This document shows positions 1 through 64,000 of a stretch of DNA of 64,000 nt, piece after piece. Position numbers and translations under genes: made by a program. A model generated the notes under the pieces. It did no database searches and was not told where the DNA came from. It worked only from the letters and a program-made list of their open reading frames with translations. The stretch is taken from NCBI GenBank assembly GCA_964446535.1, contig CAYUOR010000002.1, forward strand, positions 43,372 to 107,371. The letters are read 5' to 3'. This stretch comes from an uncultured Candidatus Saccharibacteria bacterium (GTDB taxonomy: Bacteria > Patescibacteriota > Minisyncoccia > Phycocordibacterales > Zambryskibacteraceae). Numbering within the stretch: the stretch's first letter is position 1; every line of letters begins with the position of its first letter.

Positions 1-330
1 CGCGGCGTGCGTGTTTCAACAGTTATGTCGGAGCTTCGAGGAGAAAAAATCGACATTATTGAATGGTCACCGGAGCCGGCCAAGTTTATAGAAGAAGCCC
101 TCTCCCCCGCCAAAATTCTTAATATAGAAATAAACGAAACCGAAAAGTCAGCCACCGTTAACGTCTCGGAAGATCAACAGTCTCTTGCTATCGGCAAGGG
201 TGGGCAGAATGTCAGACTCGCAGCCAAACTCACCGGTTGGAGAATTGACATACAATCCGCTAAAGGCGAAGAACTCGCCGTCGCCGAAGCGCAGGAGGAG
301 CCCACCAAGAAAGAGGAAAATAGTTTATAA
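1..330 (+). CDS. nusA: Transcription termination/antitermination factor NusA, C-terminal part (partial, runs off window start)
   Basis: KH-domain motif [20 protein letters not shown]; the ORF is open at the window start in frame 1. Confidence 0.8.
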
Positions 331-340
331 TCTGTAGAAT

Positions 341-871
341 ATGAATTTGTGGCACGATCTTAGCCCCGGTACCAAAGACGAAATAAACGTTATCGTCGAG
401 ATAAATCGGGGCTCAAAAAATAAGTTTGAAGTAGATAAAGCAACCGGTCTTATAGCTCTCGATCGGGTGTTATATACGGCGCAAGACTTTCCGTTTGACT
501 ACGGCTTCGTGCCACAGACCCTGTGGCACGATGATGACCCGCTTGATGTCGTGCTTCTCACCACGCACCCGCTTTTACCTGGAGTACTGGTTCGGGCAAG
601 ACCGGTCGCCATTATGAATATGATTGATTCTGGCGAAGGCGACGACAAAATTATTGCCGTTCCCGCTGGTGATCCTCGTTGGGCGAATATTAAAGATCTT
701 AAGGATATTAACCCCCACACGCTTAAAGAAATTGAGCATTTTTACGCAACCTACAAAAAGCTTCAGAACAAAATTGTTGAAGTAAAGGGCTTTAAGGGAA
801 AGGCAGAGGCAGAAAAAGCTTTCGAAGAAGGCTCTCTTCTATATAAGAAGAAATATCAACAGGGCGCATAG
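341..871 (+). CDS. ppa: Inorganic pyrophosphatase
   Basis: family I PPase motifs DRVLYTAQDFPFDYGFVP and DDDPLDVVLL. Confidence 0.9.
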   Translation: MNLWHDLSPGTKDEINVIVEINRGSKNKFEVDKATGLIALDRVLYTAQDFPFDYGFVPQTLWHDDDPLDVVLLTTHPLLPGVLVRARPVAIMNMIDSGEGDDKIIAVPAGDPRWANIKDLKDINPHTLKEIEHFYATYKKLQNKIVEVKGFKGKAEAEKAFEEGSLLYKKKYQQGA

Positions 872-931
872 AAGGTTTGCTATAATTAAACTCTTCGGAA
901 ACGGGAGATATTAAGAGCTAAATTAACACTA

Positions 932-1606
932 ATGAATCTTAAGAAAATTGTTGGCGTGACTGTTTTGGTATTCGCTTTTTTACTTTCACCCGTGAGTCAA
1001 GTATTTGGAGTAGAAGCGGAGACTTCAGCCGGAGCGACAGTTACACCGATGAAGGCTCGCTCTCTTGAATTCAGGGCCGAGATGGAAGCAAAGCGATCTG
1101 CCGAGAGAGAAAAAATGGAAGAAAGACGCAACACGATGCAGGACAAACGGGCCTCGACAAGTGATCGAATGCAAGACAAACGAGATAATATGCAGGAGCG
1201 AAAAGCCTCAAGCACCGAGCGTCGAATAGAGTTTCAGCAAAATATAGCTAAACGACAAGTTGAACACGTCTCGAGGGTAATGCGCGCCACCATTGAGCGG
1301 CTTGAAAAGATAATTGTCCGTATCGAGTCTCGCATGGATAAAATCAAAGCAGAAGGAGGAGACACCTCTAGTAGTGAAGAGCATGTAGCTCTAGCTAAAG
1401 CGGATTTACAGGCCGCGGAACTGAAGATTGACGCATTCGTAAACATTGATCTTTCAAGCGATAAGGCCAAAGACAATTTTGAACGAGTTCGTTCTGCCGC
1501 TAAAGAAGTGAAAGATCTTATACATTCGGCGAGGGAGCATCTCTCAGATGCGGTAAGGTCAATTGTTCCCGCCAAAGCCAATGTAGAGGTTGAAGTATCG
1601 AATTAA
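932..1606 (+). CDS. Secreted coiled-coil protein with short internal repeats (hypothetical)
   Basis: N-terminal signal peptide; the remainder is highly charged and predicted coiled-coil, with the repeated unit MQDKR(A/D)..(E)R. Confidence 0.5.
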   Translation: MNLKKIVGVTVLVFAFLLSPVSQVFGVEAETSAGATVTPMKARSLEFRAEMEAKRSAEREKMEERRNTMQDKRASTSDRMQDKRDNMQERKASSTERRIEFQQNIAKRQVEHVSRVMRATIERLEKIIVRIESRMDKIKAEGGDTSSSEEHVALAKADLQAAELKIDAFVNIDLSSDKAKDNFERVRSAAKEVKDLIHSAREHLSDAVRSIVPAKANVEVEVSN

Positions 1607-1632
1607 AAGATATAACCGATAACGCATCAATT

Positions 1633-1899
1633 ATGGATGGAGAACAAAATAATCCGAATCAGGGAGGAGAAAAAAATGGTTCTGGTCTGAAAATAGCAGC
1701 CGCTGTTATCTTGGTAATCGTTGTGCTTGCCGGGCTTTATTTCTGGAGCCAGCGATCGGGTGACGAAGCGACGGAGGTTAAAGATGGGGCGGTAGAATCA
1801 ATTCTGGAGCAGAGTGATTCTGATGATGTCGATTCAATCGAAGCCGACCTAGAGTCAACCGACATCGACAACCTTGATGCCGAATTTAACGCCTCCTAA
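1633..1899 (+). CDS. Small membrane-anchored protein with acidic C-terminus (hypothetical)
   Basis: single hydrophobic helix LKIAAAVILVIVVLAGLYFW followed by a D/E-rich tail. Confidence 0.4.
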   Translation: MDGEQNNPNQGGEKNGSGLKIAAAVILVIVVLAGLYFWSQRSGDEATEVKDGAVESILEQSDSDDVDSIEADLESTDIDNLDAEFNAS

Positions 1900-1969
1900 G
1901 CACGAGCTTTTCTAAGGCCGAGAAGAGCCCCGAGTTGCACTCGCGGGCTCTTTCGTATACGCTAGTCGC

Positions 1970-2545
1970 ATGAGTTATCTTATTCCAACTGTTATTGAGA
2001 AAAGCCAATTCGGTGAAAGAGCTTACGACATATACTCGCGCCTATTGCGTGAAAGAATTGTTTTTTTGGGCGGACCGATTGATGATGCCGTTGCCAATAC
2101 GGTTATTGCCCAACTGCTTTTTCTCGAATCGGAGGATCCCAAAAAAGATATTTCTCTCTACATAAATTCTCCTGGGGGGCACGTTCACTCTGGTCTCGCT
2201 ATTATCGATACTATGAATCATGTAAAACCAGACATCTCAACGCTCTGTGTCGGCATGGCCGCTTCCATGGGTGCCCATATTCTTGCTGCTGGGAAAAAAG
2301 GCAAGCGCTTCACCCTCAGTAACTCACAAATTATGATTCACCAACCCCATGGTGGAGCCGAAGGTCAGGCATCCGACATCGAGATAAACGCGCGACAAAT
2401 TCTCAAACTTCGCGAAAATCTTAATAAAATGCTTGCTAAAAATACTGGGCAACCTCTCTCTAGGATAGAAAAGGATGTTGACAGAGACTTCTTTATGGAT
2501 GCCGAAGAAGCAAAAAAGTACGGCATTATAGACAAGATTCTTTAA
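1970..2545 (+). CDS. clpP: ATP-dependent Clp protease proteolytic subunit ClpP
   Basis: YINSPGG, catalytic Ser context GMAASMG, His context MIHQP, Asp context DRDFFM. Confidence 0.9.
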
Positions 2546-2651
2546 AAGTAGTAGACTAAATTTGTTCACATTTGAAAAGTTTCGCCCCAGGGCGAATGAA
2601 ACCGTTTCCGCTACAGAACTACAGTAACGACCGACTAACCCCAATACGTTT

Positions 2652-4181
2652 ATGTCCGTAAAACTTGCTTTATTGCTTGCATTGCTTGCCGCGTCGGCCG
2701 GTATCGGCTTCGGCTATTTCTTGCGCATTTTAATCTCCTTGGGCCGCAAGGGCTCTATGGAGCTCGACATAAAACAAATGGAGCTTGCCTCAAAGGAAGA
2801 GGCTCAACGCATTTTAGAGGTAGCGGAAACTCGTAGCAAAGAGATTCTAGAGAGGGCTCAAAGAGAATTTAGAGAACGCGAAGACAGAACCAAAAAGATC
2901 GAAGACAGACTGGTTAAAAAAGAGGAAGTTTTAGACAAACGCCAGTCGGATTTAGAACAGGAAGCCCTAAATGCCAAGAAAAAAGCCGCAGAATTAGCGG
3001 AGTTAAAAGTAAAAATAGAACAACTTGTAAAAGAACGCGAACATGAACTCGCGAAGGTGGCAGGATTGTCTCGGGTGGAAGCCAAGAAGGAACTCATGAA
3101 ACTAGTGGAAAAGGAAGCCGAAGAGGATATTCTCATTAGGACCAAAAAACTAGAAGCCGAAAGTAACGAGCGTTTGGAAAATCGTGCCAAGGAAATTCTC
3201 GCCACCGCCATCCAGAGACTCGCCGTCTCGACGGCAAGCAATTTAATGGGTACAACCATTACCCTACCCTCAGACGAGATAAAGGGAAAGATTATCGGTA
3301 AAGAAGGCAGGAATATTAAGGCCTTCGAACGGGCAACTGGCGTTGAAGTAATAGTTGATGACACGCCAAACTCTATCACCCTCTCTTCTTTTGACCCGGT
3401 TCGTCGAGCCATGGCCCGCTTGGCACTAGAAAATCTAATATCAGACGGACGAATTCAGCCTGCAAAAATTGAAGAATTTGTTGAAAAAGCCGACGAAGAA
3501 ATAAATAAAATTATTAAAGAAAAAGGAGAACAGGCAGCCATCGATTGCGGAGTCTACAACCTGGATCCGAAACTTATATCTCTACTTGGACGCCTGCACT
3601 TTCGCACGAGTTACGGTCAGAATGTTTTGGACCACTCTATTGAAATGGCGCACATTGCGGGCATCATAGCCAAGGAACTTGGCGTCGATGTCGCCACGGC
3701 CAAAGCCGGAGCTCTCCTACACGACATAGGCAAGGCGCTTGACCATGAGGTGGCCGGTACACACGTTGAAATCGGTAGAAAAATTTTGGACAAGTTCAAC
3801 GTGCCTAAGGCAGTAATCCAGGCCATGCAGTCACATCACGAAGAATATCCATACGAGACCATAGAATCGGTTATTGTTCAGACCGCGGACACTATTTCCG
3901 CCGGAAGACCAGGTGCTCGTCGCGATACGGCCGAACGCTATCTTAAGCGCCTTGAAGAACTTGAGGCGATAGCTCTTTCCTTCGAAGGAGTCGAGAAAGC
4001 CTATGCCCTATCAGCCGGGCGTGAAATTCGAGTTTTTGTTTTCCCCGACAAAGTTTCAGATCTCGAGGCCCAAAAGCTTGCAAGAAATATTGCCACAAGA
4101 ATCGAAAGTGAGCTTAAATATCCGGGAGAAATCAGGGTGAATGTCATAAGAGAGACCCGCTCCATAGAATTTGCTCGCTAA
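2652..4181 (+). CDS. rny: Ribonuclease Y
   Basis: N-terminal TM helix, coiled-coil, KH domain (GKEGRNIKAFERATG) and HD domain (LLHDIGK). Confidence 0.9.
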   Translation: MSVKLALLLALLAASAGIGFGYFLRILISLGRKGSMELDIKQMELASKEEAQRILEVAETRSKEILERAQREFREREDRTKKIEDRLVKKEEVLDKRQSDLEQEALNAKKKAAELAELKVKIEQLVKEREHELAKVAGLSRVEAKKELMKLVEKEAEEDILIRTKKLEAESNERLENRAKEILATAIQRLAVSTASNLMGTTITLPSDEIKGKIIGKEGRNIKAFERATGVEVIVDDTPNSITLSSFDPVRRAMARLALENLISDGRIQPAKIEEFVEKADEEINKIIKEKGEQAAIDCGVYNLDPKLISLLGRLHFRTSYGQNVLDHSIEMAHIAGIIAKELGVDVATAKAGALLHDIGKALDHEVAGTHVEIGRKILDKFNVPKAVIQAMQSHHEEYPYETIESVIVQTADTISAGRPGARRDTAERYLKRLEELEAIALSFEGVEKAYALSAGREIRVFVFPDKVSDLEAQKLARNIATRIESELKYPGEIRVNVIRETRSIEFAR

Positions 4182-4285
4182 TCGTCCATACGGGCGACCC
4201 GTAGCGCGCCTTGGCTGGTTATTATATAATTCTTGGCGAGTCCAAGGGTAGGTTATAAGTAAATTATTAGGTAAATTAGAGACTA

Positions 4286-4558
4286 ATGAATAAGGTAGAT
4301 ATTGCAAATGCAGTGCACGCGAAACTCGGCGGCACGAAGGTACAAGCCGAAGAAGTCGTAGACACAGTCATCGACTCAATCGTTTCGACCCTTAAGAAAG
4401 GGGGCGAAGTTTCAATTGCTGGTCTCGGGATCTTTTCAACCAAGGTTCGCGCCGCACGTCAGGCGAGAAATCCACGCACCGGCGCAACCATATCTGTTCC
4501 CTCCATGCGAGTACCGAAGTTTCGTCCAGCCAAGGGTCTTAAAGAGGCGGTTAAATAA
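4286..4558 (+). CDS. hup: DNA-binding protein HU
   Basis: HU/IHF signature GLGIFSTKVRAARQARNPRTG. Confidence 0.9.
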   Translation: MNKVDIANAVHAKLGGTKVQAEEVVDTVIDSIVSTLKKGGEVSIAGLGIFSTKVRAARQARNPRTGATISVPSMRVPKFRPAKGLKEAVK

Positions 4559-4574
4559 TTTCTCCTCTCGCCTC

Positions 4575-4606
4575 AAACAAAAATCCCGCTTTAAGCGGGA
4601 TTTTTC
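4575..4606. terminator. Bidirectional intrinsic terminator between hup and cca
   Basis: hairpin ATCCCGCTTTAAGCGGGAT flanked by an A-run upstream and a T-run downstream. Confidence 0.7.
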
Positions 4607-4617
4607 GTCATAATAAT

Positions 4618-6093
4618 TTATTCCACCCGATACTCGTCCCTGATCTTCTCTATCTCTTTTTCTTCTTCGGTTTGGTTTTTAGCACGAGCTTCCTGACCGA
4701 GGCGATCTAATTCTCCGGCTTCAAGGGTGTGTAACTCAAGCACTCTTTTTTCCAAATAAGTTTTATCGTTGAGTTTTGGATTTTCCAGCACTTCCGACAA
4801 AAGAATTTCGAGTATGAAACCGATTTTTGGACCAGGTCCGGAGCTTGTTAGTTTCATAATATCAGCACCATTGATTTGCAATTGTTTGACGGAAATCGGA
4901 TCACGTAAAACTTCTTCAATCATAGATTTATACTTACGTAAGCGGTACGGAGTCTCTTTTGGTCGGCCGGTGCCGACGCGATCCGAGGTGCGTAGACTAA
5001 TCAGGTCCCAAATTAGGTCTTTCCCCACGTTTCTTACTATTCGCCGGACGGCACTGGGTGTTATTTTTTCCGTATCAGAAAAAAACATGTGCCAGCGCAC
5101 AAGCTTAGTGGCCTTATCAACAGTTTCTTTTGGAAATTTCAAATTATCCATAATTTGTCTTGCCATTTTCGCCCCGACAACTTCGTGACCATAGAAGGTC
5201 CACTGATTATTTTTCCAGACCCGCGTATGCGGCTTAGCCACATCGTGAAGTAGGGCCGCCAAGCGAACATGGGGCGGAAAATTTTTCTTAGCGGCATGGT
5301 TAAGGGTGCGTAAAATATGTTCCCAGACGGTATAGGCGTGGGCTTGGTTTTGCTCCATACCTATTCCCTTCTCAAATTCTGGAGAAATAAATTTAAGCAC
5401 CCCAAGGCGGGCCGCCATATCTAGAGCCACCGCCGGCTCTTCAGAAAGAATAATTTTGATAAATTCGTCGCGAATACGTTCTCGCGATACGTGTGACAGG
5501 AGCTCTCTATTTTTAGCAATGGCGTTTTGTGTTTCAAGCTCAATGGCAAAGTTGAGCTCGCTTGCTAGACGAAGCGCTCGGAACATTCTGAGCGCATCTT
5601 CGCCGAAACGCTCTTCGGGCTTGCCTACCGTTCGAATGAGTTTCTTCGTTAGATCTTTCTCTCCACCGAAGGGATCAATCAGTGTTTCAGTTTTAATTTC
5701 ATACGCCATAGCGTTTATAGTAAAGTCGCGCCTAGCCAAATCTTCTTCAATAGTTTTTCCCCATCTGACACTATCTGGTCGACGAAAATCTGAGTAACCG
5801 GACTCGAGCCTAAAGGGAGTTATCTCTATTGTCCTTAGTGTCTCGTCTTGAGTTTCTTCGTTTACTACTCCGACTGTGCCAAACTCGTTTTCATAAAACG
5901 TTTTTGGAAAAATCTTTATGATTTCTTCCGGTGTTGCGCTGGTAGCAAGGTCCCAGTCCTTGGGCGTTCGACCAAGTATCAAGTCTCGAACACAACCGCC
6001 GACAAGAAAGTTCTCAAATCCGGCACGAGAAAGTTCTTCAGAGACCTCTCTTACTTCGTTCGGGATATTAAACAGATGTTTATCTTTCTTCAT
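4618..6093 (-). CDS. cca: CCA-adding tRNA nucleotidyltransferase / poly(A) polymerase family with HD domain
   Basis: polymerase-beta nucleotidyltransferase head GGCVRDLILGRTPKDWDLAT plus a C-terminal HD domain. Confidence 0.85.
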   Translation of the reverse strand: MKKDKHLFNIPNEVREVSEELSRAGFENFLVGGCVRDLILGRTPKDWDLATSATPEEIIKIFPKTFYENEFGTVGVVNEETQDETLRTIEITPFRLESGYSDFRRPDSVRWGKTIEEDLARRDFTINAMAYEIKTETLIDPFGGEKDLTKKLIRTVGKPEERFGEDALRMFRALRLASELNFAIELETQNAIAKNRELLSHVSRERIRDEFIKIILSEEPAVALDMAARLGVLKFISPEFEKGIGMEQNQAHAYTVWEHILRTLNHAAKKNFPPHVRLAALLHDVAKPHTRVWKNNQWTFYGHEVVGAKMARQIMDNLKFPKETVDKATKLVRWHMFFSDTEKITPSAVRRIVRNVGKDLIWDLISLRTSDRVGTGRPKETPYRLRKYKSMIEEVLRDPISVKQLQINGADIMKLTSSGPGPKIGFILEILLSEVLENPKLNDKTYLEKRVLELHTLEAGELDRLGQEARAKNQTEEEKEIEKIRDEYRVE

Positions 6094-6109
6094 TTGAGTT
6101 GAATTAGAT

Positions 6110-6184
6110 TGGTGCCCCCAGCAGGAATCGAACCCACATCACCTGTTCCGAAGACAGGCACTTTATCCATTAAGCTATGGGGGC
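6110..6184 (-). tRNA. tRNA-Arg (anticodon TCG)
   Basis: cloverleaf on the minus strand with anticodon stem CCTGT/ACAGG and loop CTTCGGA. The T-loop TTCGATT and a 3' CCA are encoded. The T-stem contains G-U pairs. Confidence 0.6.
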
Positions 6185-6212
6185 TAAAGTAATGTTACAA
6201 GGGATTTTCGAG

Positions 6213-6284
6213 TGCGACTAGGGAGAATCGAACTCCCATCTCGTCCTTGGCAAGGACGCATTCTACCACTAAACCATAGTCGCA
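6213..6284 (-). tRNA. tRNA-Gly (anticodon GCC)
   Basis: D-arm GTTTAGTGGTAGAAT, anticodon loop TTGCCAA, T-loop TTCGATT, acceptor GCGACTA/TAGTCGC. Confidence 0.7.
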
Positions 6285-6354
6285 GGTGAGAAAGATAATA
6301 ACGTATTAGGAGAAAAAAATCGAGATTTTGAAATGACTTTATCGCATGCTAGGA

Positions 6355-6380
6355 TAGACGCTTACGGGCTGTACGAGTAC
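6355..6380 (+). repeat. tRNA acceptor-stem minihelix repeat, copy 1 (CGGGCTG-TACGAGTACAT-CAGCCCGA)
   Basis: the 7-bp stem is identical to the acceptor stems of the downstream tRNA-Pro genes, and the 11-nt loop is near-identical to copy 2. Confidence 0.4.
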
Positions 6381-6391
6381 ATCAGCCCGAT

Positions 6392-6416
6392 CACTCAGAA
6401 TAAAAAGTTATGCCAG
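6392..6416. other. Perfect palindrome AAAAGTTATGC-CA-GCATAACTTTT (possible bidirectional terminator or protein site)
   Basis: 11-bp inverted arms with A-run/T-run flanks, located between the minihelix and tRNA-Pro. Confidence 0.4.
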
Positions 6417-6427
6417 CATAACTTTTG

Positions 6428-6498
6428 TCCTTCGTTACGGGCTGTAGTACAGCGGTAGTATACACGCTTCGGGAGTGTGAGACCCGAGTTCGATTCTC
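6428..6498 (+). tRNA. tRNA-Pro (anticodon CGG)
   Basis: acceptor CGGGCTG/CAGCCCG, anticodon stem CACGC/GTGTG, loop TTCGGGA, T-arm CCGAG-TTCGATT-CTCGG. Confidence 0.75.
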
Positions 6499-6522
6499 GG
6501 CAGCCCGATGCCAAGTTTGGAA

Positions 6523-6593
6523 AAAATCTAGTCGGGCCGTAGTATATCGGTAGTATGCATGCTTTGGGAGCATGAGGGCCGAGTTCGATTCTC
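6523..6593 (+). tRNA. tRNA-Pro (anticodon TGG)
   Basis: acceptor CGGGCCG/CGGCCCG, anticodon stem CATGC/GCATG, loop TTTGGGA. Confidence 0.8.
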
Positions 6594-6605
6594 GGCGGCC
6601 CGAAA

Positions 6606-6631
6606 GAAAAAATGTACGGGCTGTATGAATA
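6606..6631 (+). repeat. tRNA acceptor-stem minihelix repeat, copy 2 (CGGGCTG-TATGAATACAT-CAGCCCGA)
   Basis: same stem as copy 1 and as the tRNA-Pro acceptor stems. Confidence 0.4.
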
Positions 6632-6679
6632 CATCAGCCCGAGCGTTCGGAATGAATATCAAAGCTCGCTTTGCTATTA

Positions 6680-6750
6680 TTCCTCACTACGGGCTGTAGT
6701 ATAACGGTAGTATCTGCCCATGGGGTGGGTAAGGCCCGGGTTCAATTCCC
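6680..6750 (+). tRNA. tRNA-Pro (anticodon GGG)
   Basis: acceptor CGGGCTG/CAGCCCG, anticodon stem TGCCC/GGGTA, loop ATGGGGT, T-arm CCGGG-TTCAATT-CCCGG. Confidence 0.7.
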
Positions 6751-6755
6751 GGCAG

Positions 6756-6826
6756 CCCGAAAGAAGCGGGATTAGTTTAGTGGCAAAACGACAGTTTTCC
6801 AAACTGTAGTTGGGAGTTCGATTCTC
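6756..6826 (+). tRNA. tRNA-Gly (anticodon TCC)
   Basis: acceptor GCGGGAT/ATCCCGC, anticodon stem ACAGT/ACTGT, loop TTTCCAA, T-loop TTCGATT. Confidence 0.8.
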
Positions 6827-6846
6827 CCATCCCGCACTTTTTCCCT

Positions 6847-7257
6847 CTAAATAACGATATTTTCAAGTATTTCCGCTCGTGCGATTCTATTTTTCTCATC
6901 AATTTTGACCGTAATAAGATCAAGCTGCCATTCTGAGTCAATGTTTTTTTCTAAGAGATAACTTTGTATAGCTCGGTGAAGGCGCCTTATTTTCCAGTGG
7001 TGCATGTTATCTTCCGGCCTAAATTCACCCCTTCTAGTTTCATCAGAAACTTTTTTGTTTAAAGTTACACGAGAAACACTTTTTACTTCAATAAAGTGAA
7101 TAATTCCCTGTTTTTCAGCAACAATGTCTATTTCACCCCACTTTCTTAGGTAATTTCTATCTTTTATCTTAAATTCAAGTTTTTCTAAAAATCTACAAGC
7201 AATATTTTCTCCTATATCACCTAATTTACGTTTACTGGTTCTTTTATCTTCTTCCAT
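6847..7257 (-). CDS. yraN: UPF0102/YraN family endonuclease
   Basis: YraN signature GE.IA..FL...G..I...N........GEIDIVA. Confidence 0.8.
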   Translation of the reverse strand: MEEDKRTSKRKLGDIGENIACRFLEKLEFKIKDRNYLRKWGEIDIVAEKQGIIHFIEVKSVSRVTLNKKVSDETRRGEFRPEDNMHHWKIRRLHRAIQSYLLEKNIDSEWQLDLITVKIDEKNRIARAEILENIVI

Positions 7258-7418
7258 AACTATAAAAGTTTCATATGAAACATATAAGTCAAAAAATCAT
7301 CAAAATTAAGGACATTTGACCTATTATACATAAAAATATGTCTCTTAATACACATCATCCACACAATTATCCACAATTTCAAGCATTTTTTGAAATTCTG
7401 TATTAAGGACAAACAAAA

Positions 7419-7447
7419 ACCACCGCGGGTTTATGCGGTGGCTTGCC
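7419..7447 (-). terminator. Intrinsic terminator on minus strand (hairpin CCACCGCATAAACCCGCGGTGG followed by TTTTTGTTTG)
   Basis: 6-bp GC stem followed by a U-run on the minus strand, about 280 nt downstream of the xth stop. Confidence 0.5.
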
Positions 7448-7727
7448 ACGCCTGTATCGTGGCAGAAGGTAATTCCAGGGCAGTGTGTTGGGTGAACGGA
7501 CGCATTCAACCCAAAAAATAAAGTTGGCGGTTCGTCATCCTCACGCCGACACCAGAGACCAGAATTATCTTCCGGCAATTGGAACGGCCTTCCAAGAACC
7601 AATGCCAGGCTTCAAACCGCAATTAGAGAATAGCAGATGTCCACCAAGCGTCTAATGACATTCTACCCGATAAAGGACAAATATTAAATAAGAAAATGTG
7701 GATATCTTTGTCCTTTATTTTATGGCT

Positions 7728-8498
7728 CTATTTAAGGGTTAATTTTACTGGACAGTGATCAGAACCAAAAATATTGTCTAATATTTCTATTGATTTAATC
7801 TTCTCTAACATTTCCGGAGAAGCGAAAAAATAGTCTATTCTCCAACCGACATTTCGTTCCCTAGCAAATGTTTTCATATCCCAGTATGTATAAGCTTCTT
7901 TTTTGTCAGGAAAAAAGTGACGAAAAACATCCACCCAGCCATAAGAGACAAGTTTATCCACCCAGGCTCTCTCTATTGGTAGAAAGCCTACGTGAGCTTC
8001 ATTTTCCTTGGGCCTTGCTAGGTCTATGGGTTTATGAGCCACATTAACATCTCCACAAAACACGATATTTGGTTGTTTCTCGTGTAACTTATTTACAAAA
8101 TCTAGGAAATAGTCATAGAAATCAAGCTTATATCTAAGACGCTCAGGTGGACCACCTCCATTAGGAAAATACACGTTAATAAGTATAAAATCCTTATATT
8201 CAGCCACAATAAGACGCCCCTCCTCATCTAATTTCTTTATTTTCATGTCACGTGAAACGTTTTTTGGCTCTTCTTTAGAATAAATAGCCACCCCGCTATA
8301 ACCCTTCTTCTGGCTAGGGTAGTGGAAATATGAAAAATAACCCCCAGGTTTGCGCAACTCGTCTGTTAGTTGTTCCGGCAAAGCCTTTGTTTCCTGGAGG
8401 CAGAGAATGTCTGGTTTCATGTCAAACACTTTTTGCATATAGCCGTTTCTGTGTGTCGCCCGCAGCCCATTCACATTCCAGGTGATAAGAGTTTTCAT
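7728..8498 (-). CDS. xth: Exodeoxyribonuclease III (AP endonuclease family 1)
   Basis: MKTLITWNVNGLRA...LCLQETK and the C-terminal SDHCPV motif. Confidence 0.9.
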   Translation of the reverse strand: MKTLITWNVNGLRATHRNGYMQKVFDMKPDILCLQETKALPEQLTDELRKPGGYFSYFHYPSQKKGYSGVAIYSKEEPKNVSRDMKIKKLDEEGRLIVAEYKDFILINVYFPNGGGPPERLRYKLDFYDYFLDFVNKLHEKQPNIVFCGDVNVAHKPIDLARPKENEAHVGFLPIERAWVDKLVSYGWVDVFRHFFPDKKEAYTYWDMKTFARERNVGWRIDYFFASPEMLEKIKSIEILDNIFGSDHCPVKLTLK

Positions 8499-8567
8499 TC
8501 ATTCTCATTCTAGAACAAGTTGTGGGGATAACAAGTTTGCGAATGAAGTATTTTGGCTTAGAATCTA

Positions 8568-9725
8568 ATGTATAAGCTATCTCTTAAATTGACTAAAATT
8601 ACGAACATAAGTAGAGAGGGAGTTCTTAAATTAGTCTTTACGGTGTTTGTTGCGTTTTTCCTTGTGCCGTCTATAAGTTTCGCCGACTTTGTGTGGAGCT
8701 CGATTGGCTCTAACAGTGGTCAGGGATTCGGAGAGTGCGCCAACCCACAGGTAACTTGTATTTTTAGCGGCTCTCCTTACGAGACCGCGAACTGTACTAT
8801 CAGTGATGAATTATCGGGAACTTCTTATGAGAATTATGTTTGCAACGAAGCAAATCTGGGACAGAATTTGACGGAAAGACAAGGAACGTCTTGCGTTAAT
8901 CCGCCAAACACCGGCACCTGGAGTGAAGATTATTATGAATGTCAGTGGTCTGGTCCCATCACACTCACCACATCCATAAGTTCCGGACAGGGAACAGTCT
9001 CTGCACCAGGAATAAGCTGTCCAGGTGATTGTAGCGAAAACTTTAGTTACGGTACCTGGGTAACAATTGTTGCGACACCAGATTCTGCCAATGGATACAG
9101 CTTCGGTTCTTGGGCGGGGGCGTGCCTGGGGCAGACTTCCATTTGTTCTGTACAGATGAACGGAAGCAGGAGTACCAGTGTAAGTTTTAACGCCCCTGCG
9201 GCGCCGACAGTATCTCTAAACGCAAGTCCAAACCCGGTTTCTTATAACAGCGCATCAAATCTTTCCTGGTCTTCATCTAATGCCACAAGCTGTACTGCGT
9301 CGGGCGCCTGGTCAGGTTCCAAGGCGCTTAGCGGAACACAATCAACAGGCAATTTAATTTCCGATCAAACCTACACTCTTACATGTAACGGCGCGGGCGG
9401 CTCGGCATCGCGCTCGGTAACTGTGGGGGTCCTTAGTGGCGGCATGTCCGTTTCCTGCTCCGCCAACCCGACAACAGCTCTCCTCGGGCAAAACATAACT
9501 TGGACAGCCACAGTCTCGGGCGGTGTCCCGCCATACACTTATTCTTGGGCAGGTACCGACATACCTACGACACCCGCGCCGTCAACCAATCCTTATACGA
9601 GAAGTTACAGCACTATCGGGCAGAAGAACGCTACGGTAACCGTTACGGGAGGAAATTCTGCACAGGCAACTTGTCCGCCGGCCGTGGTGCAAATAAACTT
9701 CAATCCAGACTTTGAAGAATTTTAA
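8568..9725 (+). CDS. Secreted Ser/Thr/Gly-rich surface protein with divergent InlB-B-repeat-like domain and C-terminal PKD-like domain (paralog A)
   Basis: signal peptide; GISCPGDC...GY.F..W.G.C domain; C-terminal ~95 aa shared with the downstream paralog, ending in NFNPDFEEF. Confidence 0.6.
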   Translation: MYKLSLKLTKITNISREGVLKLVFTVFVAFFLVPSISFADFVWSSIGSNSGQGFGECANPQVTCIFSGSPYETANCTISDELSGTSYENYVCNEANLGQNLTERQGTSCVNPPNTGTWSEDYYECQWSGPITLTTSISSGQGTVSAPGISCPGDCSENFSYGTWVTIVATPDSANGYSFGSWAGACLGQTSICSVQMNGSRSTSVSFNAPAAPTVSLNASPNPVSYNSASNLSWSSSNATSCTASGAWSGSKALSGTQSTGNLISDQTYTLTCNGAGGSASRSVTVGVLSGGMSVSCSANPTTALLGQNITWTATVSGGVPPYTYSWAGTDIPTTPAPSTNPYTRSYSTIGQKNATVTVTGGNSAQATCPPAVVQINFNPDFEEF

Positions 9726-9727
9726 AT

Positions 9728-12088
9728 ATGAAGTATAAGATTATTACACTCTTAATATTTCTCTCATCAGCAAGTTTTGCTTACGCCGGCACTTGGTCGG
9801 CGCCGATTAACCACCCGGGGATTCCTCCGCCGAATCAATTCTGCGACCAGCCGCCGCTTTATCCGACAAGTCAGATGCCAACGGGGAGTGCTTGTTCGCC
9901 GGACGGGAGCACATATACTTTCGGTTCTATGTCAATGTGTGATTTGGGTGGGGGAGAATTTTCCACGTATCAAAACGCGAACAATGTTCAACAGCAGACA
10001 TGTAACCCCTCTGGCAATACACCGCCGACCGCTAACGCTGGTATAGACAGAACGATAACTCAGCCGACATCTTCGGCAACCCCAAGTGGCGCTTCGGCGA
10101 GTGATCCGGGTGGCTCTGTTGCTTCTACAGTCTGGTCGTTTGTGAGCGGCCCCGGGTCAACGCCGACAATATCAAATAGCACAACCCTGACCCCCACCTT
10201 TAACGGCATGGCTACCGCCGGAGTTTACACTTTTCGTCTTCGGGTAACTGACAACCTGGGACTTTTTACCGACGACACCATGACCGTTACGGTTAACGTG
10301 GCAACGCCGCAGTGCAACGATGGCATAGATAATGATGGTGACACCAGAATCGATATTGGTGACTGGGGTTGCCACTCAGATAACAACGCAACAAATGCTG
10401 CGTCGTACGTTTCCACTGACAATGACGAGTCAAACCCATATTGCAATGTTCCTGGTTGGGGCGCGGAGGAACTTGTCTACGATGGCGATCTTTCGGGTCC
10501 TGGAGGTGTAGGTTGGTGTAACAGCACTTCTTACGGCGCCTGTCCATCAAATCTTGGCGGTGGGCCAACATCGGTTAGCGCTAAAGGTAGCGCGGCGGCG
10601 TGTTGCAGGGGACAAGATTACTTGGGTTGGATTAGACAATGTACTGGAAGTCCGCCCGCGCCGATTGATGGGGCCTGTGGTTCGGAGGCCGGCAACACTT
10701 TACCTGCGGAACCGACCGGCGGGCCATCAGCCTGCGCCTCTGGAACTTTCAACGCATCTACACCAGCAGATACCTCCACAAACTGGAATTGGACGTGTAA
10801 CGGTATAAATGGGGGTTCTTCTGTACAGTGTACGGCTACAAAATCTTCTGGCGGAGCTCCGCCGGCGTGTCCATACGGAATTCAATCAACGCAGACAACA
10901 TCAGCCAAGGCCTTTGATGCACCGGACACATATCCAGACAACATGTGGGGTAACTGGTCACCAGTATGTGGAACTAGTTGGGATGCGCCGTTTATGAATG
11001 ATGCCGCTATTTTTGCTAGAAATGCTGGAGTTCCAGAAAGTCCAGATGTAGATGCTATGGAGGTAGCGTTTGGCTGGTTTCCACAGCCGGGCGCACCAGA
11101 GGAGTATGATACAACAACTGGCAATACCACTCGTCTTAGTTGGGTTTTCGACCAATGGCAAGGTAGCCAAGCAGATCTTATTCCGTGCGTCGGTCAAATT
11201 ACGGTTAACGTCTGCAATGCCCCGCCGAATTACACTTTAACTACAGCAGTTTCTCCTGGTGGTTCGGGCACGGTTAGCGCCACAGGGATAAGTTGCCCAG
11301 GTGACTGTACCGAGTCTTACGTTGTGAACACCATGGTAACAGTGGTGGCCACACCAGCAGTCGGGTACGCCTTTAGTAGTTGGTCGGGGGCTTGCGCCGG
11401 ACAGCCGTCGAGCTGTTCGTTGCAAATGGATGGTAACAAAAATACAACAGCGAACTTTGTCCTGTCTCCAACTTTTGACTACAGCATTTCGAATTCAGGA
11501 ACTTCTAATGTCACAAAGACTGCCGGTGATGCCTACACAACGAATACGATTACAAGAACGCTTACCTCTGGCACCACGGAAGCCGTGACAATTACGGCGA
11601 CAGGCATGCCATCAGGTGTTTCTGTAAGCTACGATGGCAACCGCACCTGCTCACCGAACCCGAGCTGCGTATCTACGATAACCTTCACCGTGAACTCTTC
11701 CACGGCGGCAGGGACCTATAACATTACTGTGACGAGTGCGGGTGACGGCACACCCGGGCCGAGATCAACAAACTTCAACCTTGTTGTTACGCAACCATCT
11801 GGACTCTCTGTCAGCTGTTCTGCCAATCCGACAAGCGCCATGATAGGGGACAACATTACCTGGACAGCAACACCTTCGGGCGGTACTTCGCCCTACACGT
11901 ATTCTTGGTCTGGCACCGATATTCCGACAAGCCCGGCGCCAACAACGAATCCATACATTAAAAAATATGAGACTATAGGAACGAAGACCGCGACGGTTAC
12001 GGTAACAGATGCGGGTTCGTTTCAGGCAACCTGTAACCCAGCTGCCGTGACCCAGATCAATTTCGACCCGTCCTTCGAGGAATTTTAA
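9728..12088 (+). CDS. Large secreted Ser/Thr/Gly-rich surface protein (786 aa) with Cys-rich Asp-repeat (DNDGD) motif, InlB-B-repeat-like and PKD-like domains (paralog B)
   Basis: signal peptide MKYKIITLLIFLSSASFAYA; CNDGIDNDGDTRIDIGDWGC calcium/metal-binding-like motif; shared domains with 8568-9725; ends in NFDPSFEEF. Confidence 0.6.
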   Translation: MKYKIITLLIFLSSASFAYAGTWSAPINHPGIPPPNQFCDQPPLYPTSQMPTGSACSPDGSTYTFGSMSMCDLGGGEFSTYQNANNVQQQTCNPSGNTPPTANAGIDRTITQPTSSATPSGASASDPGGSVASTVWSFVSGPGSTPTISNSTTLTPTFNGMATAGVYTFRLRVTDNLGLFTDDTMTVTVNVATPQCNDGIDNDGDTRIDIGDWGCHSDNNATNAASYVSTDNDESNPYCNVPGWGAEELVYDGDLSGPGGVGWCNSTSYGACPSNLGGGPTSVSAKGSAAACCRGQDYLGWIRQCTGSPPAPIDGACGSEAGNTLPAEPTGGPSACASGTFNASTPADTSTNWNWTCNGINGGSSVQCTATKSSGGAPPACPYGIQSTQTTSAKAFDAPDTYPDNMWGNWSPVCGTSWDAPFMNDAAIFARNAGVPESPDVDAMEVAFGWFPQPGAPEEYDTTTGNTTRLSWVFDQWQGSQADLIPCVGQITVNVCNAPPNYTLTTAVSPGGSGTVSATGISCPGDCTESYVVNTMVTVVATPAVGYAFSSWSGACAGQPSSCSLQMDGNKNTTANFVLSPTFDYSISNSGTSNVTKTAGDAYTTNTITRTLTSGTTEAVTITATGMPSGVSVSYDGNRTCSPNPSCVSTITFTVNSSTAAGTYNITVTSAGDGTPGPRSTNFNLVVTQPSGLSVSCSANPTSAMIGDNITWTATPSGGTSPYTYSWSGTDIPTSPAPTTNPYIKKYETIGTKTATVTVTDAGSFQATCNPAAVTQINFDPSFEEF

Positions 12089-12115
12089 TAGACAAATTTA
12101 GGATATAATTAAAAT

Positions 12116-12640
12116 ATGGAACCGAATCAAATGCCACAGACGCCATCGCAAGGGCCTGACAAGAAAACGCTCATTGCCGTTGTCGTTGTTTTAGTAATAC
12201 TTGCCGCAGGATACCTCTTGGCTACGAAGTATGACAAAAGAATGGGAATAAAGGATGGTGACAAGGCGAGCGAAACCATTCCACTAGAGGTTAGTGTTAC
12301 CCACACGGAACGAGTCAACGGCGTCTTACCCCCTCCGCCCGGCTTTCCTTCCGATATCCCGGTTGAAAAAACGGACATTAGAGAGAGCGCCACAACACAA
12401 TATCCGACCCTTGACGCCAAACAGCTAAGTTTAAATTATCAAACCTCAAAGACGGTTGCCCAGAAATTGACGGAATACAGAGATTATATGAAAAAAGCCG
12501 GCTACAGCGTGAGTGAAAGTAGCGCTTCTGCTCCCGTAAAAGCACTCTTTGGCACCAAAGATGATGCCAATCTCACTGTAGTTATCAGCAACGCAGGCAG
12601 TGGAAAAACTTTGGTTCAGGTCGCCTATCTTCTTAAGTAG
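12116..12640 (+). CDS. Membrane-anchored hypothetical protein
   Basis: N-terminal TM helix LIAVVVVLVILAAGYLLA with a proline-rich linker; no recognisable domain. Confidence 0.4.
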   Translation: MEPNQMPQTPSQGPDKKTLIAVVVVLVILAAGYLLATKYDKRMGIKDGDKASETIPLEVSVTHTERVNGVLPPPPGFPSDIPVEKTDIRESATTQYPTLDAKQLSLNYQTSKTVAQKLTEYRDYMKKAGYSVSESSASAPVKALFGTKDDANLTVVISNAGSGKTLVQVAYLLK

Positions 12641-12698
12641 CTTTCTCTCTTTGCGCCCATATCGACGCGCCCCTGGCGTGGTAGAATAAAATTCTAAT

Positions 12699-14450
12699 AT
12701 GCATATTGATGAGGCGAAACTCGAGGGTTTCATGATCGACTCTGGACTTGTTTCCAGAAAGGATATCGATGCGGCCAAAGTTGAGGCAAAGAAAAAAAAT
12801 ACAAGTATCGGTGAAATTCTTGTAAACCGTGGGGCTCTTACCGAGGATGACCTTCGCCGAATGCAGGCCTATATTCTCGGCATCCCATTTGTGGATTTAA
12901 AAAACCAGAAACTTGATTTCTCGGTTCTCTCGCTCGTTCCGGAACCCATAGCAAGAAACCACAACATTGTTGCGTTCAAGAAAGTAAATGACAGTCTTGA
13001 GGTTGCGATGTTAGACACCGACGATCTTACCGCAATTGACTTTGTTAAGAAAAAGGTTGGCTTAAGAGTTCTGCCCCGCTTGACTGACGCCGAAAGTATG
13101 AAGTGGGCACTGCTTTCATATCAAAAAACTCTTAAGGCCGAGTTCGGAGATATCATCCAGAAAGAAGCAAGCTCTCTTAAAACGGTTAGTGAGGGCGATG
13201 AAGGGGATATAGCCGAAGGGGATCTTAAGAAACTGGCTACCGATATACCGGTTGTTCGTATTGTGGACACCCTTCTCAAACATGCAATTATCCAAGACGC
13301 CTCCGATATACACATAGAGCCAGAGGAGGACAAAGTTCTTGTTCGCTACAGAGTAGACGGTATTTTGCGCGACGCCATGATTCTGCCGAAAAATACTGCT
13401 TCCGGCATAACGGCGCGCATTAAGGTTCTCGCCAACCTTAAACTTGATGAGAAGCGTCTGCCGCAAGACGGGCGATTTAAGATTGATGTAGGCGGAGAGA
13501 AGGTTTCTTTTCGAGTCTCGACTCTGCCGGTCTACTACGGGGAAAAAACTGTGATGCGACTTCTGCGCGAGAGTGTTTCCGGCTTTACTCTTGAGAGTTT
13601 GGGTTTTCACAACAAGGGCCTGGAAGATTTACACCACTCGCTCAAAGCAACGACCGGCATGATCCTTGCCACCGGCCCGACGGGTTCCGGCAAAACCACC
13701 ACCCTCTACACCATGCTTGATATCGTCAATACCCCAGACGTTAATATTTCTACGATAGAAGATCCGGTTGAATATCAGATGACGAGAATTAATCAGACCC
13801 AAGTCCGTCCAGAAATTGGCCTCACTTTTGCCAACGGCCTTAGAACTCTCGTGCGCCAGGACCCAGACATTATTATGGTCGGAGAAATTCGTGACAACGA
13901 GACGGCCGCCCTCGCCATCAACGCCTCTCTAACCGGACACCTCGTTCTCTCAACTCTCCACACGAATTCCGCCGCTGGTGCGATACCGCGCCTTCTTGAT
14001 ATGAAAGTTGAACCATTCCTTTTAGTTTCTACGCTCAACGTGGTCATTGCCCAACGCCTGATTCGTCGTCTTGCCGCGTCAAAGACCAAGTATTTTTTAA
14101 ACAAAGATGAACTTGACTCACTCTCTAAAATTGTCTCTCTTGACCGCATGCTCGGATTTCTAAGGGAAGGTAAGATTATTGATAAAAAGGATGGATTCGA
14201 AAAGGTGCCCTTCTGGAAACCGAATCCCGGCAAAGATTCCGAGGATGGCTACTCAAGCCGTATTGGAATTCATGAAGTCTTACCTGTTACCGCGACTATT
14301 AAAAACCTGATTATGAAAGGGGCGACTGATCAAGAAATCGAAGAGCAGGCCAAGTCCGAAGGTATGATGACTATGGTTGAAGACGGTATTTTTAAGGCAG
14401 CGCAGGGTATTACTACTATAGAAGAAGTTCTAAGGGTCGTTTCAGAATAA
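12699..14450 (+). CDS. pilB: Type IV pilus assembly ATPase PilB (GspE family)
   Basis: T2SSE N-terminal domain; Walker A LATGPTGSGKTTTLY; Asp/His boxes. Confidence 0.9.
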   Translation: MHIDEAKLEGFMIDSGLVSRKDIDAAKVEAKKKNTSIGEILVNRGALTEDDLRRMQAYILGIPFVDLKNQKLDFSVLSLVPEPIARNHNIVAFKKVNDSLEVAMLDTDDLTAIDFVKKKVGLRVLPRLTDAESMKWALLSYQKTLKAEFGDIIQKEASSLKTVSEGDEGDIAEGDLKKLATDIPVVRIVDTLLKHAIIQDASDIHIEPEEDKVLVRYRVDGILRDAMILPKNTASGITARIKVLANLKLDEKRLPQDGRFKIDVGGEKVSFRVSTLPVYYGEKTVMRLLRESVSGFTLESLGFHNKGLEDLHHSLKATTGMILATGPTGSGKTTTLYTMLDIVNTPDVNISTIEDPVEYQMTRINQTQVRPEIGLTFANGLRTLVRQDPDIIMVGEIRDNETAALAINASLTGHLVLSTLHTNSAAGAIPRLLDMKVEPFLLVSTLNVVIAQRLIRRLAASKTKYFLNKDELDSLSKIVSLDRMLGFLREGKIIDKKDGFEKVPFWKPNPGKDSEDGYSSRIGIHEVLPVTATIKNLIMKGATDQEIEEQAKSEGMMTMVEDGIFKAAQGITTIEEVLRVVSE

Positions 14451-14461
14451 AAAATAGTCAC

Positions 14462-15673
14462 ATGGCTCTCTATAAATACAAAGCAAAAGATAAGGAAGGA
14501 AAAATCTACGAGCGTGCGGCTGACGTTAAAAATCGTGCTGAAATCTACAATATTATTCGCGAGGAAGGGGGCACCCTTGTTTCTATAGAGGAGGCAAAAA
14601 GTATTTTTTCCAAAGGGCTTATCTGGAATTTTTTTAGCGGTATAAAAACTCACCAGAAAATAATTTTTGCAAAAAACTTAGGTTTAATGATGGACGCTGG
14701 ATTGCCTGTTACTCGGGCACTTTCTGTTATGGCGAAGCAAGCTAAGGGCAAAGCCATGAAAAAACTTCTCTCTGATCTAGAAGAAGACATAAGTCATGGT
14801 CAAACTCTTTCGGAATCTCTGCACAAGCATCCACGAATTTTTTCACCCCTTTTCGTATCTATGGTTAAGGCGGGCGAAGAATCCGGCAATGTCTCTGGCG
14901 CTCTGGCTATTGTTGCGAATCAAATGGAGAAGACATATCTATTGGCGAAAAAAGTGCGAGGCGCCATGATTTATCCGGCCGTTATCATTGTCGTGATGAT
15001 TGCACTTGCGATACTGCTTCTCATATATATGGTTCCCACTCTTACGGCAACCTTTGAAGGTCTGGGAGTCGAACTTCCGCTACCGACAAGAATCCTCATT
15101 GCCTCAAGTAACTTTATGGTCGATAACACGTTTCTCGTTCTTTCTGTTCTCGCGCTCTTTGTAGGCTTATCTATAATGTTTTTCAGAAGCAAACTCGGCA
15201 GGAGCATTACGGACGTCGTATTCCTTCGCCTACCGGCAATTGGCGAGATGGTTAGAGAGTTTGAATCTGCGAGAAGCGCCCGCACCCTTTCATCCCTTCT
15301 TGGTGCCGGGGTGGAGATTATCGTTGCTCTCGACGTTACCATAGATGTCTTGCAAAACCATCTTTACAAGGAAGCGCTCGGCAGCGCTCGTAGTGCGGTG
15401 GAAAAAGGTGAGCCGATGTCGGAAGTTTTTATCAAGCACGAACACCTTTACCCGCGCTTTGTCGGAGAGATGGTGGCAGTAGGTGAGGAGACGGGCAAAA
15501 TTTCAGAGATGTTGAAAGGAGTTGCCGATTACTACGAAGAAGAGGTAGACCAAAAGACCAAAAATCTTTCAACAATTATTGAGCCAGTACTCATGATTAT
15601 TATCGGTATCGGGGTTGGAGTTTTCGCTATCTCGATGCTCGCCCCAACGTATTCTTTGGTCGATTATATTTAA
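14462..15673 (+). CDS. pilC: Type IV pilus platform protein PilC (GspF family)
   Basis: two T2SSF repeats and three TM segments; adjacent to pilB. Confidence 0.85.
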   Translation: MALYKYKAKDKEGKIYERAADVKNRAEIYNIIREEGGTLVSIEEAKSIFSKGLIWNFFSGIKTHQKIIFAKNLGLMMDAGLPVTRALSVMAKQAKGKAMKKLLSDLEEDISHGQTLSESLHKHPRIFSPLFVSMVKAGEESGNVSGALAIVANQMEKTYLLAKKVRGAMIYPAVIIVVMIALAILLLIYMVPTLTATFEGLGVELPLPTRILIASSNFMVDNTFLVLSVLALFVGLSIMFFRSKLGRSITDVVFLRLPAIGEMVREFESARSARTLSSLLGAGVEIIVALDVTIDVLQNHLYKEALGSARSAVEKGEPMSEVFIKHEHLYPRFVGEMVAVGEETGKISEMLKGVADYYEEEVDQKTKNLSTIIEPVLMIIIGIGVGVFAISMLAPTYSLVDYI

Positions 15674-15678
15674 TTTTA

Positions 15679-16149
15679 ATGAATTCAAAATCTATTAGTC
15701 GAGGTTTTACATTGTTAGAACTTCTGCTCGTTATAGTTATTGTTACTGTAGTGGCTGCTCTCGGTGTGTTTTCCTTTACAAAACTTAATTCTTCTCAGGC
15801 ATTGGAAAAAAGTGCCGACCTGGTAGTTTCTACTCTTAATGAGGCCAGAGCACTTACTCTCTCTTCAAAAGGAGATACGCAGTACGGCGTTTACATTGAG
15901 CCTTCGCAGATAGTTTTATTTTCTGGTAATTCATACTCCTCCTCAGATCCGGCCAACAGAGTAAACACCCTACATTCACTAGTGGGTATTCAAAATATTA
16001 ATCTTTCTGGCGGTGGTACAAGCGTAATTTTTGAACGTCTAACGGGTGGCACTAATCAAGCGGGCACGCTGGAGATTTTCTTAAGATCTTCTCCGGGGAC
16101 GTATCGCACCATTACCATTACGGGAACAGGGATAGTAGAATTAGACTAA
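15679..16149 (+). CDS. Prepilin-type N-terminal cleavage/methylation domain pilin (GspH/FimT-like)
   Basis: N-terminal RGFTLLELLLVIVIV class III signal. Confidence 0.75.
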   Translation: MNSKSISRGFTLLELLLVIVIVTVVAALGVFSFTKLNSSQALEKSADLVVSTLNEARALTLSSKGDTQYGVYIEPSQIVLFSGNSYSSSDPANRVNTLHSLVGIQNINLSGGGTSVIFERLTGGTNQAGTLEIFLRSSPGTYRTITITGTGIVELD

Positions 16150-16156
16150 TAGCTCT

Positions 16157-16648
16157 ATGAAAAACTTTCCGAACCATTCTACGCGCGGATTGACTCTGGT
16201 GGAGGTGCTTGTTGCCGCTTCTATAATTTTGGTTTTTCTTCTGGCGCTTTTCGGCGCCCACAATCTCTATTTGAAGGCCGCATTTTCTAGCGGCGAGGTT
16301 ATTAAGGCAACCACCTTAGCAGAAGAGAGCTTAGAGGTAGTTAGATTTTTAAGAAACGGCTCTTGGGATAGAAACATTGCACCCCTTTCTCTCGACACCG
16401 ATTATTTTTTAACTTTTAACTCTGGCATTTGGGCAACAAGTACCACTAATGCTTTTTTAGATAATCTCTTTGAAAGAAAAATTAGATTATCGGCCGTTTA
16501 TCGTGACGTCAATGGAGATATTGTTTCCTCAGGAGGAACCCTGGATCCTGATACCAGACTAGTAGTCTCAACTGTTTCATGGCAGCTAAGAAATACGACG
16601 ACCACTCGATCCGTATCCACGTACTTAACAGACCTGTATGAAAACTAA
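16157..16648 (+). CDS. Minor pilin-like protein (atypical prepilin N-terminus)
   Basis: RGLTLVEVLVAASIILVFLLALF N-terminal helix; lies in the pilin gene cluster. Confidence 0.6.
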   Translation: MKNFPNHSTRGLTLVEVLVAASIILVFLLALFGAHNLYLKAAFSSGEVIKATTLAEESLEVVRFLRNGSWDRNIAPLSLDTDYFLTFNSGIWATSTTNAFLDNLFERKIRLSAVYRDVNGDIVSSGGTLDPDTRLVVSTVSWQLRNTTTTRSVSTYLTDLYEN

Positions 16649-17150
16649 AATATTGAAAAACAAACGCGGGTTCACTTTAATCGAGATGCTGATTTACATA
16701 TTCATTTTAATATTAATGCTTGGGGTTATTATGAACATAACCATTTCGGTAATTAATTCCGGAAAAATTGTAAAAGCTCTACGAAATATTGAAAACTCAA
16801 CTCTGACGAGTTTCGAGCGTATTTCAAGGGAGTTACGCCAAGCCGAAAGTGTGAATCTCTCTTCGAGCGTCTTGAGTGTTCATCCTGGCCATCTTGTACT
16901 TGTGGGCACTGACGACTTTGGTGCACCACGCACCGTCGAATTTCGTCTATCTGGCAATGTTTTAATGCTTAGAGAAAATGGTATTGATGTGGGCGCCTTA
17001 ACCGAGCCTAACACAAGGGTAACTGAACTTATTTTTCGACGCTTCGTTAACTCCAATTCGGAGGGAATCAGAACAGAAATCACGCTTGAGAGTGGTACCA
17101 GTACTAGTTATCGTTCAAGCAAATTTTATTACTCCGCTATCATAAGATAA
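16638..17150 (+). CDS. Minor pilin (prepilin-type N-terminal domain)
   Basis: KRGFTLIEMLIYIFILILMLGVI. Confidence 0.7.
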   Translation: MKTKILKNKRGFTLIEMLIYIFILILMLGVIMNITISVINSGKIVKALRNIENSTLTSFERISRELRQAESVNLSSSVLSVHPGHLVLVGTDDFGAPRTVEFRLSGNVLMLRENGIDVGALTEPNTRVTELIFRRFVNSNSEGIRTEITLESGTSTSYRSSKFYYSAIIR

Positions 17151-17152
17151 GC

Positions 17153-18883
17153 ATGAAAAATCAAAATTCTATTTCATATAATCGGGGACAGGCGATGATG
17201 GTTGCCACCATACTTTTTCTTGTAGTTTCACTCACCATTATTTTTGGCATTAGTGCACCAATTTTGAAACAGCAAAAAATAACTTCGCAACACGTACTTT
17301 CTCGTCAAAGTTATTTTCTAGCAGAAGCCGGGCTCGAAGATGTTCTCTTTAGACTTAGAACAGGAAAACCCGTCGGTGCAAACGAGACTATCAGCCTTAA
17401 CGGATCTAGCGTGACCATCGTCACGACTGATGTTTTTGACGGCAAAGAAGTGGTGGCCACAGGTAATGCTGGCGAGGCCGTGCGCAAGGTTAGGGCAGGG
17501 GTCACAATGGGTGTTGGAGCAGTGTTCGGCTACGGTGTGCAAGTTGGAGCTGGCGGGCTTACTATGGGCAATAACTCCGTCATTAACGGCAGCGTCTATT
17601 CAAATGGCAATATAACCGGTAGTGGCAATATTACGGGCACTGCTTTTGCCGCCAATTCTTCCGCTCTTAGTGCTGACCAAACAAATGATTCCGGAACTCC
17701 GGCGTATGATATAACTTTTGGCAACGCAAATGGTACCCAGGATTTTGCTCAAAGTTTTCAAGTTAGCGCAACTGGTGTTGTTAATAAAGTTGACCTATAC
17801 ATAAAAAAGGTTAGCACCCCCGGTAATTTAACTGTAAGAATTGTTTCAAACTCCGGATCAAATCCAAGCTCAACCACTCTAGCATCAGGCACACTTTCTG
17901 CTTCACTAGTTTCTACTAACTACGGCTGGGTCAGTGTGCCCCTATCTTCAAATCCGGAATTAACCGTTGGCACTACCTACTGGATAGTCATTGATGGGGT
18001 CACCAACTCTTCTCGCTATTACATTATTGGGGCAAATGATAATGGATATGGAAACGGTACAGGTAAAATTGGACAACATTCTGGCACTTGGAATAACACG
18101 ACCCCTTCCGGACTTGATGGTTTTTTTAAACTATATATGGGTGGTCTGACCGGACTTATTAGTGGTATTAACATTGGCTCTGGTGGTGTCGGCAATGCTT
18201 ATGCGCACACGGTAAATAATTCTAATATTGCTGGCACCAATTATTGCCAAACCGGAACCGGCAATAATAAACCATGCAACACATCTCTACCCGACCCCAC
18301 GCAGGTAGCCATGCCTATTTCCGAGCAGAATATTTTAGATTGGAAAGCAGATGCAGAAGCTGGTGGCACTATTTCCGGAAATTATACTTTGAACGACAAT
18401 ACTGGCACCTTGGGACCAAAGAAAATCACCGGCAATCTAACAGTTCAGAATAATGCAGACCTTACATTAACAGGAACAGTTTGGGTAATGGGAAATGTAT
18501 TGATTGATAACAATGCGACAGTCAGACTTGATTCAAGTTACGGCACGTCTGATGGAGTCATGGTTGCTGACGGCACAATTACAATCCAGAACAATGCCAC
18601 TTTTGCTGGCTCGGGCTCTCCCGGGAGCTACCTCATGACACTCTCCACCTCTAATTCAACGAGCGCTATTACGCTTAACAACAACGGCGGTTCAGTAATC
18701 CTCTATGCCGCCAACGGCACTGTTAATTTAAGCAATAATGGAAGTGCCAAGTCTTTAAATGGAAAGTTTATAAACCTGAACAATAATGCCGTGGTGATTT
18801 ATGATAGTGGGCTTGCAAATTCAAACTTCGTCAACGGTCCATCCGGGGGTTGGGATATCTCAAGTTGGCAAGAGACCGAATAA
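17153..18883 (+). CDS. Large PilX-N-domain pilus-associated protein with G/N/T-rich beta-helix-like repeats (putative tip adhesin)
   Basis: N-terminus RGQAMMVATILFLVVSLTIIFGI resembles the PilX N-terminal domain; the remainder is rich in NGxxTG repeats. Confidence 0.5.
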   Translation: MKNQNSISYNRGQAMMVATILFLVVSLTIIFGISAPILKQQKITSQHVLSRQSYFLAEAGLEDVLFRLRTGKPVGANETISLNGSSVTIVTTDVFDGKEVVATGNAGEAVRKVRAGVTMGVGAVFGYGVQVGAGGLTMGNNSVINGSVYSNGNITGSGNITGTAFAANSSALSADQTNDSGTPAYDITFGNANGTQDFAQSFQVSATGVVNKVDLYIKKVSTPGNLTVRIVSNSGSNPSSTTLASGTLSASLVSTNYGWVSVPLSSNPELTVGTTYWIVIDGVTNSSRYYIIGANDNGYGNGTGKIGQHSGTWNNTTPSGLDGFFKLYMGGLTGLISGINIGSGGVGNAYAHTVNNSNIAGTNYCQTGTGNNKPCNTSLPDPTQVAMPISEQNILDWKADAEAGGTISGNYTLNDNTGTLGPKKITGNLTVQNNADLTLTGTVWVMGNVLIDNNATVRLDSSYGTSDGVMVADGTITIQNNATFAGSGSPGSYLMTLSTSNSTSAITLNNNGGSVILYAANGTVNLSNNGSAKSLNGKFINLNNNAVVIYDSGLANSNFVNGPSGGWDISSWQETE

Positions 18884-18917
18884 ATAGTTCTGGCGCTCTT
18901 GTTATATAATAGGACAA

Positions 18918-19679
18918 ATGCCGAAACCATTATTGGTAGCAAATTGGAAGAATTATCCGAACTCCATCGACGAAGCCAGACTACTCCTAGCTAAACTAGC
19001 AAGGGCTAAAAGATATTTGAAAAAAACTGCATTTTTCATCGCACCACCATTACCGTACCTTGAAGCGGTGGCCGACAGGGCAAAAAGCTTTTCTCAACTT
19101 GCCTGCCAGGATGTGATGGAAGCGCCTAGCGGCACATACACAGGTGTTGTTACCATGGACATGCTTAAAAGCCTAGGCACGAGACTTGTAATTCTTGGTC
19201 ATAGCGAGCGGAGAGCTTTGGGAGAAACCAATGAGCAGATTTCTCGCAAGGTGAAAAATGTTCTTCGCGCCGGCTTGGCCCCGATCGTTTGTGTCGGCGA
19301 ACCATCTCGGGACCACGAGGGGAGACACTTCGAATTCTTAAGGGAGCAGATAAAGGCATCTTTATTCGGCTTAACCAACAAGACTGATGCCTCAAAAATA
19401 ATTGTCGCCTATGAACCTGTTTGGGCTGTGGGTAGCAAGGCGCTTGGTGCAATAGAGCCGAGCGATTTAGCCGAATCGGTTCTTTTCATAAAGAAAGTTT
19501 TAAACGATATTTTCGGACGTAAAATTGCCGATAAAATTTCCATTCTCTACGGCGGCTCTGTTGACGCCTCAAACGCTAAAAAACTTTTCACCAAGACGGG
19601 TATCAGGGGTTATCTTGTCGGGAGAGCATCACTCAATGCTAAGGTTTTCGAGAGTATTGTTAGGGAGTTACTTTCATGA
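18918..19679 (+). CDS. tpiA: Triosephosphate isomerase
   Basis: ANWKN..., catalytic ILGHSERR and AYEPVWAVG motifs. Confidence 0.85.
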   Translation: MPKPLLVANWKNYPNSIDEARLLLAKLARAKRYLKKTAFFIAPPLPYLEAVADRAKSFSQLACQDVMEAPSGTYTGVVTMDMLKSLGTRLVILGHSERRALGETNEQISRKVKNVLRAGLAPIVCVGEPSRDHEGRHFEFLREQIKASLFGLTNKTDASKIIVAYEPVWAVGSKALGAIEPSDLAESVLFIKKVLNDIFGRKIADKISILYGGSVDASNAKKLFTKTGIRGYLVGRASLNAKVFESIVRELLS

Positions 19680-20713
19680 TGAAAACAATTAATGAAGCAA
19701 AAGATTTGAAAGACAAACGTGTTCTGGTGCGGGTGGACTGGAGCGTACCTGTGGCGGGTGAAGAGGTGGTAAGTGATTATCAGATTCTAAAAACTCTTCC
19801 GACCATAGAATATCTTAAAAATTCTGGGGCCAAAATAATTATCGCAAGCCACATGGAGCGCGATGCAGATTCACTTAAACCGATTTACAATTATGTAAAA
19901 AAGTTTTTACCCGAACTTACTTTTGTTAAGAAAAGCAACCTAATGCTTTTAGAAAATCTCCGCCACCATGCAGGTGAGAAGGACAATTCTCCAGAATTCG
20001 CCAAAAAACTCGCGAAAATGGCCGATATTTTCGTCAATGAAGCTTTTCCGGTATCGCACAGGCAGCATGCTTCAGTCGTTGGGGTACCAAAGCTTCTGCC
20101 TAGTTATGCCGGACTACAACTTGCACGCGAAATTGAGGTGTTATCCAAAGCCTTTTACCCAAAGCATCCCTTTCTCTTTATTCTAGGTGGAGCAAAGTTT
20201 GACACCAAGCTCCCGCTACTTAAAAAATTTATTCACGTTGCCGACAAAATCTTTGTTGGCGGCGCTCTGGCTCACAACTTTTTCAAAGAAATGGGGCGCG
20301 ACATAGGGGACTCTCTTGTCAGTAGTGGCGACTATGACCTCAGAGAGCTTCTCCAGACTGATAAAATTTCTTTACCCGAAGACACTATTACTGAGGGCAC
20401 AAAGATTATGGATGCCGGACCGATTACTCTAGAGAATCTTCGCCGTAAAATTATGAATGCGCAATTAATTCTTTGGAACGGTCCCCTGGGCGCCTACGAG
20501 AGGGGATATCGGACGGCGACCCTTGAATTAGCCAAGATGATTGCCGAATCCGGCCGTGAGTCGATTATCGGCGGGGGCGACACTTTAGCTGCCGTAACGG
20601 AGCTCAATATTTTTGATAAATTTACTTTTGTCTCTACTGGCGGTGGAGCTATGCTTGATTTTCTTTCTTCTGGTACCCTACCCGGAATTGAGGCACTTAA
20701 AGAGAGCGTATAA
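19676..20713 (+). CDS. pgk: Phosphoglycerate kinase (short form)
   Basis: KRVLVRVDWSVP N-terminus, SHMERD, and a C-terminal GGGD-type region; start overlaps the tpiA stop. Confidence 0.8.
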   Translation: MMKTINEAKDLKDKRVLVRVDWSVPVAGEEVVSDYQILKTLPTIEYLKNSGAKIIIASHMERDADSLKPIYNYVKKFLPELTFVKKSNLMLLENLRHHAGEKDNSPEFAKKLAKMADIFVNEAFPVSHRQHASVVGVPKLLPSYAGLQLAREIEVLSKAFYPKHPFLFILGGAKFDTKLPLLKKFIHVADKIFVGGALAHNFFKEMGRDIGDSLVSSGDYDLRELLQTDKISLPEDTITEGTKIMDAGPITLENLRRKIMNAQLILWNGPLGAYERGYRTATLELAKMIAESGRESIIGGGDTLAAVTELNIFDKFTFVSTGGGAMLDFLSSGTLPGIEALKESV

Positions 20714-21062
20714 TTTTTTCCGCGTTCGTTTTAAAATCGTTTTTGTCGCCTTCGACTCCCGAGTTGGGGAAAACCCAGATATGAGCATGCTCCACCTCAT
20801 CGCCGACAATTCTTGAAAGTATAAAATCAGTGTTAAATGCTTTCTGTAATGCCTTGGCGATTTTTCGTGCCACCTCGAAATATTCACCCGCATTCGGCAC
20901 ATCCCAGACCCAGCGATAGTGCTTTTTCGGGATTACTTGAGTGTGTCCGGGAGACTGAGGATTAATATCCAGGAAAGCTAAAAAGTTTTCGTCTTCGTAA
21001 ACCTGGTGTGAAGGTATTTGGCCCGAAACGATTTTACAGAATACGCATTTTTCGTTTTTCAT
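20697..21062 (-). CDS. HIT family (histidine triad) hydrolase
   Basis: CVFCKI...PGHTQVIPKKH. Confidence 0.85.
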   Translation of the reverse strand: MKNEKCVFCKIVSGQIPSHQVYEDENFLAFLDINPQSPGHTQVIPKKHYRWVWDVPNAGEYFEVARKIAKALQKAFNTDFILSRIVGDEVEHAHIWVFPNSGVEGDKNDFKTNAEKIIRSL

Positions 21063-21063
21063 A

Positions 21064-21966
21064 TTAATAACTTCTGGAGTTAATTAATCTGCCGAACCTG
21101 TCATATAGTTCTATTGTTTCGTATTCATTTGCCCACATTTCCCAACCCCTACCCAGAAAAACCCTCCATGTCTTACCGTAGAAATCTTCATCATTCACGT
21201 GTGAAGCAATACAGCCCGCGTAGCTGAAACGCTCTTTGATAAAGGCGACACAAGCGCCTGAAAGCGGCTTACCATTTACACAATTACGACAAACGGAACC
21301 ATCGGCCTCCCTGGTGTTAAACTCCGGTGTCTGACAGCTCGGCAGACGCTCTATGAATTTCCGACATTCTACATCAAGATATTCGAGCCCCCGCTCTTGA
21401 GACGGGCGCGGGCAGCTCCTACTTAGGGCGGGGGTAAATTTGTATTCATCCGTATTTTCAAGGTAGCCACTACAAATATTTTCTTTAAAACTTACAATTT
21501 TGTAAGGAGCTTCGACAGTAATAGCACCCGTTGTAATTATTGCTCTCTCGCCACGCTCAAGAATAATATCAAGCATTAAATTGTTGTTGCTTGGTGAGAG
21601 GAACGGGGTGCCGCGTCCGATGTAGGCAATATCGGGGGCAAAGTAGCGCAACTGGCCACCGATGTTGTATGGACGCTTGTCCTTGGCGTTTTTCAGATAC
21701 CAGCCCGTAATATTTATCGGATCTCGTCCGCGGTTATTTATTATTATGTATTCTTCAAATGACTGATAAGATCTTGCCGCGTTACCAGTACTTATAGACA
21801 CCTCAACCTCGCTTGACACCTCTCTCGAGACAACATTCTCTTTTCTTTCTGATACAGAGGTCTTTTCTCGCGATTGCGTGCTCGTTCTGCCTAGAGAAGT
21901 AATAATTAAAGCAATAATTACCACGACTAGTATCACCACGCCCTCGGTCGTGCTGCTTTTTTTCAT
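21064..21966 (-). CDS. Membrane-anchored protein with lamin-tail-domain-like segment and Cys-rich C-terminal region (hypothetical)
   Basis: N-terminal TM helix; IINNRGRDPINITGWYL resembles the LTD motif; 10 Cys in the C-terminal half. Confidence 0.5.
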   Translation of the reverse strand: MKKSSTTEGVVILVVVIIALIITSLGRTSTQSREKTSVSERKENVVSREVSSEVEVSISTGNAARSYQSFEEYIIINNRGRDPINITGWYLKNAKDKRPYNIGGQLRYFAPDIAYIGRGTPFLSPSNNNLMLDIILERGERAIITTGAITVEAPYKIVSFKENICSGYLENTDEYKFTPALSRSCPRPSQERGLEYLDVECRKFIERLPSCQTPEFNTREADGSVCRNCVNGKPLSGACVAFIKERFSYAGCIASHVNDEDFYGKTWRVFLGRGWEMWANEYETIELYDRFGRLINSRSY

Positions 21967-22034
21967 AGAACCATATTAATACAGCCGCAGGCTTAATCAA
22001 AATACATTATTTCTCGCGTGCTAAAATATGTTCA

Positions 22035-23681
22035 ATGAAATACTTCCCAGAATTATTTGAGGCCATGCTTCAGGAGCGGGGTCTTTCGGATGGTGAACGC
22101 GACAACTTTCTTAATCCAGATTATGAGAAGCTCCACGACCCGCTTCTTTTACCCGATATGGCACGAGCCAGAGACAGGCTAATCGGGGCCCTGAAAAATA
22201 ATGAACATATCACGATTTTTTCCGACTATGATGCGGACGGTATTCCAGGCGCTGTGGTACTCTCAGATTTTTTTCGTAGGATTAATTATGACAACATTTC
22301 TTTTTACATCCCGCACAGGCACAACGAAGGATTCGGACTCAGTCTTGATGTCATTGAAGAATGTCTAAGGCGTGGGACAAGTCTTCTTATCACCATAGAT
22401 TGCGGCGTTGTTGATTTCGACGAGGTACTTCACGCTCAAAATAACGGCATAGACGTCATCATCACCGATCACCACAAAACGAAAGACAAACTGCCAAAGG
22501 CCTACGCTGTTATAAACCCAAATAGGGAAGACTCTAAGTACGAATTCAAAGAGCTTTGCGGTTCTGCCGTTGTTTTCAAACTCGTGCAGGCGGTGATGAA
22601 TACCAACACCCTTGGAGTAAAGCCCGGACTAGAGAAGTGGTCTCTGGATATGGTGGCTATCGCCACTCTTTCTGATATGGTTCCGCTTCTTGGAGAAAAC
22701 AGGATTCTGTCTCGCTTTGGACTTGAAGTCTTGCGCAAATCGCCGAGACCGGGACTCGCCGCCCTTTTTAAGAGAGCGCGTCTTGATCAGAAAAATCTTA
22801 CCGAAGACGATGTGGTCTTTATGATTACACCAAGAATAAACGCCGCCTCACGTATGGGTGTTTCTGAAGATGCCCTGAAGCTTTTACGCACGAACGATCC
22901 GATAGAGGCCGACAGGCTTTCACTCCACCTGGAGAAAATAAATAACCAGCGCAAAGGTGTTGTAGCAAGTATTATCAAAGATGCCAAATCGCATCTCGAC
23001 AAAAGAGAAAAGATTTCAGAAGTAATAGTTATAGGCAATCCCGAGTGGCGCCCCGGTCTTTTGGGTCTTGTTGCAAATTCTTTGGTAGAAGAATACGCCA
23101 GACCCGCCTTCGTCTGGGGTCGGGATGGGAACGGCTTACTCAAGGGATCTTGTCGTGCACCGGAAAATTTTGATCTAGTCAAACTTATGAATTTTACCGC
23201 GGACTATTTTACCGAATTTGGCGGACACGCCGGTGCTGGCGGATTTTCCACCAGCTTTGAAAACCTTTTGGTTCTTGAAGAAAAACTTTCTCTGGAGGCT
23301 GCAGAGGCGAAAGTTTCTGTTGAGAACGTGACCTCGGCGATAAGTTTACCGATAAGCCTCTCCGATATAGGAGAAAATTTGTGGCAGACCGTTTCTCTCT
23401 TTGCTCCATTCGGTGTTGGGAATAGGAAGCCGATTTTTAAGATTCCTAATGCCGAAATTAAATCAATAAAAACATTCGGCAAAGAGGGGAACCACTTGGA
23501 GGTACTCTTTAATGGCGGAAGTCGGGAAGTTAAGGCGATTTCTTTCTTTTCCAGTCCTGAAAATTTCGGAACCCCGCTTCTTCCCGGGATAAGAGTTAAT
23601 GTTTTGGCCAATCTGGAAAAGTCTTATTTTGGCAGTCGTCCAGAACTTAGGCTAAGAATTCTCGATATTATAAAAATATGA
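22035..23681 (+). CDS. recJ: Single-stranded-DNA-specific exonuclease RecJ
   Basis: DHH motifs FSDYDADG and ITDHH; DHHA1 region. Confidence 0.85.
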   Translation: MKYFPELFEAMLQERGLSDGERDNFLNPDYEKLHDPLLLPDMARARDRLIGALKNNEHITIFSDYDADGIPGAVVLSDFFRRINYDNISFYIPHRHNEGFGLSLDVIEECLRRGTSLLITIDCGVVDFDEVLHAQNNGIDVIITDHHKTKDKLPKAYAVINPNREDSKYEFKELCGSAVVFKLVQAVMNTNTLGVKPGLEKWSLDMVAIATLSDMVPLLGENRILSRFGLEVLRKSPRPGLAALFKRARLDQKNLTEDDVVFMITPRINAASRMGVSEDALKLLRTNDPIEADRLSLHLEKINNQRKGVVASIIKDAKSHLDKREKISEVIVIGNPEWRPGLLGLVANSLVEEYARPAFVWGRDGNGLLKGSCRAPENFDLVKLMNFTADYFTEFGGHAGAGGFSTSFENLLVLEEKLSLEAAEAKVSVENVTSAISLPISLSDIGENLWQTVSLFAPFGVGNRKPIFKIPNAEIKSIKTFGKEGNHLEVLFNGGSREVKAISFFSSPENFGTPLLPGIRVNVLANLEKSYFGSRPELRLRILDIIKI

Positions 23682-24151
23682 CGGAAATTTATACCGACGG
23701 CGCTTCTCGCGGCAATCCAGGACCTGGGGGCTGGGGGGTAGTCGTTCTCTCTGAGAGAGAAGTAAGAGAGCTTGGCGGTGGAGAGCCCCGCACGACCAAC
23801 AATAAAATGGAGTTAACCGCCGCAATTCGGGCTTTAGAAGCCTGTTCCGATAAAAAGCTGACCATTTACACCGATTCAGAGTATGTTGCTAAAGGTATGA
23901 CCGAGTGGATATTCAATTGGCAGAAAAAAGGTTGGAAAACAGCAAACAAAAAACCAGTTTTAAACCAAGATTTATGGCAAAAGCTCTCTTCTCTTGCCGA
24001 AGACAGAGAAATTTCTTGGAAATATGTGCCGGCGCATAGCGGTATTCGCCTTAACGAACGAGCCGACGAAATTGCCACCGGCTTTGCCGACGCAGTTTCG
24101 GGTGCCGAGAAGCCAAAGCTTTTCCATGGACCGAAAAACGCGTACCGATAG
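23678..24151 (+). CDS. rnhA: Ribonuclease HI
   Basis: TDGASRGNPGPGGWG...ELTAAIRALE...TDSEYV catalytic DEDD residues. Confidence 0.9.
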   Translation: MTEIYTDGASRGNPGPGGWGVVVLSEREVRELGGGEPRTTNNKMELTAAIRALEACSDKKLTIYTDSEYVAKGMTEWIFNWQKKGWKTANKKPVLNQDLWQKLSSLAEDREISWKYVPAHSGIRLNERADEIATGFADAVSGAEKPKLFHGPKNAYR

Positions 24152-25610
24152 TATCTTTGCAATAATTTTTGGATTTATTATTGGAGTTTTTGCTGCTTCA
24201 TTTTATCAATCCAACATTTTCCTTGTTCTTTTTATCATCTTTTTGGGCTGTGCTGTTTTGTTAACCGATAAACTAAGAAGCAGGCTTATTAGTAGAGAAA
24301 GCTTACTTATATCTCTTGTACTAATTGCTTCTGGGTTAGGCATTTTCCGCTATGAGATCAAAGATTATTACGTTCCACTAAAGCCGTCTGAGACAGGCAT
24401 TGTCATTAGTGAGCCGGAACAAAGGGAAAATACCACGCGTTTTGTTTTCAAGGCCGACAATGGAGAAAAAGTTTTGGTTAACACAGATTTATACAGCCAT
24501 GTTCTATATGGTGACAGGGTGAAGGTCTCTGGAAAACCAGTCATTCCAGGATTAATAGAGAACGATGATGGGCTAAGGGTGTTTGATTACGGAAAATATC
24601 TTGCCAAAGATGATATTTACCTCGTTTTAAATTTCGTCGAGGTCGAAATCGTCTCGCGGCAACATGGAAATCCGCTCAAAAACTTTTTATTTAAAATTAA
24701 AAATAGTTTCACAGCTAAAATAAAAGAAATACTTGCCGAACCATATGCCAGCTTACTTTCCGGGCTTATTGTTTCTGGTAAGGGCGCCATGCCGCGCGAT
24801 ATTTTGGAAGAATTTCGCCGTGCAGGAATTATTCATATTGTCGTACTTTCTGGCTACAACATAACTATTATCGCCGAATTCATCAGAAGATTTTTCCAGA
24901 GTGTTTTTCTCGCGACCAGAGCCAGGTTCGCCTTACCACTCAGTATCGCCGCCTCAGTTTTCGCCATTTTAGGCTTTGTGCTTATGACTGGTGCCGAAGC
25001 AACGGTAGTACGTGCCTCTATCATGGTGCTGGTAGTTATAGTTGCGAAAATGTTGGGCAAAATCCACTCCGCACCCAGAGCACTTCTTATCGCCGGTTTC
25101 CTAATGGTTATTCATAATCCAAAGATTCTTGTTTTCGATCCCTCTTTTCAACTATCTTTTCTTGCCACCCTTGGTCTTGTTTACGCAGCACCGCTCTTTG
25201 AGAGAATTTTTAAACAGGTACCAGAAAAATTTGGATTTAGAATTATCCTCTCCACAACACTAGCGACACAACTCTTTGTTCTACCTTTTATTATTTACTC
25301 AATAGGTGATTTTTCTCTGGTATCTCTTTTGTCCAACCTTTTAGTTCTTGCGGTGATTCCTCTTACAATGCTTCTAGGTTTCCTTGCCACTCTACTTGCC
25401 TACTTAGGCACTATTTTTGCACTACCTCTTGCCTATCTAGCACACATTCTCCTTGCCTGGATTCTTTTCGTGGCATCAACTTTAGGCAACCTATCGCTTG
25501 CGTCAATATCGGTCCCCCCAATCTCCCCCGTGGCTTTGGCTTTGTTTTATCTGATACTCGCTCTTATTTTCTGGCGGCTAAAAAATTATTCTCAACATTC
25601 TCCCAATTAA
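24126..25610 (+). CDS. comEC: ComEC/Rec2 DNA-uptake channel, N-terminal part (DUF4131 + Competence domain) lacking the metallo-beta-lactamase domain
   Basis: polytopic membrane protein with the Competence-domain motif LSGLIVSGKGAMPRDILEEFRRAGIIHIVVLSGYNI; the start at the internal ATG at 24126 overlaps the rnhA end. Confidence 0.7.
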   Translation: MDRKTRTDSIFAIIFGFIIGVFAASFYQSNIFLVLFIIFLGCAVLLTDKLRSRLISRESLLISLVLIASGLGIFRYEIKDYYVPLKPSETGIVISEPEQRENTTRFVFKADNGEKVLVNTDLYSHVLYGDRVKVSGKPVIPGLIENDDGLRVFDYGKYLAKDDIYLVLNFVEVEIVSRQHGNPLKNFLFKIKNSFTAKIKEILAEPYASLLSGLIVSGKGAMPRDILEEFRRAGIIHIVVLSGYNITIIAEFIRRFFQSVFLATRARFALPLSIAASVFAILGFVLMTGAEATVVRASIMVLVVIVAKMLGKIHSAPRALLIAGFLMVIHNPKILVFDPSFQLSFLATLGLVYAAPLFERIFKQVPEKFGFRIILSTTLATQLFVLPFIIYSIGDFSLVSLLSNLLVLAVIPLTMLLGFLATLLAYLGTIFALPLAYLAHILLAWILFVASTLGNLSLASISVPPISPVALALFYLILALIFWRLKNYSQHSPN

Positions 25611-26160
25611 GATTCGCGAAAAATGCTTCAACATATTTTTTCTTCTCCGACGGTGTGTAGTCTATAAAATATGCGTGTTCCCACATATCAAGAACAAGAA
25701 CAGGGGAGAGGCCAACGAGCTGCCCAAGATGGTGCTCATCTACCCAAGCGTTAATTAACCTCTTTGTTTCTTTGTCGTAATAGAGAATTGCCCAACCGAT
25801 ACCGCGCGTAAGAGCAATTGCTTTAAATCTGTTGAGCCACATATTAAAATCGCCCCACTCACTCTCAATCGCCTTTTTAAGTTCACTTTTTTCATCGAGT
25901 GTTGTTGTCCCACCTTCAAAATGCGCAAAATAGTATTCATGGTTTCTCATTCCATCAAATTCAAAACCAAAGCGGCGCTGGAGCTCTCCCAAGGCATAGG
26001 CATTTGCCTCGCTCTCTTTTGCGTATTCCTCAATTTTTGCCAAGATGGTATTGGTGTTTTTGACGTAACCCGAGTAGAGTTTCAGGTGTTCTTCAATAGC
26101 TTTTTCGCTGAGGCCGTTTAATTTTGGAATGCTGAATTTTTTTTCTTCGAATAGTTTCAT
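25564..26160 (-). CDS. sodA: Fe/Mn superoxide dismutase
   Basis: H-x3-H N-terminus and C-terminal DMWEHAYF signature. Confidence 0.9.
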   Translation of the reverse strand: MKLFEEKKFSIPKLNGLSEKAIEEHLKLYSGYVKNTNTILAKIEEYAKESEANAYALGELQRRFGFEFDGMRNHEYYFAHFEGGTTTLDEKSELKKAIESEWGDFNMWLNRFKAIALTRGIGWAILYYDKETKRLINAWVDEHHLGQLVGLSPVLVLDMWEHAYFIDYTPSEKKKYVEAFFANLNWENVENNFLAARK

Positions 26161-26183
26161 ATTAGAGACATTATACTATAAGC

Positions 26184-27041
26184 ATGGATATTGTTAGAAA
26201 ATACTGGTCAGAACTTATCGTAGCAGGGCTAATTCTCGCGAATATCCTCGTCTTTCTTTCCCTTCATGAAAGGAGTCCCAATCAAATTCTCTCCGTATAT
26301 TTTTTGGATGTTGGACAGGGGGATGCGATTTTTATTGAATCACCATCGCGCCAGAGAATTTTAATTGACGGCGGTCGAAACAGGAAAGTTTTAACCGAGC
26401 TTGGCAAAATTTTGCCGTTTGCTGATAGAAGAATTGATTTTGTCATAGCGACGCATCCGGACGGTGACCACATTGGAGGGTTGCCGGAGGTTGTAAGCCG
26501 CTATAAAGTTGGCACCTATTTGGAGCCCGGGGTTTTATCGGAAAGCTCTGTAAATACAGAATTGCACGATCGTCTCGAAATAAAAAATATTCCAATAATT
26601 TTAGCGCGAAGAGGTATGGTGATTGTTCTTGGTGATGACGTGCGACTAGAAATTCTTTTCCCCGCGGTCGACGTTTCAAATTGGGAAAGTAACAGGGCCT
26701 CTATCGTGTCTAGACTTGTATATGGTGACCACGAATTTCTGTTGACAGGAGACTCCCCCTCTCAGATAGAGCACGTCTTAACCATCCTTGATAAGGAAAA
26801 AATTGATGTAGAAGTTTTAAAGGTGGGGCACCACGGTTCGCGCACCTCCACTTCGCTCGAGTTTGTCCAGGCAACAACCCCCGAATATGCGGTAATATCC
26901 GCCGGACGCGACAATACTTACGGCCATCCCCATCAAGAAGTTTTGGTCAATTTAGAAAAAGTCCAGGCGAAAATTTTAAGCACCACCAACCTTGGCAGAA
27001 TAAAGTTTGAAACGGACGGAAAAGTACTCAGGGTTAAATAA
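26184..27041 (+). CDS. Membrane-anchored metallo-beta-lactamase-fold protein corresponding to the ComEC C-terminal domain
   Basis: N-terminal TM helix, then FLDVGQGDAIFIE...ATHPDGDHIGG...VGHHGSRTS typical of the ComEC MBL domain. Confidence 0.7.
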   Translation: MDIVRKYWSELIVAGLILANILVFLSLHERSPNQILSVYFLDVGQGDAIFIESPSRQRILIDGGRNRKVLTELGKILPFADRRIDFVIATHPDGDHIGGLPEVVSRYKVGTYLEPGVLSESSVNTELHDRLEIKNIPIILARRGMVIVLGDDVRLEILFPAVDVSNWESNRASIVSRLVYGDHEFLLTGDSPSQIEHVLTILDKEKIDVEVLKVGHHGSRTSTSLEFVQATTPEYAVISAGRDNTYGHPHQEVLVNLEKVQAKILSTTNLGRIKFETDGKVLRVK

Positions 27042-27276
27042 CCCCCGCTTTTTTGAGCACCGAATGAGCACCGCGTTTGTTTATGGTCTTTATAGCGCGA
27101 GTGGAGAGGACGAGGGTGATAGTTTTCTTGAGTTCGGGCACGTAAATGCGCTTTTTCTGGAAATTCGGGTACTTTCTCGTAAAGCCTGTCGGATTAAATT
27201 GGGTAGCACGAGTCCTGTTGGAGTAGCCCCCACCGATTTTCGAACCCTTTTTGCTGACTGGACAAACTTTCGCCAT
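27034..27276 (-). CDS. rpmB: 50S ribosomal protein L28
   Basis: MAKVCPVSKKG...NRTRATQ...R.FTRKYPNFQKKRIYVPE matches the L28 family. Confidence 0.85.
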   Translation of the reverse strand: MAKVCPVSKKGSKIGGGYSNRTRATQFNPTGFTRKYPNFQKKRIYVPELKKTITLVLSTRAIKTINKRGAHSVLKKAGVI

Positions 27277-27310
27277 ATGGGGCTAAAGACTAGCATGTTA
27301 TAATGCCGAA

Positions 27311-27937
27311 ATGCAAGTTGATTTCCTCTTTCAAATCGTGATTCTTATCATGTCTGTCGTGATTCACGAAGTTACTCACGGCTATGTAGCCTCTATTTTA
27401 GGCGACCAGACCGCGCGCTACCAGGGCCGCTTAACACTTAACCCGATAAAGCATCTTGATTTCTTCGGCTCGTTTCTCGTGCCGCTACTTCTTAAGCTTT
27501 CTGGGGTAGGCATCATTCTCGGTTGGGCAAAGCCTGTGCCTTATAACCCGTACAATCTCCGCCCCGGTCGGTGGTCCGAGGCGCTCGTCGCGTTTGCCGG
27601 CCCTGGAGCCAATATCGTTCTCGCTCTTGTCTTTGGACTTTTTCTTCGTTTCACTATTTCGACTGGAGCAAGCTGGTTTAACGAAGACTTTTTATTTATC
27701 ACCAGTCTAGTTGTTTTTATCAACATCTTGCTTGCTATTTTCAACTTAATTCCGATTCCGCCCCTTGACGGCTCCAAAATCCTTTTCGCTATTTTCCCTG
27801 AAAAATTTTTAGAGCTGAGAAATTTCTTTGAGCGCTACGGCCTGGTGCTCGTACTCCTATTTGTTTTCTTTCTTTGGAAGTTCGTTTATCCCCTGGTCGG
27901 GGCGATTTTCAGCCTGATTACCGGTGTTTCATTCTAG
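27311..27937 (+). CDS. Peptidase M50 family (site-2 protease-like) membrane metalloprotease
   Basis: HEVTHG zinc-binding motif in the first TM segment; polytopic; LDG motif. Confidence 0.75.
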   Translation: MQVDFLFQIVILIMSVVIHEVTHGYVASILGDQTARYQGRLTLNPIKHLDFFGSFLVPLLLKLSGVGIILGWAKPVPYNPYNLRPGRWSEALVAFAGPGANIVLALVFGLFLRFTISTGASWFNEDFLFITSLVVFINILLAIFNLIPIPPLDGSKILFAIFPEKFLELRNFFERYGLVLVLLFVFFLWKFVYPLVGAIFSLITGVSF

Positions 27938-27940
27938 GAG

Positions 27941-27958
27941 CCTGCCTGCGCAGGCAGG
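27941..27958. repeat. Palindrome CCTGCCTGCGCAGGCAGG containing the recurrent 15-mer GCCTGCGCAGGCAGG
   Basis: perfect 18-nt palindrome. The same 15-mer recurs at 51319-51333, and a 13-mer version at 56239-56251. Confidence 0.5.
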
Positions 27959-27989
27959 TTGCATTTTAGCTCTGTTTCGGTTAGAGTGA
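27959..27989 (+). promoter_or_regulatory. Putative sigma70-like promoter for rpsL operon (TTGCAT-N16-TAGAGT)
   Basis: hexamers immediately after the palindrome, followed by the hairpin CCCCTGAGGGG plus a T-run just before the rpsL ATG. Confidence 0.3.
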
Positions 27990-28015
27990 GCTTTCCCCTG
28001 AGGGGTCTTTTTTAA

Positions 28016-28429
28016 ATGTCGACTATAAATCAGCTTGTCAGACGAAAGAAGAGAAAAAGAATTAGCCGCAAGACTAAAGCGGTTGCTTTGACGCGCGGAT
28101 TTAATACCATAAAAAATAGACCCATTCTATTCAATTCTCCGTTTAAGCGCGGTGTCGCGACAAAAGTTACGACAAAGACTCCCAAGAAACCAAACTCCGC
28201 TATCAGAAAAATCGCCCGCGTTAGGCTAACCAACGGTATGGAAGTGACAGCCTATATTCCTGGTATCGGCCACACTCTTCAAGAGCACTCGGTCGTCCTT
28301 CTTCGCGGCGGTCGTGTCAAGGATGTCGGCCTTCGCTATACCATTGTGCGTGGCGTACTTGATGCCACAGGAGTTGAGAGTAGACGACAAGCTAGAAGCC
28401 AGTATGGCGCCAAGAAGCCAAAGGCATAA
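28016..28429 (+). CDS. rpsL: 30S ribosomal protein S12
   Basis: [15 protein letters not shown]-terminus and conserved PKKPNSA(I)RK...[19 protein letters not shown]. Confidence 0.9.
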
Positions 28430-28435
28430 ACACTA

Positions 28436-28906
28436 ATGCGCAGGAAACTAAAAGCCAAGCCGAAAATAAATCCAGACTTTGTCTACGATTCGGAAAAAAT
28501 AACGAAATTCATAAACTATTGCATGGAACGCGGTAAGAAAAATACCGCAAGAAAGGTCGTCTACGATTCCTTCGAGCTTATTAAAGAAAAGACAAAAAAC
28601 CAAAACCCTCTTGAAATTTTCGAACTGGCTCTTAAAAATACTGGTCCAACCATGGAGGTTCGTTCACGCCGTGTCGGGGGCGCCAACTATCAAATCCCGC
28701 GCGAAGTTCGCCCCGAACGTCGTCAGTTCCTCTCTATGAAGTGGATAATTGATGCCGCAAGAACCAAGAAGGGCAAGCCCATGGCGGAAAAACTTGCCGA
28801 AGAAATTATTGCCGCCTCTAACAACGAAGGAGAAGCAATTCGTAAACGCGAAAATATGCACAAAATGGCCGAAGCCAACAAGGCTTTCGCCCACTTCGCC
28901 TGGTAA
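28436..28906 (+). CDS. rpsG: 30S ribosomal protein S7
   Basis: S7 family conservation; position between rpsL and fusA. Confidence 0.9.
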
Positions 28907-28911
28907 ATTTT

Positions 28912-31074
<2,163 letters not shown>

Positions 31075-31232
31075 TTGACTATTTGGACGGTTCTATATAA
31101 CATATTGCCCAAGCGTTATACGTGCGTTTGGCTTGATCTTTGAGATTATTCTCAATAAGTTCGGGTTAAGCGATTTCCTATGCGCTTTCACTTTAGACAC
31201 TAAATTAACTTAACCATTAATTCTTAATTACT

Positions 31233-32423
31233 ATGGCAGAATTTGATCGTTCAAAGCCGCACATCAACGTCGGGACCATCGGTCACGTTGACCACGGCAA
31301 GACCACTTTGACCGCCGCTATTTTGAACGTGCTTCACCGCGCGGGCAAGAAGGCGACCGTCAAGAACGTCGACCAGATCGACAACTCTCCTGAAGAGAAG
31401 GCGAGGGGTATTACCATTGCCCTCTCTCACTCTGAATATGAGACCGATGCTCGCCACTACGCGCACGTCGACGCCCCTGGTCACGCGGACTATATTAAAA
31501 ACATGATTACCGGTGCCGCTCAGATGGACGGCGCCATTCTAGTTGTTGCTGCGACTGACGGCGTGATGCCCCAGACGCGCGAGCACATCCTGCTTGCCAA
31601 GCAGGTCGGTGTGCCGAAGATCGTAGTTTTCCTCAACAAGTGCGATATGGTTGCCGACAAGGAGCTTATCGCCCTCGTTGAAGAGGAGGTTCGAGATCTC
31701 TTGAAGAAATATGACTACGACGGTGCAAATGCTCCAGTTATTAAGGGTTCTGCTCTTAAGGCCCTTGAAGCTTCTGGCGTTGACGACGAATGGTCAAAGA
31801 AGGTCTTGGAACTTGCCGACGCTCTTGATACTTATTTTCCGGTTCCGGTTCGAGAAACAGACAAGCCGTTTCTTATGCCTATCGAGGACATCTTCTCTAT
31901 TGAAGGTCGAGGGACGGTAGTTACCGGTCGTATTGAGAGGGGTATCGTGAAGGTCGGTGAGGAAATAGAAATTGTCGGCATCAAAGATACTTCTAAGACC
32001 ACTGTTACTGGAATTGAGATGTTCAACAAATCGCTCAAAGAAGGTATGGCTGGAGACAATGCCGGCATTCTTCTTCGTGGCGTAAAGAAAGAAGACCTCC
32101 ACCGAGGTCAGGTCTTGGCGAAGCCCGGTTCGGTCACTCCGCACACCGACTTCACGGCCGAGGTCTACATTCTTAAGAAAGAGGAAGGTGGCCGTCACAC
32201 TCCGTTTTTCACCGGCTACAAACCACAATTCTACATCCGCACCACTGACGTTACTGGTGAAGTGACGCTTGCAGAAGGTGTTGAGATGGTTATGCCGGGA
32301 GACACCGCAACCTTTAAGGTTAAGTTGGTTGCGCCTGTCGCTCTTGAAAGTGAACAGCGCTTCGCCATCCGCGAGGGAGGCAAAACTGTCGGTGCCGGTG
32401 TCGTTACCAAGATAATCGCCTAA
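31233..32423 (+). CDS. tuf: Elongation factor Tu
   Basis: [29 protein letters not shown]. Confidence 0.95.
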
Positions 32424-32476
32424 GTACCACATAGAAAATTTGTTCTTTCGGGACGCGTGAAAGCGCCCTAATCACA

Positions 32477-32884
32477 ATGGCTACCAAACAAACCAAAAAA
32501 GCTCCCCCAAAAAGTCAGAAAAAGACGACTAAGGCTCCGAAAGCTCCGAAGTTGAAAGTCCCCAAAGCGGAGGAGATAACTTCGCGCCTGCGCATCCGGG
32601 TTCGTGCCTATGAGTCGAAGATTCTTGATCTCTCGGTTAAGCAGATTATCGATACGGCACTTCGCTACGATGCGAAAGTTCAAGGTCCGATACCCCTGCC
32701 AACCGAGATTAAGAAATACACAGTAAATCGCGCCGCCTTTATCTACAAGAACGCGCGCGAACAGTTTGAGATGAGGATTCATAAGAGACTGATTGACATC
32801 TTGAACCCAACTCCAAAAATCATTGAATCCTTGACGAATCTCTCACTGCCGAGCGGGGTCAACATCGACGTAAAACTCATATGA
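32477..32884 (+). CDS. rpsJ: 30S ribosomal protein S10 with ~27-aa lysine-rich N-terminal extension
   Basis: core [16 protein letters not shown]...GPIPLPT; N-terminus [25 protein letters not shown]. Confidence 0.8.
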
Positions 32885-33327
32885 AAAAAATGAAGGCAAA
32901 AAAGGTGGGAATGACGCAAATATTCGACGAGGGCGGGGAAGTTTATCCCGTTACGCTTGTTGTACCCGTAGACAATCCGAAGAGCGAAGGAGGAGAGGCG
33001 CTCTTCACGGAGGGCGAGAATATTGACGTTTCGGCTATATCCAAAGGTAAGGGTTTTCAAGGTGTTGTTAAACGCCACAAATTCGGAGGCGGTAGACGCA
33101 CTCATGGGCAGAAACATTCAGAGCGCGAAGTGGGCTCCATCGGCGGTGGTGGTCGAGCTGGGGGTCGTGTTGCGAAGGGTATGAGAATGGCTGGCAGGAT
33201 GGGTGGCAAAAGAATAACAGTAAAAAGATTGAAGATTATGAGAATTTCTCCAGAAACTAGAGAAATTTTTATTCGTGGCGCCATTCCTGGGAGACGTGGC
33301 GCTCTTGTTGAATTAAGGTCGCAATAA
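32881..33327 (+). CDS. rplC: 50S ribosomal protein L3 (shortened, 148 aa)
   Basis: [22 protein letters not shown]-terminus, [13 protein letters not shown] and MAGRMGG.R.TV; the central region is missing. Confidence 0.75.
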
Positions 33328-33332
33328 ATTTT

Positions 33333-34013
33333 ATGGAAGGAATTATCTACAGCATGGAAGGAAAAAAGTCTGGCACGGTTTCTTTACCGAAAAATATTTT
33401 TGGTCTTTCTTGGAATGCCGACCTAGTAAAACAAGTTGTCGACTCTCTCCTCTCCTCAAGAAGGAAACCCGTTGCCCACACCAAAAACCGTGGCGAAGTC
33501 CGTGGTGGCGGTAAAAAACCCTGGCAGCAGAAGGGTACCGGTCGGGCGCGACACGGCTCCATACGCTCTCCTCTCTGGGTAGGGGGTGGTGTTACCGGTG
33601 GTCCAAGAAAAGATAAAAATTTCTCCCGTAAAGTTTCGCAAAAAACTAGAATTAAAGCCCTCCACACAATCCTTTCTCGCAAAGCGAAAGACGGCGAACT
33701 GCTTCTTGTCGACTCTCTGTCGCTTAAGGAACCCAAAACTCGTGAAGCTATTAAAGCTCTAAATTCTCTTTCAGGAGTCAAGGGTTTTGAAAGGCTCTTT
33801 TCAAAGACGAAAAATGCAACCCTTATTGCTTTTGCTGAGAAAGACAAGAAAAATGAACGCGCCTTTGAAAATCTTGGCAATGTTGAAGTTATCGAGGCAC
33901 GCAACATGGACCCGATTTCTCTTTTGACGTATAAATATCTGGTTATAGAAAATCCGAAGAAAGCTCTTCCGTATCTTCCAGGCGCCAAAGCAAAAGAAAA
34001 TGCCAAATCTTAA
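33333..34013 (+). CDS. rplD: 50S ribosomal protein L4
   Basis: RGGGKKPWQQKGTGRARHGSIRSP. Confidence 0.85.
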   Translation: MEGIIYSMEGKKSGTVSLPKNIFGLSWNADLVKQVVDSLLSSRRKPVAHTKNRGEVRGGGKKPWQQKGTGRARHGSIRSPLWVGGGVTGGPRKDKNFSRKVSQKTRIKALHTILSRKAKDGELLLVDSLSLKEPKTREAIKALNSLSGVKGFERLFSKTKNATLIAFAEKDKKNERAFENLGNVEVIEARNMDPISLLTYKYLVIENPKKALPYLPGAKAKENAKS

Positions 34014-34290
34014 TCTTAAACCTAAAAATGTTTTACTGAGGCCTCGCATTACCGAGAAGGCAGCTCTTCGCGCGGACAAGGGCGTTTACGTCTTTGAGGT
34101 GACGAAAGATGCCAATAAAAGATCGATTAAAGCCTCGGTCAAAGCGGTCTATGGTGTCACCCCGACCAAGGTCTCGGTTGCGAGCATTCCTTCCAAGGGA
34201 GTTTTTGTCAGAGGTAAATGGGGTGTAAAGAGCGGCGGTAAAAAGGCCTACGTTTATCTAAAGAAGGGAGATAAGATCGAGCTCATGTAA
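34000..34290 (+). CDS. rplW: 50S ribosomal protein L23
   Basis: L23 family conservation; overlaps the rplD end; operon position. Confidence 0.8.
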   Translation: MPNLNLKPKNVLLRPRITEKAALRADKGVYVFEVTKDANKRSIKASVKAVYGVTPTKVSVASIPSKGVFVRGKWGVKSGGKKAYVYLKKGDKIELM

Positions 34291-34294
34291 TTTT

Positions 34295-35131
34295 ATGAAA
34301 ACCTACAAACCTACAACTAAATCTCGGCGCCAGACATCCGGTATAGACTTTAGAAAAATTCTTACTACCGATAAACCGGAGAAATCGCTAACTAGCGGTT
34401 TTAAGCGTGGTGCGGGACGAAATAGACATGGCCGTATCACCACTCGGCACAAAGGCGGTGGGCACAAACGTCTTTTCCGCGACGTTGATTTCTCATACGA
34501 CAAGTACGATATTCCTTTCACCATAAAGACAGTCGAATATGATCCAAATCGCTCGGGCTTCATAGGCCTTGCTCAGTACAAAGACGGAGAAAAGCGCTAC
34601 GTTCTGCTTCACAACACCGCCAAGGTGGGTGATTCTTATATAGTTTCCGAGAAAGCTCCTTTGGTAGCCGGTAACCGCCTGCCTCTTGGCAATATTGTTG
34701 TGGGCACCTTTGTTTACAATGTAGAACTCAAACACAAGGGTGGAGCAAAGCTTGCTCGTTCTGGAGGTAATTATGCAGAAGTGCTCGCCAAAGAGGGTGG
34801 CTATGTTGACTTAAAGATGCCGTCAACCGAGGTAAGAAAGGTGCCGGCAAACGCCTGGGCCACCATCGGCGAAGTTTCAAACAATGAAAATCGACTGGTT
34901 AATCTCGGTAAGGCCGGACGCTCAAGATGGCTTGGTATTCGTCCGACCGTTCGCGGAACCGCCATGAATCCGGTAGATCACCCGCACGGCGGAGGAGAGG
35001 GCAGACAAGGTCGAGGCAGGAGACGCGCTGTTTCTTTCACTGGTCGTCCAACCGGCAAGGGTCAGAAATCTCGCCGAGCCAAGAAATATTCAAACAAATT
35101 TATTGTCAGTCGCAGAAAAGTCGGCAAGTAA
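34295..35131 (+). CDS. rplB: 50S ribosomal protein L2
   Basis: GRNRHGRITTRHKGGGHKR; C-terminal HPHGGGEG. Confidence 0.9.
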   Translation: MKTYKPTTKSRRQTSGIDFRKILTTDKPEKSLTSGFKRGAGRNRHGRITTRHKGGGHKRLFRDVDFSYDKYDIPFTIKTVEYDPNRSGFIGLAQYKDGEKRYVLLHNTAKVGDSYIVSEKAPLVAGNRLPLGNIVVGTFVYNVELKHKGGAKLARSGGNYAEVLAKEGGYVDLKMPSTEVRKVPANAWATIGEVSNNENRLVNLGKAGRSRWLGIRPTVRGTAMNPVDHPHGGGEGRQGRGRRRAVSFTGRPTGKGQKSRRAKKYSNKFIVSRRKVGK

Positions 35132-35242
35132 CGCTTGCTTTATTTTTTAAAGTTTACTAGAGTATCTAGCCATAAGGTCAAAGACAAGGGGCAACCATAA
35201 GTCCTCTCGAGACTAGACTCAGGTTTTCGGCCTTATAAAATT

Positions 35243-35728
35243 ATGGCCATTTCTCGTGCTAAGAAAGAAGAAGTATTGGAAAAACTAAGGCAAGCGTTTA
35301 AAAACGCCAAGTCTTTAGTTTTTATTAACTTCAAAGGACTCTCGGTCGGCGATACAGCCAACATGAGAAAAACTCTCAAATCCGAGGGCATTTCTTATAT
35401 GGTGGCAAAGAAAACTCTTACGCACCGCGCGCTTACCGAGGCTCGATTTGACGGCGAAGCGCCGACACTAGACGGAGAACTGGCGCTGGCTTGGGGTAGC
35501 GATGATACGGCCCCTGCTCGCGGCGTCCACTCATTCAAGGAAAAATTTCCTGAAAGCTTAAAAATTCTTGGCGGAGTTTTTCAAGGTCGCTTTATGACGG
35601 GCGCCGAGATGACAGAAATTGCCATGATTCCGAGCCTTGATGTTCTTAGGGGTAAGTTTGTCAACATTATAAATTCTCCAATACAGCGTTTTGTAATTGG
35701 GCTTAGCGAAATTAGTAAAAAGAAATAA
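35243..35728 (+). CDS. rplJ: 50S ribosomal protein L10
   Basis: L10 N-terminal domain [29 protein letters not shown]. Confidence 0.8.
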
Positions 35729-36125
35729 CATGACAGAAGAAACAAAAAAAGCAGAAGTACCGGCGAAATTCGACAAAATTGTCAAAGAGATAGAGGGTAT
35801 GTCGGCGCTTGAACTAAATGAACTCGTCAAAGTTTTTGAAGAGCGTTTTGGTGTCTCGGCTACTGCCGTGGCTGTTGCCGGTCCTGCCGCCGCCGGTCCC
35901 GCTGAAGAAGAGAAATCTACGGCATCTGTAGAACTTGCCGATGGTGGTGCTAATAAAATTGGCGTAATCAAGGTCGTCAAGGAAGCTTTGGGTCTCGGTC
36001 TTAAAGAAGCCAAGGATCTCGTCGATGGCGCACCGTCAATGCTCAAGGCGGATATGAAAAAGGAAGACGCCGCAAACCTTAAAAAGCAAATTGAAGAAGC
36101 AGGTGGCAAGGTAAACCTCAAATAA
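35729..36125 (+). CDS. rplL: 50S ribosomal protein L7/L12
   Basis: Ala/Pro hinge [17 protein letters not shown] and C-terminal domain [25 protein letters not shown]; start placed at the internal ATG MTEETKK. Confidence 0.85.
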
Positions 36126-36138
36126 GTAATATAGGCGC

Positions 36139-36696
36139 ATGAAATCCGTTTCCCACATCTTCGGCGGAGAGGCCAAGGTGAAGGTTATGCGACTATTTAT
36201 CTTTAATCCTGGCCTTATTTTAAGCCTAGGCGAGGTGGCTAAGCGGGTTAAGGAGAGGCCTCGAATAGTAAGGCAGGACCTTAGAACTCTTACCAAGGCC
36301 GGTCTTATCAAGAAGCGTGCCAAAGGCTTTGCCCTTAACCAGTCTTATCCCTATCTTAGGGCGGTTGAAAACTTTCTTGTTGATGCCACACCCCTGACTC
36401 ATCAGGAAATTATCAAACGACTTTCACGCGGCGGCAACTTAAAACTTATTCTGATTTCGGGCGTTTTTCTTCACGATAAGGACTCAAGAGTTGACCTGCT
36501 TGTTGTCGGTACCAATCTGAAAAAAGCGAGAATTATATCGGCCATTCTCTCTATTGAGGCCGAACTCGGCAGGGAGCTCCGCTACGCCCTTTTTGAAACG
36601 GCCGATTTTCAATACCGTATGGGTATTTACGATAAATTAATCAGGGATATTCTAGACTATCCGCATCAAAGGGTTCTAAATAAGCTCAATATTTAA
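36139..36696 (+). CDS. Winged-helix DNA-binding domain fused to minimal nucleotidyltransferase (MNT)-like domain (hypothetical regulator)
   Basis: N-terminal ArsR/wHTH-like LSLGEVAKRVKERPRIVRQDLRTLTKAGLI; C-terminal ISGVFLHDKDSRVDLLVVG nucleotidyltransferase-like motif. Confidence 0.45.
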   Translation: MKSVSHIFGGEAKVKVMRLFIFNPGLILSLGEVAKRVKERPRIVRQDLRTLTKAGLIKKRAKGFALNQSYPYLRAVENFLVDATPLTHQEIIKRLSRGGNLKLILISGVFLHDKDSRVDLLVVGTNLKKARIISAILSIEAELGRELRYALFETADFQYRMGIYDKLIRDILDYPHQRVLNKLNI

Positions 36697-36824
36697 GGCT
36701 TAAACTATCCACAAGGAACGAAATAAACAGCTTATCTGGTGTATAATAGGTTGATACCCCTTTTAGAGTGGTAATTGAATTAGAAGCTAAGTGCGTTAAG
36801 CACAATATTCGCTAAAAAGAATAT

Positions 36825-37514
36825 ATGTTATTGGATACTTGGGGATTAGGATTGCAGTCCTCTTTCGAGACTCTTTGGTTGGGGATTGTAAGCTTTGTTC
36901 CGCAACTTGTTATCGCCATCCTTATTGTCGTGGTCGGCTGGCTCGTCGGAGCCCTTGTCGGTCGCGCCATCTGGCAGGTGTTCAAGTCTCTTAAGGTTGA
37001 TGATGCCCTACGCAAGGCGGGTTTTGAATCTTTCTTGCGAAGAGGTGGCCTCAATCTTGATTCAGGCGCCTTTATTGGCAGCTTGGTTAAGTGGTTCATA
37101 ATTGTAGTTTTCCTTATTGCCGCCTTCAATGTCTTGGGTCTCGCGCAAGTTAACTACTTCCTCCAGGATGTTGTAATCGGCTACTTGCCTCGAGTTCTTG
37201 CCGCGGCCTTGGTTCTTCTTGTCGCTGGCGTTATCGGAGATGTTACCGGACGCGTTGTGGTTACCGCCGCGAAAACCGCCGGAATCGCTTCTTCGCACTT
37301 TGTCGGCGCGGTTGCCAAGTGGTCCATCTGGATATTTGCTATCCTCGTAGCGCTCTCCCAGCTGGGTATTGCTGCCGCCTTCAGCCAGACACTCTTCACA
37401 GGCATCGTCATTGCGGTTTCTCTTGCTCTGGGACTCTCCTTCGGTCTTGGTGGTCAGGAAGCTGCCGCTCGCTTTATCGAGCGTCTGCGTGGTGAGATGA
37501 AGGGACACGAATAA
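36825..37514 (+). CDS. Membrane protein with repeated conserved TM-helix motif (MscS-associated TM_helix-like)
   Basis: about 5 TM helices with the repeated pattern Q.L...VI..LP..L.A..VLLV.G. Confidence 0.5.
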   Translation: MLLDTWGLGLQSSFETLWLGIVSFVPQLVIAILIVVVGWLVGALVGRAIWQVFKSLKVDDALRKAGFESFLRRGGLNLDSGAFIGSLVKWFIIVVFLIAAFNVLGLAQVNYFLQDVVIGYLPRVLAAALVLLVAGVIGDVTGRVVVTAAKTAGIASSHFVGAVAKWSIWIFAILVALSQLGIAAAFSQTLFTGIVIAVSLALGLSFGLGGQEAAARFIERLRGEMKGHE

Positions 37515-37555
37515 TCCAAGAGTGGTTTATTTAGCTAGGTAATACCACTGTGGCA

Positions 37556-37597
37556 AAAGCCCGTTCCGACCGAACGTCGGGGCGGGTTTTTGTTATT
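37556..37597 (+). terminator. Intrinsic terminator after the membrane protein gene
   Basis: compound hairpin GCCCGTTCCGACCGAACGTCGGGGCGGG followed by TTTTTGTT. Confidence 0.55.
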
Positions 37598-37676
37598 CTT
37601 CGACATTGACTTAGGCTCTGAATTTTTATAATATGTCTGCCACGTCCCGCTAAGGCGGGACTGTTTAAATGAATAA

Positions 37677-38018
37677 ATGACAAGATCTCAAAGCAAAGGT
37701 CCATATGTCGATCCTCGTCTTTTAAAAAAGGTTGAGGGCAAAAAGCCAGATGCCGTTGGTGTGATAAAAACCTGGGCGCGAGCTTCTCAGATTTCGCCGG
37801 AAATGGTCGGTTTTACTTTCGGTGTTCACAACGGCAAGACGCATGTTGATGTTTTTGTTTCTGAGGATATGGTGGGACATCGTCTCGGAGAATTCGTGCC
37901 AACCAGAAAATTCACTAAACACGGCGGTAAAATGCAAAAAGAGCTCGAAACAAAACAGAAAGAAACAGAAATTGCTGCCGCCAAGGCTGCTAAGGGGTCC
38001 GAAGAAACAAAGAAATAA
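37677..38018 (+). CDS. rpsS: 30S ribosomal protein S19 (with C-terminal extension)
   Basis: S19 core [16 protein letters not shown]....VGHRLGEF. Confidence 0.85.
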
Positions 38019-38020
38019 TT

Positions 38021-38392
38021 ATGAAAGAAGCGCGAGCCGAATTGAATAACTACCGACAATCACCACGCAAGGTGCGCGTAGTCGCCGACGCTGTTCGTGG
38101 CAAAAAAGTTGAAGACGCCCTGACAACACTCTCTTTTATACCAAAGCGGGCAGCCCTACCCATCCAAAAACTTTTGAATTCTGCTTTAAGCAATGCTAAA
38201 AATCTTTCTCTTTCCGAAGGGCTTATTGTGAAGGAGCTTCGAGTCGACAACGGCCCGACTCTCTATCGTAGACGACCGCGCTCGCGAGGTATGGCAAACC
38301 CAATTCGCAAAAGAACATCCCACGTTACAGTTGTTCTCGTTGAGTCGGCACAGAAAAAGACGAACAAGACCAAGTCGGAAGCCAAGAAATAA
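38021..38392 (+). CDS. rplV: 50S ribosomal protein L22
   Basis: L22 family conservation; operon position. Confidence 0.85.
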   Translation: MKEARAELNNYRQSPRKVRVVADAVRGKKVEDALTTLSFIPKRAALPIQKLLNSALSNAKNLSLSEGLIVKELRVDNGPTLYRRRPRSRGMANPIRKRTSHVTVVLVESAQKKTNKTKSEAKK

Positions 38393-38393
38393 C

Positions 38394-39056
38394 ATGACAC
38401 ATACAGTACACCCATACTCACATCGCCTCGGCATCTTAAGGGACTGGAAGTCCAGATGGTTTTCTCCAAAGGCTAAATACAAATATGCTCTTCGCGGAGA
38501 TATTTTGATACGCGAATATCTGGAAAAGAAACTAAAAGGATTCTTCGTCTCTTTGGTAGAAATAGAAAGAAGCGAGAAGGCAATTCGCATAATCATAAAC
38601 TCCTCAAGACCGGGTATGATTATTGGTCGAGAAGGTCTCGGCGCTGAACTTTTGAGGAAAGAATTGAAGGCCCTACTTGAAAAACATAAACTTTTGGATA
38701 AAAAGGTGGATGTTAAGCTTGATATCAGCGAAGTAAAATCTGCGGAATCGAATGCCGCCATAGTGGCGCAAATGGTGGTTGAAGGACTCGAAAAACGCCT
38801 GCCTTTTAGGCGCGTAACGAAGCAGATGCTTGAGAAGGTGATGGCCAACCGTGATGTGGAAGGAGTGCGCATTCTTCTATCCGGCAGACTGGGTGGGGCC
38901 ACTATGAGTCGCACGGAAGATAGGAAGCTTGGCCGGATTCCACTCCAAACCCTGCGAGCTGACGTCGATTATTCGGTGACTAAGGCGGTGATGCCTTACG
39001 GCACCATTGGGGTCAAAGTTTGGATTTACCGCGGTGAAATTTTTGATAAAAAATAA
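38394..39056 (+). CDS. rpsC: 30S ribosomal protein S3
   Basis: KH domain and C-terminal GRLGGA..SRTE; start at MTHTVHPYSHRLG. Confidence 0.85.
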   Translation: MTHTVHPYSHRLGILRDWKSRWFSPKAKYKYALRGDILIREYLEKKLKGFFVSLVEIERSEKAIRIIINSSRPGMIIGREGLGAELLRKELKALLEKHKLLDKKVDVKLDISEVKSAESNAAIVAQMVVEGLEKRLPFRRVTKQMLEKVMANRDVEGVRILLSGRLGGATMSRTEDRKLGRIPLQTLRADVDYSVTKAVMPYGTIGVKVWIYRGEIFDKK

Positions 39057-39058
39057 AC

Positions 39059-39475
39059 ATGCTTTTTCCGAAAAAAGTTAAATACCGAAAATGGCAAACG
39101 ATGAGAAAGAATCCATCGAAGGTTGGCACTGCCACACGCGGTGTAACTGTCGCTTTCGGTTCATACGGTCTTAAAGCGTTGGGCCAAGCGCGAATCCGCT
39201 CCAACCAGATTGAGTCGGCAAGAAAGGCGCTTTCTCGTCATCTCGGTAAAAATGGAAGACTCTGGGTTCGTATTTTCCCCGACATGCCCTATACATCCAA
39301 ACCTGCCGAGGTAAAGCTTGGTAAGGGCAAAGGGGATCTTCAGGGCTATGCCGCCCCGGTGCTTCCGGGTAGAATCCTTTTCGAAGTGGACGGTGTTGAC
39401 AACGCTGTTGCCAAGGAGGCCCTGCGTAAGGCCGGCACCAAACTTCCGGTAAAAACCAAAGTTGTAGAGAGATAA
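39059..39475 (+). CDS. rplP: 50S ribosomal protein L16
   Basis: L16 family conservation; operon position. Confidence 0.9.
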   Translation: MLFPKKVKYRKWQTMRKNPSKVGTATRGVTVAFGSYGLKALGQARIRSNQIESARKALSRHLGKNGRLWVRIFPDMPYTSKPAEVKLGKGKGDLQGYAAPVLPGRILFEVDGVDNAVAKEALRKAGTKLPVKTKVVER

Positions 39476-39484
39476 TTTTACTAA

Positions 39485-39682
39485 ATGAAAAAAACTTCGT
39501 ACAAAGGAAAAAATCACACAGAACTCGTAAAGAGCCTCTTGGAGAAGCGTGAAAGTTTGCGAAAACTCCAGTTCGGCGTGACGGGCTCGAAGACTCGTGA
39601 TGTAAGGGAAATTCGCACCCTAAGAAAAGATATCGCCCGCATTATGACAGAGCTTAGCCGAGAACGTCTGGCTACAAAATAA
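39485..39682 (+). CDS. rpmC: 50S ribosomal protein L29
   Basis: 65 aa, L29-like helical protein at the operon position. Confidence 0.75.
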
Positions 39683-39683
39683 T

Positions 39684-39923
39684 ATGAAAACTGAAAACAA
39701 AAAATCTAAGATTCTCTCCGGCACCGTAGTCTCAAACAAGATGAAGAATACTGCGGTGGTTCTTGTTGAGCGCTATGAAAAACACCCGAGATACGGCAAA
39801 TTCGTTAAAAAACGAAAAAAATTTAAGGCGCACGATGAGGGTAATAGCAAAAACATCGGCGAGAAAGTTCGCATTCGCGAGACTCGACCTATTTCTAAAG
39901 ATAAGCACTTTGTAGTAATATAA
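39684..39923 (+). CDS. rpsQ: 30S ribosomal protein S17
   Basis: [18 protein letters not shown]; OB fold. Confidence 0.8.
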
Positions 39924-39932
39924 TTTCCTTCT

Positions 39933-40304
39933 ATGGTTCAACCTCGTTCAATCGTTCAAATTGCAGATAATTCCGGAGCAAAAATCGGGAGAGTTTTTAA
40001 AGTGCTCGGTAGCTCGAAGAAACGCTACGCCTCGATAGGCGAGCTCGTTATCTTTTCGGTTCAGAAGGCTGAGCCGAGAAAGCCGGTTAAGAAAAAGGAC
40101 GTTCTCTGCGGTCTGGTGGTTCGCCAACGAGCCCCCTTTCATCGCAAGGATGGCACCTATGTTCGCTTTGACGAGAACGCGGTCGTAATACTTGACGCGA
40201 CAAGGAAGGAGCCTATGGCTGGACGCATTTTCGGGCCTATTCCAAGAGAGATCGGCGAATTAGGGTTCCAAAAAATAATTTCTCTTGCCCCAGAAGTCGT
40301 ATAA
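39933..40304 (+). CDS. rplN: 50S ribosomal protein L14
   Basis: MVQPRSIVQIADNSGAK. Confidence 0.9.
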   Translation: MVQPRSIVQIADNSGAKIGRVFKVLGSSKKRYASIGELVIFSVQKAEPRKPVKKKDVLCGLVVRQRAPFHRKDGTYVRFDENAVVILDATRKEPMAGRIFGPIPREIGELGFQKIISLAPEVV

Positions 40305-40308
40305 ATTT

Positions 40309-40533
40309 ATGCACGTAAAAAAAGGAGACACAGTCATAGTATTGGCAGGCAAAGATAAGGGAAAGACCGGTAAGGTTATAAAAGCTCTGCCGCAGAGAAA
40401 CATGGTTATGGTTGACGGTATAAACACCAAACACGTCCATGAACATGCAAAAAAGAAGGGTGCCAAAGGTGCCGTGATAGATAAAACTTTTCCTATCCAC
40501 GCCTCGAACGTAAAGCTTCATGGAAAATCTTAA
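40309..40533 (+). CDS. rplX: 50S ribosomal protein L24
   Basis: KKGDTVIVLAGKDKGKTGKV KOW motif; start at MHVKKGD. Confidence 0.8.
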   Translation: MHVKKGDTVIVLAGKDKGKTGKVIKALPQRNMVMVDGINTKHVHEHAKKKGAKGAVIDKTFPIHASNVKLHGKS

Positions 40534-41062
40534 AGAAAAATCAAAAAAAGTTTTTCAGGCTCTCAAAGAAAAACGAGGGTATAAAAACCCCATGCAAGCC
40601 CCCAGGATCAGCAAGGTTATTGTCTCTGTCGGCGTCGGCTCATATAAGGACAAAAATAAATTCAAGGTTGTTGAGGATCGTCTGGCGCGTATTACTGGGC
40701 AAAAAGCGGCAACACGCGGCGCCAAGATTTCCATAGCAAGTTTTAAGTCGCGCCAGGGCGATACCGTCGGCTACCAGGTAACGCTTAGGGGTTCGCGTAT
40801 GTATGACTTTTTGGACCGCCTGATTCACATTGCTCTGCCGCGAACCAAAGATTTCAGAGGCATTTCGTCAAAGTCAGCCGACGAAATGGGCAACTACACC
40901 CTCGGCATCAAGGAACACAACGTTTTTCCCGAGACTTCCGACGAGGAGCTCAAAGACGTTTTCGGCCTTGCTGTCACCATAGTCACTACTGCTAAATCTC
41001 GAGATGAAGTTGTCGATTTCCTCAAGTTTCTGGGCTTTCCTTTTAAGAAGGAGGGGCTCTAA
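40520..41062 (+). CDS. rplE: 50S ribosomal protein L5
   Basis: L5 family conservation; operon position. Confidence 0.9.
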   Translation: MENLKEKSKKVFQALKEKRGYKNPMQAPRISKVIVSVGVGSYKDKNKFKVVEDRLARITGQKAATRGAKISIASFKSRQGDTVGYQVTLRGSRMYDFLDRLIHIALPRTKDFRGISSKSADEMGNYTLGIKEHNVFPETSDEELKDVFGLAVTIVTTAKSRDEVVDFLKFLGFPFKKEGL

Positions 41063-41132
41063 AAATTCTTGAATCTGGCTCTGCCTTGTGTTAAACTGCC
41101 TAACCAAGGCTTTCAGGCCTTTTTGTTTCTTA

Positions 41133-41317
41133 TGGCTAAAACATCTGTCATCGCACGCTCAAAGAAGAAGCCCAAATTTTCTACCAGGGCTACTTTGCGT
41201 TGTTTTCGTTGCGGTCGCAAACGCGGTTATATGCGAGATTTCGACCTTTGCCGTATTTGCTTCAGAGAACTTGCCAACGAGGGAAAGATCCCCGGCATAA
41301 AAAAATCTTCTTGGTAA
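41133..41317 (+). CDS. rpsZ: 30S ribosomal protein S14 type Z (zinc-binding)
   Basis: 61 aa with a CxxC...CxxC pattern (RCFRCGR...CRIC); start at MAKTSVIA. Confidence 0.8.
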
Positions 41318-41321
41318 AAAT

Positions 41322-41708
41322 ATGGACGTGATATCAAACATGATAATTCAGATAAAGAACGCCGGGCTTGTCGGCCTTGAAGAGGTTAGATTACCTTACT
41401 CGAAGTTTAAACACGCAATTCTCGATGTTTTGAAAAAAGAGGGTTTCATTAAAGCTGTTGGCACTGGCACGAGCAAGGGTAAAAAAACCTTGATCGTTGA
41501 GCTCTTTGTCGAAAATCGTGTGCCGAAAATCAGAGGGGTTGAGCGAATATCAAAGCCATCAAGGCGCATTTATCGTAGATCCGACGAAATACGACCGGTT
41601 AAAAATGGTTACGGCGCGCTCGTGGTCTCAACCTCCAAGGGAGTTATGTCCGGTCGCGAGGCAAAAAAAGAGGGCCTTGGCGGCGAGGCGCTTTTTGCGA
41701 TTTGGTAA
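41322..41708 (+). CDS. rpsH: 30S ribosomal protein S8
   Basis: S8 family conservation; operon position. Confidence 0.85.
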   Translation: MDVISNMIIQIKNAGLVGLEEVRLPYSKFKHAILDVLKKEGFIKAVGTGTSKGKKTLIVELFVENRVPKIRGVERISKPSRRIYRRSDEIRPVKNGYGALVVSTSKGVMSGREAKKEGLGGEALFAIW

Positions 41709-41714
41709 ATTTAT

Positions 41715-42248
41715 ATGTCACGAATAGGTAAAAAAACAATAATGGTGCCGGAAAAGACAGGGGTGGAAGTCTCTGGGGATAAAATTTCTGTGAAAGGACC
41801 ACTGGGCGAACTTTCTCGAACACTTAACCCGGTAATCGAGGTTAAACTCAACGGTCAGGAGCTAATGGTTACCACAAAGAAAGAAACCCCAGAGTCCAAA
41901 GCTCTCTGGGGCACCTATGCCTCGCATATCTCCAATATGATTTCTGGCGTCAACAAAGCTTTTGCCAAAACACTTATTCTTGAAGGTATCGGCTTCAAAT
42001 CTGAAGTTAAGGGTGACAAAATTGTTTTAGCTCTCGGTTTTTCCCATCCTGTTAGTGTAGATATTCCGAAAACACTCAAGGTAACTGCGGAAAAGAATGT
42101 TATCAACATTTCCGGCTCGGATAAGGAGGAGGTCGGTCTTTTCGCCGCCAAACTGCGCGCGCTCAAGAAACCAGAACCGTACAAGGGTAAAGGCATGCGC
42201 TATTCCGATGAGACAATAAGAAGGAAACAGGGCAAAAAGTCCGTCTAA
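41715..42248 (+). CDS. rplF: 50S ribosomal protein L6
   Basis: MSRIGKK...V.V.G..I.VKGP.GEL. Confidence 0.85.
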   Translation: MSRIGKKTIMVPEKTGVEVSGDKISVKGPLGELSRTLNPVIEVKLNGQELMVTTKKETPESKALWGTYASHISNMISGVNKAFAKTLILEGIGFKSEVKGDKIVLALGFSHPVSVDIPKTLKVTAEKNVINISGSDKEEVGLFAAKLRALKKPEPYKGKGMRYSDETIRRKQGKKSV

Positions 42249-42253
42249 ATTTT

Positions 42254-42559
42254 ATGACAAGCGCTCGCGACAGAAAAAGAAAGAAAATAAGATCCAAGGT
42301 TTCCGGCACCGCAGACCGACCACGCCTCTCTGTGTTTAAATCAAATACTGCACTCTTTGTCCAGCTTATTGACGACGAAAAAGCGGTAACACTCGCTGCG
42401 GTTCGCGGAGCTGATCCCACAAAGGTCGGTGCCAATATCGCAAAGCTTGCTCAAACGAAGAAAATAAAGAAAGTTGTCTTTGATCGAGGGGGCTACATAT
42501 ATACCGGCAAGATTGCCAAACTTGCCGAGGCAGCCCGCGGTGCAGGACTTGAATTTTAA
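42254..42559 (+). CDS. rplR: 50S ribosomal protein L18
   Basis: L18 family conservation; operon position. Confidence 0.8.
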   Translation: MTSARDRKRKKIRSKVSGTADRPRLSVFKSNTALFVQLIDDEKAVTLAAVRGADPTKVGANIAKLAQTKKIKKVVFDRGGYIYTGKIAKLAEAARGAGLEF

Positions 42560-42563
42560 AACC

Positions 42564-43163
42564 ATGAGCGAAGAAACAAATAAAACAAATATTACTCCCA
42601 CCCCCGAAGCTGTTCCTGAGGCGGTAACGGAGACGGCTGCAAAGCCGAGAGACAGGGGAGAAAGAAACAGGAGACAACACCGAGCTCCTCGTCGTCGAGA
42701 CAGCGCTCGTACTAAGCCCGAGTTTGATCAGAAGATTATTAGCATGCGTCGAGTCGCTCGTGTTATGGCTGGCGGTAGACGATTTAATTTCTCTGTGGCG
42801 GTTGTAGCCGGTAACCGCAAAGGCAGGGTGGGCGTCGGTCAGGGCAAGGCCTCTGACACCCCTCTTGCCATAGATAAGGCCTTCCGCGATGCGAAGAAGA
42901 ATATGATTACGGTCAACACTACCAAAAATATGTCTATCCCGCACGATGTGGAAACAAAATTTGCCGCCTCCCACGTTAAAATTATGCCCGCCAGAGGCAA
43001 GGGTATTTTGGCGGGAAGTTCAGTGCGAACTGTTCTGGAACTTGCCGGATTGCGTGAAGTGGGAGCAAAGCTTTTCTCCAGATCAAAAAACACAACCAAT
43101 AATGCCAAAGCCGCCGTCAAAGCCCTCAAGATGCTTGAAACTACCAAGATAAGAAACAAATAA
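42564..43163 (+). CDS. rpsE: 30S ribosomal protein S5 (with low-complexity N-terminal extension)
   Basis: S5 dsRBD core VSMRRVARVMAGGRRFNFSVAVVAGNRKGRVGVGQGKA; start at MSEETNK. Confidence 0.85.
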   Translation: MSEETNKTNITPTPEAVPEAVTETAAKPRDRGERNRRQHRAPRRRDSARTKPEFDQKIISMRRVARVMAGGRRFNFSVAVVAGNRKGRVGVGQGKASDTPLAIDKAFRDAKKNMITVNTTKNMSIPHDVETKFAASHVKIMPARGKGILAGSSVRTVLELAGLREVGAKLFSRSKNTTNNAKAAVKALKMLETTKIRNK

Positions 43164-43168
43164 GACCA

Positions 43169-43453
43169 ATGCAACTTCACAACCTTCAGTCAAGAACAAA
43201 AAGAATTCGCTCACGACAGGTTGGTCGGGGTGGACGACGCGGAAAAACTTCTGGGCGCGGCACCAAGGGTCAAAACGCTCGTGCCGGAAGGAAGAAACGC
43301 CCTGAGATAAGGGATATAATTAAACGTATCCCGAAATTACGTGGTCGGGGTAAATCGGCCCTCAAATCCAGACGCCAGAAGCTTAAGGGAGCCGAACTTA
43401 AAGCCCATCTTGCTAAAAAGAAAACTCTAAGAAAGAAGTCGTCGGAAAAATAA
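43169..43453 (+). CDS. rplO: 50S ribosomal protein L15, short form (94 aa; no L30 gene precedes it)
   Basis: L15 N-terminal Gly/Arg-rich motif VGRGGRRGKTSGRGTKGQNARAG...LPK.RG; the C-terminal part is absent. Confidence 0.6.
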   Translation: MQLHNLQSRTKRIRSRQVGRGGRRGKTSGRGTKGQNARAGRKKRPEIRDIIKRIPKLRGRGKSALKSRRQKLKGAELKAHLAKKKTLRKKSSEK

Positions 43454-43454
43454 A

Positions 43455-44726
43455 ATGTCTAAACTCGTCGAGAAACTCAAACTCATTTTCGGAGACGAGT
43501 CGCTTCGAAAGCGAATTGTTTTTATTCTGGCAATTCTCGCGCTCTCACGCCTTTTTGCCATCATCCCGATTCCCGGTGTTGATGCTAGTCGCTTGGAAAG
43601 CCTGCTTTCTTCAAGCGAATTTCTTAACCTTTTGAATCTTTTTTCCGGCGGCGGTCTGACAAATCTTTCTGTTGTAATGCTTGGTGTCGGCCCCTATATT
43701 ACCGCCTCGATTATCATGCAGCTCCTGACCGTCATGGTGCCGAAGCTTAAGGCGCTCTACCAGGAAGAGGGCGATGCAGGTCGCCGAAAGTTTACCCAGT
43801 ATTCACGCCTCTTAACGGTTCCTCTGGCAGCCATCCAGGGTTACGCGTTTATAAAACTTCTTCAGAGTCAGGCAGTCTTGCCGCCACTTGCCCTCAACAC
43901 TCTTATCATAGATATTTTGGTTATCATTGCCGGCTCCATGCTTCTTATGTGGCTCGGTGAACTTATTACCGAATTCGGCATAGGAAACGGTGTTTCTCTT
44001 ATCATCTTTGCCGGCATCGTTGCGCAGTTACCGGCGATTTTTGGTCAAATAAGTTTTACATTTAACCCCGCCGATCTGCCGGTCTATCTAATCGGCCTAG
44101 CGGTGGCTCTGGCTGTAATCTTTGGCGTCGTAATAGTGACGGAGGCAGAACGACCCATTCCCATAACCTATGCCAAACAGGTTCGCGGTGAGCGCACCTA
44201 CGGCGGCGTTTCAACATACCTGCCCCTCCGACTGAATCAAGCGGGTGTGATTCCGATAATTTTCGCACTCTCAATCCTGATTTTCCCGCAAATGATTTTC
44301 CAGTTTCTTAGTCAGTCCAGTATTGCCTTAGTCGCGAGTGTCTCCACCTTCCTTCTTTCACTGCTTGCCAATATCTGGTTCTACACCTCGGCCTACTTTG
44401 TCCTGGTCTTTGCTTTTACCTATTTCTACACCGCCGTAACATTTGATCCAGATTCCGTCGCAACCAATCTGCAGAAATCGGGCGCTTTTGTTGCCGGTGT
44501 TCGACCCGGCACCGCCACCGCCGAATACATAGGCAAAATTTTGACCCGCCTGACCCTGGTCGGCGCCCTCTTCTTGTCTTTCATTGCTGTTCTGCCGCTT
44601 CTTATGAGATCTCTGACCGGTATCCAGTCTCTTGCCATCGGCGGTACGGCGCTCCTCATCGTTGTTTCGGTGGTGCTTGACCTTGTTAAAAAGATAAATG
44701 CGCAAGTTTCTGTGCGCGAATACTAA
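43455..44726 (+). CDS. secY: Preprotein translocase subunit SecY
   Basis: 10-TM protein with conserved SecY motifs GGG..LS, GIGNGVSLIIFAGI. Confidence 0.9.
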   Translation: MSKLVEKLKLIFGDESLRKRIVFILAILALSRLFAIIPIPGVDASRLESLLSSSEFLNLLNLFSGGGLTNLSVVMLGVGPYITASIIMQLLTVMVPKLKALYQEEGDAGRRKFTQYSRLLTVPLAAIQGYAFIKLLQSQAVLPPLALNTLIIDILVIIAGSMLLMWLGELITEFGIGNGVSLIIFAGIVAQLPAIFGQISFTFNPADLPVYLIGLAVALAVIFGVVIVTEAERPIPITYAKQVRGERTYGGVSTYLPLRLNQAGVIPIIFALSILIFPQMIFQFLSQSSIALVASVSTFLLSLLANIWFYTSAYFVLVFAFTYFYTAVTFDPDSVATNLQKSGAFVAGVRPGTATAEYIGKILTRLTLVGALFLSFIAVLPLLMRSLTGIQSLAIGGTALLIVVSVVLDLVKKINAQVSVREY

Positions 44727-44728
44727 CA

Positions 44729-45322
44729 ATGCTTGAGACAGCAATATTTGTCGGTCGTTCCGGCTGTGGGAAGGGGACTCAGGCGGCGCTTCTCATGGAT
44801 AAAATCAAAGAACGAGATTCCGAACACCAAATTCTCTACGTCGAGACGGGAGACCACTACAGGAGTTTCGTGCGAGGCAAGAATCTCTCCTCGCGCTTAG
44901 CAAACGACATCTACGAGCACGACGACCTGGCTCCGGTTTTTCTCGGCTGTTGGCTTTGGAGCAACGTGCTTATCAATGAGCTGGAGGAGGGGATGCACTT
45001 GATTTTCGACGGCACTTCACGCGCCCTGCTTGAAGCTGAAGTTCTTGCCACCGCTCTCAAGTTTTATAAACGCGAGAAGCCGGCGGTTATTTATATAGAT
45101 GTATCAAACAAGTGGTCAGACGACAGACTACTTGCTCGTGGTAGAGCCGACGACCGCTCTCTTTCAAAGATCAATAAACGTCTTAAGTGGTTTGAGACCG
45201 ACGTTCTTCCGGCCATAGAGTATTTCAAAAAAAATCCGTATTTTCACTTTATCCAGGTTAACGGCGAACAACCCATAGAGAAAGTTCATGCCGATATAAT
45301 GGCCGAGTATGATAAGGCTTAA
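44729..45322 (+). CDS. adk: Adenylate kinase (divergent)
   Basis: P-loop GRSGCGKGTQA; position after secY. Confidence 0.75.
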   Translation: MLETAIFVGRSGCGKGTQAALLMDKIKERDSEHQILYVETGDHYRSFVRGKNLSSRLANDIYEHDDLAPVFLGCWLWSNVLINELEEGMHLIFDGTSRALLEAEVLATALKFYKREKPAVIYIDVSNKWSDDRLLARGRADDRSLSKINKRLKWFETDVLPAIEYFKKNPYFHFIQVNGEQPIEKVHADIMAEYDKA

Positions 45323-46076
45323 AACTCCCGAGGACATAGCTATTCTCCGCGAGGGCGGTAAGAGGCATGCCAAAATTCTTAAAGAGCTTGCCAAACTGGT
45401 AAAACCGGGAATTTCCACCGCCCTTCTTGAAGATGAGGCGCTTCGTATGATTAAGGCAAACGGAGATGAACCAGCTTTCATGGGCTACAGACCAGCGGGA
45501 GCGCGGAGGAAGTTTCCCGCTTCACTCTGTGTTTCCATAAATGACGAAATCGTCCACGGTATTCCGAACGAGGGTGAAAAAATTCTGAAAGAGGGCGACA
45601 TCGTCGGCCTGGATCTTGGCATCATACACAGAGGTCTCATCACCGACTCGGCTATCACCGTGCCCGTGGGGAATGTTGATGAGGTTTCAAAAAAACTTAT
45701 TAACACAACACGAATGGCTCTAGAGGCGGGTATTAAAGCGGCTCGACTCGGTGCCAATATAGGCGATATCGGTGCCGCCATCAGCGCCGTTGTCGACAAA
45801 ACAAGTTTTTCAATCGCCGACGACCTGGTCGGGCACGGTGTTGGCTTCGAAGTTCATGAAGATCCTTATGTGCCAAACTTCGGTACCAAGGGCTCGGGAG
45901 AAAAACTTGTCTCGGGTATGGTCTTAGCTCTTGAGCCAATGGTAAATGTCGGAACCTCAAAGATAAAATTGCTCCCCGACGGTTACACCATCAAGACTCG
46001 CGACGGCTCGAAGAGCGCCCACTTCGAACACTCCATTGCAATTACGGAAAAAGGTACAATAATACTAACCGAATGA
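45309..46076 (+). CDS. map: Methionine aminopeptidase type I
   Basis: pita-bread fold motifs and metal ligands (D..D..H..E..E pattern); position after adk. Confidence 0.9.
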   Translation: MIRLKTPEDIAILREGGKRHAKILKELAKLVKPGISTALLEDEALRMIKANGDEPAFMGYRPAGARRKFPASLCVSINDEIVHGIPNEGEKILKEGDIVGLDLGIIHRGLITDSAITVPVGNVDEVSKKLINTTRMALEAGIKAARLGANIGDIGAAISAVVDKTSFSIADDLVGHGVGFEVHEDPYVPNFGTKGSGEKLVSGMVLALEPMVNVGTSKIKLLPDGYTIKTRDGSKSAHFEHSIAITEKGTIILTE

Positions 46077-46594
46077 CAGAGAAACATCCGAAACACGAAA
46101 AAACATTTGTTGCGATAAAACCCGACGGTGTTCAGAGGGTTCTCGTTGGAGAAATTATTGGCCGTCTCGAACGCGTTGGGCTAAAGCTGGTTGCTCTTAA
46201 GATGCTGGTAGCCGAACCGAAGAAAATTGAAAAACATTATGAACTTCTTGACGATAAAATAAGACGCCATCTTGTCAAATATATGACAAGCGGGCCGATA
46301 ATAGCCATGGTTTGGCAGGGCGCGAATGCTGTCAAGCTCGTAAGAAAAATTGTTGGCTCGACGGAACCCCTAACTTCGGATGTTGGCACCATTAGGGGAG
46401 ATTTTGTTTTGGACTCATACGACCTTTCGGACTCTGATGGTCGCGCAGTGAGAAACCTAATTCATGCCTCGGGTAATACGGAAGAGGCGGCAAAGGAAAT
46501 TGACCTCTGGTTTAGCTCTAAGGAGCTTGTGAATTATCGTCTAGTTACGGAAGAGATACTTTATGACGTTAATTTAGACGGTCTTTTGGAATAA
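46073..46594 (+). CDS. ndk: Nucleoside diphosphate kinase
   Basis: TFVAIKPDGVQR, catalytic His in NLIHASG. Confidence 0.8.
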   Translation: MTEKHPKHEKTFVAIKPDGVQRVLVGEIIGRLERVGLKLVALKMLVAEPKKIEKHYELLDDKIRRHLVKYMTSGPIIAMVWQGANAVKLVRKIVGSTEPLTSDVGTIRGDFVLDSYDLSDSDGRAVRNLIHASGNTEEAAKEIDLWFSSKELVNYRLVTEEILYDVNLDGLLE

Positions 46595-46628
46595 TTAACA
46601 TAAGGATTGCGTTTCTCTTGGTGGCTCG

Positions 46629-46637
46629 TGCTATAAT
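46629..46637 (+). promoter_or_regulatory. Extended -10 promoter element TGcTATAAT
   Basis: perfect extended -10 in the 217-bp non-coding gap after ndk. Confidence 0.4.
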
Positions 46638-46643
46638 GTTGTT

Positions 46644-46797
46644 AGGGTTATTTGAGGTATTATCTAGCTAAAACATTTTAAGGGAGTCTTCATAGTCACA
46701 CTCCTTGGAGCGAGACTGCGGACACCCACCTAGTCTTTAAACTAGGGTATACCAAAATAACCCTACAAAAGTTCTCCGTCGGTAGCGGAGATTTTTT
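46644..46797 (+). ncRNA. Candidate small structured ncRNA (~150 nt) with closing helix and intrinsic terminator; identity unknown (6S/SRP-like topology)
   Basis: 10-bp closing helix AGGGTTATTT(46644-46653)/AAATAACCCT(46755-46764), internal hairpin CTAGTctttaAACTAG, and terminator CTCCGtcggtagCGGAG+TTTTTT at 46774-46797. Confidence 0.3.
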
Positions 46798-46811
46798 GTT
46801 AGAATAGACGA

Positions 46812-47213
46812 ATGAAGTCAGACACCCTCTTATTCTTCTGTCTAGCCGCCTTTGTCGTCGTCGGGCTTCTGCACATAGCGGCAGAATTTTTTTATTTTTA
46901 CTGGACTGTTTTCTGGTTTGATATCATGATGCATTTTCTCGGTGGTATTGCTGTTGCCTTAGCGACCCTTTGGGCTGTCGTTCGCCTAAATTTTTTAAAA
47001 AATTATGGAAATCCAATCTTAACAACATTCTTCACAACCCTCACGGCGGTTCTGGTTGTTTCTTTTTTCTGGGAAGTGCTGGAGCACTTGACCGGCACAG
47101 CCAAAGCGCTTGAGGGCTACGTTTTCGATACCACTATGGACACGAGCGCGGCGCTTCTCGGGGCAGCTCTCACCTCGAGCCTAGTTTCGCGAAGAATCTT
47201 TCAAGCTGGTTAA
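46812..47213 (+). CDS. Small integral membrane protein (4 TM, hypothetical)
   Basis: four hydrophobic helices; no recognisable motif. Confidence 0.4.
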   Translation: MKSDTLLFFCLAAFVVVGLLHIAAEFFYFYWTVFWFDIMMHFLGGIAVALATLWAVVRLNFLKNYGNPILTTFFTTLTAVLVVSFFWEVLEHLTGTAKALEGYVFDTTMDTSAALLGAALTSSLVSRRIFQAG

Positions 47214-47540
47214 AAGAGATTTAAAAACTTCTGGATTTTTTCCAGCTATTTCAGAAAGAATTTTCCTGTCGAGATTAATTTTACTCTTTTTGAGTAACGG
47301 AATAAATTTTGAATAGGATAGACCGTTTTCGCGCAAAGCGGCGGAAAGACGAACATTCCAAAGTCTGCGGAAATCTCCCTTTTTGTCGCGCCTATGGGCG
47401 AAGGCATAGGAACCAGCGTGAAAAATCGCTTCGTTGGCCTGGCGTTCTTTTTTCGATCGGCCGAAGCGGTATCCTTTAACCTTACTTAAAATGTTTCGTC
47501 TGGTTTTTAGAGCATTTACTCCCTTCTTGACTCTGGTCAT
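47181..47540 (-). CDS. rplT: 50S ribosomal protein L20
   Basis: MTRVKKGVNALKTRRNILSKVKGYRFGRSK. Confidence 0.9.
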   Translation of the reverse strand: MTRVKKGVNALKTRRNILSKVKGYRFGRSKKERQANEAIFHAGSYAFAHRRDKKGDFRRLWNVRLSAALRENGLSYSKFIPLLKKSKINLDRKILSEIAGKNPEVFKSLLTSLKDSSRN

Positions 47541-47544
47541 GGTT

Positions 47545-47736
47545 TTAGAGGTTAACTAAGTAGCGACTCCTAAGCTTCTTACTCATATGGAACTCCATCC
47601 CGCGCTTTTTGGCTGACTTGCTCCCTCGACGCTCCTTGGCGTTAAAGTGGTTTTGGCCGGCTTTGCGCGACAAGAGCTTGCCCCCCTTCGAGAGTTTAAG
47701 TCGCTTGGTATAAGACTTATTTGTCTTCATAGCCAT
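47545..47736 (-). CDS. rpmI: 50S ribosomal protein L35
   Basis: 63-aa basic protein MAMKTNKSYTKRLKLSKGGKL. Confidence 0.85.
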   Translation of the reverse strand: MAMKTNKSYTKRLKLSKGGKLLSRKAGQNHFNAKERRGSKSAKKRGMEFHMSKKLRSRYLVNL

Positions 47737-47799
47737 ATTAAGTCATACATTCTACCTAATTTTCTCAATATGTCTAGCCTACTAGGAGAGACAGAGCCT

Positions 47800-48312
47800 T
47801 TAAGCCCGCTCTATTATTATAGTGAGTCCCTTGGGGCTCTTTTTCACTGAATCGGCAACCTTGTAGTCAACCGAGACGAATTTAAGCATGCGCTCCAGAC
47901 GTTCCGAAAGAAATTTCTCATCCATATATTTTGCACGACCGGGCAGAAATAAGTTAACCCTCACTCGGTGTCCCTGGGCGAGCCACTCGCTTGTCTTTTT
48001 AGCTTTAAGCTCCAGATCGTGATTCCCCGTACCGACTTTCACCTGTATCGTCTTTACCTCGGCGGAGTGTGCGCGTTTAGCAAGTTTTCCTTTCTTATTC
48101 TCTTCGTATAAAAAGCGACCGATGTCGGCAATTTTTGCCACGGGCGGTACAGCATTCGGAGAAATTTCGATCAAATCGAGTCCGAAACCTTGCGCCTTCT
48201 TAAGCGCATCCTCGAGGGTGAGAATGCCGAAGTTTTCCCCCTTGGGGCCGATAACGCGAAGTTTAGGAGTCCTTATCTCTAAATTAGTGCGGAGCTGTTG
48301 CAATGTCTTGAT
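47800..48312 (-). CDS. infC: Translation initiation factor IF-3 (probable non-AUG start; the ORF track's AUG at 48408 is likely an upstream artefact)
   Basis: IF3 N-terminal and C-terminal domains NLEIRTPKLRVIGPKGENFGILTLEDAL...DLIEISPNA.PPV.KI.D; an extended -10 TGTGTATAAT lies on the minus strand at 48328-48337, downstream of the listed ATG. Confidence 0.75.
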   Translation of the reverse strand: MKTLQQLRTNLEIRTPKLRVIGPKGENFGILTLEDALKKAQGFGLDLIEISPNAVPPVAKIADIGRFLYEENKKGKLAKRAHSAEVKTIQVKVGTGNHDLELKAKKTSEWLAQGHRVRVNLFLPGRAKYMDEKFLSERLERMLKFVSVDYKVADSVKKSPKGLTIIIERA

Positions 48313-48383
48313 CTGCTTGTCCCTAGGATTATACACCAGGGCAGTGTCTCTTGCTAGCCTGACCCTTTGATATAATAGAAAAC

Positions 48384-48839
48384 ATGGAATACAGACATAA
48401 TCCTCCAACTTTAGCGGAGCTGCGTTCTCTAAAGCAGTCGGTTCGCCAGCCGCATATGGAGGCGCGACAGAGCTTCTCGTCCATTGAGAAGTTTGCCCTG
48501 AAGATGACCCATGCCATAGGCTCTATGGGATTCTTTTTTCTCTTGACCTTCTGGACTCTGAGTTGGGTTGCTTGGAACCTTTGGGGGCCGTCTCATATGC
48601 GTTTTGACCCGGGACCGGCATTTTTCGTCTGGCTTTTCGTATCGAATATTTTACAGCTCATACTTCTGCCACTTATCTTAGTCGGGCAAAACCTAGAGGG
48701 TAAATACGCTGAACATCGCGCCCAAGCCGATTTCGAAATAAATAAGAAAGCCGAGCACGAGATAGAGGTAATTATCGCGCATCTTGAGAATCAGAACGAA
48801 CTTCTTCTGGAGCTCGCAAAAAAAATTGAAAGAAAATAG
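48384..48839 (+). CDS. DUF1003 family membrane protein
   Basis: IEKFALKMTHAIGSM.FF...W.....WN....RFDP.P.F..WLF.SN..QL.LLPLI.VGQN. Confidence 0.7.
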   Translation: MEYRHNPPTLAELRSLKQSVRQPHMEARQSFSSIEKFALKMTHAIGSMGFFFLLTFWTLSWVAWNLWGPSHMRFDPGPAFFVWLFVSNILQLILLPLILVGQNLEGKYAEHRAQADFEINKKAEHEIEVIIAHLENQNELLLELAKKIERK

Positions 48840-48973
48840 ACAGCTCTGGCTCTCCGTGCTAGGATGGCCCGAGTGGGCGAGCGTGAGCAACTCCCTTCCC
48901 TGTACCCCTACTGTGGTTTCGACGGTCGCCATGACCCGAATCATAGGGCTCACGCCTCGCCCACGCCACTCCA

Positions 48974-49001
48974 CCCCGATGTAAAATATCGGGGTTTTTT
49001 A
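48974..49001 (+). terminator. Intrinsic terminator CCCCGATGTAAAATATCGGGG + T-run
   Basis: hairpin followed by TTTTTTATTTT; member of a recurrent hairpin family. Confidence 0.55.
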
Positions 49002-49068
49002 TTTTAAATAAAAAAACCACGTCGGCATCGGGGATGCTTATCCGACGTGGTGGGGCCCTAGTCACCCC

Positions 49069-49287
49069 TCAGGCGGACTCAACCCAAAGGAGTAAGGTTC
49101 GTCCGCCGATGACCAGGACCCAAGTAGCTCCGACAAAAAGGCGGAAAATCGGCGAAAGCGAATCAACGAACGAAGTGAGCACGTCCCTTCTGTTAAAAAC
49201 GGAAGCCGCCATCGGCGCAATGAAGATAAGGACGTAGAAATTCGCCTTAATAAACGTCCAGATCATTGATATTCTCCCGTTCGCCAC
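49069..49287 (-). CDS. Small 2-TM membrane protein (hypothetical)
   Basis: 72 aa; its own downstream terminator hairpin (49015-49048 on the minus strand). Confidence 0.35.
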   Translation of the reverse strand: MANGRISMIWTFIKANFYVLIFIAPMAASVFNRRDVLTSFVDSLSPIFRLFVGATWVLVIGGRTLLLWVESA

Positions 49288-49400
49288 AAGGAATCAACCT
49301 GTTTCCACCCTATCACAATATTTAAAAAGTCGCCTAGTCCGTTGTCGGACTAGGCGCACTAAGACGGCTCGTTGTGTTGAGAAACAAACATAGTAGTTTC

Positions 49401-49679
49401 CTACTGTCTTCCTCCTGTTTGCATTGCCCGTCGAACGGCCTCGCGCGAAACCTCTTTACAATTCTCTGGCGCTCTCGAAATTCGACTGCCGATCACCTGA
49501 TCACAGACCTTGACCATTTCTTTTGCTCTTCTTTTCTCCTCTTCTTTCCGAAGTTTGATGCATGTCTGGTCGAGATAGACGTTCTGACAATAGGCACTTA
49601 GGGCATTACCACCTGAAACACATCCGTAAACCCCCAAGGCCAACAAAATGACGAAAAACCAGGGGGCGAGCGTGGGCAC
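49401..49679 (-). CDS. Small membrane-anchored Cys-containing protein (hypothetical)
   Basis: N-terminal TM helix; followed on the minus strand by a perfect 10-bp hairpin terminator (49330-49365). Confidence 0.4.
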   Translation of the reverse strand: MPTLAPWFFVILLALGVYGCVSGGNALSAYCQNVYLDQTCIKLRKEEEKRRAKEMVKVCDQVIGSRISRAPENCKEVSREAVRRAMQTGGRQ

Positions 49680-49750
49680 GTTACTCTCCTTTTTCCAAAA
49701 ATCTTCCTTATAAACAATATCATATAAAAAGAAAACCGCCCGAAGTTACT

Positions 49751-49939
49751 TCACGACTCGGGCGGCAACTCAATTTTGAAGGTTTCGTGCCACTTGAGGT
49801 GGGCTTCCATACTGCCTAGAATGTTTTTCCCGCAGGTTTTGCACGGTCCGTTGCAGCAGGCACGGACGTGATACATGCGCTGATTCATGTGGCATCGGCA
49901 GAAACACTCCGACCATACAGGCAATTTAAGGTTCTTCAC
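49751..49939 (-). CDS. Small Cys/His-rich zinc-ribbon-like protein (GTG start, hypothetical)
   Basis: CxCxC...CCxxPCxxC pattern; GGAGGA Shine-Dalgarno-like sequence upstream of the GTG. Confidence 0.35.
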   Translation of the reverse strand: MKNLKLPVWSECFCRCHMNQRMYHVRACCNGPCKTCGKNILGSMEAHLKWHETFKIELPPES

Positions 49940-50188
49940 ACTTCCTCCTACAGAGGGATAACCACCCTAACCATAACACTATTGAATTCATAAAAACAAA
50001 TCCCCATTAATTAATATTTTTTATGATAAAATAATTCGAAATGAAAAAGATCGTTAGATTTATTGCGTCGCGCTGGCCGTGGTTTAACCGCATGATCTAC
50101 CGACCGTACAGAGGTGCCCAGAGGGGATACTGGTACAGACTGCCTTGGAACAGAACCGAAGGTTACCCCGCCTAGACCCTCTCAATAA

Positions 50189-50220
50189 AAAACCCCCGTC
50201 GAGAGACGGGGGTTTGAATG
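50189..50220. terminator. Bidirectional terminator AAAAAACCCCCGTCgagaGACGGGGGTTT
   Basis: 8-bp GC stem with an A-run before and a T-run after; sits between convergent small ORFs. Confidence 0.55.
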
Positions 50221-50233
50221 TTGAGCGAAGAAG

Positions 50234-50365
50234 TCAGATCTCGAACTCGCGCCGAATGATCGTCTGGGTGTCGACCCTGATGAAACCTTCGTTGTCATCG
50301 GGCAGGCCGGCGACGAGGCCCTGCTTCTCGATGATCTTGGTCGGATCTTTCCAGCCGTATTTCAT
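50234..50365 (-). CDS. Small protein, 44 aa (MKYGWKDPTKIIEKQGLVAGLPDDNEGFIRVDTQTIIRREFEI), hypothetical
   Basis: perfect Shine-Dalgarno AAAGGAGGT 7 nt upstream of the ATG; GC-rich codon usage; lies immediately 3' of ssrA. Confidence 0.4.
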   Translation of the reverse strand: MKYGWKDPTKIIEKQGLVAGLPDDNEGFIRVDTQTIIRREFEI

Positions 50366-50433
50366 GTGACCTCCTTTCGTGTGCCTATTCTTATTATAAC
50401 TAAAAACCACTCGGGAAGAGTAGTTTTTATTAT

Positions 50434-50852
50434 TGGTGGAGGTGGCGGGAATGAGCCCGCGTCCAAGGAAATGTCTCCGACGAATCTAGCACGCCTAGAC
50501 CGATTTTTCCGCCTTACGGCGAATCTCGATTCTCAAACTATAAATCGGACAAAACATTTGAGATTCAAAGCTCTTTAGTTTGGCGCCGAGAGGAGCACTC
50601 TCTGCGTTACAATCCGACAGATAAGCACCTGAGATCTCGTATCGGATGGCGAGATAACAGGCGTTCGCTTAGGCGAGCTTACGCTCGAGCGTAGGCGAAA
50701 GCAAAGTCGTTTGCCGTAAAGTACGGCGAAACAATAGACTTTGCCCGTGCGACGATATTGTCAGCACTTAAATTTTCCAAGGGTTTAAGGAGTTCTTGGA
50801 GCTCCGCGTGCCACGGCGGGGAACTGGTTTCCATGTCGAAACTGGCACCCCC
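50434..50852 (-). ncRNA. ssrA: tmRNA (SsrA)
   Basis: 5' end GGGGGUGCCAGUUUCGACAUGG matches the tmRNA consensus GGGGCUGAUUCUGGAUUCGAC. The 3' end GGACGCGGGCUCAUUCCCGCCACCUCCACCA matches the tRNA-like T-arm/acceptor GGACGGGGGUUCAAAUCCCCCCAGCUCCACCA. There is an internal tag ORF GCA AAC GAC UUU GCU UUC GCC UAC GCU CGA GCG UAA. smpB lies immediately upstream. Confidence 0.85.
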
Positions 50853-50863
50853 GTATTTAAATC

Positions 50864-51301
50864 TTACAACGTTCTCTTCAGGTCTCTCTCGATGTCGCGT
50901 TTTTTTATTGTCTGGCGTTTGTCTATTTTCTTCTTGCCACGCGCAATTGCGATATCAAGCTTTAGAAACCTACCCTTATTATACACCGAAAGAGGCACTA
51001 TTGTCAATCCTTTAGTATTTTCCGCCTCGGCAAGCCTCTCTAATTCTTTTCCTGAAAGCAAAACTTTTCTCACCCGCTTGGCGTCATAGTCTTTCGGAGC
51101 ATTTTTCGGCTGATAGGCCGGGAGATCGGCACCCAGAAGATATGCCTCACCCCCTCGCACCGTTACGTAAGCGCCCTGAAGGTTGAGTTTGCCCGATCGG
51201 ACAGCCTTCACCTCCGTACCAAGGAGCTCCAAACCTGCCGAAAATTTTTCAAGTATTTCGTAATCAAAGCGGGCTTTTCTGTTGTCGGCAAACTGTGTCA
51301 T
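50864..51301 (-). CDS. smpB: SsrA-binding protein SmpB
   Basis: NRKARFDYEILEKFSAGLELLGTEVKAVR...GKKKIDKRQTIKKRD; the true start is the internal Met MTQFADN, and the ORF-track N-terminal extension is spurious. Confidence 0.9.
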   Translation of the reverse strand: MTQFADNRKARFDYEILEKFSAGLELLGTEVKAVRSGKLNLQGAYVTVRGGEAYLLGADLPAYQPKNAPKDYDAKRVRKVLLSGKELERLAEAENTKGLTIVPLSVYNKGRFLKLDIAIARGKKKIDKRQTIKKRDIERDLKRTL

Positions 51302-51318
51302 AGGGCAAATAATACCTC

Positions 51319-51333
51319 GCCTGCGCAGGCAGG
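51319..51333. repeat. Second copy of 15-mer GCCTGCGCAGGCAGG (palindromic core) between smpB and ftsH
   Basis: identical to 27944-27958; sits 10 nt upstream of the putative -35 TAGGCA of the ftsH promoter. Confidence 0.5.
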
Positions 51334-51379
51334 GCAAAATATATAGGCAAACCGAACTTTTTCGGTATAATATGTCGCT

Positions 51380-53311
51380 ATGAACGAACCCTCGAAACAT
51401 AAGAAGAAAATAATTATCACGAAGCCGAAGGGTCCAGGCGGCCTGCCGCCAGGCCGCGGTCTTATCGTCCAGCTTCTTCTGACCTTCCTTATTTTCTTCA
51501 CCCTCGTTAGCCTCTACTCGTCTATCACGAATAAAGATGCGGCAACAGAGGAAATACCGCTCTCGGTCCTGGCCCAAGAGATCAAGGATGGCAACATCTC
51601 CGAGATCAGAGTTGTTGGCGACAGACTCGACCTTACATTTGCCGACGGCACGAAAAAGATTTCAAAGAAGGAAGCATCAACCGCTCTCACCACCACTCTA
51701 AAAAATTATACGGTCTCCGAAGAGGCGCTTGCCAAAATAAATATTGAAGTAAAAAGCGACAGGGGGTTTCTCTATTGGTTTGCATCTCTCGCGCCGATAC
51801 TTCTTCCCATAGCATTTATCATCTTTTTCATCTGGTTTCTCTCGCGCCAGGTCAAGGGCGCGGGGATGCAGGCCTTCACCTTCGGTCAGTCTAAGGCCAG
51901 GATGACGCGCCCCGACGACAAGAGCCAGAAGGTGACATTTAGAGATGTGGCTGGCTGCAAAGAGGCGAAGGAGGAGCTTAAAGAGATTGTGGACTTTCTA
52001 AAAAATCCGAAAAAGTTCTTGGACATCGGCGCGAGGATTCCGAAGGGCATTCTCTTGATGGGTGCGCCAGGGACAGGCAAGACTCTTCTTGCTCGCGCGG
52101 TAGCGGGAGAGGCGGGAGTTTCGTTTTTCTCAATATCGGGATCGGAATTTGTCGAGATGTTTGTCGGTGTCGGCGCCTCGCGTGTTCGCGACCTCTTTGA
52201 CCTGGCGAAGAAGGCGGCCCCAGCCATTATCTTTGTTGACGAGATAGATGCGGTCGGACGAGTGCGCGGGACGGGAGTCGGCGGCGGGAATGACGAGCGC
52301 GAGCAAACTCTGAATCAGATCTTGGTGGAGCTCGACGGCTTCGAGCCGAATGAAAAGGTTATCGTTATGGCAGCGACGAATCGACCCGACGTCCTTGATC
52401 CGGCCCTCCTTCGCCCGGGGCGCTTCGACCGACGGGTGACACTCGACCTTCCCGACAGGAAAGATCGTGAAGAAATTCTCCTTATCCACGCCAGGAAAAA
52501 GCCATTCGCCGAGGATGTAAACCTACCACTCATAGCCGAGCGTACCCCCGGCTTTTCCGGTGCCGATCTCTACTCCCTTATGAACGAAGCGGCGATACTC
52601 GCCGCGCGGGAGAATAGGACGAAAGTATCGCAATACGATCTTATCCGCTCTATTGAGAAGGTGATGCTCGGCCCGGAACGCAGAAGCCACATCCTTTCAA
52701 AGAAGGAGAAAGAGCTCACGGCTTATCACGAAGCGGGGCACGCCGTGGTCGCATCCGTTCTGCCTTATGCCGATCCTGTGCATAAGATTTCTATAATTTC
52801 TCGCGGTCGCGCGGCAGGTTATACCCTGAAACTTCCTCTGGAAGACAGAAAGCTGCAGTCAAAGAAAGAATTTCTCGACGACATCGCGACAGCTCTCGGC
52901 GGCTACGTCGTGGAGAAAACTATTTTCCGCGACATCACGACGGGACCCTCAAACGACCTTCAGGTCGCAACAGCGCGAGCTCGCGACATGGTGACGAAGT
53001 TCGGCATGTCGGAGAAGATGGGTCCTGTAGCGCTCGAGGGTCCTGGCGGCAAACCACTATTCGGCGTCGGGGTAAGCGACAAAGATTACTCGGAGAAGGT
53101 CGGAGCGATGATAGATGCCGAAGTCTCTCTCATCATGAATGACGCGATGAGAAAGGTGGAGAAAATCATCAAGGATCACAGAAAAGCGCTTGACGCTATC
53201 GCCGGACGCTTGATAGAGACCGAGACAATAGAGCAAAAAGAGTTTGAAGAAATTTTGATAGCAAACGGTATTACGCCAAAGAAGAAAAAAGATATAGAAC
53301 ACCAAGCATAA
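51380..53311 (+). CDS. ftsH: ATP-dependent zinc metalloprotease FtsH
   Basis: AAA Walker [18 protein letters not shown] zinc motif; two N-terminal TM helices. Confidence 0.9.
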
Positions 53312-53315
53312 AAGA

Positions 53316-53347
53316 AAAACCCCCGATGTTACATCGGGGGTTTTTCT
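53316..53347. terminator. Bidirectional terminator CCCCCGATGTTACATCGGGGG
   Basis: perfect hairpin with A-run/T-run flanks between the convergent ftsH and DUF378 genes. Confidence 0.7.
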
Positions 53348-53557
53348 TTACATTGCTGCGCCGCCCGAGGGGACGCACTCTTTGCAGTTCTTCTTGTGGG
53401 TGAAGATTTCGTATAACGCCGAGAGAGCTACCAGGATGTAGACTATCATGGCGACGGTATCACCAACGTAATTGCCGATACCATAACCGAAGGCTTCAAG
53501 ACCCCAGTTAAGACCTCCGACGACGAGGAGGATAAACGTTACTTTGTGTATACTCAT
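53348..53557 (-). CDS. DUF378 family small membrane protein
   Basis: GGLNWGL signature; 2 TM. Confidence 0.7.
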   Translation of the reverse strand: MSIHKVTFILLVVGGLNWGLEAFGYGIGNYVGDTVAMIVYILVALSALYEIFTHKKNCKECVPSGGAAM

Positions 53558-53608
53558 ACTACAAGCTAGCTATTAAATCCGATAGACACGCTACTTATTC
53601 TACACCCT

Positions 53609-54205
53609 CTATATACCTAAATTATTCACAGGCGGCATGGGCTTACCCGTTGCCTTTATTCCCGTGTGGTGCGTGGCAGACATTTGCATGATAACGTCTT
53701 TGACGTGCTCTGGGTGTGGCACCTGGTGAAATATAAACTCTCTTTCGGATGAGGCGGTTTGAACCGTAACATTGCCGAACTTAAAAAATGTTTCTATGAA
53801 CCCTCGGGTGTGGGCGTTAACATCCTGAATACGGTTTGCAGAAAGTTCTGAAACCTCACGATTAAAGAATCCGTGTTGGTCGCTATCTATGATTCTTTTA
53901 TTTGTGATAAGGACGGTCGACAGGCTATATAGCGTGATGGCGTGAAAAGCAGAGAGCCAGAGCGCCATATACCAAAGGCTAGCGACGAAAAGAAAGGCCG
54001 GAAACCAGCCACTATTTAAAATAAGAGAATAGAAAATAAGACCAACAAAAATCGGCACGAGAGCGGCAAAGCTGAGAAGCCCGAGGCGGATATAGATGGT
54101 CAGCGGGTGTCGGCGTAGAAGTGTTATTACTTCTTCACCCTCCTTTTGGCCCACGAAGGAATTTAGAGATTCAGAAAACAGCGAGAAAAATGGGTGGAGC
54201 TTCAT
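53609..54205 (-). CDS. Membrane protein with bacterial PH (bPH_2/YdbT-like) domain
   Basis: two TM helices followed by a PH-like domain (ITNKRII...ELS..RIQDV). Confidence 0.5.
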   Translation of the reverse strand: MKLHPFFSLFSESLNSFVGQKEGEEVITLLRRHPLTIYIRLGLLSFAALVPIFVGLIFYSLILNSGWFPAFLFVASLWYMALWLSAFHAITLYSLSTVLITNKRIIDSDQHGFFNREVSELSANRIQDVNAHTRGFIETFFKFGNVTVQTASSEREFIFHQVPHPEHVKDVIMQMSATHHTGIKATGKPMPPVNNLGI

Positions 54206-54441
54206 GGCAGGAGTTTTGTAATATCAATCTTTAGAAACATTGCAACCGCAATACCGGAAAAGATAAGCGAACCTCCGAGGAAAATTGCTGCAAATTTCTT
54301 CGGCTGGGTGCCGATGCCGAAGCGTGTCAGGTGGTAGAGGATAATAAAGGCGAATATCCAGTAGACGAAAAAAACTCCAACAATCAGGACATTAAAGATA
54401 ATCCCGAGGAACTGCATAAATTGTTTCCTTAATTCTAGCAC
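54202..54441 (-). CDS. Small 2-TM membrane protein (hypothetical)
   Basis: 79 aa; overlaps the upstream gene stop by 4 nt. Confidence 0.35.
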   Translation of the reverse strand: MLELRKQFMQFLGIIFNVLIVGVFFVYWIFAFIILYHLTRFGIGTQPKKFAAIFLGGSLIFSGIAVAMFLKIDITKLLP

Positions 54442-54452
54442 TAAAAAGAAAA

Positions 54453-54473
54453 GCCCCGATGTAACATCGGGGC
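54453..54473 (-). terminator. Terminator hairpin GCCCCGATGTAACATCGGGGC (U-run on minus strand)
   Basis: same hairpin family as 48974 and 53320. Confidence 0.6.
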
Positions 54474-54492
54474 CTGAACATTGAACTTGTGA

Positions 54493-54876
54493 TTATTGAC
54501 CTCTACCCTTGAATGGCAGTGGTCGCAAGAGGCCGGCGTCGTCGAGGTCCATGAGCTCCTGGTTGCGCCGGAGCTTCTTGCCTTCCGCTTCGTACTCGGC
54601 TTCTTCCGAAAAGAGCGGCGTACCGCCACGAGGCGGCGTTTGAGCAGCTCTCCGCTTGAGAATCTTCCTCTCCGCCACATCGAGGTGGCTCGCCACGAGC
54701 ATGGCGACGACGGCAAGAAAGATTCCGAGAACGACGAGTTCTCCGGCGAGCGCCTTCTTCTCCGTGAAGATGATGAGGTAGAAGCTTATTGACAGAAAGA
54801 GGATACCGATGATACTCGAGACGCCGAGGACCATGCGCATGAAGCGAAAGTACGGCGTGTTCATTTCCCTGATCAC
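54493..54876 (-). CDS. Membrane protein with charged C-terminal tail (hypothetical)
   Basis: two TM helices; Arg/Glu-rich tail. Confidence 0.4.
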   Translation of the reverse strand: MIREMNTPYFRFMRMVLGVSSIIGILFLSISFYLIIFTEKKALAGELVVLGIFLAVVAMLVASHLDVAERKILKRRAAQTPPRGGTPLFSEEAEYEAEGKKLRRNQELMDLDDAGLLRPLPFKGRGQ

Positions 54877-54957
54877 AAAGACCTCCTTTTTGAGCTGAAA
54901 AAGTCTCCTGCAACTATACTATTTTAATCCCACAAAGTCAAGAGATATGAAAACTAG

Positions 54958-55031
54958 TCCGCCCGCCACGATTCGAACGTGGGACCCCCGAGGTATAAGC
55001 TCGATGCTCTAACCAGCTGAGCTACGGGCGG
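54958..55031 (-). tRNA. tRNA-Ile with anticodon TAT (UAU), C1-G72 acceptor pair
   Basis: D-arm GCTCAGCTGGTTAGAGC (Ile/Ala/Met type), anticodon stem TCGAG/CTCGG, loop CTTATAC, T-arm CCACG-TTCGAAT-CGTGG, acceptor CCGCCCG/CGGGCGG. Confidence 0.65.
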
Positions 55032-55053
55032 AAAGATTTAATATATCACAGTG

Positions 55054-57198
55054 TTATTCAAAGTGAATTTTACGCTCACTAGAATCCAAGCGCTCCTTAA
55101 GTAGCGGAAATTTATTAAGCCCGGGATCAAGTTCAACAAGCCTTGTTGCTTCTGCTCGCGCCGCCTCAACCATCTTTAAATTCTTAATCGCTTCCATCCC
55201 GACATCCGAGATACCCCACTGTCTCATCCCCGCGAGCTCTCCCGCCCCGCGCTGTTTAAGGTCGTACTCGGCGAGTTCGAACCCATTTTTGGCGGAGACT
55301 AGAGCTTTCAGCCGCTCACGCGCCTTGTCTCCCCGGCTTTCGGTGAAGACGAAACAATATGCCTGGTGATTGGAGCGGATGACTCGACCGCGGAGCTGGT
55401 GGAGCTGGGCGAGACCGAAGCGCTCCGCACCTTCTATAATAATGAGCGAAGCGTTTTCTACATTGACGCCCACTTCGACGACTGAGGTGGCGACAAGGAT
55501 ATCCAATTTTTTATTTTTAAACTCCAACATTATCTTTTCTTTCTCGGCGGGCTTCATCTTGCTGTGAAGAATACCTATTTCGTACTCACCGAAGACTTCT
55601 TTTTTCAGGCGCTTCGCCTCTTCCTTTACGGATTTGGCAAGGACCGCAAGTTCTTTTGTCGGGTCGGGTTCGTCTATACGCGGGCAGATAACGTAGAGCT
55701 GCCGTCCAGCTTTTAATTCTTCACGTACTTTCTCGTATGCTTGCAGCCGCTTATCCGGAGCGACAACTTCCGTGATAATTTTTTTCCTACCTTCCGGCAT
55801 CTCGTCTATGAGAGAGAGGTCGAGGTCGCCGTAGAGTGTGAGGGCGAGGGTTCTCGGGATGGGAGTCGCGGTCATAGAGAGCAGGTGCGGAGTAAGCTCG
55901 TTTTTTGTCACAAGCTTTTGCCTTTGCGCCGTGCCGAAGCGGTGCTGTTCGTCAACGATGACAAATGCCAGGTGTTTAAACTTAACCGACTTTTGAATTA
56001 GCGCGTGAGTGCCGATAAGGACCGAGATTTCGCCCGAGGCTACCCACTTAAGAAGCTGGGCTCGAGATATATCTGTGGCGCCATCGGGATTAATCTTCGA
56101 TGGGAATTTTTTACAACCACTTCCTGTGATGAGAGCAATATTTATCGGCAAGTGGGAGAAGTATTTTATAAACGAGTCAAAGTGCTGTTGAGCGAGTATT
56201 TCTGTCGGTGCCATGTAGGCCGACTGGAGGGTGCCTGACTGCGCAGGCAGGCCGAATTCATTAAGAGGGCGGGAGGTGGTGACGGCGTAGACCGCAGTAG
56301 CGGCAACAGCGGTCTTGCCCGAGCCGACGTCCCCTTCGAGAAGGCGCGACATCGGGTGTCCGCGGCGGAAATCGAGAAGGACGGTTTCTATGGCGCGTCT
56401 CTGTGCTGCTGTTGCCTTGAAAGGAAATCTCGAAATAAAAGTTTCTACATCCTCAGGTTTCTTGTCTATGACGAAGGCGGCGCGCTCTTTAAACTCGTGC
56501 CTAAATTTTTGTCTCTCAAGCTGGATGAAAAATATTTCTTCAAAGGCGAAGCGCTTGCGCGCCGCTTCGGCGTGCTCGAGCCTCTTCGGTGCGTGGATGT
56601 ATATGAGCGAAGTGCGCAGGTCGGGGAGATTGTACTTTTTCAAAATCTCGTCTGGCAGGGGGTCAACAAGGGGGTCCAGGACCCTGCTTGCGAAAGCCGT
56701 CTGCACTTTATGATAAAGCCAGTTGGAAGTAACACCGCGAGTCTCGGGGTAAACGGGGTAGAGAGAGTGCGCGGCAGTTTTTGTAAAAAGGTCGGGAGCT
56801 GTTTCGATTTTCGGATTTGAAAAGTAGAGAGAGCCGTTCCGCTCGGAAACCTTGCCCTCAACACGGACGCGGGAATTCTCGGCAAGCATTTTTGCCAAGT
56901 AGGCTTGGTAGAACCAGACGATTTTTATTTTGCCCGTAGCATCTTCGACAAAGCCCTCTGCCATGGGAATTTTTTTCCTGAAAGCTCTGCTCGTTTTTAG
57001 TTTGCTGATTTGTCCGAAGACGACAGCTGTTTCACCCTTCTTCAGATCGACAATATTGGCAATCTCCGCCGAGTCGCCATAGTAGCGGGGGAAGTAGTAG
57101 AGAAGGTCACGAACCGTCTCGAGCCCTAGGCGCTTGAGGGCGGAGAGCTGCCTCGGCAGTATTCGGAAGACGTCGGAGAGTTTATCACTCGGATGCAT
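55054..57198 (-). CDS. recG: ATP-dependent DNA helicase RecG
   Basis: wedge domain plus SF2 helicase motifs GDVGSGKT, DEQHRFG, and a TRG-type motif in the C-terminus. Confidence 0.9.
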   Translation of the reverse strand: MHPSDKLSDVFRILPRQLSALKRLGLETVRDLLYYFPRYYGDSAEIANIVDLKKGETAVVFGQISKLKTSRAFRKKIPMAEGFVEDATGKIKIVWFYQAYLAKMLAENSRVRVEGKVSERNGSLYFSNPKIETAPDLFTKTAAHSLYPVYPETRGVTSNWLYHKVQTAFASRVLDPLVDPLPDEILKKYNLPDLRTSLIYIHAPKRLEHAEAARKRFAFEEIFFIQLERQKFRHEFKERAAFVIDKKPEDVETFISRFPFKATAAQRRAIETVLLDFRRGHPMSRLLEGDVGSGKTAVAATAVYAVTTSRPLNEFGLPAQSGTLQSAYMAPTEILAQQHFDSFIKYFSHLPINIALITGSGCKKFPSKINPDGATDISRAQLLKWVASGEISVLIGTHALIQKSVKFKHLAFVIVDEQHRFGTAQRQKLVTKNELTPHLLSMTATPIPRTLALTLYGDLDLSLIDEMPEGRKKIITEVVAPDKRLQAYEKVREELKAGRQLYVICPRIDEPDPTKELAVLAKSVKEEAKRLKKEVFGEYEIGILHSKMKPAEKEKIMLEFKNKKLDILVATSVVEVGVNVENASLIIIEGAERFGLAQLHQLRGRVIRSNHQAYCFVFTESRGDKARERLKALVSAKNGFELAEYDLKQRGAGELAGMRQWGISDVGMEAIKNLKMVEAARAEATRLVELDPGLNKFPLLKERLDSSERKIHFE

Positions 57199-57202
57199 CT
57201 CT

Positions 57203-57886
57203 CTATCTTACCGCTTTGTCGGAGACAATCTTTCCGTCGTCGAGTGTCACGATTCTCTGTGTCAAGGAGCTGTATTCCTCTTCGTGAGTCACCATGATGA
57301 TAGTCTGACCCTGTTTATGCACCTCTTGGAACAGTTTCATAATAGAGCGGCTGGATTCGTTGTCTAAGTTCGCCGTCGGCTCGTCGGCAAAAAGCACTTT
57401 CGGCCCGTGCGCCAAGGCTCTTGCGATAGAGGTGCGCTGTTGCTCTCCGCCCGAGAGCTGGCTTGGCAAATTTTCCAGGCGATGTCCGAGACCGACACGT
57501 TCCAGAGAGACTTTAGATTTTTCGTAAGCATCGTGTTTTGAAAGACCCTGCATCATGAGAGGCACGGCAACGTTTTCCATAGCAGTCAGGTCTGGGAGCA
57601 GGGCGTAATCCTGGAAGACGTAGCCGAGCTCCGATAAGCGGAGATTCGTCTTTTCTTCGGCGGTCATGTTGTGCGTATCTTTGCCGAAGAGGTACACCTC
57701 GCCCGAAGTCGGATCGTCGAGAAGAGACATCTGGTACATGAAAGTAGATTTGCCCGCACCCGACCTGCCCATGATAGAGATCCACTCTCCCTCTTCGGCG
57801 ACGAAGTCTATACCCTTAAGGACGCGCGTCTCCTTACTGCCGTCGATGAAAGTTTTTATTAAGTTTTCTACTTTGATTAAAGGCAT
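57203..57886 (-). CDS. ABC transporter ATP-binding protein (MacB/LolD/FtsE-like)
   Basis: Walker A GRSGAGKST, signature LSGGEQQR, Walker B LFADEPT. Confidence 0.85.
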   Translation of the reverse strand: MPLIKVENLIKTFIDGSKETRVLKGIDFVAEEGEWISIMGRSGAGKSTFMYQMSLLDDPTSGEVYLFGKDTHNMTAEEKTNLRLSELGYVFQDYALLPDLTAMENVAVPLMMQGLSKHDAYEKSKVSLERVGLGHRLENLPSQLSGGEQQRTSIARALAHGPKVLFADEPTANLDNESSRSIMKLFQEVHKQGQTIIMVTHEEEYSSLTQRIVTLDDGKIVSDKAVR

Positions 57887-57889
57887 GTT

Positions 57890-59137
57890 TTAGTTTCTCC
57901 CAAGGATGGAATCAAGAGTATTTTTCCTGACGATCATCCTTGCGGGGATGTAGCCCGCGATGACTGTTGTAATCATAAGTATGGCGATTTTCACCGCGGT
58001 ACTGTCTAAGGGCGCGACGAGAATGCCGTCGGAGAAGGGGAAGTCTATGGGGTGCGTGGCGATAAACGGCTCGAGAAAGGCATATAGGAGAACGAGCCCG
58101 ATGCCGGAGCCGACCGCGGCGTAGAAAAAGGACTGGAAGACGTAGGAGATTTCTATGGTTCTTCCCGAAACACCGATACCCTTAAGGATGCCGATAAACT
58201 TTCTTCTCGTTATGGCGTTGATGAAGATGACGATAAAGATGGTGATGGAGGCGACGACGAGGCCTATGGAGCTCATCAGGTTTCCGAGGAGGGCGAAAGT
58301 ATCTTTGATATCCTCCAGGAATTTCGGCTGAGCCTCCTCAAAGGTTTGGACTCTCGCATATTCGCCGACACCACTTCTCAAGAGCGCCTCTTTAAAGAAA
58401 ATGGGATCGGCACCAGGCTTCAGACGGACAGAAATTTCGCCGACGTTGTAGTCGTTCCTTCCTATAAGGTCGCGAAACTGGGTGTCAACGAAATAGACTC
58501 GATAGGAGAGTTCATCCACCTTGGATTTCACAATACCCTTGACTGTCACCTCGCGCTTTATGTTGCCGAGAGTTATACGCACCTTGTCTCCGACTTTGAC
58601 GTTATCAAGTGTCGGGAAGCTTGCCGTCTCGACGGGGAAGTATTCTGTAAGAAGGTATGACCCTAAGAGGACCTGGTCGTAGTCTGTCGGTAGAAGATAC
58701 TCGCCGTCTATAACGAAGCGCGAGATCCCTGTCAGATCTTCCTCGGCGACGGGGTTTATGCCGACGAAGGGTGCCCCTGCTCGGTCAATCTCTTCGTCCT
58801 TAGTCGCTTCCTTGTAACCGGCTTCAACATTGCCGGAAGAGAGGTAGCGCGCCGAGACGGCGAGAGTCTCGGGCATGGATTTAATAATATTTAAAACTTG
58901 CGGGCTCTGTTCTATATAATCTTTCTTCTCGAGGGTGGAGATAAGGATGTCGGAGGTGTAGAGATTTTTATTCGCCTGGACCGCGCCTTCGATAAGCCCG
59001 ACAAGAATCCCCGAGACCACAACCAGGTTAAGAAACGTCAGGGTCATGACGAAGATGATTAACCCCGTCGTCCACTTACTGGCGCGGCGCATCTGGCGTA
59101 GAGCGAGGAAAAAGCCTAGGCGGATAAACTGCGGCAT
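57890..59137 (-). CDS. ABC transporter permease (FtsX/MacB-type, 4 TM with large extracytoplasmic loop)
   Basis: FtsX-like C-terminal TM bundle; adjacent to the ATPase. Confidence 0.8.
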   Translation of the reverse strand: MPQFIRLGFFLALRQMRRASKWTTGLIIFVMTLTFLNLVVVSGILVGLIEGAVQANKNLYTSDILISTLEKKDYIEQSPQVLNIIKSMPETLAVSARYLSSGNVEAGYKEATKDEEIDRAGAPFVGINPVAEEDLTGISRFVIDGEYLLPTDYDQVLLGSYLLTEYFPVETASFPTLDNVKVGDKVRITLGNIKREVTVKGIVKSKVDELSYRVYFVDTQFRDLIGRNDYNVGEISVRLKPGADPIFFKEALLRSGVGEYARVQTFEEAQPKFLEDIKDTFALLGNLMSSIGLVVASITIFIVIFINAITRRKFIGILKGIGVSGRTIEISYVFQSFFYAAVGSGIGLVLLYAFLEPFIATHPIDFPFSDGILVAPLDSTAVKIAILMITTVIAGYIPARMIVRKNTLDSILGRN

Positions 59138-60595
59138 CTACTTAGCGCTAGGGTTGGTAATGATTTGTGATCCCTCGGGAAGCGTAGAGAGAAGCTCAAC
59201 CGAGCCGGAGGAATCACGTTCACCGACCGTTACTGGAGTTTTCACCTCCTTGCCGTCCGAGCCCAGTATATAGACGAAGGATTCCTCTCCTTCCACGACG
59301 ACTGTTCTCTCGGGGATAAGGAAGACCGAAGGCTTTCTAGAAGTTTCAATTTCTATATTGGCGGTCATACCGGAGCGCACTAACTCAGACTGATTTGTCA
59401 GGGCGAGGCGGACTTTGTATGTAGAGACACCGTCGCGGATAGTCTCGGCTGGGTCTATGTGTATGACACGAGCTTGGAACTTCTCTTTCTCGCCGTAGGC
59501 GTCAAGTGTGACAGAAGCAGTATCACCGACCTTTACTCCCGAGATAGAAACTTCTGGCACAAAGGATTCTATCTCGAGTTCGCGGCTGATGACCGAGATT
59601 ACTTCGGCATTCGCGGCGACAGTCTGCCCGACCTTCGCGTCCTGCTTCGAGACGACACCGTCTATGGGAGAAGAGAGAGAAGTTTTGGAGAGCTGTGAGC
59701 GAGCATTCGCGAGAGCGGCACGAGCGGCCTCAACCCGTGCGACCTGTACAGGCACATCGAGTAAAAGGTTTTTGAGATTTTCTTCCGAAGAGATGAGACT
59801 CTGGGTTGCGGTGTTTAGAGCGGCCTCGGCTGCGGCCATAGTTGTTTTGTATCCGTCTATCGTAGTCTGCGAGAGCCAAGCCGATTCTTCAAAAAGATTT
59901 GCCGCCTGGGAAACTTCCGAGACGTAGCGGGCGACTGTGGCCAGGTTTTCTCGAGACTTGGAGAGCTTTTCTTCTGTGTAAGTTGTGAGTGAGAGACCGG
60001 TTGTAATATTTCTCCAGTTCTCGAAGAGGACATCCATCTTACGTCGAGTACTGTTTATAGAGTCGCGGAGATTCACATCCTTTGAGAGGTCGCCGTTTAT
60101 CTCGGGGAAGCCCGAGTGGATATTGATAAAGAGCTGATCGGCTTTCTTATAAACAGCGTCGTCGGCGACGGCGCGGGCGTTGAGGATACTCTGGATCACA
60201 GCGCGCTTCGAGTTCGTAATCTGCGCTTCGAAGGTGCCTGCACCCTCGAGCTTATCGAGTCCGGCGAGAGCAAGATTAAGTTCGGCTTCCGCCTTCAGCA
60301 CCTCGGCCGAGATAGTACTTGCATCCAGGCGCGCGAGGAGCGAGCCCCTGTTTACAACAGAGCCGACCTCGCGTGAGACCGAGGCGACAGTACCCGAGAC
60401 CTCGAAGCCGAGATTTACACTCTCTTTCGGAATCACCTTGCCCGAAATTTTGACAGTCCTGACGAGGTCACCGAGAACGGGAGAGACGACCGTTTTCTCG
60501 CCGTTACCTCCCGCCTTGAAGATGAAAATGCCGCCGACTAAGACTACTAGGGCGACAATTAGAAAAACCTTTCTTTGTTTAACAAATGCAAACAT
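59138..60595 (-). CDS. HlyD/MacA-family periplasmic adaptor (long coiled-coil hairpin)
   Basis: N-terminal TM helix, biotinyl/lipoyl-like half-domains flanking a long coiled-coil; adjacent to the MacB-like pair. Confidence 0.75.
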   Translation of the reverse strand: MFAFVKQRKVFLIVALVVLVGGIFIFKAGGNGEKTVVSPVLGDLVRTVKISGKVIPKESVNLGFEVSGTVASVSREVGSVVNRGSLLARLDASTISAEVLKAEAELNLALAGLDKLEGAGTFEAQITNSKRAVIQSILNARAVADDAVYKKADQLFINIHSGFPEINGDLSKDVNLRDSINSTRRKMDVLFENWRNITTGLSLTTYTEEKLSKSRENLATVARYVSEVSQAANLFEESAWLSQTTIDGYKTTMAAAEAALNTATQSLISSEENLKNLLLDVPVQVARVEAARAALANARSQLSKTSLSSPIDGVVSKQDAKVGQTVAANAEVISVISRELEIESFVPEVSISGVKVGDTASVTLDAYGEKEKFQARVIHIDPAETIRDGVSTYKVRLALTNQSELVRSGMTANIEIETSRKPSVFLIPERTVVVEGEESFVYILGSDGKEVKTPVTVGERDSSGSVELLSTLPEGSQIITNPSAK

Positions 60596-60631
60596 TGTAA
60601 GAACAATTTATAACATTTTTCCCATCCATTA

Positions 60632-60892
60632 TCAATTCTTTATTTCAAAGACTTTTCTTTTCGACGTGGCACCCGAGACGAGACGCACTTCGGAGCGCGA
60701 GACGCCGAAGTGTCGAGCTAAGAGTTTCACAATCGCCTCGTTTGCCCGACCCTCTTTCGGCGCCTCCTTTACCGAGACGGTGTAGTACTCCTCCGGGTCC
60801 TTTATGAGCTTCAAGGGCGGGGGAGCGACCTTGTCTTCCTTTGCGCCCGCCTTCGCCCTAACAAAAATTTTCATTGTCTTATAGAGTAGCAT
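60632..60892 (-). CDS. DUF167 (YggU/UPF0235) family protein
   Basis: KIFVRAKAGAKEDKV...AKEGRANEAIVKLLARHFGVSRSEVRLVSGATSRRK. Confidence 0.7.
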   Translation of the reverse strand: MLLYKTMKIFVRAKAGAKEDKVAPPPLKLIKDPEEYYTVSVKEAPKEGRANEAIVKLLARHFGVSRSEVRLVSGATSKRKVFEIKN

Positions 60893-60920
60893 TTTTCGGA
60901 ATTATCAATTTTTAATAGCT

Positions 60921-60997
60921 AGCTCATTAACCTATGAAATACTATGAAATTTTGCAAAAAGCTTGACTGGAATATAGCACATATGATAACCTATGAA
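60921..60997 (+). promoter_or_regulatory. Direct repeats AACCTATGAAATA (x2) / CTATGAAAT (x3) upstream of hsdM; candidate operator
   Basis: copies at 60921-60933 (followed by tandem CTATGAAAT at 60934) and 60985-60997; TTGACT -35-like hexamer at 60963. Confidence 0.3.
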
Positions 60998-60999
60998 AT

Positions 61000-62703
61000 A
61001 TGAAGAAAACATCAAACGAGAAGGCACTACTCTCAATCAGCGAAGTTTCAAGCATTTTTGGTATTCACCAAGACACGCTTCGTAATTGGGAGAAAAAAGG
61101 ACTTATTACTCCACTCCGTGTTGGTCCACGAAAAGATCGAAAGTACAAGCCGGAAGACATTGAGCGTATTGCGAATGATAAAAGTATTTTCAAGGGGCTT
61201 GATGAACCTCTCGATGATGGAAAAATGAATCTCACCCAACTCAAGCAATTCCTTTGGAGAAGTGCCGATATTTTGCGTGGAAAGATAGACAGTTCTGATT
61301 ACAAAAAATATATATTTGGACTCCTTTTCTACAAACGCATCAGTGATGTGTGGGACGAAGAATATAAAAAAGTTCTTGAGGAATATCATGACGAAGAAAT
61401 TGCTCGCGCAGATCACAATCACCGTTTCCAAGTTCCGAAAGATTGCCGATGGGAAGTAATACAAAAACAAGCAGAGGGTATCGGGCAGAAACTCAATGAA
61501 ATTTTTGATAAACTCACAAACGCAAACAGTCCCAAGCTCGACAAGATTTTTGATGATCTAGATTTTGCCAACAAGGATAAATTTCCAAATACTACTCTAC
61601 AAAATTTAATAAACCATTTTTCAAAACATAATTTTGGAGACAACTACATCAGCTCTGATCTTCTTGGGGATGCATACGAATATCTCATTGAGCAATTTGC
61701 GGCGGATGCGGGTAAAAAAGGCGGAGAATTTTACACTCCGCGTGAGGTTGAGCGGGTAATAATAAACATTTTAAAACCTCACGAGAAAGACCATATCTAC
61801 GATATGGCAGTTGGCTCTGGCGGTTTCCTACTCGAGGCGTATCACTATCTGCGAGAACAAGCTGGAGAAAAGAAAGCTCGCTCACTCTACCTTTACGGGC
61901 AAGAAATAAACATTGGTACATACGCAATTGCAAAAATTAACATGTTTCTCCACGGGCTTGATAGTGCAGACATTCAGCGCGGAGATACTCTTGCCGATCC
62001 AAAATTTTTGAATCCTGACGGATCGCTAAAAACCTATGATATCTGTGTTGCAAATCCGCCCTACTCCATTAGTGAATGGGAAGATCAGATTTTTGCCGCG
62101 AATAAACACGGAATTCTTGATGGTTATGAAATGCCTCCGGCAAAAAAAGCCGATTACGCCTTTGTGCTCCACATGGTGAAGTCCATGAATAAAAACGGTC
62201 GTGCGGGAATTGTGCTTCCTCACGGGGTACTTTTCCGAGGTGGCGCTGAAGGACGAATCCGTGAGCAACTGATAAAAAATGATCTCATAGAGACCGTCAT
62301 CGCTCTCCCCGCAAAGCTTTTCTATGGCACAGGTATTCCGGCGGCGATCGTGATATTTAACAAGAACAAACCAGAAGCTCACAAGAATAAAATTCTAATT
62401 ATAGACGCGGAAAAAGATTTTGAAGAAGGTAAAAACCAGAATCGCCTTCGCAAAAAAGATATTGAAAAAATTGTTTCGGCTTTTGAGAGTTACCGCGATG
62501 TTGAGAAATATGCTCGCATCGTGGGTATCAAAGAGTTGGAAGAAAATGAGTTCAATCTCAATGTCCGTCGCTATGTAGAAAATGGTGATGAGGAGGAAGT
62601 TGTAGATGTGAAAACAGTTTGGAGTGAATTGAAAGAAATTGAGAAGGAGCGCGAAGTGATTGATAAGAAGGCCGTCAATTATTTAAAAGAATTAAAATAT
62701 TAA
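61000..62703 (+). CDS. hsdM: Type I restriction-modification N6-adenine DNA methyltransferase subunit HsdM with N-terminal MerR/excisionase-type HTH domain
   Basis: HTH LLSISEVSSIFGIHQDTLRNWEKKGLITP; HsdM_N LKQFLWRSADILRG; the AdoMet motif follows within 61800-61830 (frame uncertain); catalytic NPPYS. Confidence 0.85.
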   Translation: MKKTSNEKALLSISEVSSIFGIHQDTLRNWEKKGLITPLRVGPRKDRKYKPEDIERIANDKSIFKGLDEPLDDGKMNLTQLKQFLWRSADILRGKIDSSDYKKYIFGLLFYKRISDVWDEEYKKVLEEYHDEEIARADHNHRFQVPKDCRWEVIQKQAEGIGQKLNEIFDKLTNANSPKLDKIFDDLDFANKDKFPNTTLQNLINHFSKHNFGDNYISSDLLGDAYEYLIEQFAADAGKKGGEFYTPREVERVIINILKPHEKDHIYDMAVGSGGFLLEAYHYLREQAGEKKARSLYLYGQEINIGTYAIAKINMFLHGLDSADIQRGDTLADPKFLNPDGSLKTYDICVANPPYSISEWEDQIFAANKHGILDGYEMPPAKKADYAFVLHMVKSMNKNGRAGIVLPHGVLFRGGAEGRIREQLIKNDLIETVIALPAKLFYGTGIPAAIVIFNKNKPEAHKNKILIIDAEKDFEEGKNQNRLRKKDIEKIVSAFESYRDVEKYARIVGIKELEENEFNLNVRRYVENGDEEEVVDVKTVWSELKEIEKEREVIDKKAVNYLKELKY

Positions 62704-62707
62704 ATGT

Positions 62708-63253
62708 ATGGAGAAATATATAATTTTTGAAGGAAATATTGACCAACAGGCAACACTTAGACTTGTTAACGCAATTCAAAATGCAATAAACCAAGCACCT
62801 CAGGCAACAAAGGTAACTATAATATTTTCCTCTCTTGGGGGAAGTATATATGATGGTTTCCTCTTGGCTTCTTTTATCCAAAACTCAAGAGTTCCGATTG
62901 CTATTCACGCTGTAAATCATATTGATTCAATTGCAAATGTTGTCTATTTATCTGTAAAAGAAAGAACAGCAGAATCTCATACGAAGTTTTATATGCATGG
63001 CGCCTCAACACAAGGAAATTTCGACGAGAAAGCACTTAAAGAACAACTTTCTTCGATTAAGACCAATAATAGTCGCATAGCTCACTTTGTGACTGCAAAT
63101 TCGGGCATTAGTCTCAAGAAAGTGAGATCAATGATGGAAAGCGGAACAACGATTTCAGCTCAAGAAGCTTTAAAGTATAAAATTGTTCAAAAAATAATGC
63201 ATCGTGAAGTTCCTCCAGATGCAATTAGAGAAGAAATAATTTATGTCAATTAA
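62708..63253 (+). CDS. ClpP-like (S14 family fold) serine peptidase paralog embedded in the Type I R-M operon
   Basis: ClpP-like order of motifs: FSSLGGSIYDG (compare INSPGG.V..G), candidate Ser in HIDSIA, candidate His in YMHGAS, C-terminal ISAQEALKYKIVQKIM (compare SA.EA..YGL.D.I). Starts 4 nt after the hsdM stop, and the hsdS start overlaps its end by 11 nt. Confidence 0.55.
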   Translation: MEKYIIFEGNIDQQATLRLVNAIQNAINQAPQATKVTIIFSSLGGSIYDGFLLASFIQNSRVPIAIHAVNHIDSIANVVYLSVKERTAESHTKFYMHGASTQGNFDEKALKEQLSSIKTNNSRIAHFVTANSGISLKKVRSMMESGTTISAQEALKYKIVQKIMHREVPPDAIREEIIYVN

Positions 63254-64000
63254 ATCTTCACAACAAAATATTCCCAGTGGATGGCAAGAAACCAAACTTC
63301 TTGATTGTCTTCGCATTCCATCAAAGCTTTCGGGTATAAAACTTTCTGAATATGAGAAAGAGGGTGATTTTCCTGTTTTTGATCAGGGGCAAGATTATAT
63401 TAGTGGATTTTCATCAAACAAAGACTTAGTGGTTAAAGATGTCCCTGCAATACTTTTTGGTGACCACACTCGTATTGTGAAATATATAAAAAGTCCATTT
63501 GTTGCAGGAGCCGACGGAACCAAAATATTTTGGGCAAAAGATGGTTTTGATCCAACATTTCTTTATTATTTGGTTTTGAGTCAAAAAATTCCCAATACTG
63601 GATATAACCGACATTTCAAATTTTTCAAAGATATAAAAGTAATAATTCCTGAATCTAAAACCGAACAACAAAAAATTGCAGAGATTTTGGGGACGGTGGA
63701 TGAGGATATTGCGAAAACAAAGGAAGTAATTCAAGCGACAGAAAAGCTTAAGCGAGGGCTTATGCAACAGCTCTTTACTCGCGGGATTGGGCATACAAAA
63801 TTTAAGGAAACAAAAATCGGACAGATTCCTGAGGACTGGGAATTAGTGAAGATGAAAAATATTTGTACAGTAAGACAAGGTCTTCAAATTGCAATTTCTC
63901 AAAGATTTTCAGAGTATAAAGAAGGTAGATACAAATATATTACTTTGAAAAGCATAAAAGAGAATATTTATGATTATATTGAATCACCTAAACAGTCAGT
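63243..64000 (+). CDS. hsdS: Type I restriction-modification specificity subunit HsdS (partial, runs off window end)
   Basis: target-recognition-domain hallmarks: N-terminal LP.GW...L, DYISGFSSNKDLV (Methylase_S); central conserved helix KIAEILG..D..I..T...I.....LK.GLMQQLFTRG; start of a second TRD. Confidence 0.75.
   Translation, partial: MSIKSSQQNIPSGWQETKLLDCLRIPSKLSGIKLSEYEKEGDFPVFDQGQDYISGFSSNKDLVVKDVPAILFGDHTRIVKYIKSPFVAGADGTKIFWAKDGFDPTFLYYLVLSQKIPNTGYNRHFKFFKDIKVIIPESKTEQQKIAEILGTVDEDIAKTKEVIQATEKLKRGLMQQLFTRGIGHTKFKETKIGQIPEDWELVKMKNICTVRQGLQIAISQRFSEYKEGRYKYITLKSIKENIYDYIESPKQS

Follow-up and report, generated by a model that had tools for sequence, protein, structure and literature searches.

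A tRNA-Ile gene with an encoded UAU anticodon is conserved in a Parcubacteria lineage that uses AUA as a frequent isoleucine codon

We identified a tRNA-Ile gene with a genomically encoded UAU anticodon in a 64,000-nucleotide stretch of DNA from an uncultured bacterium (the whole of this stretch is referred to below as the window). The favored reading, to which we assign a probability of about 0.85, is that the gene specifies a functional elongator tRNA-Ile(UAU) which reads AUA directly in a Parcubacteria host where AUA is a frequent isoleucine codon. Textbooks and papers up to 2026 describe lysidine (TilS) as an essential feature of nearly all bacteria, to which tRNA-Ile(UAU) is a rare exception.

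The gene and the features that bear on it are listed in Table 1. The original prediction had placed it correctly at 54958-55031 but had not given its strand, which is the minus strand, and the D-arm, anticodon-loop and acceptor-stem strings that it quoted all agreed with the sequence. Read from 55031 to 54958, the gene is CCGCCCG TA GCTC AGCTGGTTA GAGC A TCGAG CTTATAC CTCGG GGGTC CCACG TTCGAAT CGTGG CGGGCGG A. ARAGORN called a tRNA-Ile with anticodon tat at 54957-55031 (minus strand), and Rfam RF00005 matched 54958-55031 on the same strand over the full model (1-71) with 64.2 bits (E = 1.2e-11; gathering score, 29). The anticodon occupies 54995-54997 within a 7-nt loop, CTTATAC, in which it is preceded by U33 and followed by a purine (A37). 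No CCA is encoded (the bases following A73 are CTAG) and a CCA-adding enzyme is therefore needed; a gene for such an enzyme is present in the window. A minimum free energy fold of this tRNA alone gave the acceptor and T arms only, and for this reason it is the covariance model and the comparison of homologues that support a cloverleaf. A putative promoter, identified by consensus match only, overlaps the 3' end of recG and stops 8 nt short of tRNA position 1 on its upstream side; five promoter-like sites were found in the region versus 0.7 expected.

Table 1. Positions of the tRNA-Ile(UAU) gene, its parts and associated genes in the window
Feature	Position	Strand	Remarks
tRNA-Ile(UAU) gene	54958..55031	-	74 nt; positions 1-73 plus one extra D-loop nt
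Anticodon loop C32-U33-U34-A35-U36-A37-C38	54993..54999	-	Read from the sequence
Acceptor stem, 5' strand CCGCCCG	55025..55031	-	C1 = 55031; pairs with 54959-54965
Acceptor stem, 3' strand CGGGCGG, and discriminator A73	54958..54965	-	G72 = 54959; A73 = 54958
Putative promoter-like site	55040..55067	-	TTCACT, 16 nt spacer, TGnTATATT; consensus match only
recG	55054..57198	-	Pfam RecG_wedge, DEAD, Helicase_C; upstream of the tRNA, synteny anchor
ftsH	51380..53311	+	Pfam; preceded by divergent smpB and tmRNA, not by tilS/hpt
CCA-adding enzyme gene	4618..6093	-	Pfam PolyA_pol head, PolyA_pol_RNAbd, HD, tRNA_NucTran2_2

We then examined covariation in an alignment of 56 distinct tRNA-Ile(UAU) sequences, taken from recG-linked metagenome loci and other related loci. 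In the cloverleaf, 99.9% of cells were paired across these homologues and 16 of 21 stem pairs were changed on both sides, with compensatory changes at all five pairs of the anticodon stem. The covariation score was 0.731 versus 0.172 for shuffled alignments, none of 500 shuffles scored as high, and slid controls reached at most 0.16. The loop sequence CTTATA was invariant in 56/56 and was followed by C or T, so that UAU was unchanged throughout. C2-G71, U12-A23 and A73 were each invariant (56/56), and C4-G69 was present in 53 of the 56; C29-G41 was not conserved. A73, C4-G69 and U12-A23 are reportedly isoleucine identity elements for E. coli IleRS (Nureki et al. 1994). These patterns show that the tRNA-Ile(UAU) gene is functional and that purifying selection acts on it. 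That it is a real tRNA with a genomically encoded UAU, as originally predicted, was borne out by ARAGORN, Rfam RF00005 and covariation alike. To the extent that charging can be read from the anticodon, the identity nucleotides and the meaning of the codon (see below), it is a working isoleucine tRNA gene.

The C1-G72 pair, which had been singled out as uncommon for an elongator tRNA, is indeed present in the window gene, but no special meaning is evident. Among the 56 distinct sequences, pair 1-72 was C-G in 26, G-C in 26 and A-U in 4, so that C1-G72 is one neutral state among several at a position that covaries freely, with no evident special role. The origin of the tRNA was also considered. 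[quoted passage not shown] Pairwise identities probing descent from Ile1(GAU) or Ile2(CAU) were all 58-71%, the E. coli sequences in these comparisons being approximate, and did not discriminate between the two.

Six other tRNA genes form a cluster at 6110-6837 (Arg-TCG, Gly-GCC, Pro-CGG, Pro-TGG, Pro-GGG and Gly-TCC) that adjoins the CCA-adding enzyme gene; within it, CCA is encoded by tRNA-Arg only. All three tRNA-Pro genes have C1-G72, which is usual for bacterial tRNA-Pro. An unusual tRNA was seen in three of the metagenome loci, where ARAGORN detected tRNA-Ser(ACT) with A34 and a long variable arm (L184:2703-2792, L189:3683-3772 and L192:250-339, all on the plus strand). Each of these adjoins an opposite-strand tRNA-Ser(GCT), and only the one in L189 passed the Rfam tRNA threshold (53.4 bits). 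In bacteria, an anticodon with A34 is seldom encountered except in tRNA-Arg(ACG).

AUA was a common codon in the window. In 77 non-overlapping ORFs it accounted for 345 of 18,900 codons (18.3 per 1000, 25% of Ile codons), a count that confirmed the heavy use of AUA which had previously been noted. Its frequency was 15 per 1000 within the operon of ribosomal proteins, compared with 4-5 per 1000 in EF-G and EF-Tu.

The window has a G+C content of 41-52% and includes a str-S10-spc ribosomal-protein cluster with EF-G, EF-Tu and SecY, as well as a type IV pilus-like secretion ATPase and platform protein. The nearest named relatives of its FtsH (79-94% identical) belong to Candidatus Zambryskibacteria, Giovannonibacteria, Doudnabacteria, the 'Parcubacteria group' and Minisyncoccia. 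These FtsH homologues, together with the titles of the records, place the host lineage in Parcubacteria (Patescibacteria/CPR). Saccharibacteria was considered as the host lineage and rejected, since the FtsH homologues indicate Parcubacteria.

Several other genes of the window deserve mention. A 94-aa ORF (43169-43453, plus strand) is the sole ORF between the S5 gene (42474-43163) and secY (43455-44726), and it gave no Pfam match and, in BLAST comparisons with L30 and L15 of E. coli, no similarity to either. L30 is reported to be absent from CPR bacteria. A lone ORF at this place fits such an absence and suggests that the 94-aa protein may be a short or divergent L15. The interval 61000-63253 (plus strand) encodes HsdM, a type I restriction-modification methylase that begins with a MerR/HTH domain, and after it a ClpP-like ORF (62708-63253, plus strand), which is a second, divergent member of this family in addition to the canonical clpP at 1970-2545.

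The tRNA gene was found at a recurrent chromosomal position. A 42-nt segment comprising the D-arm and anticodon arm had exact matches in five GTDB species genomes, whose deposited titles are Paceibacterota (one), 'uncultured Candidatus Saccharibacteria' (three) and 'uncultured bacterium' (one). In all five loci recG was beside the tRNA, and in both loci that were long enough ftsH was present too. The three 'Saccharibacteria'-titled records had the same smpB-ftsH-tRNA-recG synteny as the window, with recG 63-66% identical; the only one of these loci to include ftsH (L123) encoded a protein 67% identical to that of the window. The order smpB, ftsH, DUF378, bPH_2, variable small ORFs, tRNA-Ile(tat) and recG recurred in five named MAGs (GCA_964357635.1, GCA_049651785.1, GCA_001780675.1, GCA_001779915.1 and GCA_964367465.1) and in several metagenome contigs. 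Scanning of JGI metagenomes with the window RecG yielded 80 loci in which recG was 61-79% identical. tRNA-Ile(tat) was located downstream of recG in 70 of them (within 1 kb in 58), sharing its strand in 34 cases and facing the other way in 36, and nine of the ten loci lacking it stopped no more than 625 nt past recG. Judging from this distribution, tRNA-Ile(UAU) is clade-wide, kept in essentially every relative for which enough sequence is available, and is an old, vertically inherited and selectively maintained part of the translation apparatus of the lineage.

The surroundings of the gene vary in other respects. Between the tRNA and the bPH_2/DUF378/ftsH block, the window has small ORFs without a family match (54202-54913, minus strand). 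The equivalent stretch in four relatives (L126, L128, L130 and L214) contained different small ORFs in each, again with no family matches, and in L214 the stretch includes an ORF with a reverse-transcriptase domain. Since these small ORFs differ from one relative to another, tRNA-Ile(UAU) borders a variable region. On the other side of ftsH, tmRNA (96 bits) and smpB, together at 50434-51300 on the minus strand, lie directly upstream and are divergent from it, and this smpB-ftsH junction recurs in most of the Parcubacteria relatives examined that have sequence upstream of ftsH.

We further searched for components of the lysidine pathway. Position 34 was T in the window gene and in 56/56 homologues, rather than the C34 that characterizes tRNA-Ile2(CAU), and hence none of these sequences offers a C34 substrate for TilS. 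No tRNA(CAU) was present among the seven window tRNAs detected by ARAGORN, and a CAT anticodon was found in 0 of 115 tRNAs in the 80 recG-related loci, which are largely one syntenic neighborhood. A CAU version of the tRNA-Ile(UAU) body did not occur in 241 million metagenome records. Neither the window nor the 80 recG loci contained an ORF with the SGGxDS PP-loop motif, and tblastn with E. coli TilS (E <= 10) gave no match in the window and 94 related loci (1.16 Mb, mostly the same region). In Firmicutes and Actinobacteria, and in many Gram-positive bacteria, tilS usually adjoins ftsH. No PF01171 (tilS) neighbor was seen in nine ftsH contexts, among them two in which FtsH is more divergent (63% and 56% identical), and smpB preceded ftsH in all contexts of closer relatives that were read. 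No ileS was found in the window or related loci, nor was there a KMSKS-bearing ORF of at least 750 aa.

Long FtsH-containing proteins were checked as candidate TilS fusions and rejected, as they proved to be tandem-AAA or intein-containing FtsH. Five FtsH representatives from outside the window (P0124, P0128, P0137, P0140 and P0142; 1030-1085 aa) carried an intein in the AAA domain. They were up to 69% identical to the window FtsH, and a LAGLIDADG homing-endonuclease domain was present in four of the five. Other FtsH homologues of 790-1180 aa had two or three tandem AAA modules.

Because the loci searched are largely one region, the step from these results to whole genomes is an extrapolation. 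We consider it somewhat more likely than not that tilS is absent from the genomes of this lineage, and the original suggestion that an encoded UAU signals loss of the lysidine pathway is thus a claim of moderate probability. By analogy with Mycoplasma mobile, tRNA-Ile(UAU) would then probably be the sole AUA decoder, in a lineage that has neither TilS nor tRNA-Ile2(CAU). The broader proposal, that all Parcubacteria lack both and depend on a U34 tRNA-Ile alone for AUA, would be given slightly better than even odds.

The main competing explanation is that tRNA-Ile(UAU) is a redundant isoacceptor, with tilS and tRNA-Ile2(CAU) encoded elsewhere in the genome and AUA read by both LAU and UAU tRNAs. 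There is precedent for it, as a UAU tRNA and tilS coexist in Lactobacillus casei, Cyanothece and Ferrimonas (PMC3575796), and our reading covers 64 kb of the genome plus one syntenic neighborhood of its relatives. However, those occurrences are sporadic and species-level, whereas the tRNA described here is conserved clade-wide. Its presence in essentially every relative examined, where the anticodon never varies and changes in the stems are compensated, would be unexpected for a dispensable duplicate in very small genomes; in addition, AUA is a major codon, no tilS lies beside ftsH in the contexts read, and no CAU twin appeared in metagenomes. Redundancy is thus unlikely in genomes of this size that all keep the UAU tRNA and use AUA heavily, although it is the alternative that we take most seriously.

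A second explanation is very improbable, namely that the gene is defunct (a pseudogene) or was recently brought in by a phage or mobile element and plays no core part. Viral contigs do contain abundant tRNA-Ile(UAU) genes with the same D-arm (at least 120 matches), and relatives differ in what separates the tRNA from ftsH. Yet none of the 120 viral loci listed had a tRNA at least 62/74 identical to that of the window or had relatives of recG or ftsH, the position beside recG is kept where recG is 61-79% identical to the window protein, and covariation is strong. A mis-parsed loop and a pseudogene, both raised with the original prediction, were ruled out by ARAGORN, Rfam, covariation, and the use and meaning of AUA. 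tRNA-Ile(UAU) with the same pattern of D-arm and loop is very common in IMG/VR contigs (at least 120, L001-L120), and among the viral matches listed none closely resembled the Parcubacteria tRNA-Ile(UAU).

The meaning of the codon was assessed from alignments with E. coli K-12 orthologs, made for 23 conserved proteins of the window and covering 69 AUA positions. The E. coli residue at these positions was Ile in 23 cases, Val in 21, Leu in 9, Thr in 6 and Met in 1, and the 9 others were scattered over further residues or gaps. This profile was similar to those of AUU (n = 180; Ile 80, Val 36, Leu 24) and AUC, and differed from that of AUG, at which Met was found in 46 of 114 positions. Since AUA aligned to Ile, Val and Leu and not to Met, the alignments indicate that AUA is read as isoleucine in this host. 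Codon reassignment, in which the UAU tRNA would carry an amino acid other than Ile (such as Met, which is the case in many mitochondria), might be entertained because the ARAGORN isotype is taken from the anticodon alone and some CPR lineages recode codons, but with I/V/L in 53 of the 69 positions, Met in a single one, and A73, C4-G69 and U12-A23 conserved, it is ruled out for practical purposes.

[quoted passage not shown] A37 would probably be t6A, by analogy with M. mobile, and the window's own CCA-adding enzyme would supply the 3' CCA post-transcriptionally. The IleRS of the lineage would be expected to accept U34, an adaptation marked in known systems by Arg or Lys at the position of E. 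coli W905 or by a eukaryote-type enzyme. Misreading of AUG may be limited by the ribosome, by competition from tRNA-Met, or by some modification of U34, possibilities that have been discussed for M. mobile.

The closest described system is the tRNA-Ile2(UAU) of M. mobile, for which AUA decoding was reported by Taniguchi et al. in 2013 (PMC3575796), with the same type in M. haemofelis and M. suis. The two share an elongator tRNA-Ile with an encoded UAU, A37, a small genome and frequent AUA codons, and lysidine-free reading of AUA would be common to both, as we infer for the present lineage. In M. mobile, the absence of tilS, an unmodified U34, the adaptation of IleRS through Arg865 and ribosomal discrimination between AUA and AUG were shown experimentally (PMC3575796). 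M. mobile belongs to Tenericutes and the trait there is that of a single species, while the window tRNA belongs to Patescibacteria and to a broad lineage. In Bifidobacterium and Neorickettsia, a 'tRNA-Ile3(UAU)' likewise has an encoded UAU and replaces tRNA-Ile2(CAU) across whole genera; both use a eukaryote-type IleRS, and their tRNA and that of the window presumably arose independently. Compared with the canonical system of tRNA-Ile2(CAU) and TilS, AUA has the same meaning and A73, C4-G69 and A37 are shared, but position 34 is T and not C in 56/56 sequences and no tilS was seen locally.

The literature describes nine species in three clades, published surveys, including PMC3575796, list about 9-19 bacterial species with tRNA-Ile(UAU), and a 2026 preprint still refers to 'rare cases' in bacteria. 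The original description of a UAU tRNA-Ile as rare thus holds for the published literature and fails within this Parcubacteria lineage, where the tRNA is universal. A set of 371 unique tDNA-Ile(TAT) metagenome sequences without taxonomic or genomic context was reported in 2013 (PMC3575796). They probably overlap the family described here, which is now tied to Parcubacteria and a fixed locus. Our literature search found no published link of CPR, Patescibacteria or Parcubacteria to lysidine, tilS or tRNA-Ile(UAU). In view of these comparisons, the window tRNA is a clade-wide addition to the known tRNA-Ile(UAU) type, and no new mechanism is involved.

The findings show that a whole uncultured lineage keeps tRNA-Ile(UAU) at a fixed chromosomal position and uses AUA heavily, so that a decoding solution called rare in bacteria is the norm in these Parcubacteria. 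One practical consequence concerns annotation pipelines, in which a missing Ile2(CAU) in these genomes should not count as incompleteness. If tilS is truly absent, decoding of AUA in the absence of lysidine would be far more widespread than is now known, and TilS would serve poorly in these organisms as a universal marker or as a drug target. The lineage would then also offer naturally occurring variants of IleRS and the ribosome with which to study the exclusion of U34 from AUG; unplaced metagenomic tDNA-Ile(TAT) sequences would also probably gain a taxonomic home. If the loss extends to all Parcubacteria, TilS-independent decoding of AUA would be ancient and clade-defining in a major part of bacterial diversity, a very large uncultured radiation, instead of an oddity of a few reduced genomes, and would imply a co-adapted recognition of the anticodon by IleRS together with a ribosomal or modification barrier against misreading of AUG.

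Follow-up and report, generated by a model that had tools for sequence, protein, structure and literature searches.

Transcriptional self-control by a DNA methyltransferase is known from Type II restriction-modification (RM) systems, where M.SsoII, M.Ecl18kI and M.EcoRII carry an N-terminal helix-turn-helix (HTH) domain and repress their own synthesis (PMC12707154, PMC3978073, PMC2760811). These are monomeric C5-cytosine enzymes whose operator, a palindrome, is located between R and M promoters that diverge or overlap. The C proteins, stand-alone HTH dimers of the Xre/lambda-cI type usually encoded upstream of the R gene, exert autogenous control over RM operons from paired operator sites, including the hsd locus (Type I) in Mycoplasma gallisepticum (PMC12707154). 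For Type I systems, a 2025 review that lists methyltransferase–HTH fusions for Type II only reported 'surprisingly little information' on transcription control (PMC12707154), and the first widespread dedicated Type I repressor, RptR, was described only in 2025 (PMC12255303). RptR represses Type I RM defence islands of Gammaproteobacteria through direct repeats overlapping the −10 box; it is a separate 9-kDa (~79 aa) four-helix dimer that has no homolog in the PDB and recognizes the 6-bp palindrome TAGCTA (PMC12255303). BldC, a free 68-residue protein with a developmental regulon, has neither a coiled coil nor an effector domain and binds direct repeats of an AT-rich unit, AATTnnnn(C), head-to-tail on one face of the DNA helix (PMC5859096).

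The 64-kb stretch of DNA analysed here (the window) encodes on its forward strand, as it does all features given below, a 567-aa N6-adenine methyltransferase subunit of Type I whose N-terminal domain is a winged HTH (hsdM, 61000–62703). The first-pass annotation had delineated this open reading frame correctly, and the peptide quoted there, LLSISEVSSIFGIHQDTLRNWEKKGLITPLRVGPRKDRKYKPEDIERI, corresponds to residues 10–57, with the NPPYS motif at residues 352–356. An in-frame TGA at 60994–60996 lies just 5′ of the ATG at 61000, which is therefore the earliest possible start. As had also been described, the HTH (residues 10–59, 61027–61176) precedes a normal HsdM core comprising HsdM_N (residues 81–207, 61240–61620; PF12161, E=2e-27) and the N6_Mtase catalytic domain (residues 218–533, 61651–62598; PF02384, E=3.4e-108), the latter with NPPY at residues 352–355. 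The SAM-binding glycine-rich motif DMAVGSGGFL was read from the translation at residues 268–277, and both motifs were invariant in 26 homologs. With 292.4 bits against the NCBIfam hsdM equivalog TIGR00497 (cut-off 242.75) and E=1.8e-144 against PADLOC MTase_I, the protein is a Type I RM methyltransferase subunit by domains and equivalog score. The TIGR00497 alignment begins only at residue 80 and HsdM_N only at residue 81, indicating that the HTH has genuinely been added at the N-terminus and is no helix of HsdM_N mistaken for one. Both parts are joined by a variable linker (residues 60–78, 61177–61233; pLDDT <50) with a mean pairwise identity of 42%, in which an 11-residue indel divides two subgroups, the short form being present in 20 of 49 members. 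The AlphaFold model of the full-length protein reached a mean pLDDT of 38 from a shallow alignment (84–93% identity) and is usable for the HTH only.

Sequence comparison confirmed the expectation that this extension is extra relative to canonical HsdM. Among 1.84 billion representative proteins, only the 50% cluster of the query itself aligned over residues 1–75, and the alignments of the next 149 best HsdM proteins started from residue ~75. The MerR HTH was absent from the 10 scanned HsdM proteins with other N-terminal extensions, one of which yielded a SAP domain at 22 bits and another a sub-threshold HTH_27. Many lineages of the Patescibacteria (CPR) contribute to the >120 protein clusters and the 57 genomic loci in which the HTH–HsdM fusion occurs, the fusion proteins forming one clade at 50% clustering. 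A distant stand-alone paralog (P0279, 48% identical) is located near a serine recombinase.

The first-pass annotation had placed the N-terminus in the MerR/excisionase-type HTH class and, more specifically, in HTH_17. The class stood: Pfam MerR_1 matched residues 12–58 at 43.8 bits, against a gathering cut-off of 21.6 (E=2.7e-11), the alignment spanning only profile positions 2–47 of 69, and Pfam MerR (PF00376) scored 33.2 bits (cut-off 28.2), placing the domain in the same winged HTH sequence family as MerR, CueR, SoxR, BmrR and BrlR. HTH_17 (PF12728) turned out to be marginal, with 25.4 bits for the full protein and 29.0 bits for residues 1–75 alone at a cut-off of 27, and yielded to MerR_1 as the best Pfam family. 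The NCBIfam 'excise' model (TIGR01764) remained below its cut-off (16.2 versus 28.8 bits). The HTH_BldC model (NF033787) gave 16.4–20.7 bits against a cut-off of 77, placing the domain outside the BldC sequence family. The best sequence match in the PDB was BrlR (E=1e-4).

An AF2 model of the HTH domain alone (pLDDT 83–87) adopts an H-H-β hairpin-H topology with helices at residues 13–20, 24–33 (the recognition helix, containing DTLRNW) and 51–59 and a β-hairpin wing at 39–49. As modelled, this fold is closest to BldC, the structures 6ama and 6amk being the top Foldseek matches (TM (target) 0.66–0.75, rmsd 1.9–2.9 Å). The second-ranked match was CarH, a light-sensing, B12-dependent MerR-type repressor and not an enzyme subunit; Jost et al. 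are said to have described in 2015 that its winged HTHs, attached by flexible tethers to an oligomeric body, bind direct repeats arranged in tandem across a promoter. A phage Xis was also among the fold matches. The coiled-coil dimerisation helix and the effector domain of the MerR type are absent, residue 59 being followed by the linker and then HsdM_N. Residues D25–W30 as well as G42, R44, D46, R47 and Y49 were invariant in 49 homologs, whereas the linker varies, and a pN/pS of 0.25 for the HTH codons across 84 homologous segments shows translation of this region and purifying selection on it.

The operator-like repeats noted earlier upstream of hsdM are indeed present at 60931–60947 and 60980–60996. 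The pattern CCTATGA-N5-TATGA is exact at the former and has one mismatch at the latter position, these being the sole two occurrences in the window, where 0.23 would be expected by chance. The putative distal operator, TTAACCTATGAAATACTATGAAATTT (60927–60952; 36.9 bits with a position weight matrix, PWM), is a tandem direct repeat of the half-sites CCTATGA (60931–60937) and CTATGA (60942–60947) with a 10-nt period that ends 10 nt upstream of the putative −35 element; an equivalent site was found in nearly all fusion loci. The putative proximal operator, AGCACATATGATAACCTATGAAATAT (60976–61001; 31.9 bits, the one-mismatch match), is likewise a tandem direct repeat, with CATATGA (60980–60986) and CCTATGA (60990–60996) in the same 10-nt period, and lies at −21 from the ATG in the window-like subgroup. 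Promoter hexamers were read by eye and from conservation, giving a candidate −35 hexamer TTGACT (60963–60968), where 20 window-like loci likewise have TTGACA or TTGACT (1.18 bits per position), and a candidate extended −10, TGATAACCT (60984–60992), embedded in the proximal operator. The latter contains the putative hexamer TAACCT (60987–60992), separated from the −35 by an 18-nt spacer; as it is non-canonical, a generic sigma-70 promoter scan did not call the hsdM promoter. The proximal operator covers the putative −10, the predicted transcription start and the ATG, and the hsdM mRNA is probably leaderless.

Across the loci the motif is the tandem direct repeat tTAACCTATGAwAAsCTATGAAAt with AACCTATGAA as the consensus of its 10-bp unit, and all 49 strict sites had a half-site period of exactly 10 nt. 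Of 59 fusion loci, 58 had a PWM match upstream of hsdM, a coverage that is partly circular for the 34 strict loci, whose upstream regions supplied the training sites, and unaffected for the other loci and the background. No match was obtained in the remaining 1.53 Mb of the fusion loci or in 419 kb of loci lacking the HTH. The strict motif yielded 44 matches in 16.5 kb upstream of hsdM; the 4 obtained in the other 1.54 Mb likewise precede hsdM, in the three apparent exception loci. A reverse search with the motif only recovered 26 further instances that precede an HTH–hsdM gene in the right orientation, 25 out of 124 from metagenomes and 1 out of 44 from viruses. The co-occurrence of the fused HTH with the repeat is strict, and it lends strong comparative support to the earlier suggestion that the operon may be autoregulated by its own methyltransferase.

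Conservation within the window-like subgroup extends to the whole ~70-nt promoter module, and part of the signal there is shared ancestry; the ungapped information-content profile, in which the spacers of this subgroup are moderately conserved too, does not by itself prove selection on the half-sites. The case for a selected motif rests on its retention across subgroups and on the negative controls. Subgroups differ in where the motif sits with respect to the promoter: some have it upstream of the −35, others on the −10 or shortly after the start. Sequences 5′ of the distal site show no relationship from one locus to the next (0.23 bits per position). The earlier suggestion is refined in that the repeats are direct, with a 10-nt period, as fits a mode like that of BldC, Xis or CarH and not the classical palindromic mode of MerR. 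Unlike classical family members, the system has no antiparallel coiled-coil helix, no effector domain and no palindrome in a 19–20-bp spacer. The fold match to BldC supports binding to direct repeats, since BldC, without a coiled coil, binds such repeats head-to-tail, and the binding geometry becomes less certain in view of some loci in which the second half-site is inverted (CCTATGATAACATAGG).

We consider it probable that the HTH–HsdM protein is a regulatory Type I methyltransferase whose HTH binds the repeats of its own promoter, resulting in negative autoregulation of the hsd operon. The MerR-fold winged HTH, devoid of a coiled coil and an effector domain and tethered to a normal HsdM by the flexible linker of ~20 residues, would recognize the 10-bp unit in head-to-tail pairs on the hsd promoter, one pair lying just upstream of the −35 and the second over the extended −10, the predicted start and the ATG. 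Rising HsdM levels would fill the proximal site and exclude RNA polymerase, switching off hsdM and the co-directional genes downstream. The outcome would be a host-independent negative feedback loop carried along with the cassette. Type I methyltransferases are M2S1 complexes, and two tethered HTH domains would therefore fit one tandem site.

A more elaborate form of this proposal, which we advance only tentatively and would not yet bet on, holds that the assembled M2S1 complex reads its own concentration through two BldC-like HTHs on a two-site operator. Here the distal site would help and the proximal site block a leaderless promoter, serving both the timing of establishment and homeostasis, and the built-in control might permit a single, almost identical cassette (85–93% at the amino acid level) to spread across many CPR phyla. 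E. coli-type systems achieve such control post-translationally through ClpXP, and CPR phyla have few regulators of their own. If true, this read-out would represent the first enzyme-tethered direct-repeat binder of the BldC type and the first autoregulatory Type I methyltransferase.

The same HTH and sites could instead form an activator, or a dual activator–repressor switch resembling the Type II C proteins, an option we regard as unlikely but deserving of weight. When bound, the stronger distal site at about −60 would help a weak promoter to recruit or stabilise RNA polymerase, and repression would follow from the weaker proximal site once HsdM is abundant. The PWM scores of the two sites differ in this sense (see above), the location of the distal site resembles that of a class I activator site, and the promoter combines a non-canonical −10 with an 18-nt spacer. 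C-protein operators act in this way (PMC12707154), and classical MerR proteins activate promoters with suboptimal spacers (PMC5859096). Compatible with activation is also the L029 subgroup, where the sole site lies immediately upstream of the −35; however, in another subgroup the sole site is found downstream of the −10 and over the start codon, a purely repressive geometry. Moreover, an obligate activator encoded solely behind its own promoter would hardly begin expression in a naive host.

Repression through a cognate site also has to be weighed against an improbable reading in which the HTH serves as a general DNA-affinity or enzyme-modulating module, for instance in DNA loading or anti-restriction sensing, and the repeat is bound by a host factor or is mere promoter sequence. 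Methylation behaviour is known to be tuned by the N-terminal part of HsdM (PMC12707154), but the repeat occurs only where the HTH does. The HTH-less HsdM of locus L045, 73% identical to the query, has a plain promoter without it. A shared host factor is unlikely given the many different CPR hosts, and the invariant recognition helix together with the invariant half-site core favours a specific cognate pair.

Also quite improbable is a reading in which the HTH resembles an excisionase and serves as a domain for recombination directionality or architecture, with the repeats marking where a mobile hsd cassette ends or its attachment site. This reading draws on the weak HTH_17 and excisionase profile matches, the phage Xis among the fold matches and the stand-alone paralog near a serine recombinase. 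The repeats coincide with the left homology boundary and a drop in GC content from 51–55% to 33–44%, and the cassette is 85–93% identical at the amino acid level between different CPR lineages, implying mobility. Against it, no recombinase is conserved beside the cassette, which in locus L001 is flanked by Fic and TspO genes with no recombinase found in the neighbourhood, and neither the right end nor the rest of the loci contains a matching repeat as an att-type partner (0 in 1.53 Mb). The repeats keep a constant orientation, are interleaved with the −35 and −10 elements and follow the promoter, not a fixed cassette end. An excision factor fused to an abundant enzyme subunit would furthermore have no known precedent.

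That the fusion is an artefact, with a separate small regulator gene joined by assembly error or a missed stop codon, is almost certainly wrong despite an in-frame TGA in the linker of L080 and the fragmentation of L076, as the former is a single case, the latter a frameshifted pseudogene, and the reading frame runs continuously through HTH and HsdM in the window as well as in 49 independently assembled full-length loci, with the fusion recurring across the protein clusters. L080 consists of a 69-aa HTH ORF and a 492-aa HsdM, with the one TGA between them, for which a mutation, an error or, in a code-25 lineage, its use as a Gly codon could account. In view of these other explanations for a single case, it was left out of the counts as a split version with a stand-alone regulator, and the fragmented L076 was rejected as such a version too. 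Apparent fusions on Klebsiella plasmids were likewise discarded. Searching plasmids by tblastn with residues 1–215 gave 333 records in which 80% or more of the query was covered; ~330 were IncF plasmids of Klebsiella, with matches spanning residues 4–212. The plasmid locus encodes a plain 507-aa HsdM beginning 174 nt downstream of the match start, and the in-frame upstream stretch contains three stop codons and adjoins an IS1 remnant, identifying the match as spurious HSP extension.

Self-regulation of the hsd operon, as preferred here, would relate to the described systems as follows. Like M.SsoII, M.Ecl18kI and M.EcoRII, the protein has an HTH fused through a flexible linker to the N-terminus of a modification enzyme and an operator-like site in what appears to be its own promoter. 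What sets it apart from that group is that it acts as the N6-adenine M subunit in a Type I system of several subunits, with an HTH of MerR/BldC-like type, a direct repeat of 10-nt period as candidate operator and genes that are all co-directional. With the C proteins it shares paired operator-like sites at an RM operon and presumed autogenous control. With RptR it has in common a cassette-encoded regulator of a Type I hsd operon, short direct repeats over the −10, co-conservation of regulator and site and variable operon cargo, binding being predicted in the present case. It differs from RptR, going by the description of the latter, in that a MerR-fold winged HTH is fused to HsdM, in the CCTATGA motif and in its CPR hosts. 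Likeness to BldC concerns the fold, the lack of a coiled coil and effector domain and the presumed direct-repeat sites of 10-nt period; unlike BldC, the HTH is tethered to ~490 further residues of enzyme and has apparently one target, its own promoter.

The first-pass annotation had called such fusions known for Type II and unusual for Type I systems, in agreement with the coverage of Type II only in the recent review (PMC12707154). No description of the HTH–HsdM fusion was found in the full-text literature, a body of text that leaves out most subscription journals; an enzyme-autoregulating HTH fusion, known for Type II, has apparently not been described for Type I. The fusion may constitute, besides RptR, a second and structurally unrelated answer to Type I control, with the regulator inside the methyltransferase as in some Type II systems. 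It would extend the BldC-style mode, a MerR fold without coiled coil on direct repeats, to an enzyme-tethered setting. As regulator and operator are clearly defined, the pair is directly testable, and its compactness could make it a portable autoregulatory part. CPR bacteria are hard to culture and appear heavily reliant on RM defence, and for them the loci document a highly mobile defence cassette, predicted to be self-regulating, with variable embedded cargo.

In the window this cargo is a gene for a ClpP-like (head-maturation-protease-like) protein between hsdM and hsdS (62708–63253; Pfam CLP_protease, E=1.1e-14), which scored 50.8 bits, below the cut-off, against NCBIfam Clp_rel_HeadMat. 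It has no homolog in 75 related loci and belongs to the operon, outside its conserved core; as PADLOC gave no match, we rejected it as a known defence gene. The 5′ part of hsdS, encoding the specificity subunit, follows at 63243–64000 and continues past the window end, its translation matching the HsdS regions of 40 related loci with 31–80% identity. The hsdR gene lies past the window end; in ~40 related loci HsdR is encoded on the same strand and is 62–96% identical, a related protein of 971 aa comprising HSDR_N, SWI2_SNF2 and T1R_D3 domains.

The hsdM reading frame of the window (61000–62703, + strand) encodes 567 amino acids, and its translation contains the peptide, the NPPYS motif and the length reported in the first-pass annotation. 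The MerR-type helix-turn-helix (HTH) proposed there for the amino terminus was confirmed by the Pfam search, with MerR_1 matching residues 12–58 (E = 2.7e-11, 43.8 bits; cut-off 21.6) and MerR (PF00376) matching residues 12–40 (33.2 bits; cut-off 28.2). The match to the HTH_17 type was marginal: over residues 10–59 this model scored 25.4 bits with the full-length protein and 29.0 bits when only residues 1–75 were searched (cut-off 27), next to a MerR_1 score well above its threshold. HsdM_N (residues 81–207) and N6_Mtase (residues 218–533) domains follow (Pfam). The protein is a genuine HsdM; it passes the hsdM equivalog TIGR00497 (NCBIfam; 292 bits, cut-off 242.75) in an alignment beginning only at residue 80, so that the HTH constitutes an addition to a complete HsdM, as had been suspected, consistent with other HsdM proteins aligning from residue ~75. 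An in-frame TGA at 60994–60996 makes the ATG at 61000 the earliest possible start codon. We consider the HTH–HsdM architecture as described to be virtually certain.

The best 120 database matches (84–93% identity, ~569 amino acids) all combine the MerR, HsdM_N and N6_Mtase domains; they stem from Paceibacterota/Parcubacteria, Uhrbacteria, Magasanikbacteria, Taylorbacteria and others, and are annotated at source only as 'type I restriction-modification system subunit M'. A locus scan using one genome per GTDB species yielded 75 loci, of which 55, spread over many CPR/Patescibacteria lineages, have fusion genes (64–91% identity); these lineages additionally comprise Adler-, Colwell-, Moran-, Roizman-, Gottesman-, Davies-, Shapiro-, Gribaldo-, Falkow- and Niyogibacteria. 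The fusion family is widespread and mobile in CPR bacteria. At L042 the contig end cuts the gene before the HTH, and in the Levyibacteriota genome of L045 the HsdM begins at residue 75, is 73% identical from there and lacks the HTH. The other 18 loci hold more distant relatives aligning only from residue ~56–81 (L056–L058, L060–L071 and L074 with 36–46% identity; L075 with a fragment match of 60 residues). Among 1.84 billion representatives at 50% identity the fusion clade collapses to a single one (next score 493 versus 1156 bits), and in each of the next 149 HsdM proteins the alignment begins at residue ~75, in line with the view that such a fusion is unusual for Type I M subunits. Ten of these 149 with other amino-terminal extensions were scanned, and the MerR HTH was absent from all ten.

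Across 49 full-length family members the HTH shows a mean identity of 72%, with D25-T-L-R-N-W30 of the second helix and the wing residues G42, R44, D46, R47 and Y49 being invariant. The linker (residues 60–78) shows 42% identity across the same set, and an 11-residue indel within it divides the family into long-linker and short-linker subgroups. The pN/pS of 0.25 for the HTH codons, with pS near saturation, indicates a translated and functionally constrained domain.

The full-length AlphaFold model (mean pLDDT 38, shallow alignment) is confident for the HTH only. A domain-only model, reaching pLDDT 83–87 over residues 10–59, predicts a helix (13–20), a second helix (24–33), a β-hairpin (39–49) and a third helix (51–59), followed by a low-confidence tail. 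Foldseek against the PDB placed the BldC–DNA complexes 6ama and 6amk on top (rmsd 1.9–2.9 Å over 51–54 residues; TM normalised to target 0.66–0.75), ahead of CarH, GlnR/TnrA, SoxR and mycobacteriophage Pukovnik Xis, and the closest solved relatives by sequence are BrlR (E = 1e-4), TnrA, CarH, SoxR and BldC (E = 0.018). Neither a MerR coiled coil nor an effector domain could be accommodated next to the HTH. BldC, a MerR-like protein likewise without coiled coil and effector domain, forms head-to-tail multimers on direct repeats (PMC5859096); in both fold and type of site it is the nearest precedent. By sequence, the window HTH falls within the MerR family and outside BldC. In contrast to classical MerR regulators, it lacks the coiled coil, the effector domain and the palindromic operator in a long spacer.

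With all loci anchored on the HTH, comparison of the upstream DNA revealed a conserved module, 5' of which the sequences are unrelated between loci. A tandem direct repeat forms the core of this module (consensus tTAACCTATGAwAA(C/G)cTATGAAAttt), establishing the previously noted operator-like repeats as real. The pattern CCTATGA-N(4-5)-TATGA has 44 matches in 16.5 kb of hsdM-upstream DNA (34 of 57 loci) and four in the other 1.54 Mb on both strands, those four lying 450–800 nt upstream of hsdM in L016, L018 and L035, loci first scored as motif-less. L016 contains a complete repeat-TTGACA-repeat module, then an inserted ~370-nt leader before hsdM. In L016 (7566–7997) and L018 (~1745–2130) this module lies ~370–435 nt upstream of hsdM; the leader holds a small, very basic ORF of ~54 amino acids (MAKTKTSAYGKQKQKIVPVRSYKRNGKRIKPHRR...), and hsdM starts with GTG. 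With a position weight matrix from the 49 strict sites, 58 of the 59 fusion loci had one or more sites within 900 nt upstream of hsdM, and both the other 1.53 Mb of these loci and 419 kb from 22 HTH-less loci had none. As its training sites came from these very upstream stretches, the matrix involves some circularity at the 34 strict loci; the background, the other loci and the reverse search are unaffected. The half-site period was 10 nt in 49/49 strict sites and never 8, 9, 11, 12 or 13 nt. The HTH-less L045 has an ordinary TTGACA...TATAAT promoter devoid of the repeats. For an independent reverse test, ACCTATGAWAANNTATGAA alone was searched in metagenome and viral collections, where a correctly oriented HTH-hsdM gene lay behind 25 of 124 and 1 of 44 instances, respectively, starting 20–120 nt downstream of the motif with one exception at 758 nt. 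No other recurrent HTH homolog lay behind the remaining matches, which are compatible with chance, given that the pattern is AT-rich and only 16 bases long and the database very large. Based on this co-occurrence, the repeats form a specific cis-element tied to the HTH, and it is likely that the HTH binds them.

In the window (+ strand), the distal tandem (60927–60952; half-sites 60931–37 and 60942–47) precedes a putative −35 element TTGACT (60963–68, read from the sequence) and, after an 18-nt spacer, the hexamer TAACCT of a putative extended −10 element TGATAACCT (60984–92). The proximal tandem (60976–61001; half-sites 60980–86 and 60990–96) overlaps this −10 and terminates inside the start codon (ATG, 61000). 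With 7 nt between the end of TGATAACCT and the ATG, a transcription start predicted ~7 nt past the −10 would coincide with the A of this codon, and the hsdM mRNA is therefore probably leaderless; a Shine-Dalgarno sequence was absent before hsdM (60984–61002). The generic promoter scan did not call the window hsdM promoter. Very short leaders occur in other subgroups, too. The position of the motif differs by subgroup: the first has two sites as in the window, with spacers moderately conserved as well, the second a single site adjoining the −35 (TTGACT-N17-TAGAAT), and the third a lone site right behind a TATAAT box, over the start codon. That the motif persists while the promoter layout shifts is the strongest indication that the motif as such is under selection. 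In some loci the second half-site is inverted (CCTATGATAACATAGG); direct and inverted forms differ by two substitutions in a near-symmetric core, so that the sequence does not fix one binding geometry.

A regulatory methyltransferase is the best-supported reading of these sequence data, and the HTH–motif co-occurrence both supports and sharpens the autoregulation suggested in the first-pass annotation. We infer that the tethered HTH would bind the 10-bp units on one helix face, in the simplest case with one HTH per unit. Type I methyltransferases have M2S1 stoichiometry, and the two HsdM subunits of such a complex would match one tandem. Occupation of the proximal site would exclude RNA polymerase and so place hsdM, together with the genes behind it, under negative feedback, and we lean towards auto-repression as the net effect. 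A C-protein-like switch, activating as well as repressing via the two sites, is conceivable with a clearly lower probability. It is improbable that the HTH serves as a non-specific DNA-affinity module, which the co-occurrence data contradict, and marginally more so that it plays an Xis-like role in cassette mobility, as the loci contain neither a conserved recombinase nor a second repeat copy. An artefactual fusion can be practically dismissed.

The closest precedents for such a regulatory methyltransferase are, by logic, the HTH-fused Type II methyltransferases SsoII, Ecl18kI and EcoRII (PMC12707154, PMC3978073, PMC2760811) and, within Type I, RptR. The latter is a separate four-helix repressor of Gammaproteobacteria, which binds direct repeats that contain TAGCTA and lie over the −10 of hsd operons (PMC12255303), and the window HTH is not RptR-like. 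The Mycoplasma gallisepticum hsd locus contains a C-protein gene (PMC12707154). The full-text literature searched contained no description of an HTH–HsdM fusion; the architecture may already be annotated in REBASE or InterPro. Here, the HTH-fused and probably autoregulatory methyltransferase belongs to a Type I system and combines a BldC-like domain with a direct-repeat operator.

The GC content drops from 51–55% to 33–44% at ~60,900 (profile over 54000–64000), indicating that the cassette is foreign to its host, whose high-GC genes (ABC permease, HlyD-like, YggU/DUF167) lie beside it; the operator–promoter module forms its left edge. At the protein level the cassette is 85–93% identical in MAGs assigned to many CPR phyla, implying recent and frequent horizontal transfer. 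The gene order in relatives is hsdM, 0–3.4 kb of variable cargo, hsdS, more cargo, hsdR and a YgjP-like metallopeptidase gene, all on one strand, with HsdS being hypervariable (28–59% identity) and HsdR (971 amino acids) 62–96% identical. The window ends inside hsdS. Its hsdM–hsdS gap contains a ClpP-like gene (62708–63253, + strand, 181 amino acids; Pfam CLP_protease, E = 1e-14) with the lowest GC content of the region (33–36%), for which the nearest NCBIfam model, 'head maturation protease, ClpP-related', scored below its cut-off. It had no homolog in the 75 related loci and no PADLOC match, and may be phage-derived cargo. In E. coli, ClpXP degrades HsdR during restriction alleviation, which makes a ClpP-like gene at this position curious. 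The cargo of the hsdM–hsdS and hsdS–hsdR slots varies between loci (L001–L073; 0–3.4 kb), that of L001 (9715–13404) comprising Trypco2-like, HEPN/AbiU2-like, unknown 205-amino-acid and Bro-N proteins. As a hotspot of embedded genes with accessory or defence roles, these slots resemble the RptR island, which contains DarTG2 (PMC12255303). The YgjP-like (DUF45) metallopeptidase gene directly follows hsdR in L001 (16414–16962) and 31 other loci; it is present in nearly every locus long enough (46–93% identity), and an M48 peptidase gene is associated with hsd islands in the RptR study (PMC12255303).

The CPR-type gene was also found (70–90% identity) in binchicken co-assembly MAGs titled 'uncultured Gammaproteobacteria', 'Pseudomonadales', 'Bdellovibrionales' or 'archaeon' (several of L005, L010, L016, L025, L026, L032, L036, L038, L042 and L049), one copy lying on a contig of 914 kb; the taxonomic labels in these titles are apparently wrong. 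A Klebsiella plasmid example was ruled out on inspection as an alignment artefact. In L080 (1059–2765) one in-frame TGA in the linker yields a 69-amino-acid HTH ORF and a 492-amino-acid HsdM with both proposed operators intact. This TGA could have arisen by nonsense mutation or through a sequencing error, or could encode Gly in a code-25 (Gracilibacteria/SR1-type) source. A stand-alone HTH paralog of 59 amino acids (P0279; 48% identity, TLRNW kept) is encoded in L077–L079, where the CCTATGA tandem was not found; its gene is divergent to neighboring unknown genes with a large serine recombinase ~2.5 kb away, probably within a mobile element. Furthermore, a 16.4-kb contig classed as viral (L219, IMGVR_UViG_3300008095_000854) has an HTH-hsdM gene (72% identity) behind a copy of the operator, and may be a CPR phage or prophage with the cassette or a misclassified contig.

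Follow-up and report, generated by a model that had tools for sequence, protein, structure and literature searches.

A ClpP-fold gene embedded between hsdM and hsdS and recurrent beside restriction–modification genes of uncultured CPR bacteria

A 181-aa open reading frame with the features of a ClpP-fold protein lies between hsdM and hsdS of a Type I restriction–modification (RM) operon in the 64,000-nucleotide stretch of DNA analyzed here (the window). Judged by its sequence and neighborhoods, this gene, for which we use the working name clpL, appears to be an accessory gene linked to restriction that has not been described before and that recurs in many uncultured CPR bacteria, organisms in which RM is considered the dominant form of defense. 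That Type I RM operons can harbor embedded genes is already known, as is the classical control of restriction by ClpXP. In a literature search across 8 million full texts, no account of a ClpP-fold gene lying inside RM operons came up, and no model in PADLOC-DB v2.0.0 matches clpL. No such gene was found in the embedding survey of Payne et al., either in its text or in its supplements, the latter incomplete as available, so that absence there is no proof.

New immune functions have repeatedly been traced to accessory genes carried within RM operons (PrrC, TgvAB, and Hma-embedded candidates), and clpL unites the themes of RM-embedded cargo and ClpP-type proteolysis in little-studied CPR bacteria. 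Further leads exposed by the analysis are the putative module formed by clpL and a 74-aa protein, a sharply defined slot for cargo behind hsdM, and a candidate operator/promoter for HsdM proteins fused to a MerR-type helix-turn-helix (HTH).

Operon layout, leader, and composition

The operon comprises the following features, all on the + strand of the window:

60893-60999 (+), AT-rich leader 5' of hsdM, 27% GC, with a TTGACT box and three CTATGAAAT boxes
61000-62703 (+), hsdM, methyltransferase subunit of the Type I RM system, MerR-type HTH at its N-terminus; stop TAA at 62701-62703
62708-63253 (+), clpL, 181-aa open reading frame; ATG at 62708, TAA at 63251-63253
63243-64000 (+), 5' part of hsdS, specificity subunit; ATG at 63243, extending past the window end

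The coordinates bear out the initial annotation, which had placed the 181-aa reading frame between hsdM and hsdS with a 4-nt gap on one side and an overlap on the other. The clpL ATG lies 4 nt after the hsdM stop, and the hsdS ATG at 63243 falls within TATGTCAATTAA, giving an 11-nt overlap with the end of clpL. Both hsdM and hsdS are present and co-oriented, as in a Type I RM operon. HsdM scores 292 bits against TIGR00497 (cut-off 242.75) and matches Pfam N6_Mtase (E = 3e-108), HsdM_N (E = 2e-27), and MerR_1 (E = 3e-11), as well as the PADLOC profile MTase_I (E = 2e-144); its MerR/HTH_17 DNA-binding domain occupies residues ∼10–59 (window 61000-61180). HsdS matches Pfam Methylase_S with 54 bits (cut-off 22, E = 2.6e-14), PADLOC Specificity_I (E = 1e-44), and a profile made from related loci (E = 7e-56). 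The MerR/HTH_17-fused form of HsdM is extremely common in CPR metagenomes.

The leader carries TTGACT at 60964, with CTATGAAAT boxes around it at 60932, 60942, and 60991; the 64 kb hold no copies of this box besides these three, and the same box layout is found 5' of related MerR-HsdM genes in L083-L088. From this pattern, the leader is likely the promoter and operator of the operon, and the CTATGAAAT boxes are probably the operator on which the N-terminally fused MerR-type HTH of HsdM acts, in which case the RM operon would be self-regulating. A consensus scan for + strand terminators and promoters inside the operon found no terminator and no significant promoter, with nothing above shuffle expectation. 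This anatomy is compatible with co-transcription and with translational coupling of clpL to both hsdM and hsdS.

GC content at third codon positions (GC3) is 0.24–0.38 in the operon compared to 0.58–0.65 in the adjacent genes. Given this contrast, the operon is a compositionally foreign, horizontally acquired, low-GC Type I RM island in a CPR/Patescibacteria bacterium. The window also contains ordinary housekeeping features: a tmRNA gene at 50434-50852 (-), a cluster of six tRNAs at 6113-6836, and another tRNA at 54958-55031.

Fold and active site of the clpL protein

clpL is assigned to the ClpP superfamily (MEROPS S14 type) consistently by searches against Pfam, NCBIfam, and PDB sequences, by the alignment of the family, and by the AF2 model together with its Foldseek matches. 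Its Pfam CLP_protease (PF00574) score is 55.1 bits (gathering threshold 20.2, E = 1.1e-14), over profile positions 16–181 of 182. The AF2 monomer model has a pLDDT of 93.2 and a long handle helix at residues 107–130. Foldseek gives a best TM score of 0.87 to PpClpP1 of Pseudomonas plecoglossicida (9UXT), which is also the best PDB sequence match (E = 2.5e-9), and TM scores of 0.77–0.81 to the ClpPs of T. thermophilus, E. coli, S. aureus, and M. tuberculosis. The ClpP motifs pointed out in the initial annotation are all present and align to ClpP features: LGGSIYDG at residues 43–50, HIDS74IAN at the catalytic Ser, FYMH97GA at the catalytic His, and ISAQEALKYKIV at the C-terminal helix.

When clpL is aligned with T. 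thermophilus ClpP and with PpClpP1, Ser74 and His97 fall on the catalytic Ser and His, and both are invariant in an alignment of 30 family members. Of the Ser-His-(Asp/Glu) triad that the initial annotation put up for checking, the first two residues are at their canonical positions; the column of the canonical catalytic Asp holds Gly146, which is invariant across the family. The alignment starts only near ClpP residue 28, so the axial loops of the N-terminus, which serve to dock the ATPase, are missing. Family-level profiles are matched below their cut-offs, with 20.9 bits against the ClpP equivalog TIGR00493 (cut-off 308.6) and 50.8 bits against NF045542, Clp_rel_HeadMat (cut-off 120); PHROG 94, a head-maturation protease family, scores 52 bits. 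Taken together, sequence and model indicate a divergent, N-terminally truncated homolog of ClpP-fold peptidases with a predicted Ser74/His97 pair.

PpClpP1 is likewise N-terminally truncated; it has a Ser-His-Pro "triad" and low peptidase activity, and forms a wide-pore tetradecamer with a 42-Å pore that does not bind ClpX (PMC12900304). Together with its canonical paralog, it assembles into more active hetero-tetradecamers (PMC12900304). As clpL lacks this Asp and PpClpP1 shows low activity, the role of clpL may be weak or even non-proteolytic.

A canonical ClpP is encoded elsewhere in the window, at 1970-2545 (CLP_protease, 282 bits). No ClpX gene was found adjacent to it, the next gene being that of RNase Y at 2652-4181. 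Neither the window operon nor any related operon contains a ClpX-like or other unfoldase partner. Without Asp or Glu at the triad position, docking loops, or a ClpX in the operon, the anatomy is not that of a ClpXP-like machine degrading HsdR.

Distribution of clpL, its small partner, and the cargo slot

We gathered 88 related loci from genome and metagenome contigs and placed the clpL homologs in a midpoint-rooted neighbor-joining tree (without support values). Homologs at least ∼70% identical to the window clpL form a single clade, and in 14 of its 19 distinct loci hsdM or hsdS adjoins clpL, co-oriented and tightly spaced every time. The arrangements in this clade are:

hsdM-clpL-hsdS: window, L029, L034, L078
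hsdM-clpL: L003, L015
clpL-hsdS: L002, L030, L033, L035, L040
clpL and hsd genes with one or two intervening genes: L031, L032, L082
clpL with Abi_2 upstream: L036
clpL after a Type II pair of N6_N4 methyltransferase and MutH-type gene: L001, L079-81
clpL after an HNH gene: L028
clpL before a reverse transcriptase: L037

The hsdR gene lies downstream in L029, L035, and L078 and upstream in L003, and was not seen adjoining the operon in L031 or L082. Its position in L029 and L078, the closest complete relatives, agrees with the initial supposition that hsdR of the window operon lies beyond the window end.

Neither hsdM nor hsdS was detected in any of the 31 distinct sister-clade loci. Set against 14 of 18 loci in the RM clade (decayed-methyltransferase fusion locus excluded), this gives a Fisher p of ∼5e-9, a value that refers to metagenomic contigs and ignores shared ancestry. 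The HsdM partners of clpL belong to three lineages with mutual identities of only 26–37%, and the clpL sequences found beside the two divergent ones (L003 and L034) are still 73–76% identical to that of the window. The same placement next to such divergent HsdM lineages rules out a chance insertion of clpL. With dN of 0.05–0.21 and saturated dS, dN/dS is ∼0.1 or less where dS can be estimated, and clpL is under strong purifying selection. The arrangement, described at the outset as departing from the canonical hsd layout, is thus one whose hsd linkage recurs and is maintained by selection.

The wider family has other surroundings. Sister-clade neighborhoods are heterogeneous and mostly housekeeping, with one Type II RM system in ∼31 loci; that these clades reside among housekeeping genes rather than in defense islands means that the clpL family is not intrinsically a defense family. 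Among relatives of ≤ 66% identity the gene is routinely found outside RM contexts, a pattern that the initial annotation had linked to chance insertion, and only one derived clade is RM-embedded. In most loci at ≤ 66% identity, a conserved gene of ∼74 aa comes next after clpL, at a spacing of -35 to +10 nt:

74-aa partner gene, directly 3' of clpL in non-RM clades: L004, L007-L013, L022-L027, L039-L076 (e.g. L043 6541-6762)

The partner has the consensus ..NMGCTDI.FPDPKDDLIVA.FNCKEITSFVAD.PGWTYSGIHLDPTG.RQYKIDFKK, matched no Pfam or PHROG family, and is predicted to adopt a generic fold of one helix and a four-stranded sheet. It was seen in CPR-type bins only, and it is absent from the window and from all RM-clade loci. 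By sequence, clpL and the 74-aa protein appear to form a CPR-specific two-gene module carried by most sister clades. In the tree, the RM-embedded sequences group together as a clade within clpL lineages most of which have the small partner; this one derived clade lost the partner and became embedded in RM operons, mostly of Type I and once of Type II.

So far, the clpL family has been seen only in CPR-type metagenomic bins. In a profile search of the whole library, E < 1e-30 was reached by only ∼10 clusters (at 50% identity) and E < 1e-10 by 777, and the relatives sampled from it were CPR too. In plasmid and phage collections (50,697 phage records), clpL matches were only ∼25% identical, and both plasmid contexts that were looked at, one in the lysis region of a phage-plasmid and one in a metabolic cluster, were unrelated. 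A 198-aa clpL variant (P0038; L014, L017-L020) lies between rpmG and gap; its first ∼30 residues match the start of EcoRI-type adenine methylase (PF13651, E = 1e-4), of which the first 22 residues are fused in frame to clpL, and this fusion looks like the scar of a deleted or decayed RM system.

The MerR-HsdM family to which the window HsdM belongs comprises >120 clusters (at 90% identity) that are 84–93% identical to it. Two inspected relatives, 91–93% identical to the window HsdM, have an unrelated 117-aa reading frame in the slot of clpL, with the same junction of stop, 3–5 nt, and ATGGA:

L083 2982-3335, 117-aa reading frame in the hsdM-hsdS slot
L088 8715-9068, 117-aa reading frame in the hsdM-hsdS slot

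This reading frame has no Pfam, PADLOC, or PHROG match and appears, from its position, to represent another embedded cargo family. Since relatives with HsdM this similar carry other cargo, the RM system can do without clpL, which is a facultative, swappable cargo of the slot directly 3' of hsdM. Sister operons hold proteins of known or candidate defense function in the same or nearby slots: SduA (Shedu), a Hypoth_Ymh protein (PD-Lambda-3_B match), a DUF4145 protein (PD-T7-4 match), and a weaker PDC-S32 match. Further cargo also occurs in the clpL-bearing CPR Type I RM operons themselves, its kinds including Shedu SduA, a Hypoth_Ymh/PD-Lambda-3_B protein, a PDC-S32-like protein, and Abi_2:

Further cargo in clpL-bearing operons: L078 7764-9005; L082 8549-9298; L029 2779-3618; L036 3-647; L040 1805-3163

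L040 also has a beta-flower protein and a tyrosine recombinase, the latter possibly serving hsdS shuffling.

Candidate roles of clpL and comparison with known systems

We favor, at a probability of roughly 0.4, a PrrC-like role for clpL, namely that of a second-line effector or guard linked to RM. Three observations fit it: the guilt-by-embedding pattern, sister slots filled with defense cargo, and a partner lost precisely in the clade that became embedded. PrrC-type embedding extends over 14 distinct loci and three HsdM lineages. PrrC itself is embedded in the EcoprrI Type I RM operon (PMC12707154), TgvAB are defense genes embedded in a Type I RM operon of V. cholerae VPI-2 (PMC11411939), and embedding in RM operons is an established marker of defense function (Payne et al., bioRxiv 10.1101/2024.01.29.577857).

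Under such a mechanism, clpL would be made together with the M2S1 complex, which would hold it inactive and so take over the restraining role assigned to the lost 74-aa partner. If the RM complex were disabled or overwhelmed, the ATP-independent peptidase would be freed to degrade host or phage proteins. A ClpP-type protease would then be added to the repertoire of defense effectors. Against this effector or guard role, clpL is without a sensor domain, and it is not obvious what would trigger a peptidase on its own; the lack of a PADLOC-DB v2.0.0 match, the mostly housekeeping neighborhoods of the sister clades, and the possibly weak or non-proteolytic activity also count against it, and embedding could equally reflect hitch-hiking.

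A reading that we put forward only tentatively has clpL as an RM-coupled, ATPase-independent proteolytic module, a swappable cargo of mobile CPR RM operons that would act directly on RM biology. It might degrade the nuclease subunit, as a portable form of alleviation for naive hosts, or destroy phage anti-restriction proteins or host targets when RM is inhibited; the 74-aa partner of the sister clades would be its inhibitor or substrate, in a toxin–antitoxin-like pair.

The main rival to the effector or guard role, possible though doubtful, is that clpL provides built-in control of restriction by degrading the nuclease, whether HsdR or a Type II REase, or by altering the host ClpP machine. Such control would delay restriction while a new RM island methylates a naive chromosome, or after DNA damage, and would amount to an operon-encoded version of the ClpXP-dependent alleviation known for Type IA/IB systems, in which ClpXP degrades HsdR and is needed for acquiring the system (PMC12707154). 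The position of clpL directly between hsdM and hsdS, so that it would be produced when the methylase is, fits this proposal, as do the imported low-GC character of the operon and the occurrence of clpL with a Type II methyltransferase–REase pair, where delaying the nuclease is equally critical. The genome also encodes a canonical ClpP, and mixed rings are conceivable given that PpClpP1 hetero-tetradecamers with canonical ClpP boost ClpX-dependent degradation (PMC12900304). If clpL did regulate restriction, mobile RM islands could carry their own establishment factor. This proposal is weakened by the 91–93% identical HsdM relatives that have other cargo in place of clpL, by operons with no hsdR visible beside them (L031 and L082), by the lack of both an operon unfoldase gene and docking loops in clpL, and by sister clades that live without RM.

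We regard as unlikely a passenger or selfish hitch-hiker whose role is cellular or addiction-type and unrelated to restriction, and which persists because the cargo slots of mobile RM islands favor horizontal spread. The slot is indeed promiscuous, the same junction bearing the unrelated 117-aa reading frame in sister operons; the wider family sits in housekeeping neighborhoods, and one lineage retains clpL after decay of the flanking methylase. However, the adjacency is very specific, always co-directional and tight, and it recurs with three lineages of HsdM as well as with a Type II system, while loss of the 74-aa partner exactly in the embedded clade and strong purifying selection also speak against a mere passenger.

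Very improbable are a remnant prophage head-maturation protease and the organism's housekeeping ClpP, both effectively excluded by cut-offs and context: although PHROG families and Clp_rel_HeadMat score 50–52 bits, about like Pfam CLP_protease, clpL falls below the NF045542 and TIGR00493 cut-offs, no capsid, portal, or terminase genes were seen next to it in any annotated locus, its phage matches reach only ∼25% identity, and the window already encodes a canonical ClpP.

Comparison with known systems sets clpL apart from each of them. Phage head maturation proteases (NF045542; PHROG 94) share with it an ATPase-independent ClpP fold without axial loops, as reflected in the ∼50-bit scores, but clpL is below the family cut-off and has neither structural-gene neighbors nor a scaffold or capsid fusion. 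BrxL, the Lon-like protein of BREX type 1, is similar in that a protease-family domain is encoded within a methylation-based defense operon; it is, however, a large DNA-binding ring of the AAA+/MCM-like kind, with a "protease" domain that functions in assembly, whereas clpL is a bare 181-aa ClpP fold with its Ser and His intact and not homologous.

PrrC, TgvAB, and the families of Payne et al. (2024) resemble clpL in being accessory genes inside hsdMSR, co-oriented, and exchanged with other cargo; the cargo of clpL sister operons comprises SduA, HEPN/Ymh, DUF4145/PD-T7-4, PDC-S32-like, and Abi_2 proteins. The difference lies in the cargo itself, a ClpP-fold peptidase, which was not found in the texts of those papers or in their supplements as far as these were available. 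Restriction alleviation by ClpXP, as for EcoKI and EcoAI, likewise ties a ClpP-family protease to Type I restriction and to entry into naive hosts, but it depends on a host housekeeping protease that needs the ClpX unfoldase, whereas clpL lies in the operon itself, with no nearby unfoldase and no docking loops. PpClpP1 is like clpL in its length of ∼180 aa, absent axial loops, retained Ser and His, and non-acidic third position (Pro; Gly146 in clpL). The two are only 22% identical, and while PpClpP1 is a chromosomal paralog studied with canonical ClpP and with no reported RM link, clpL is an operon-embedded cargo restricted to CPR bacteria.
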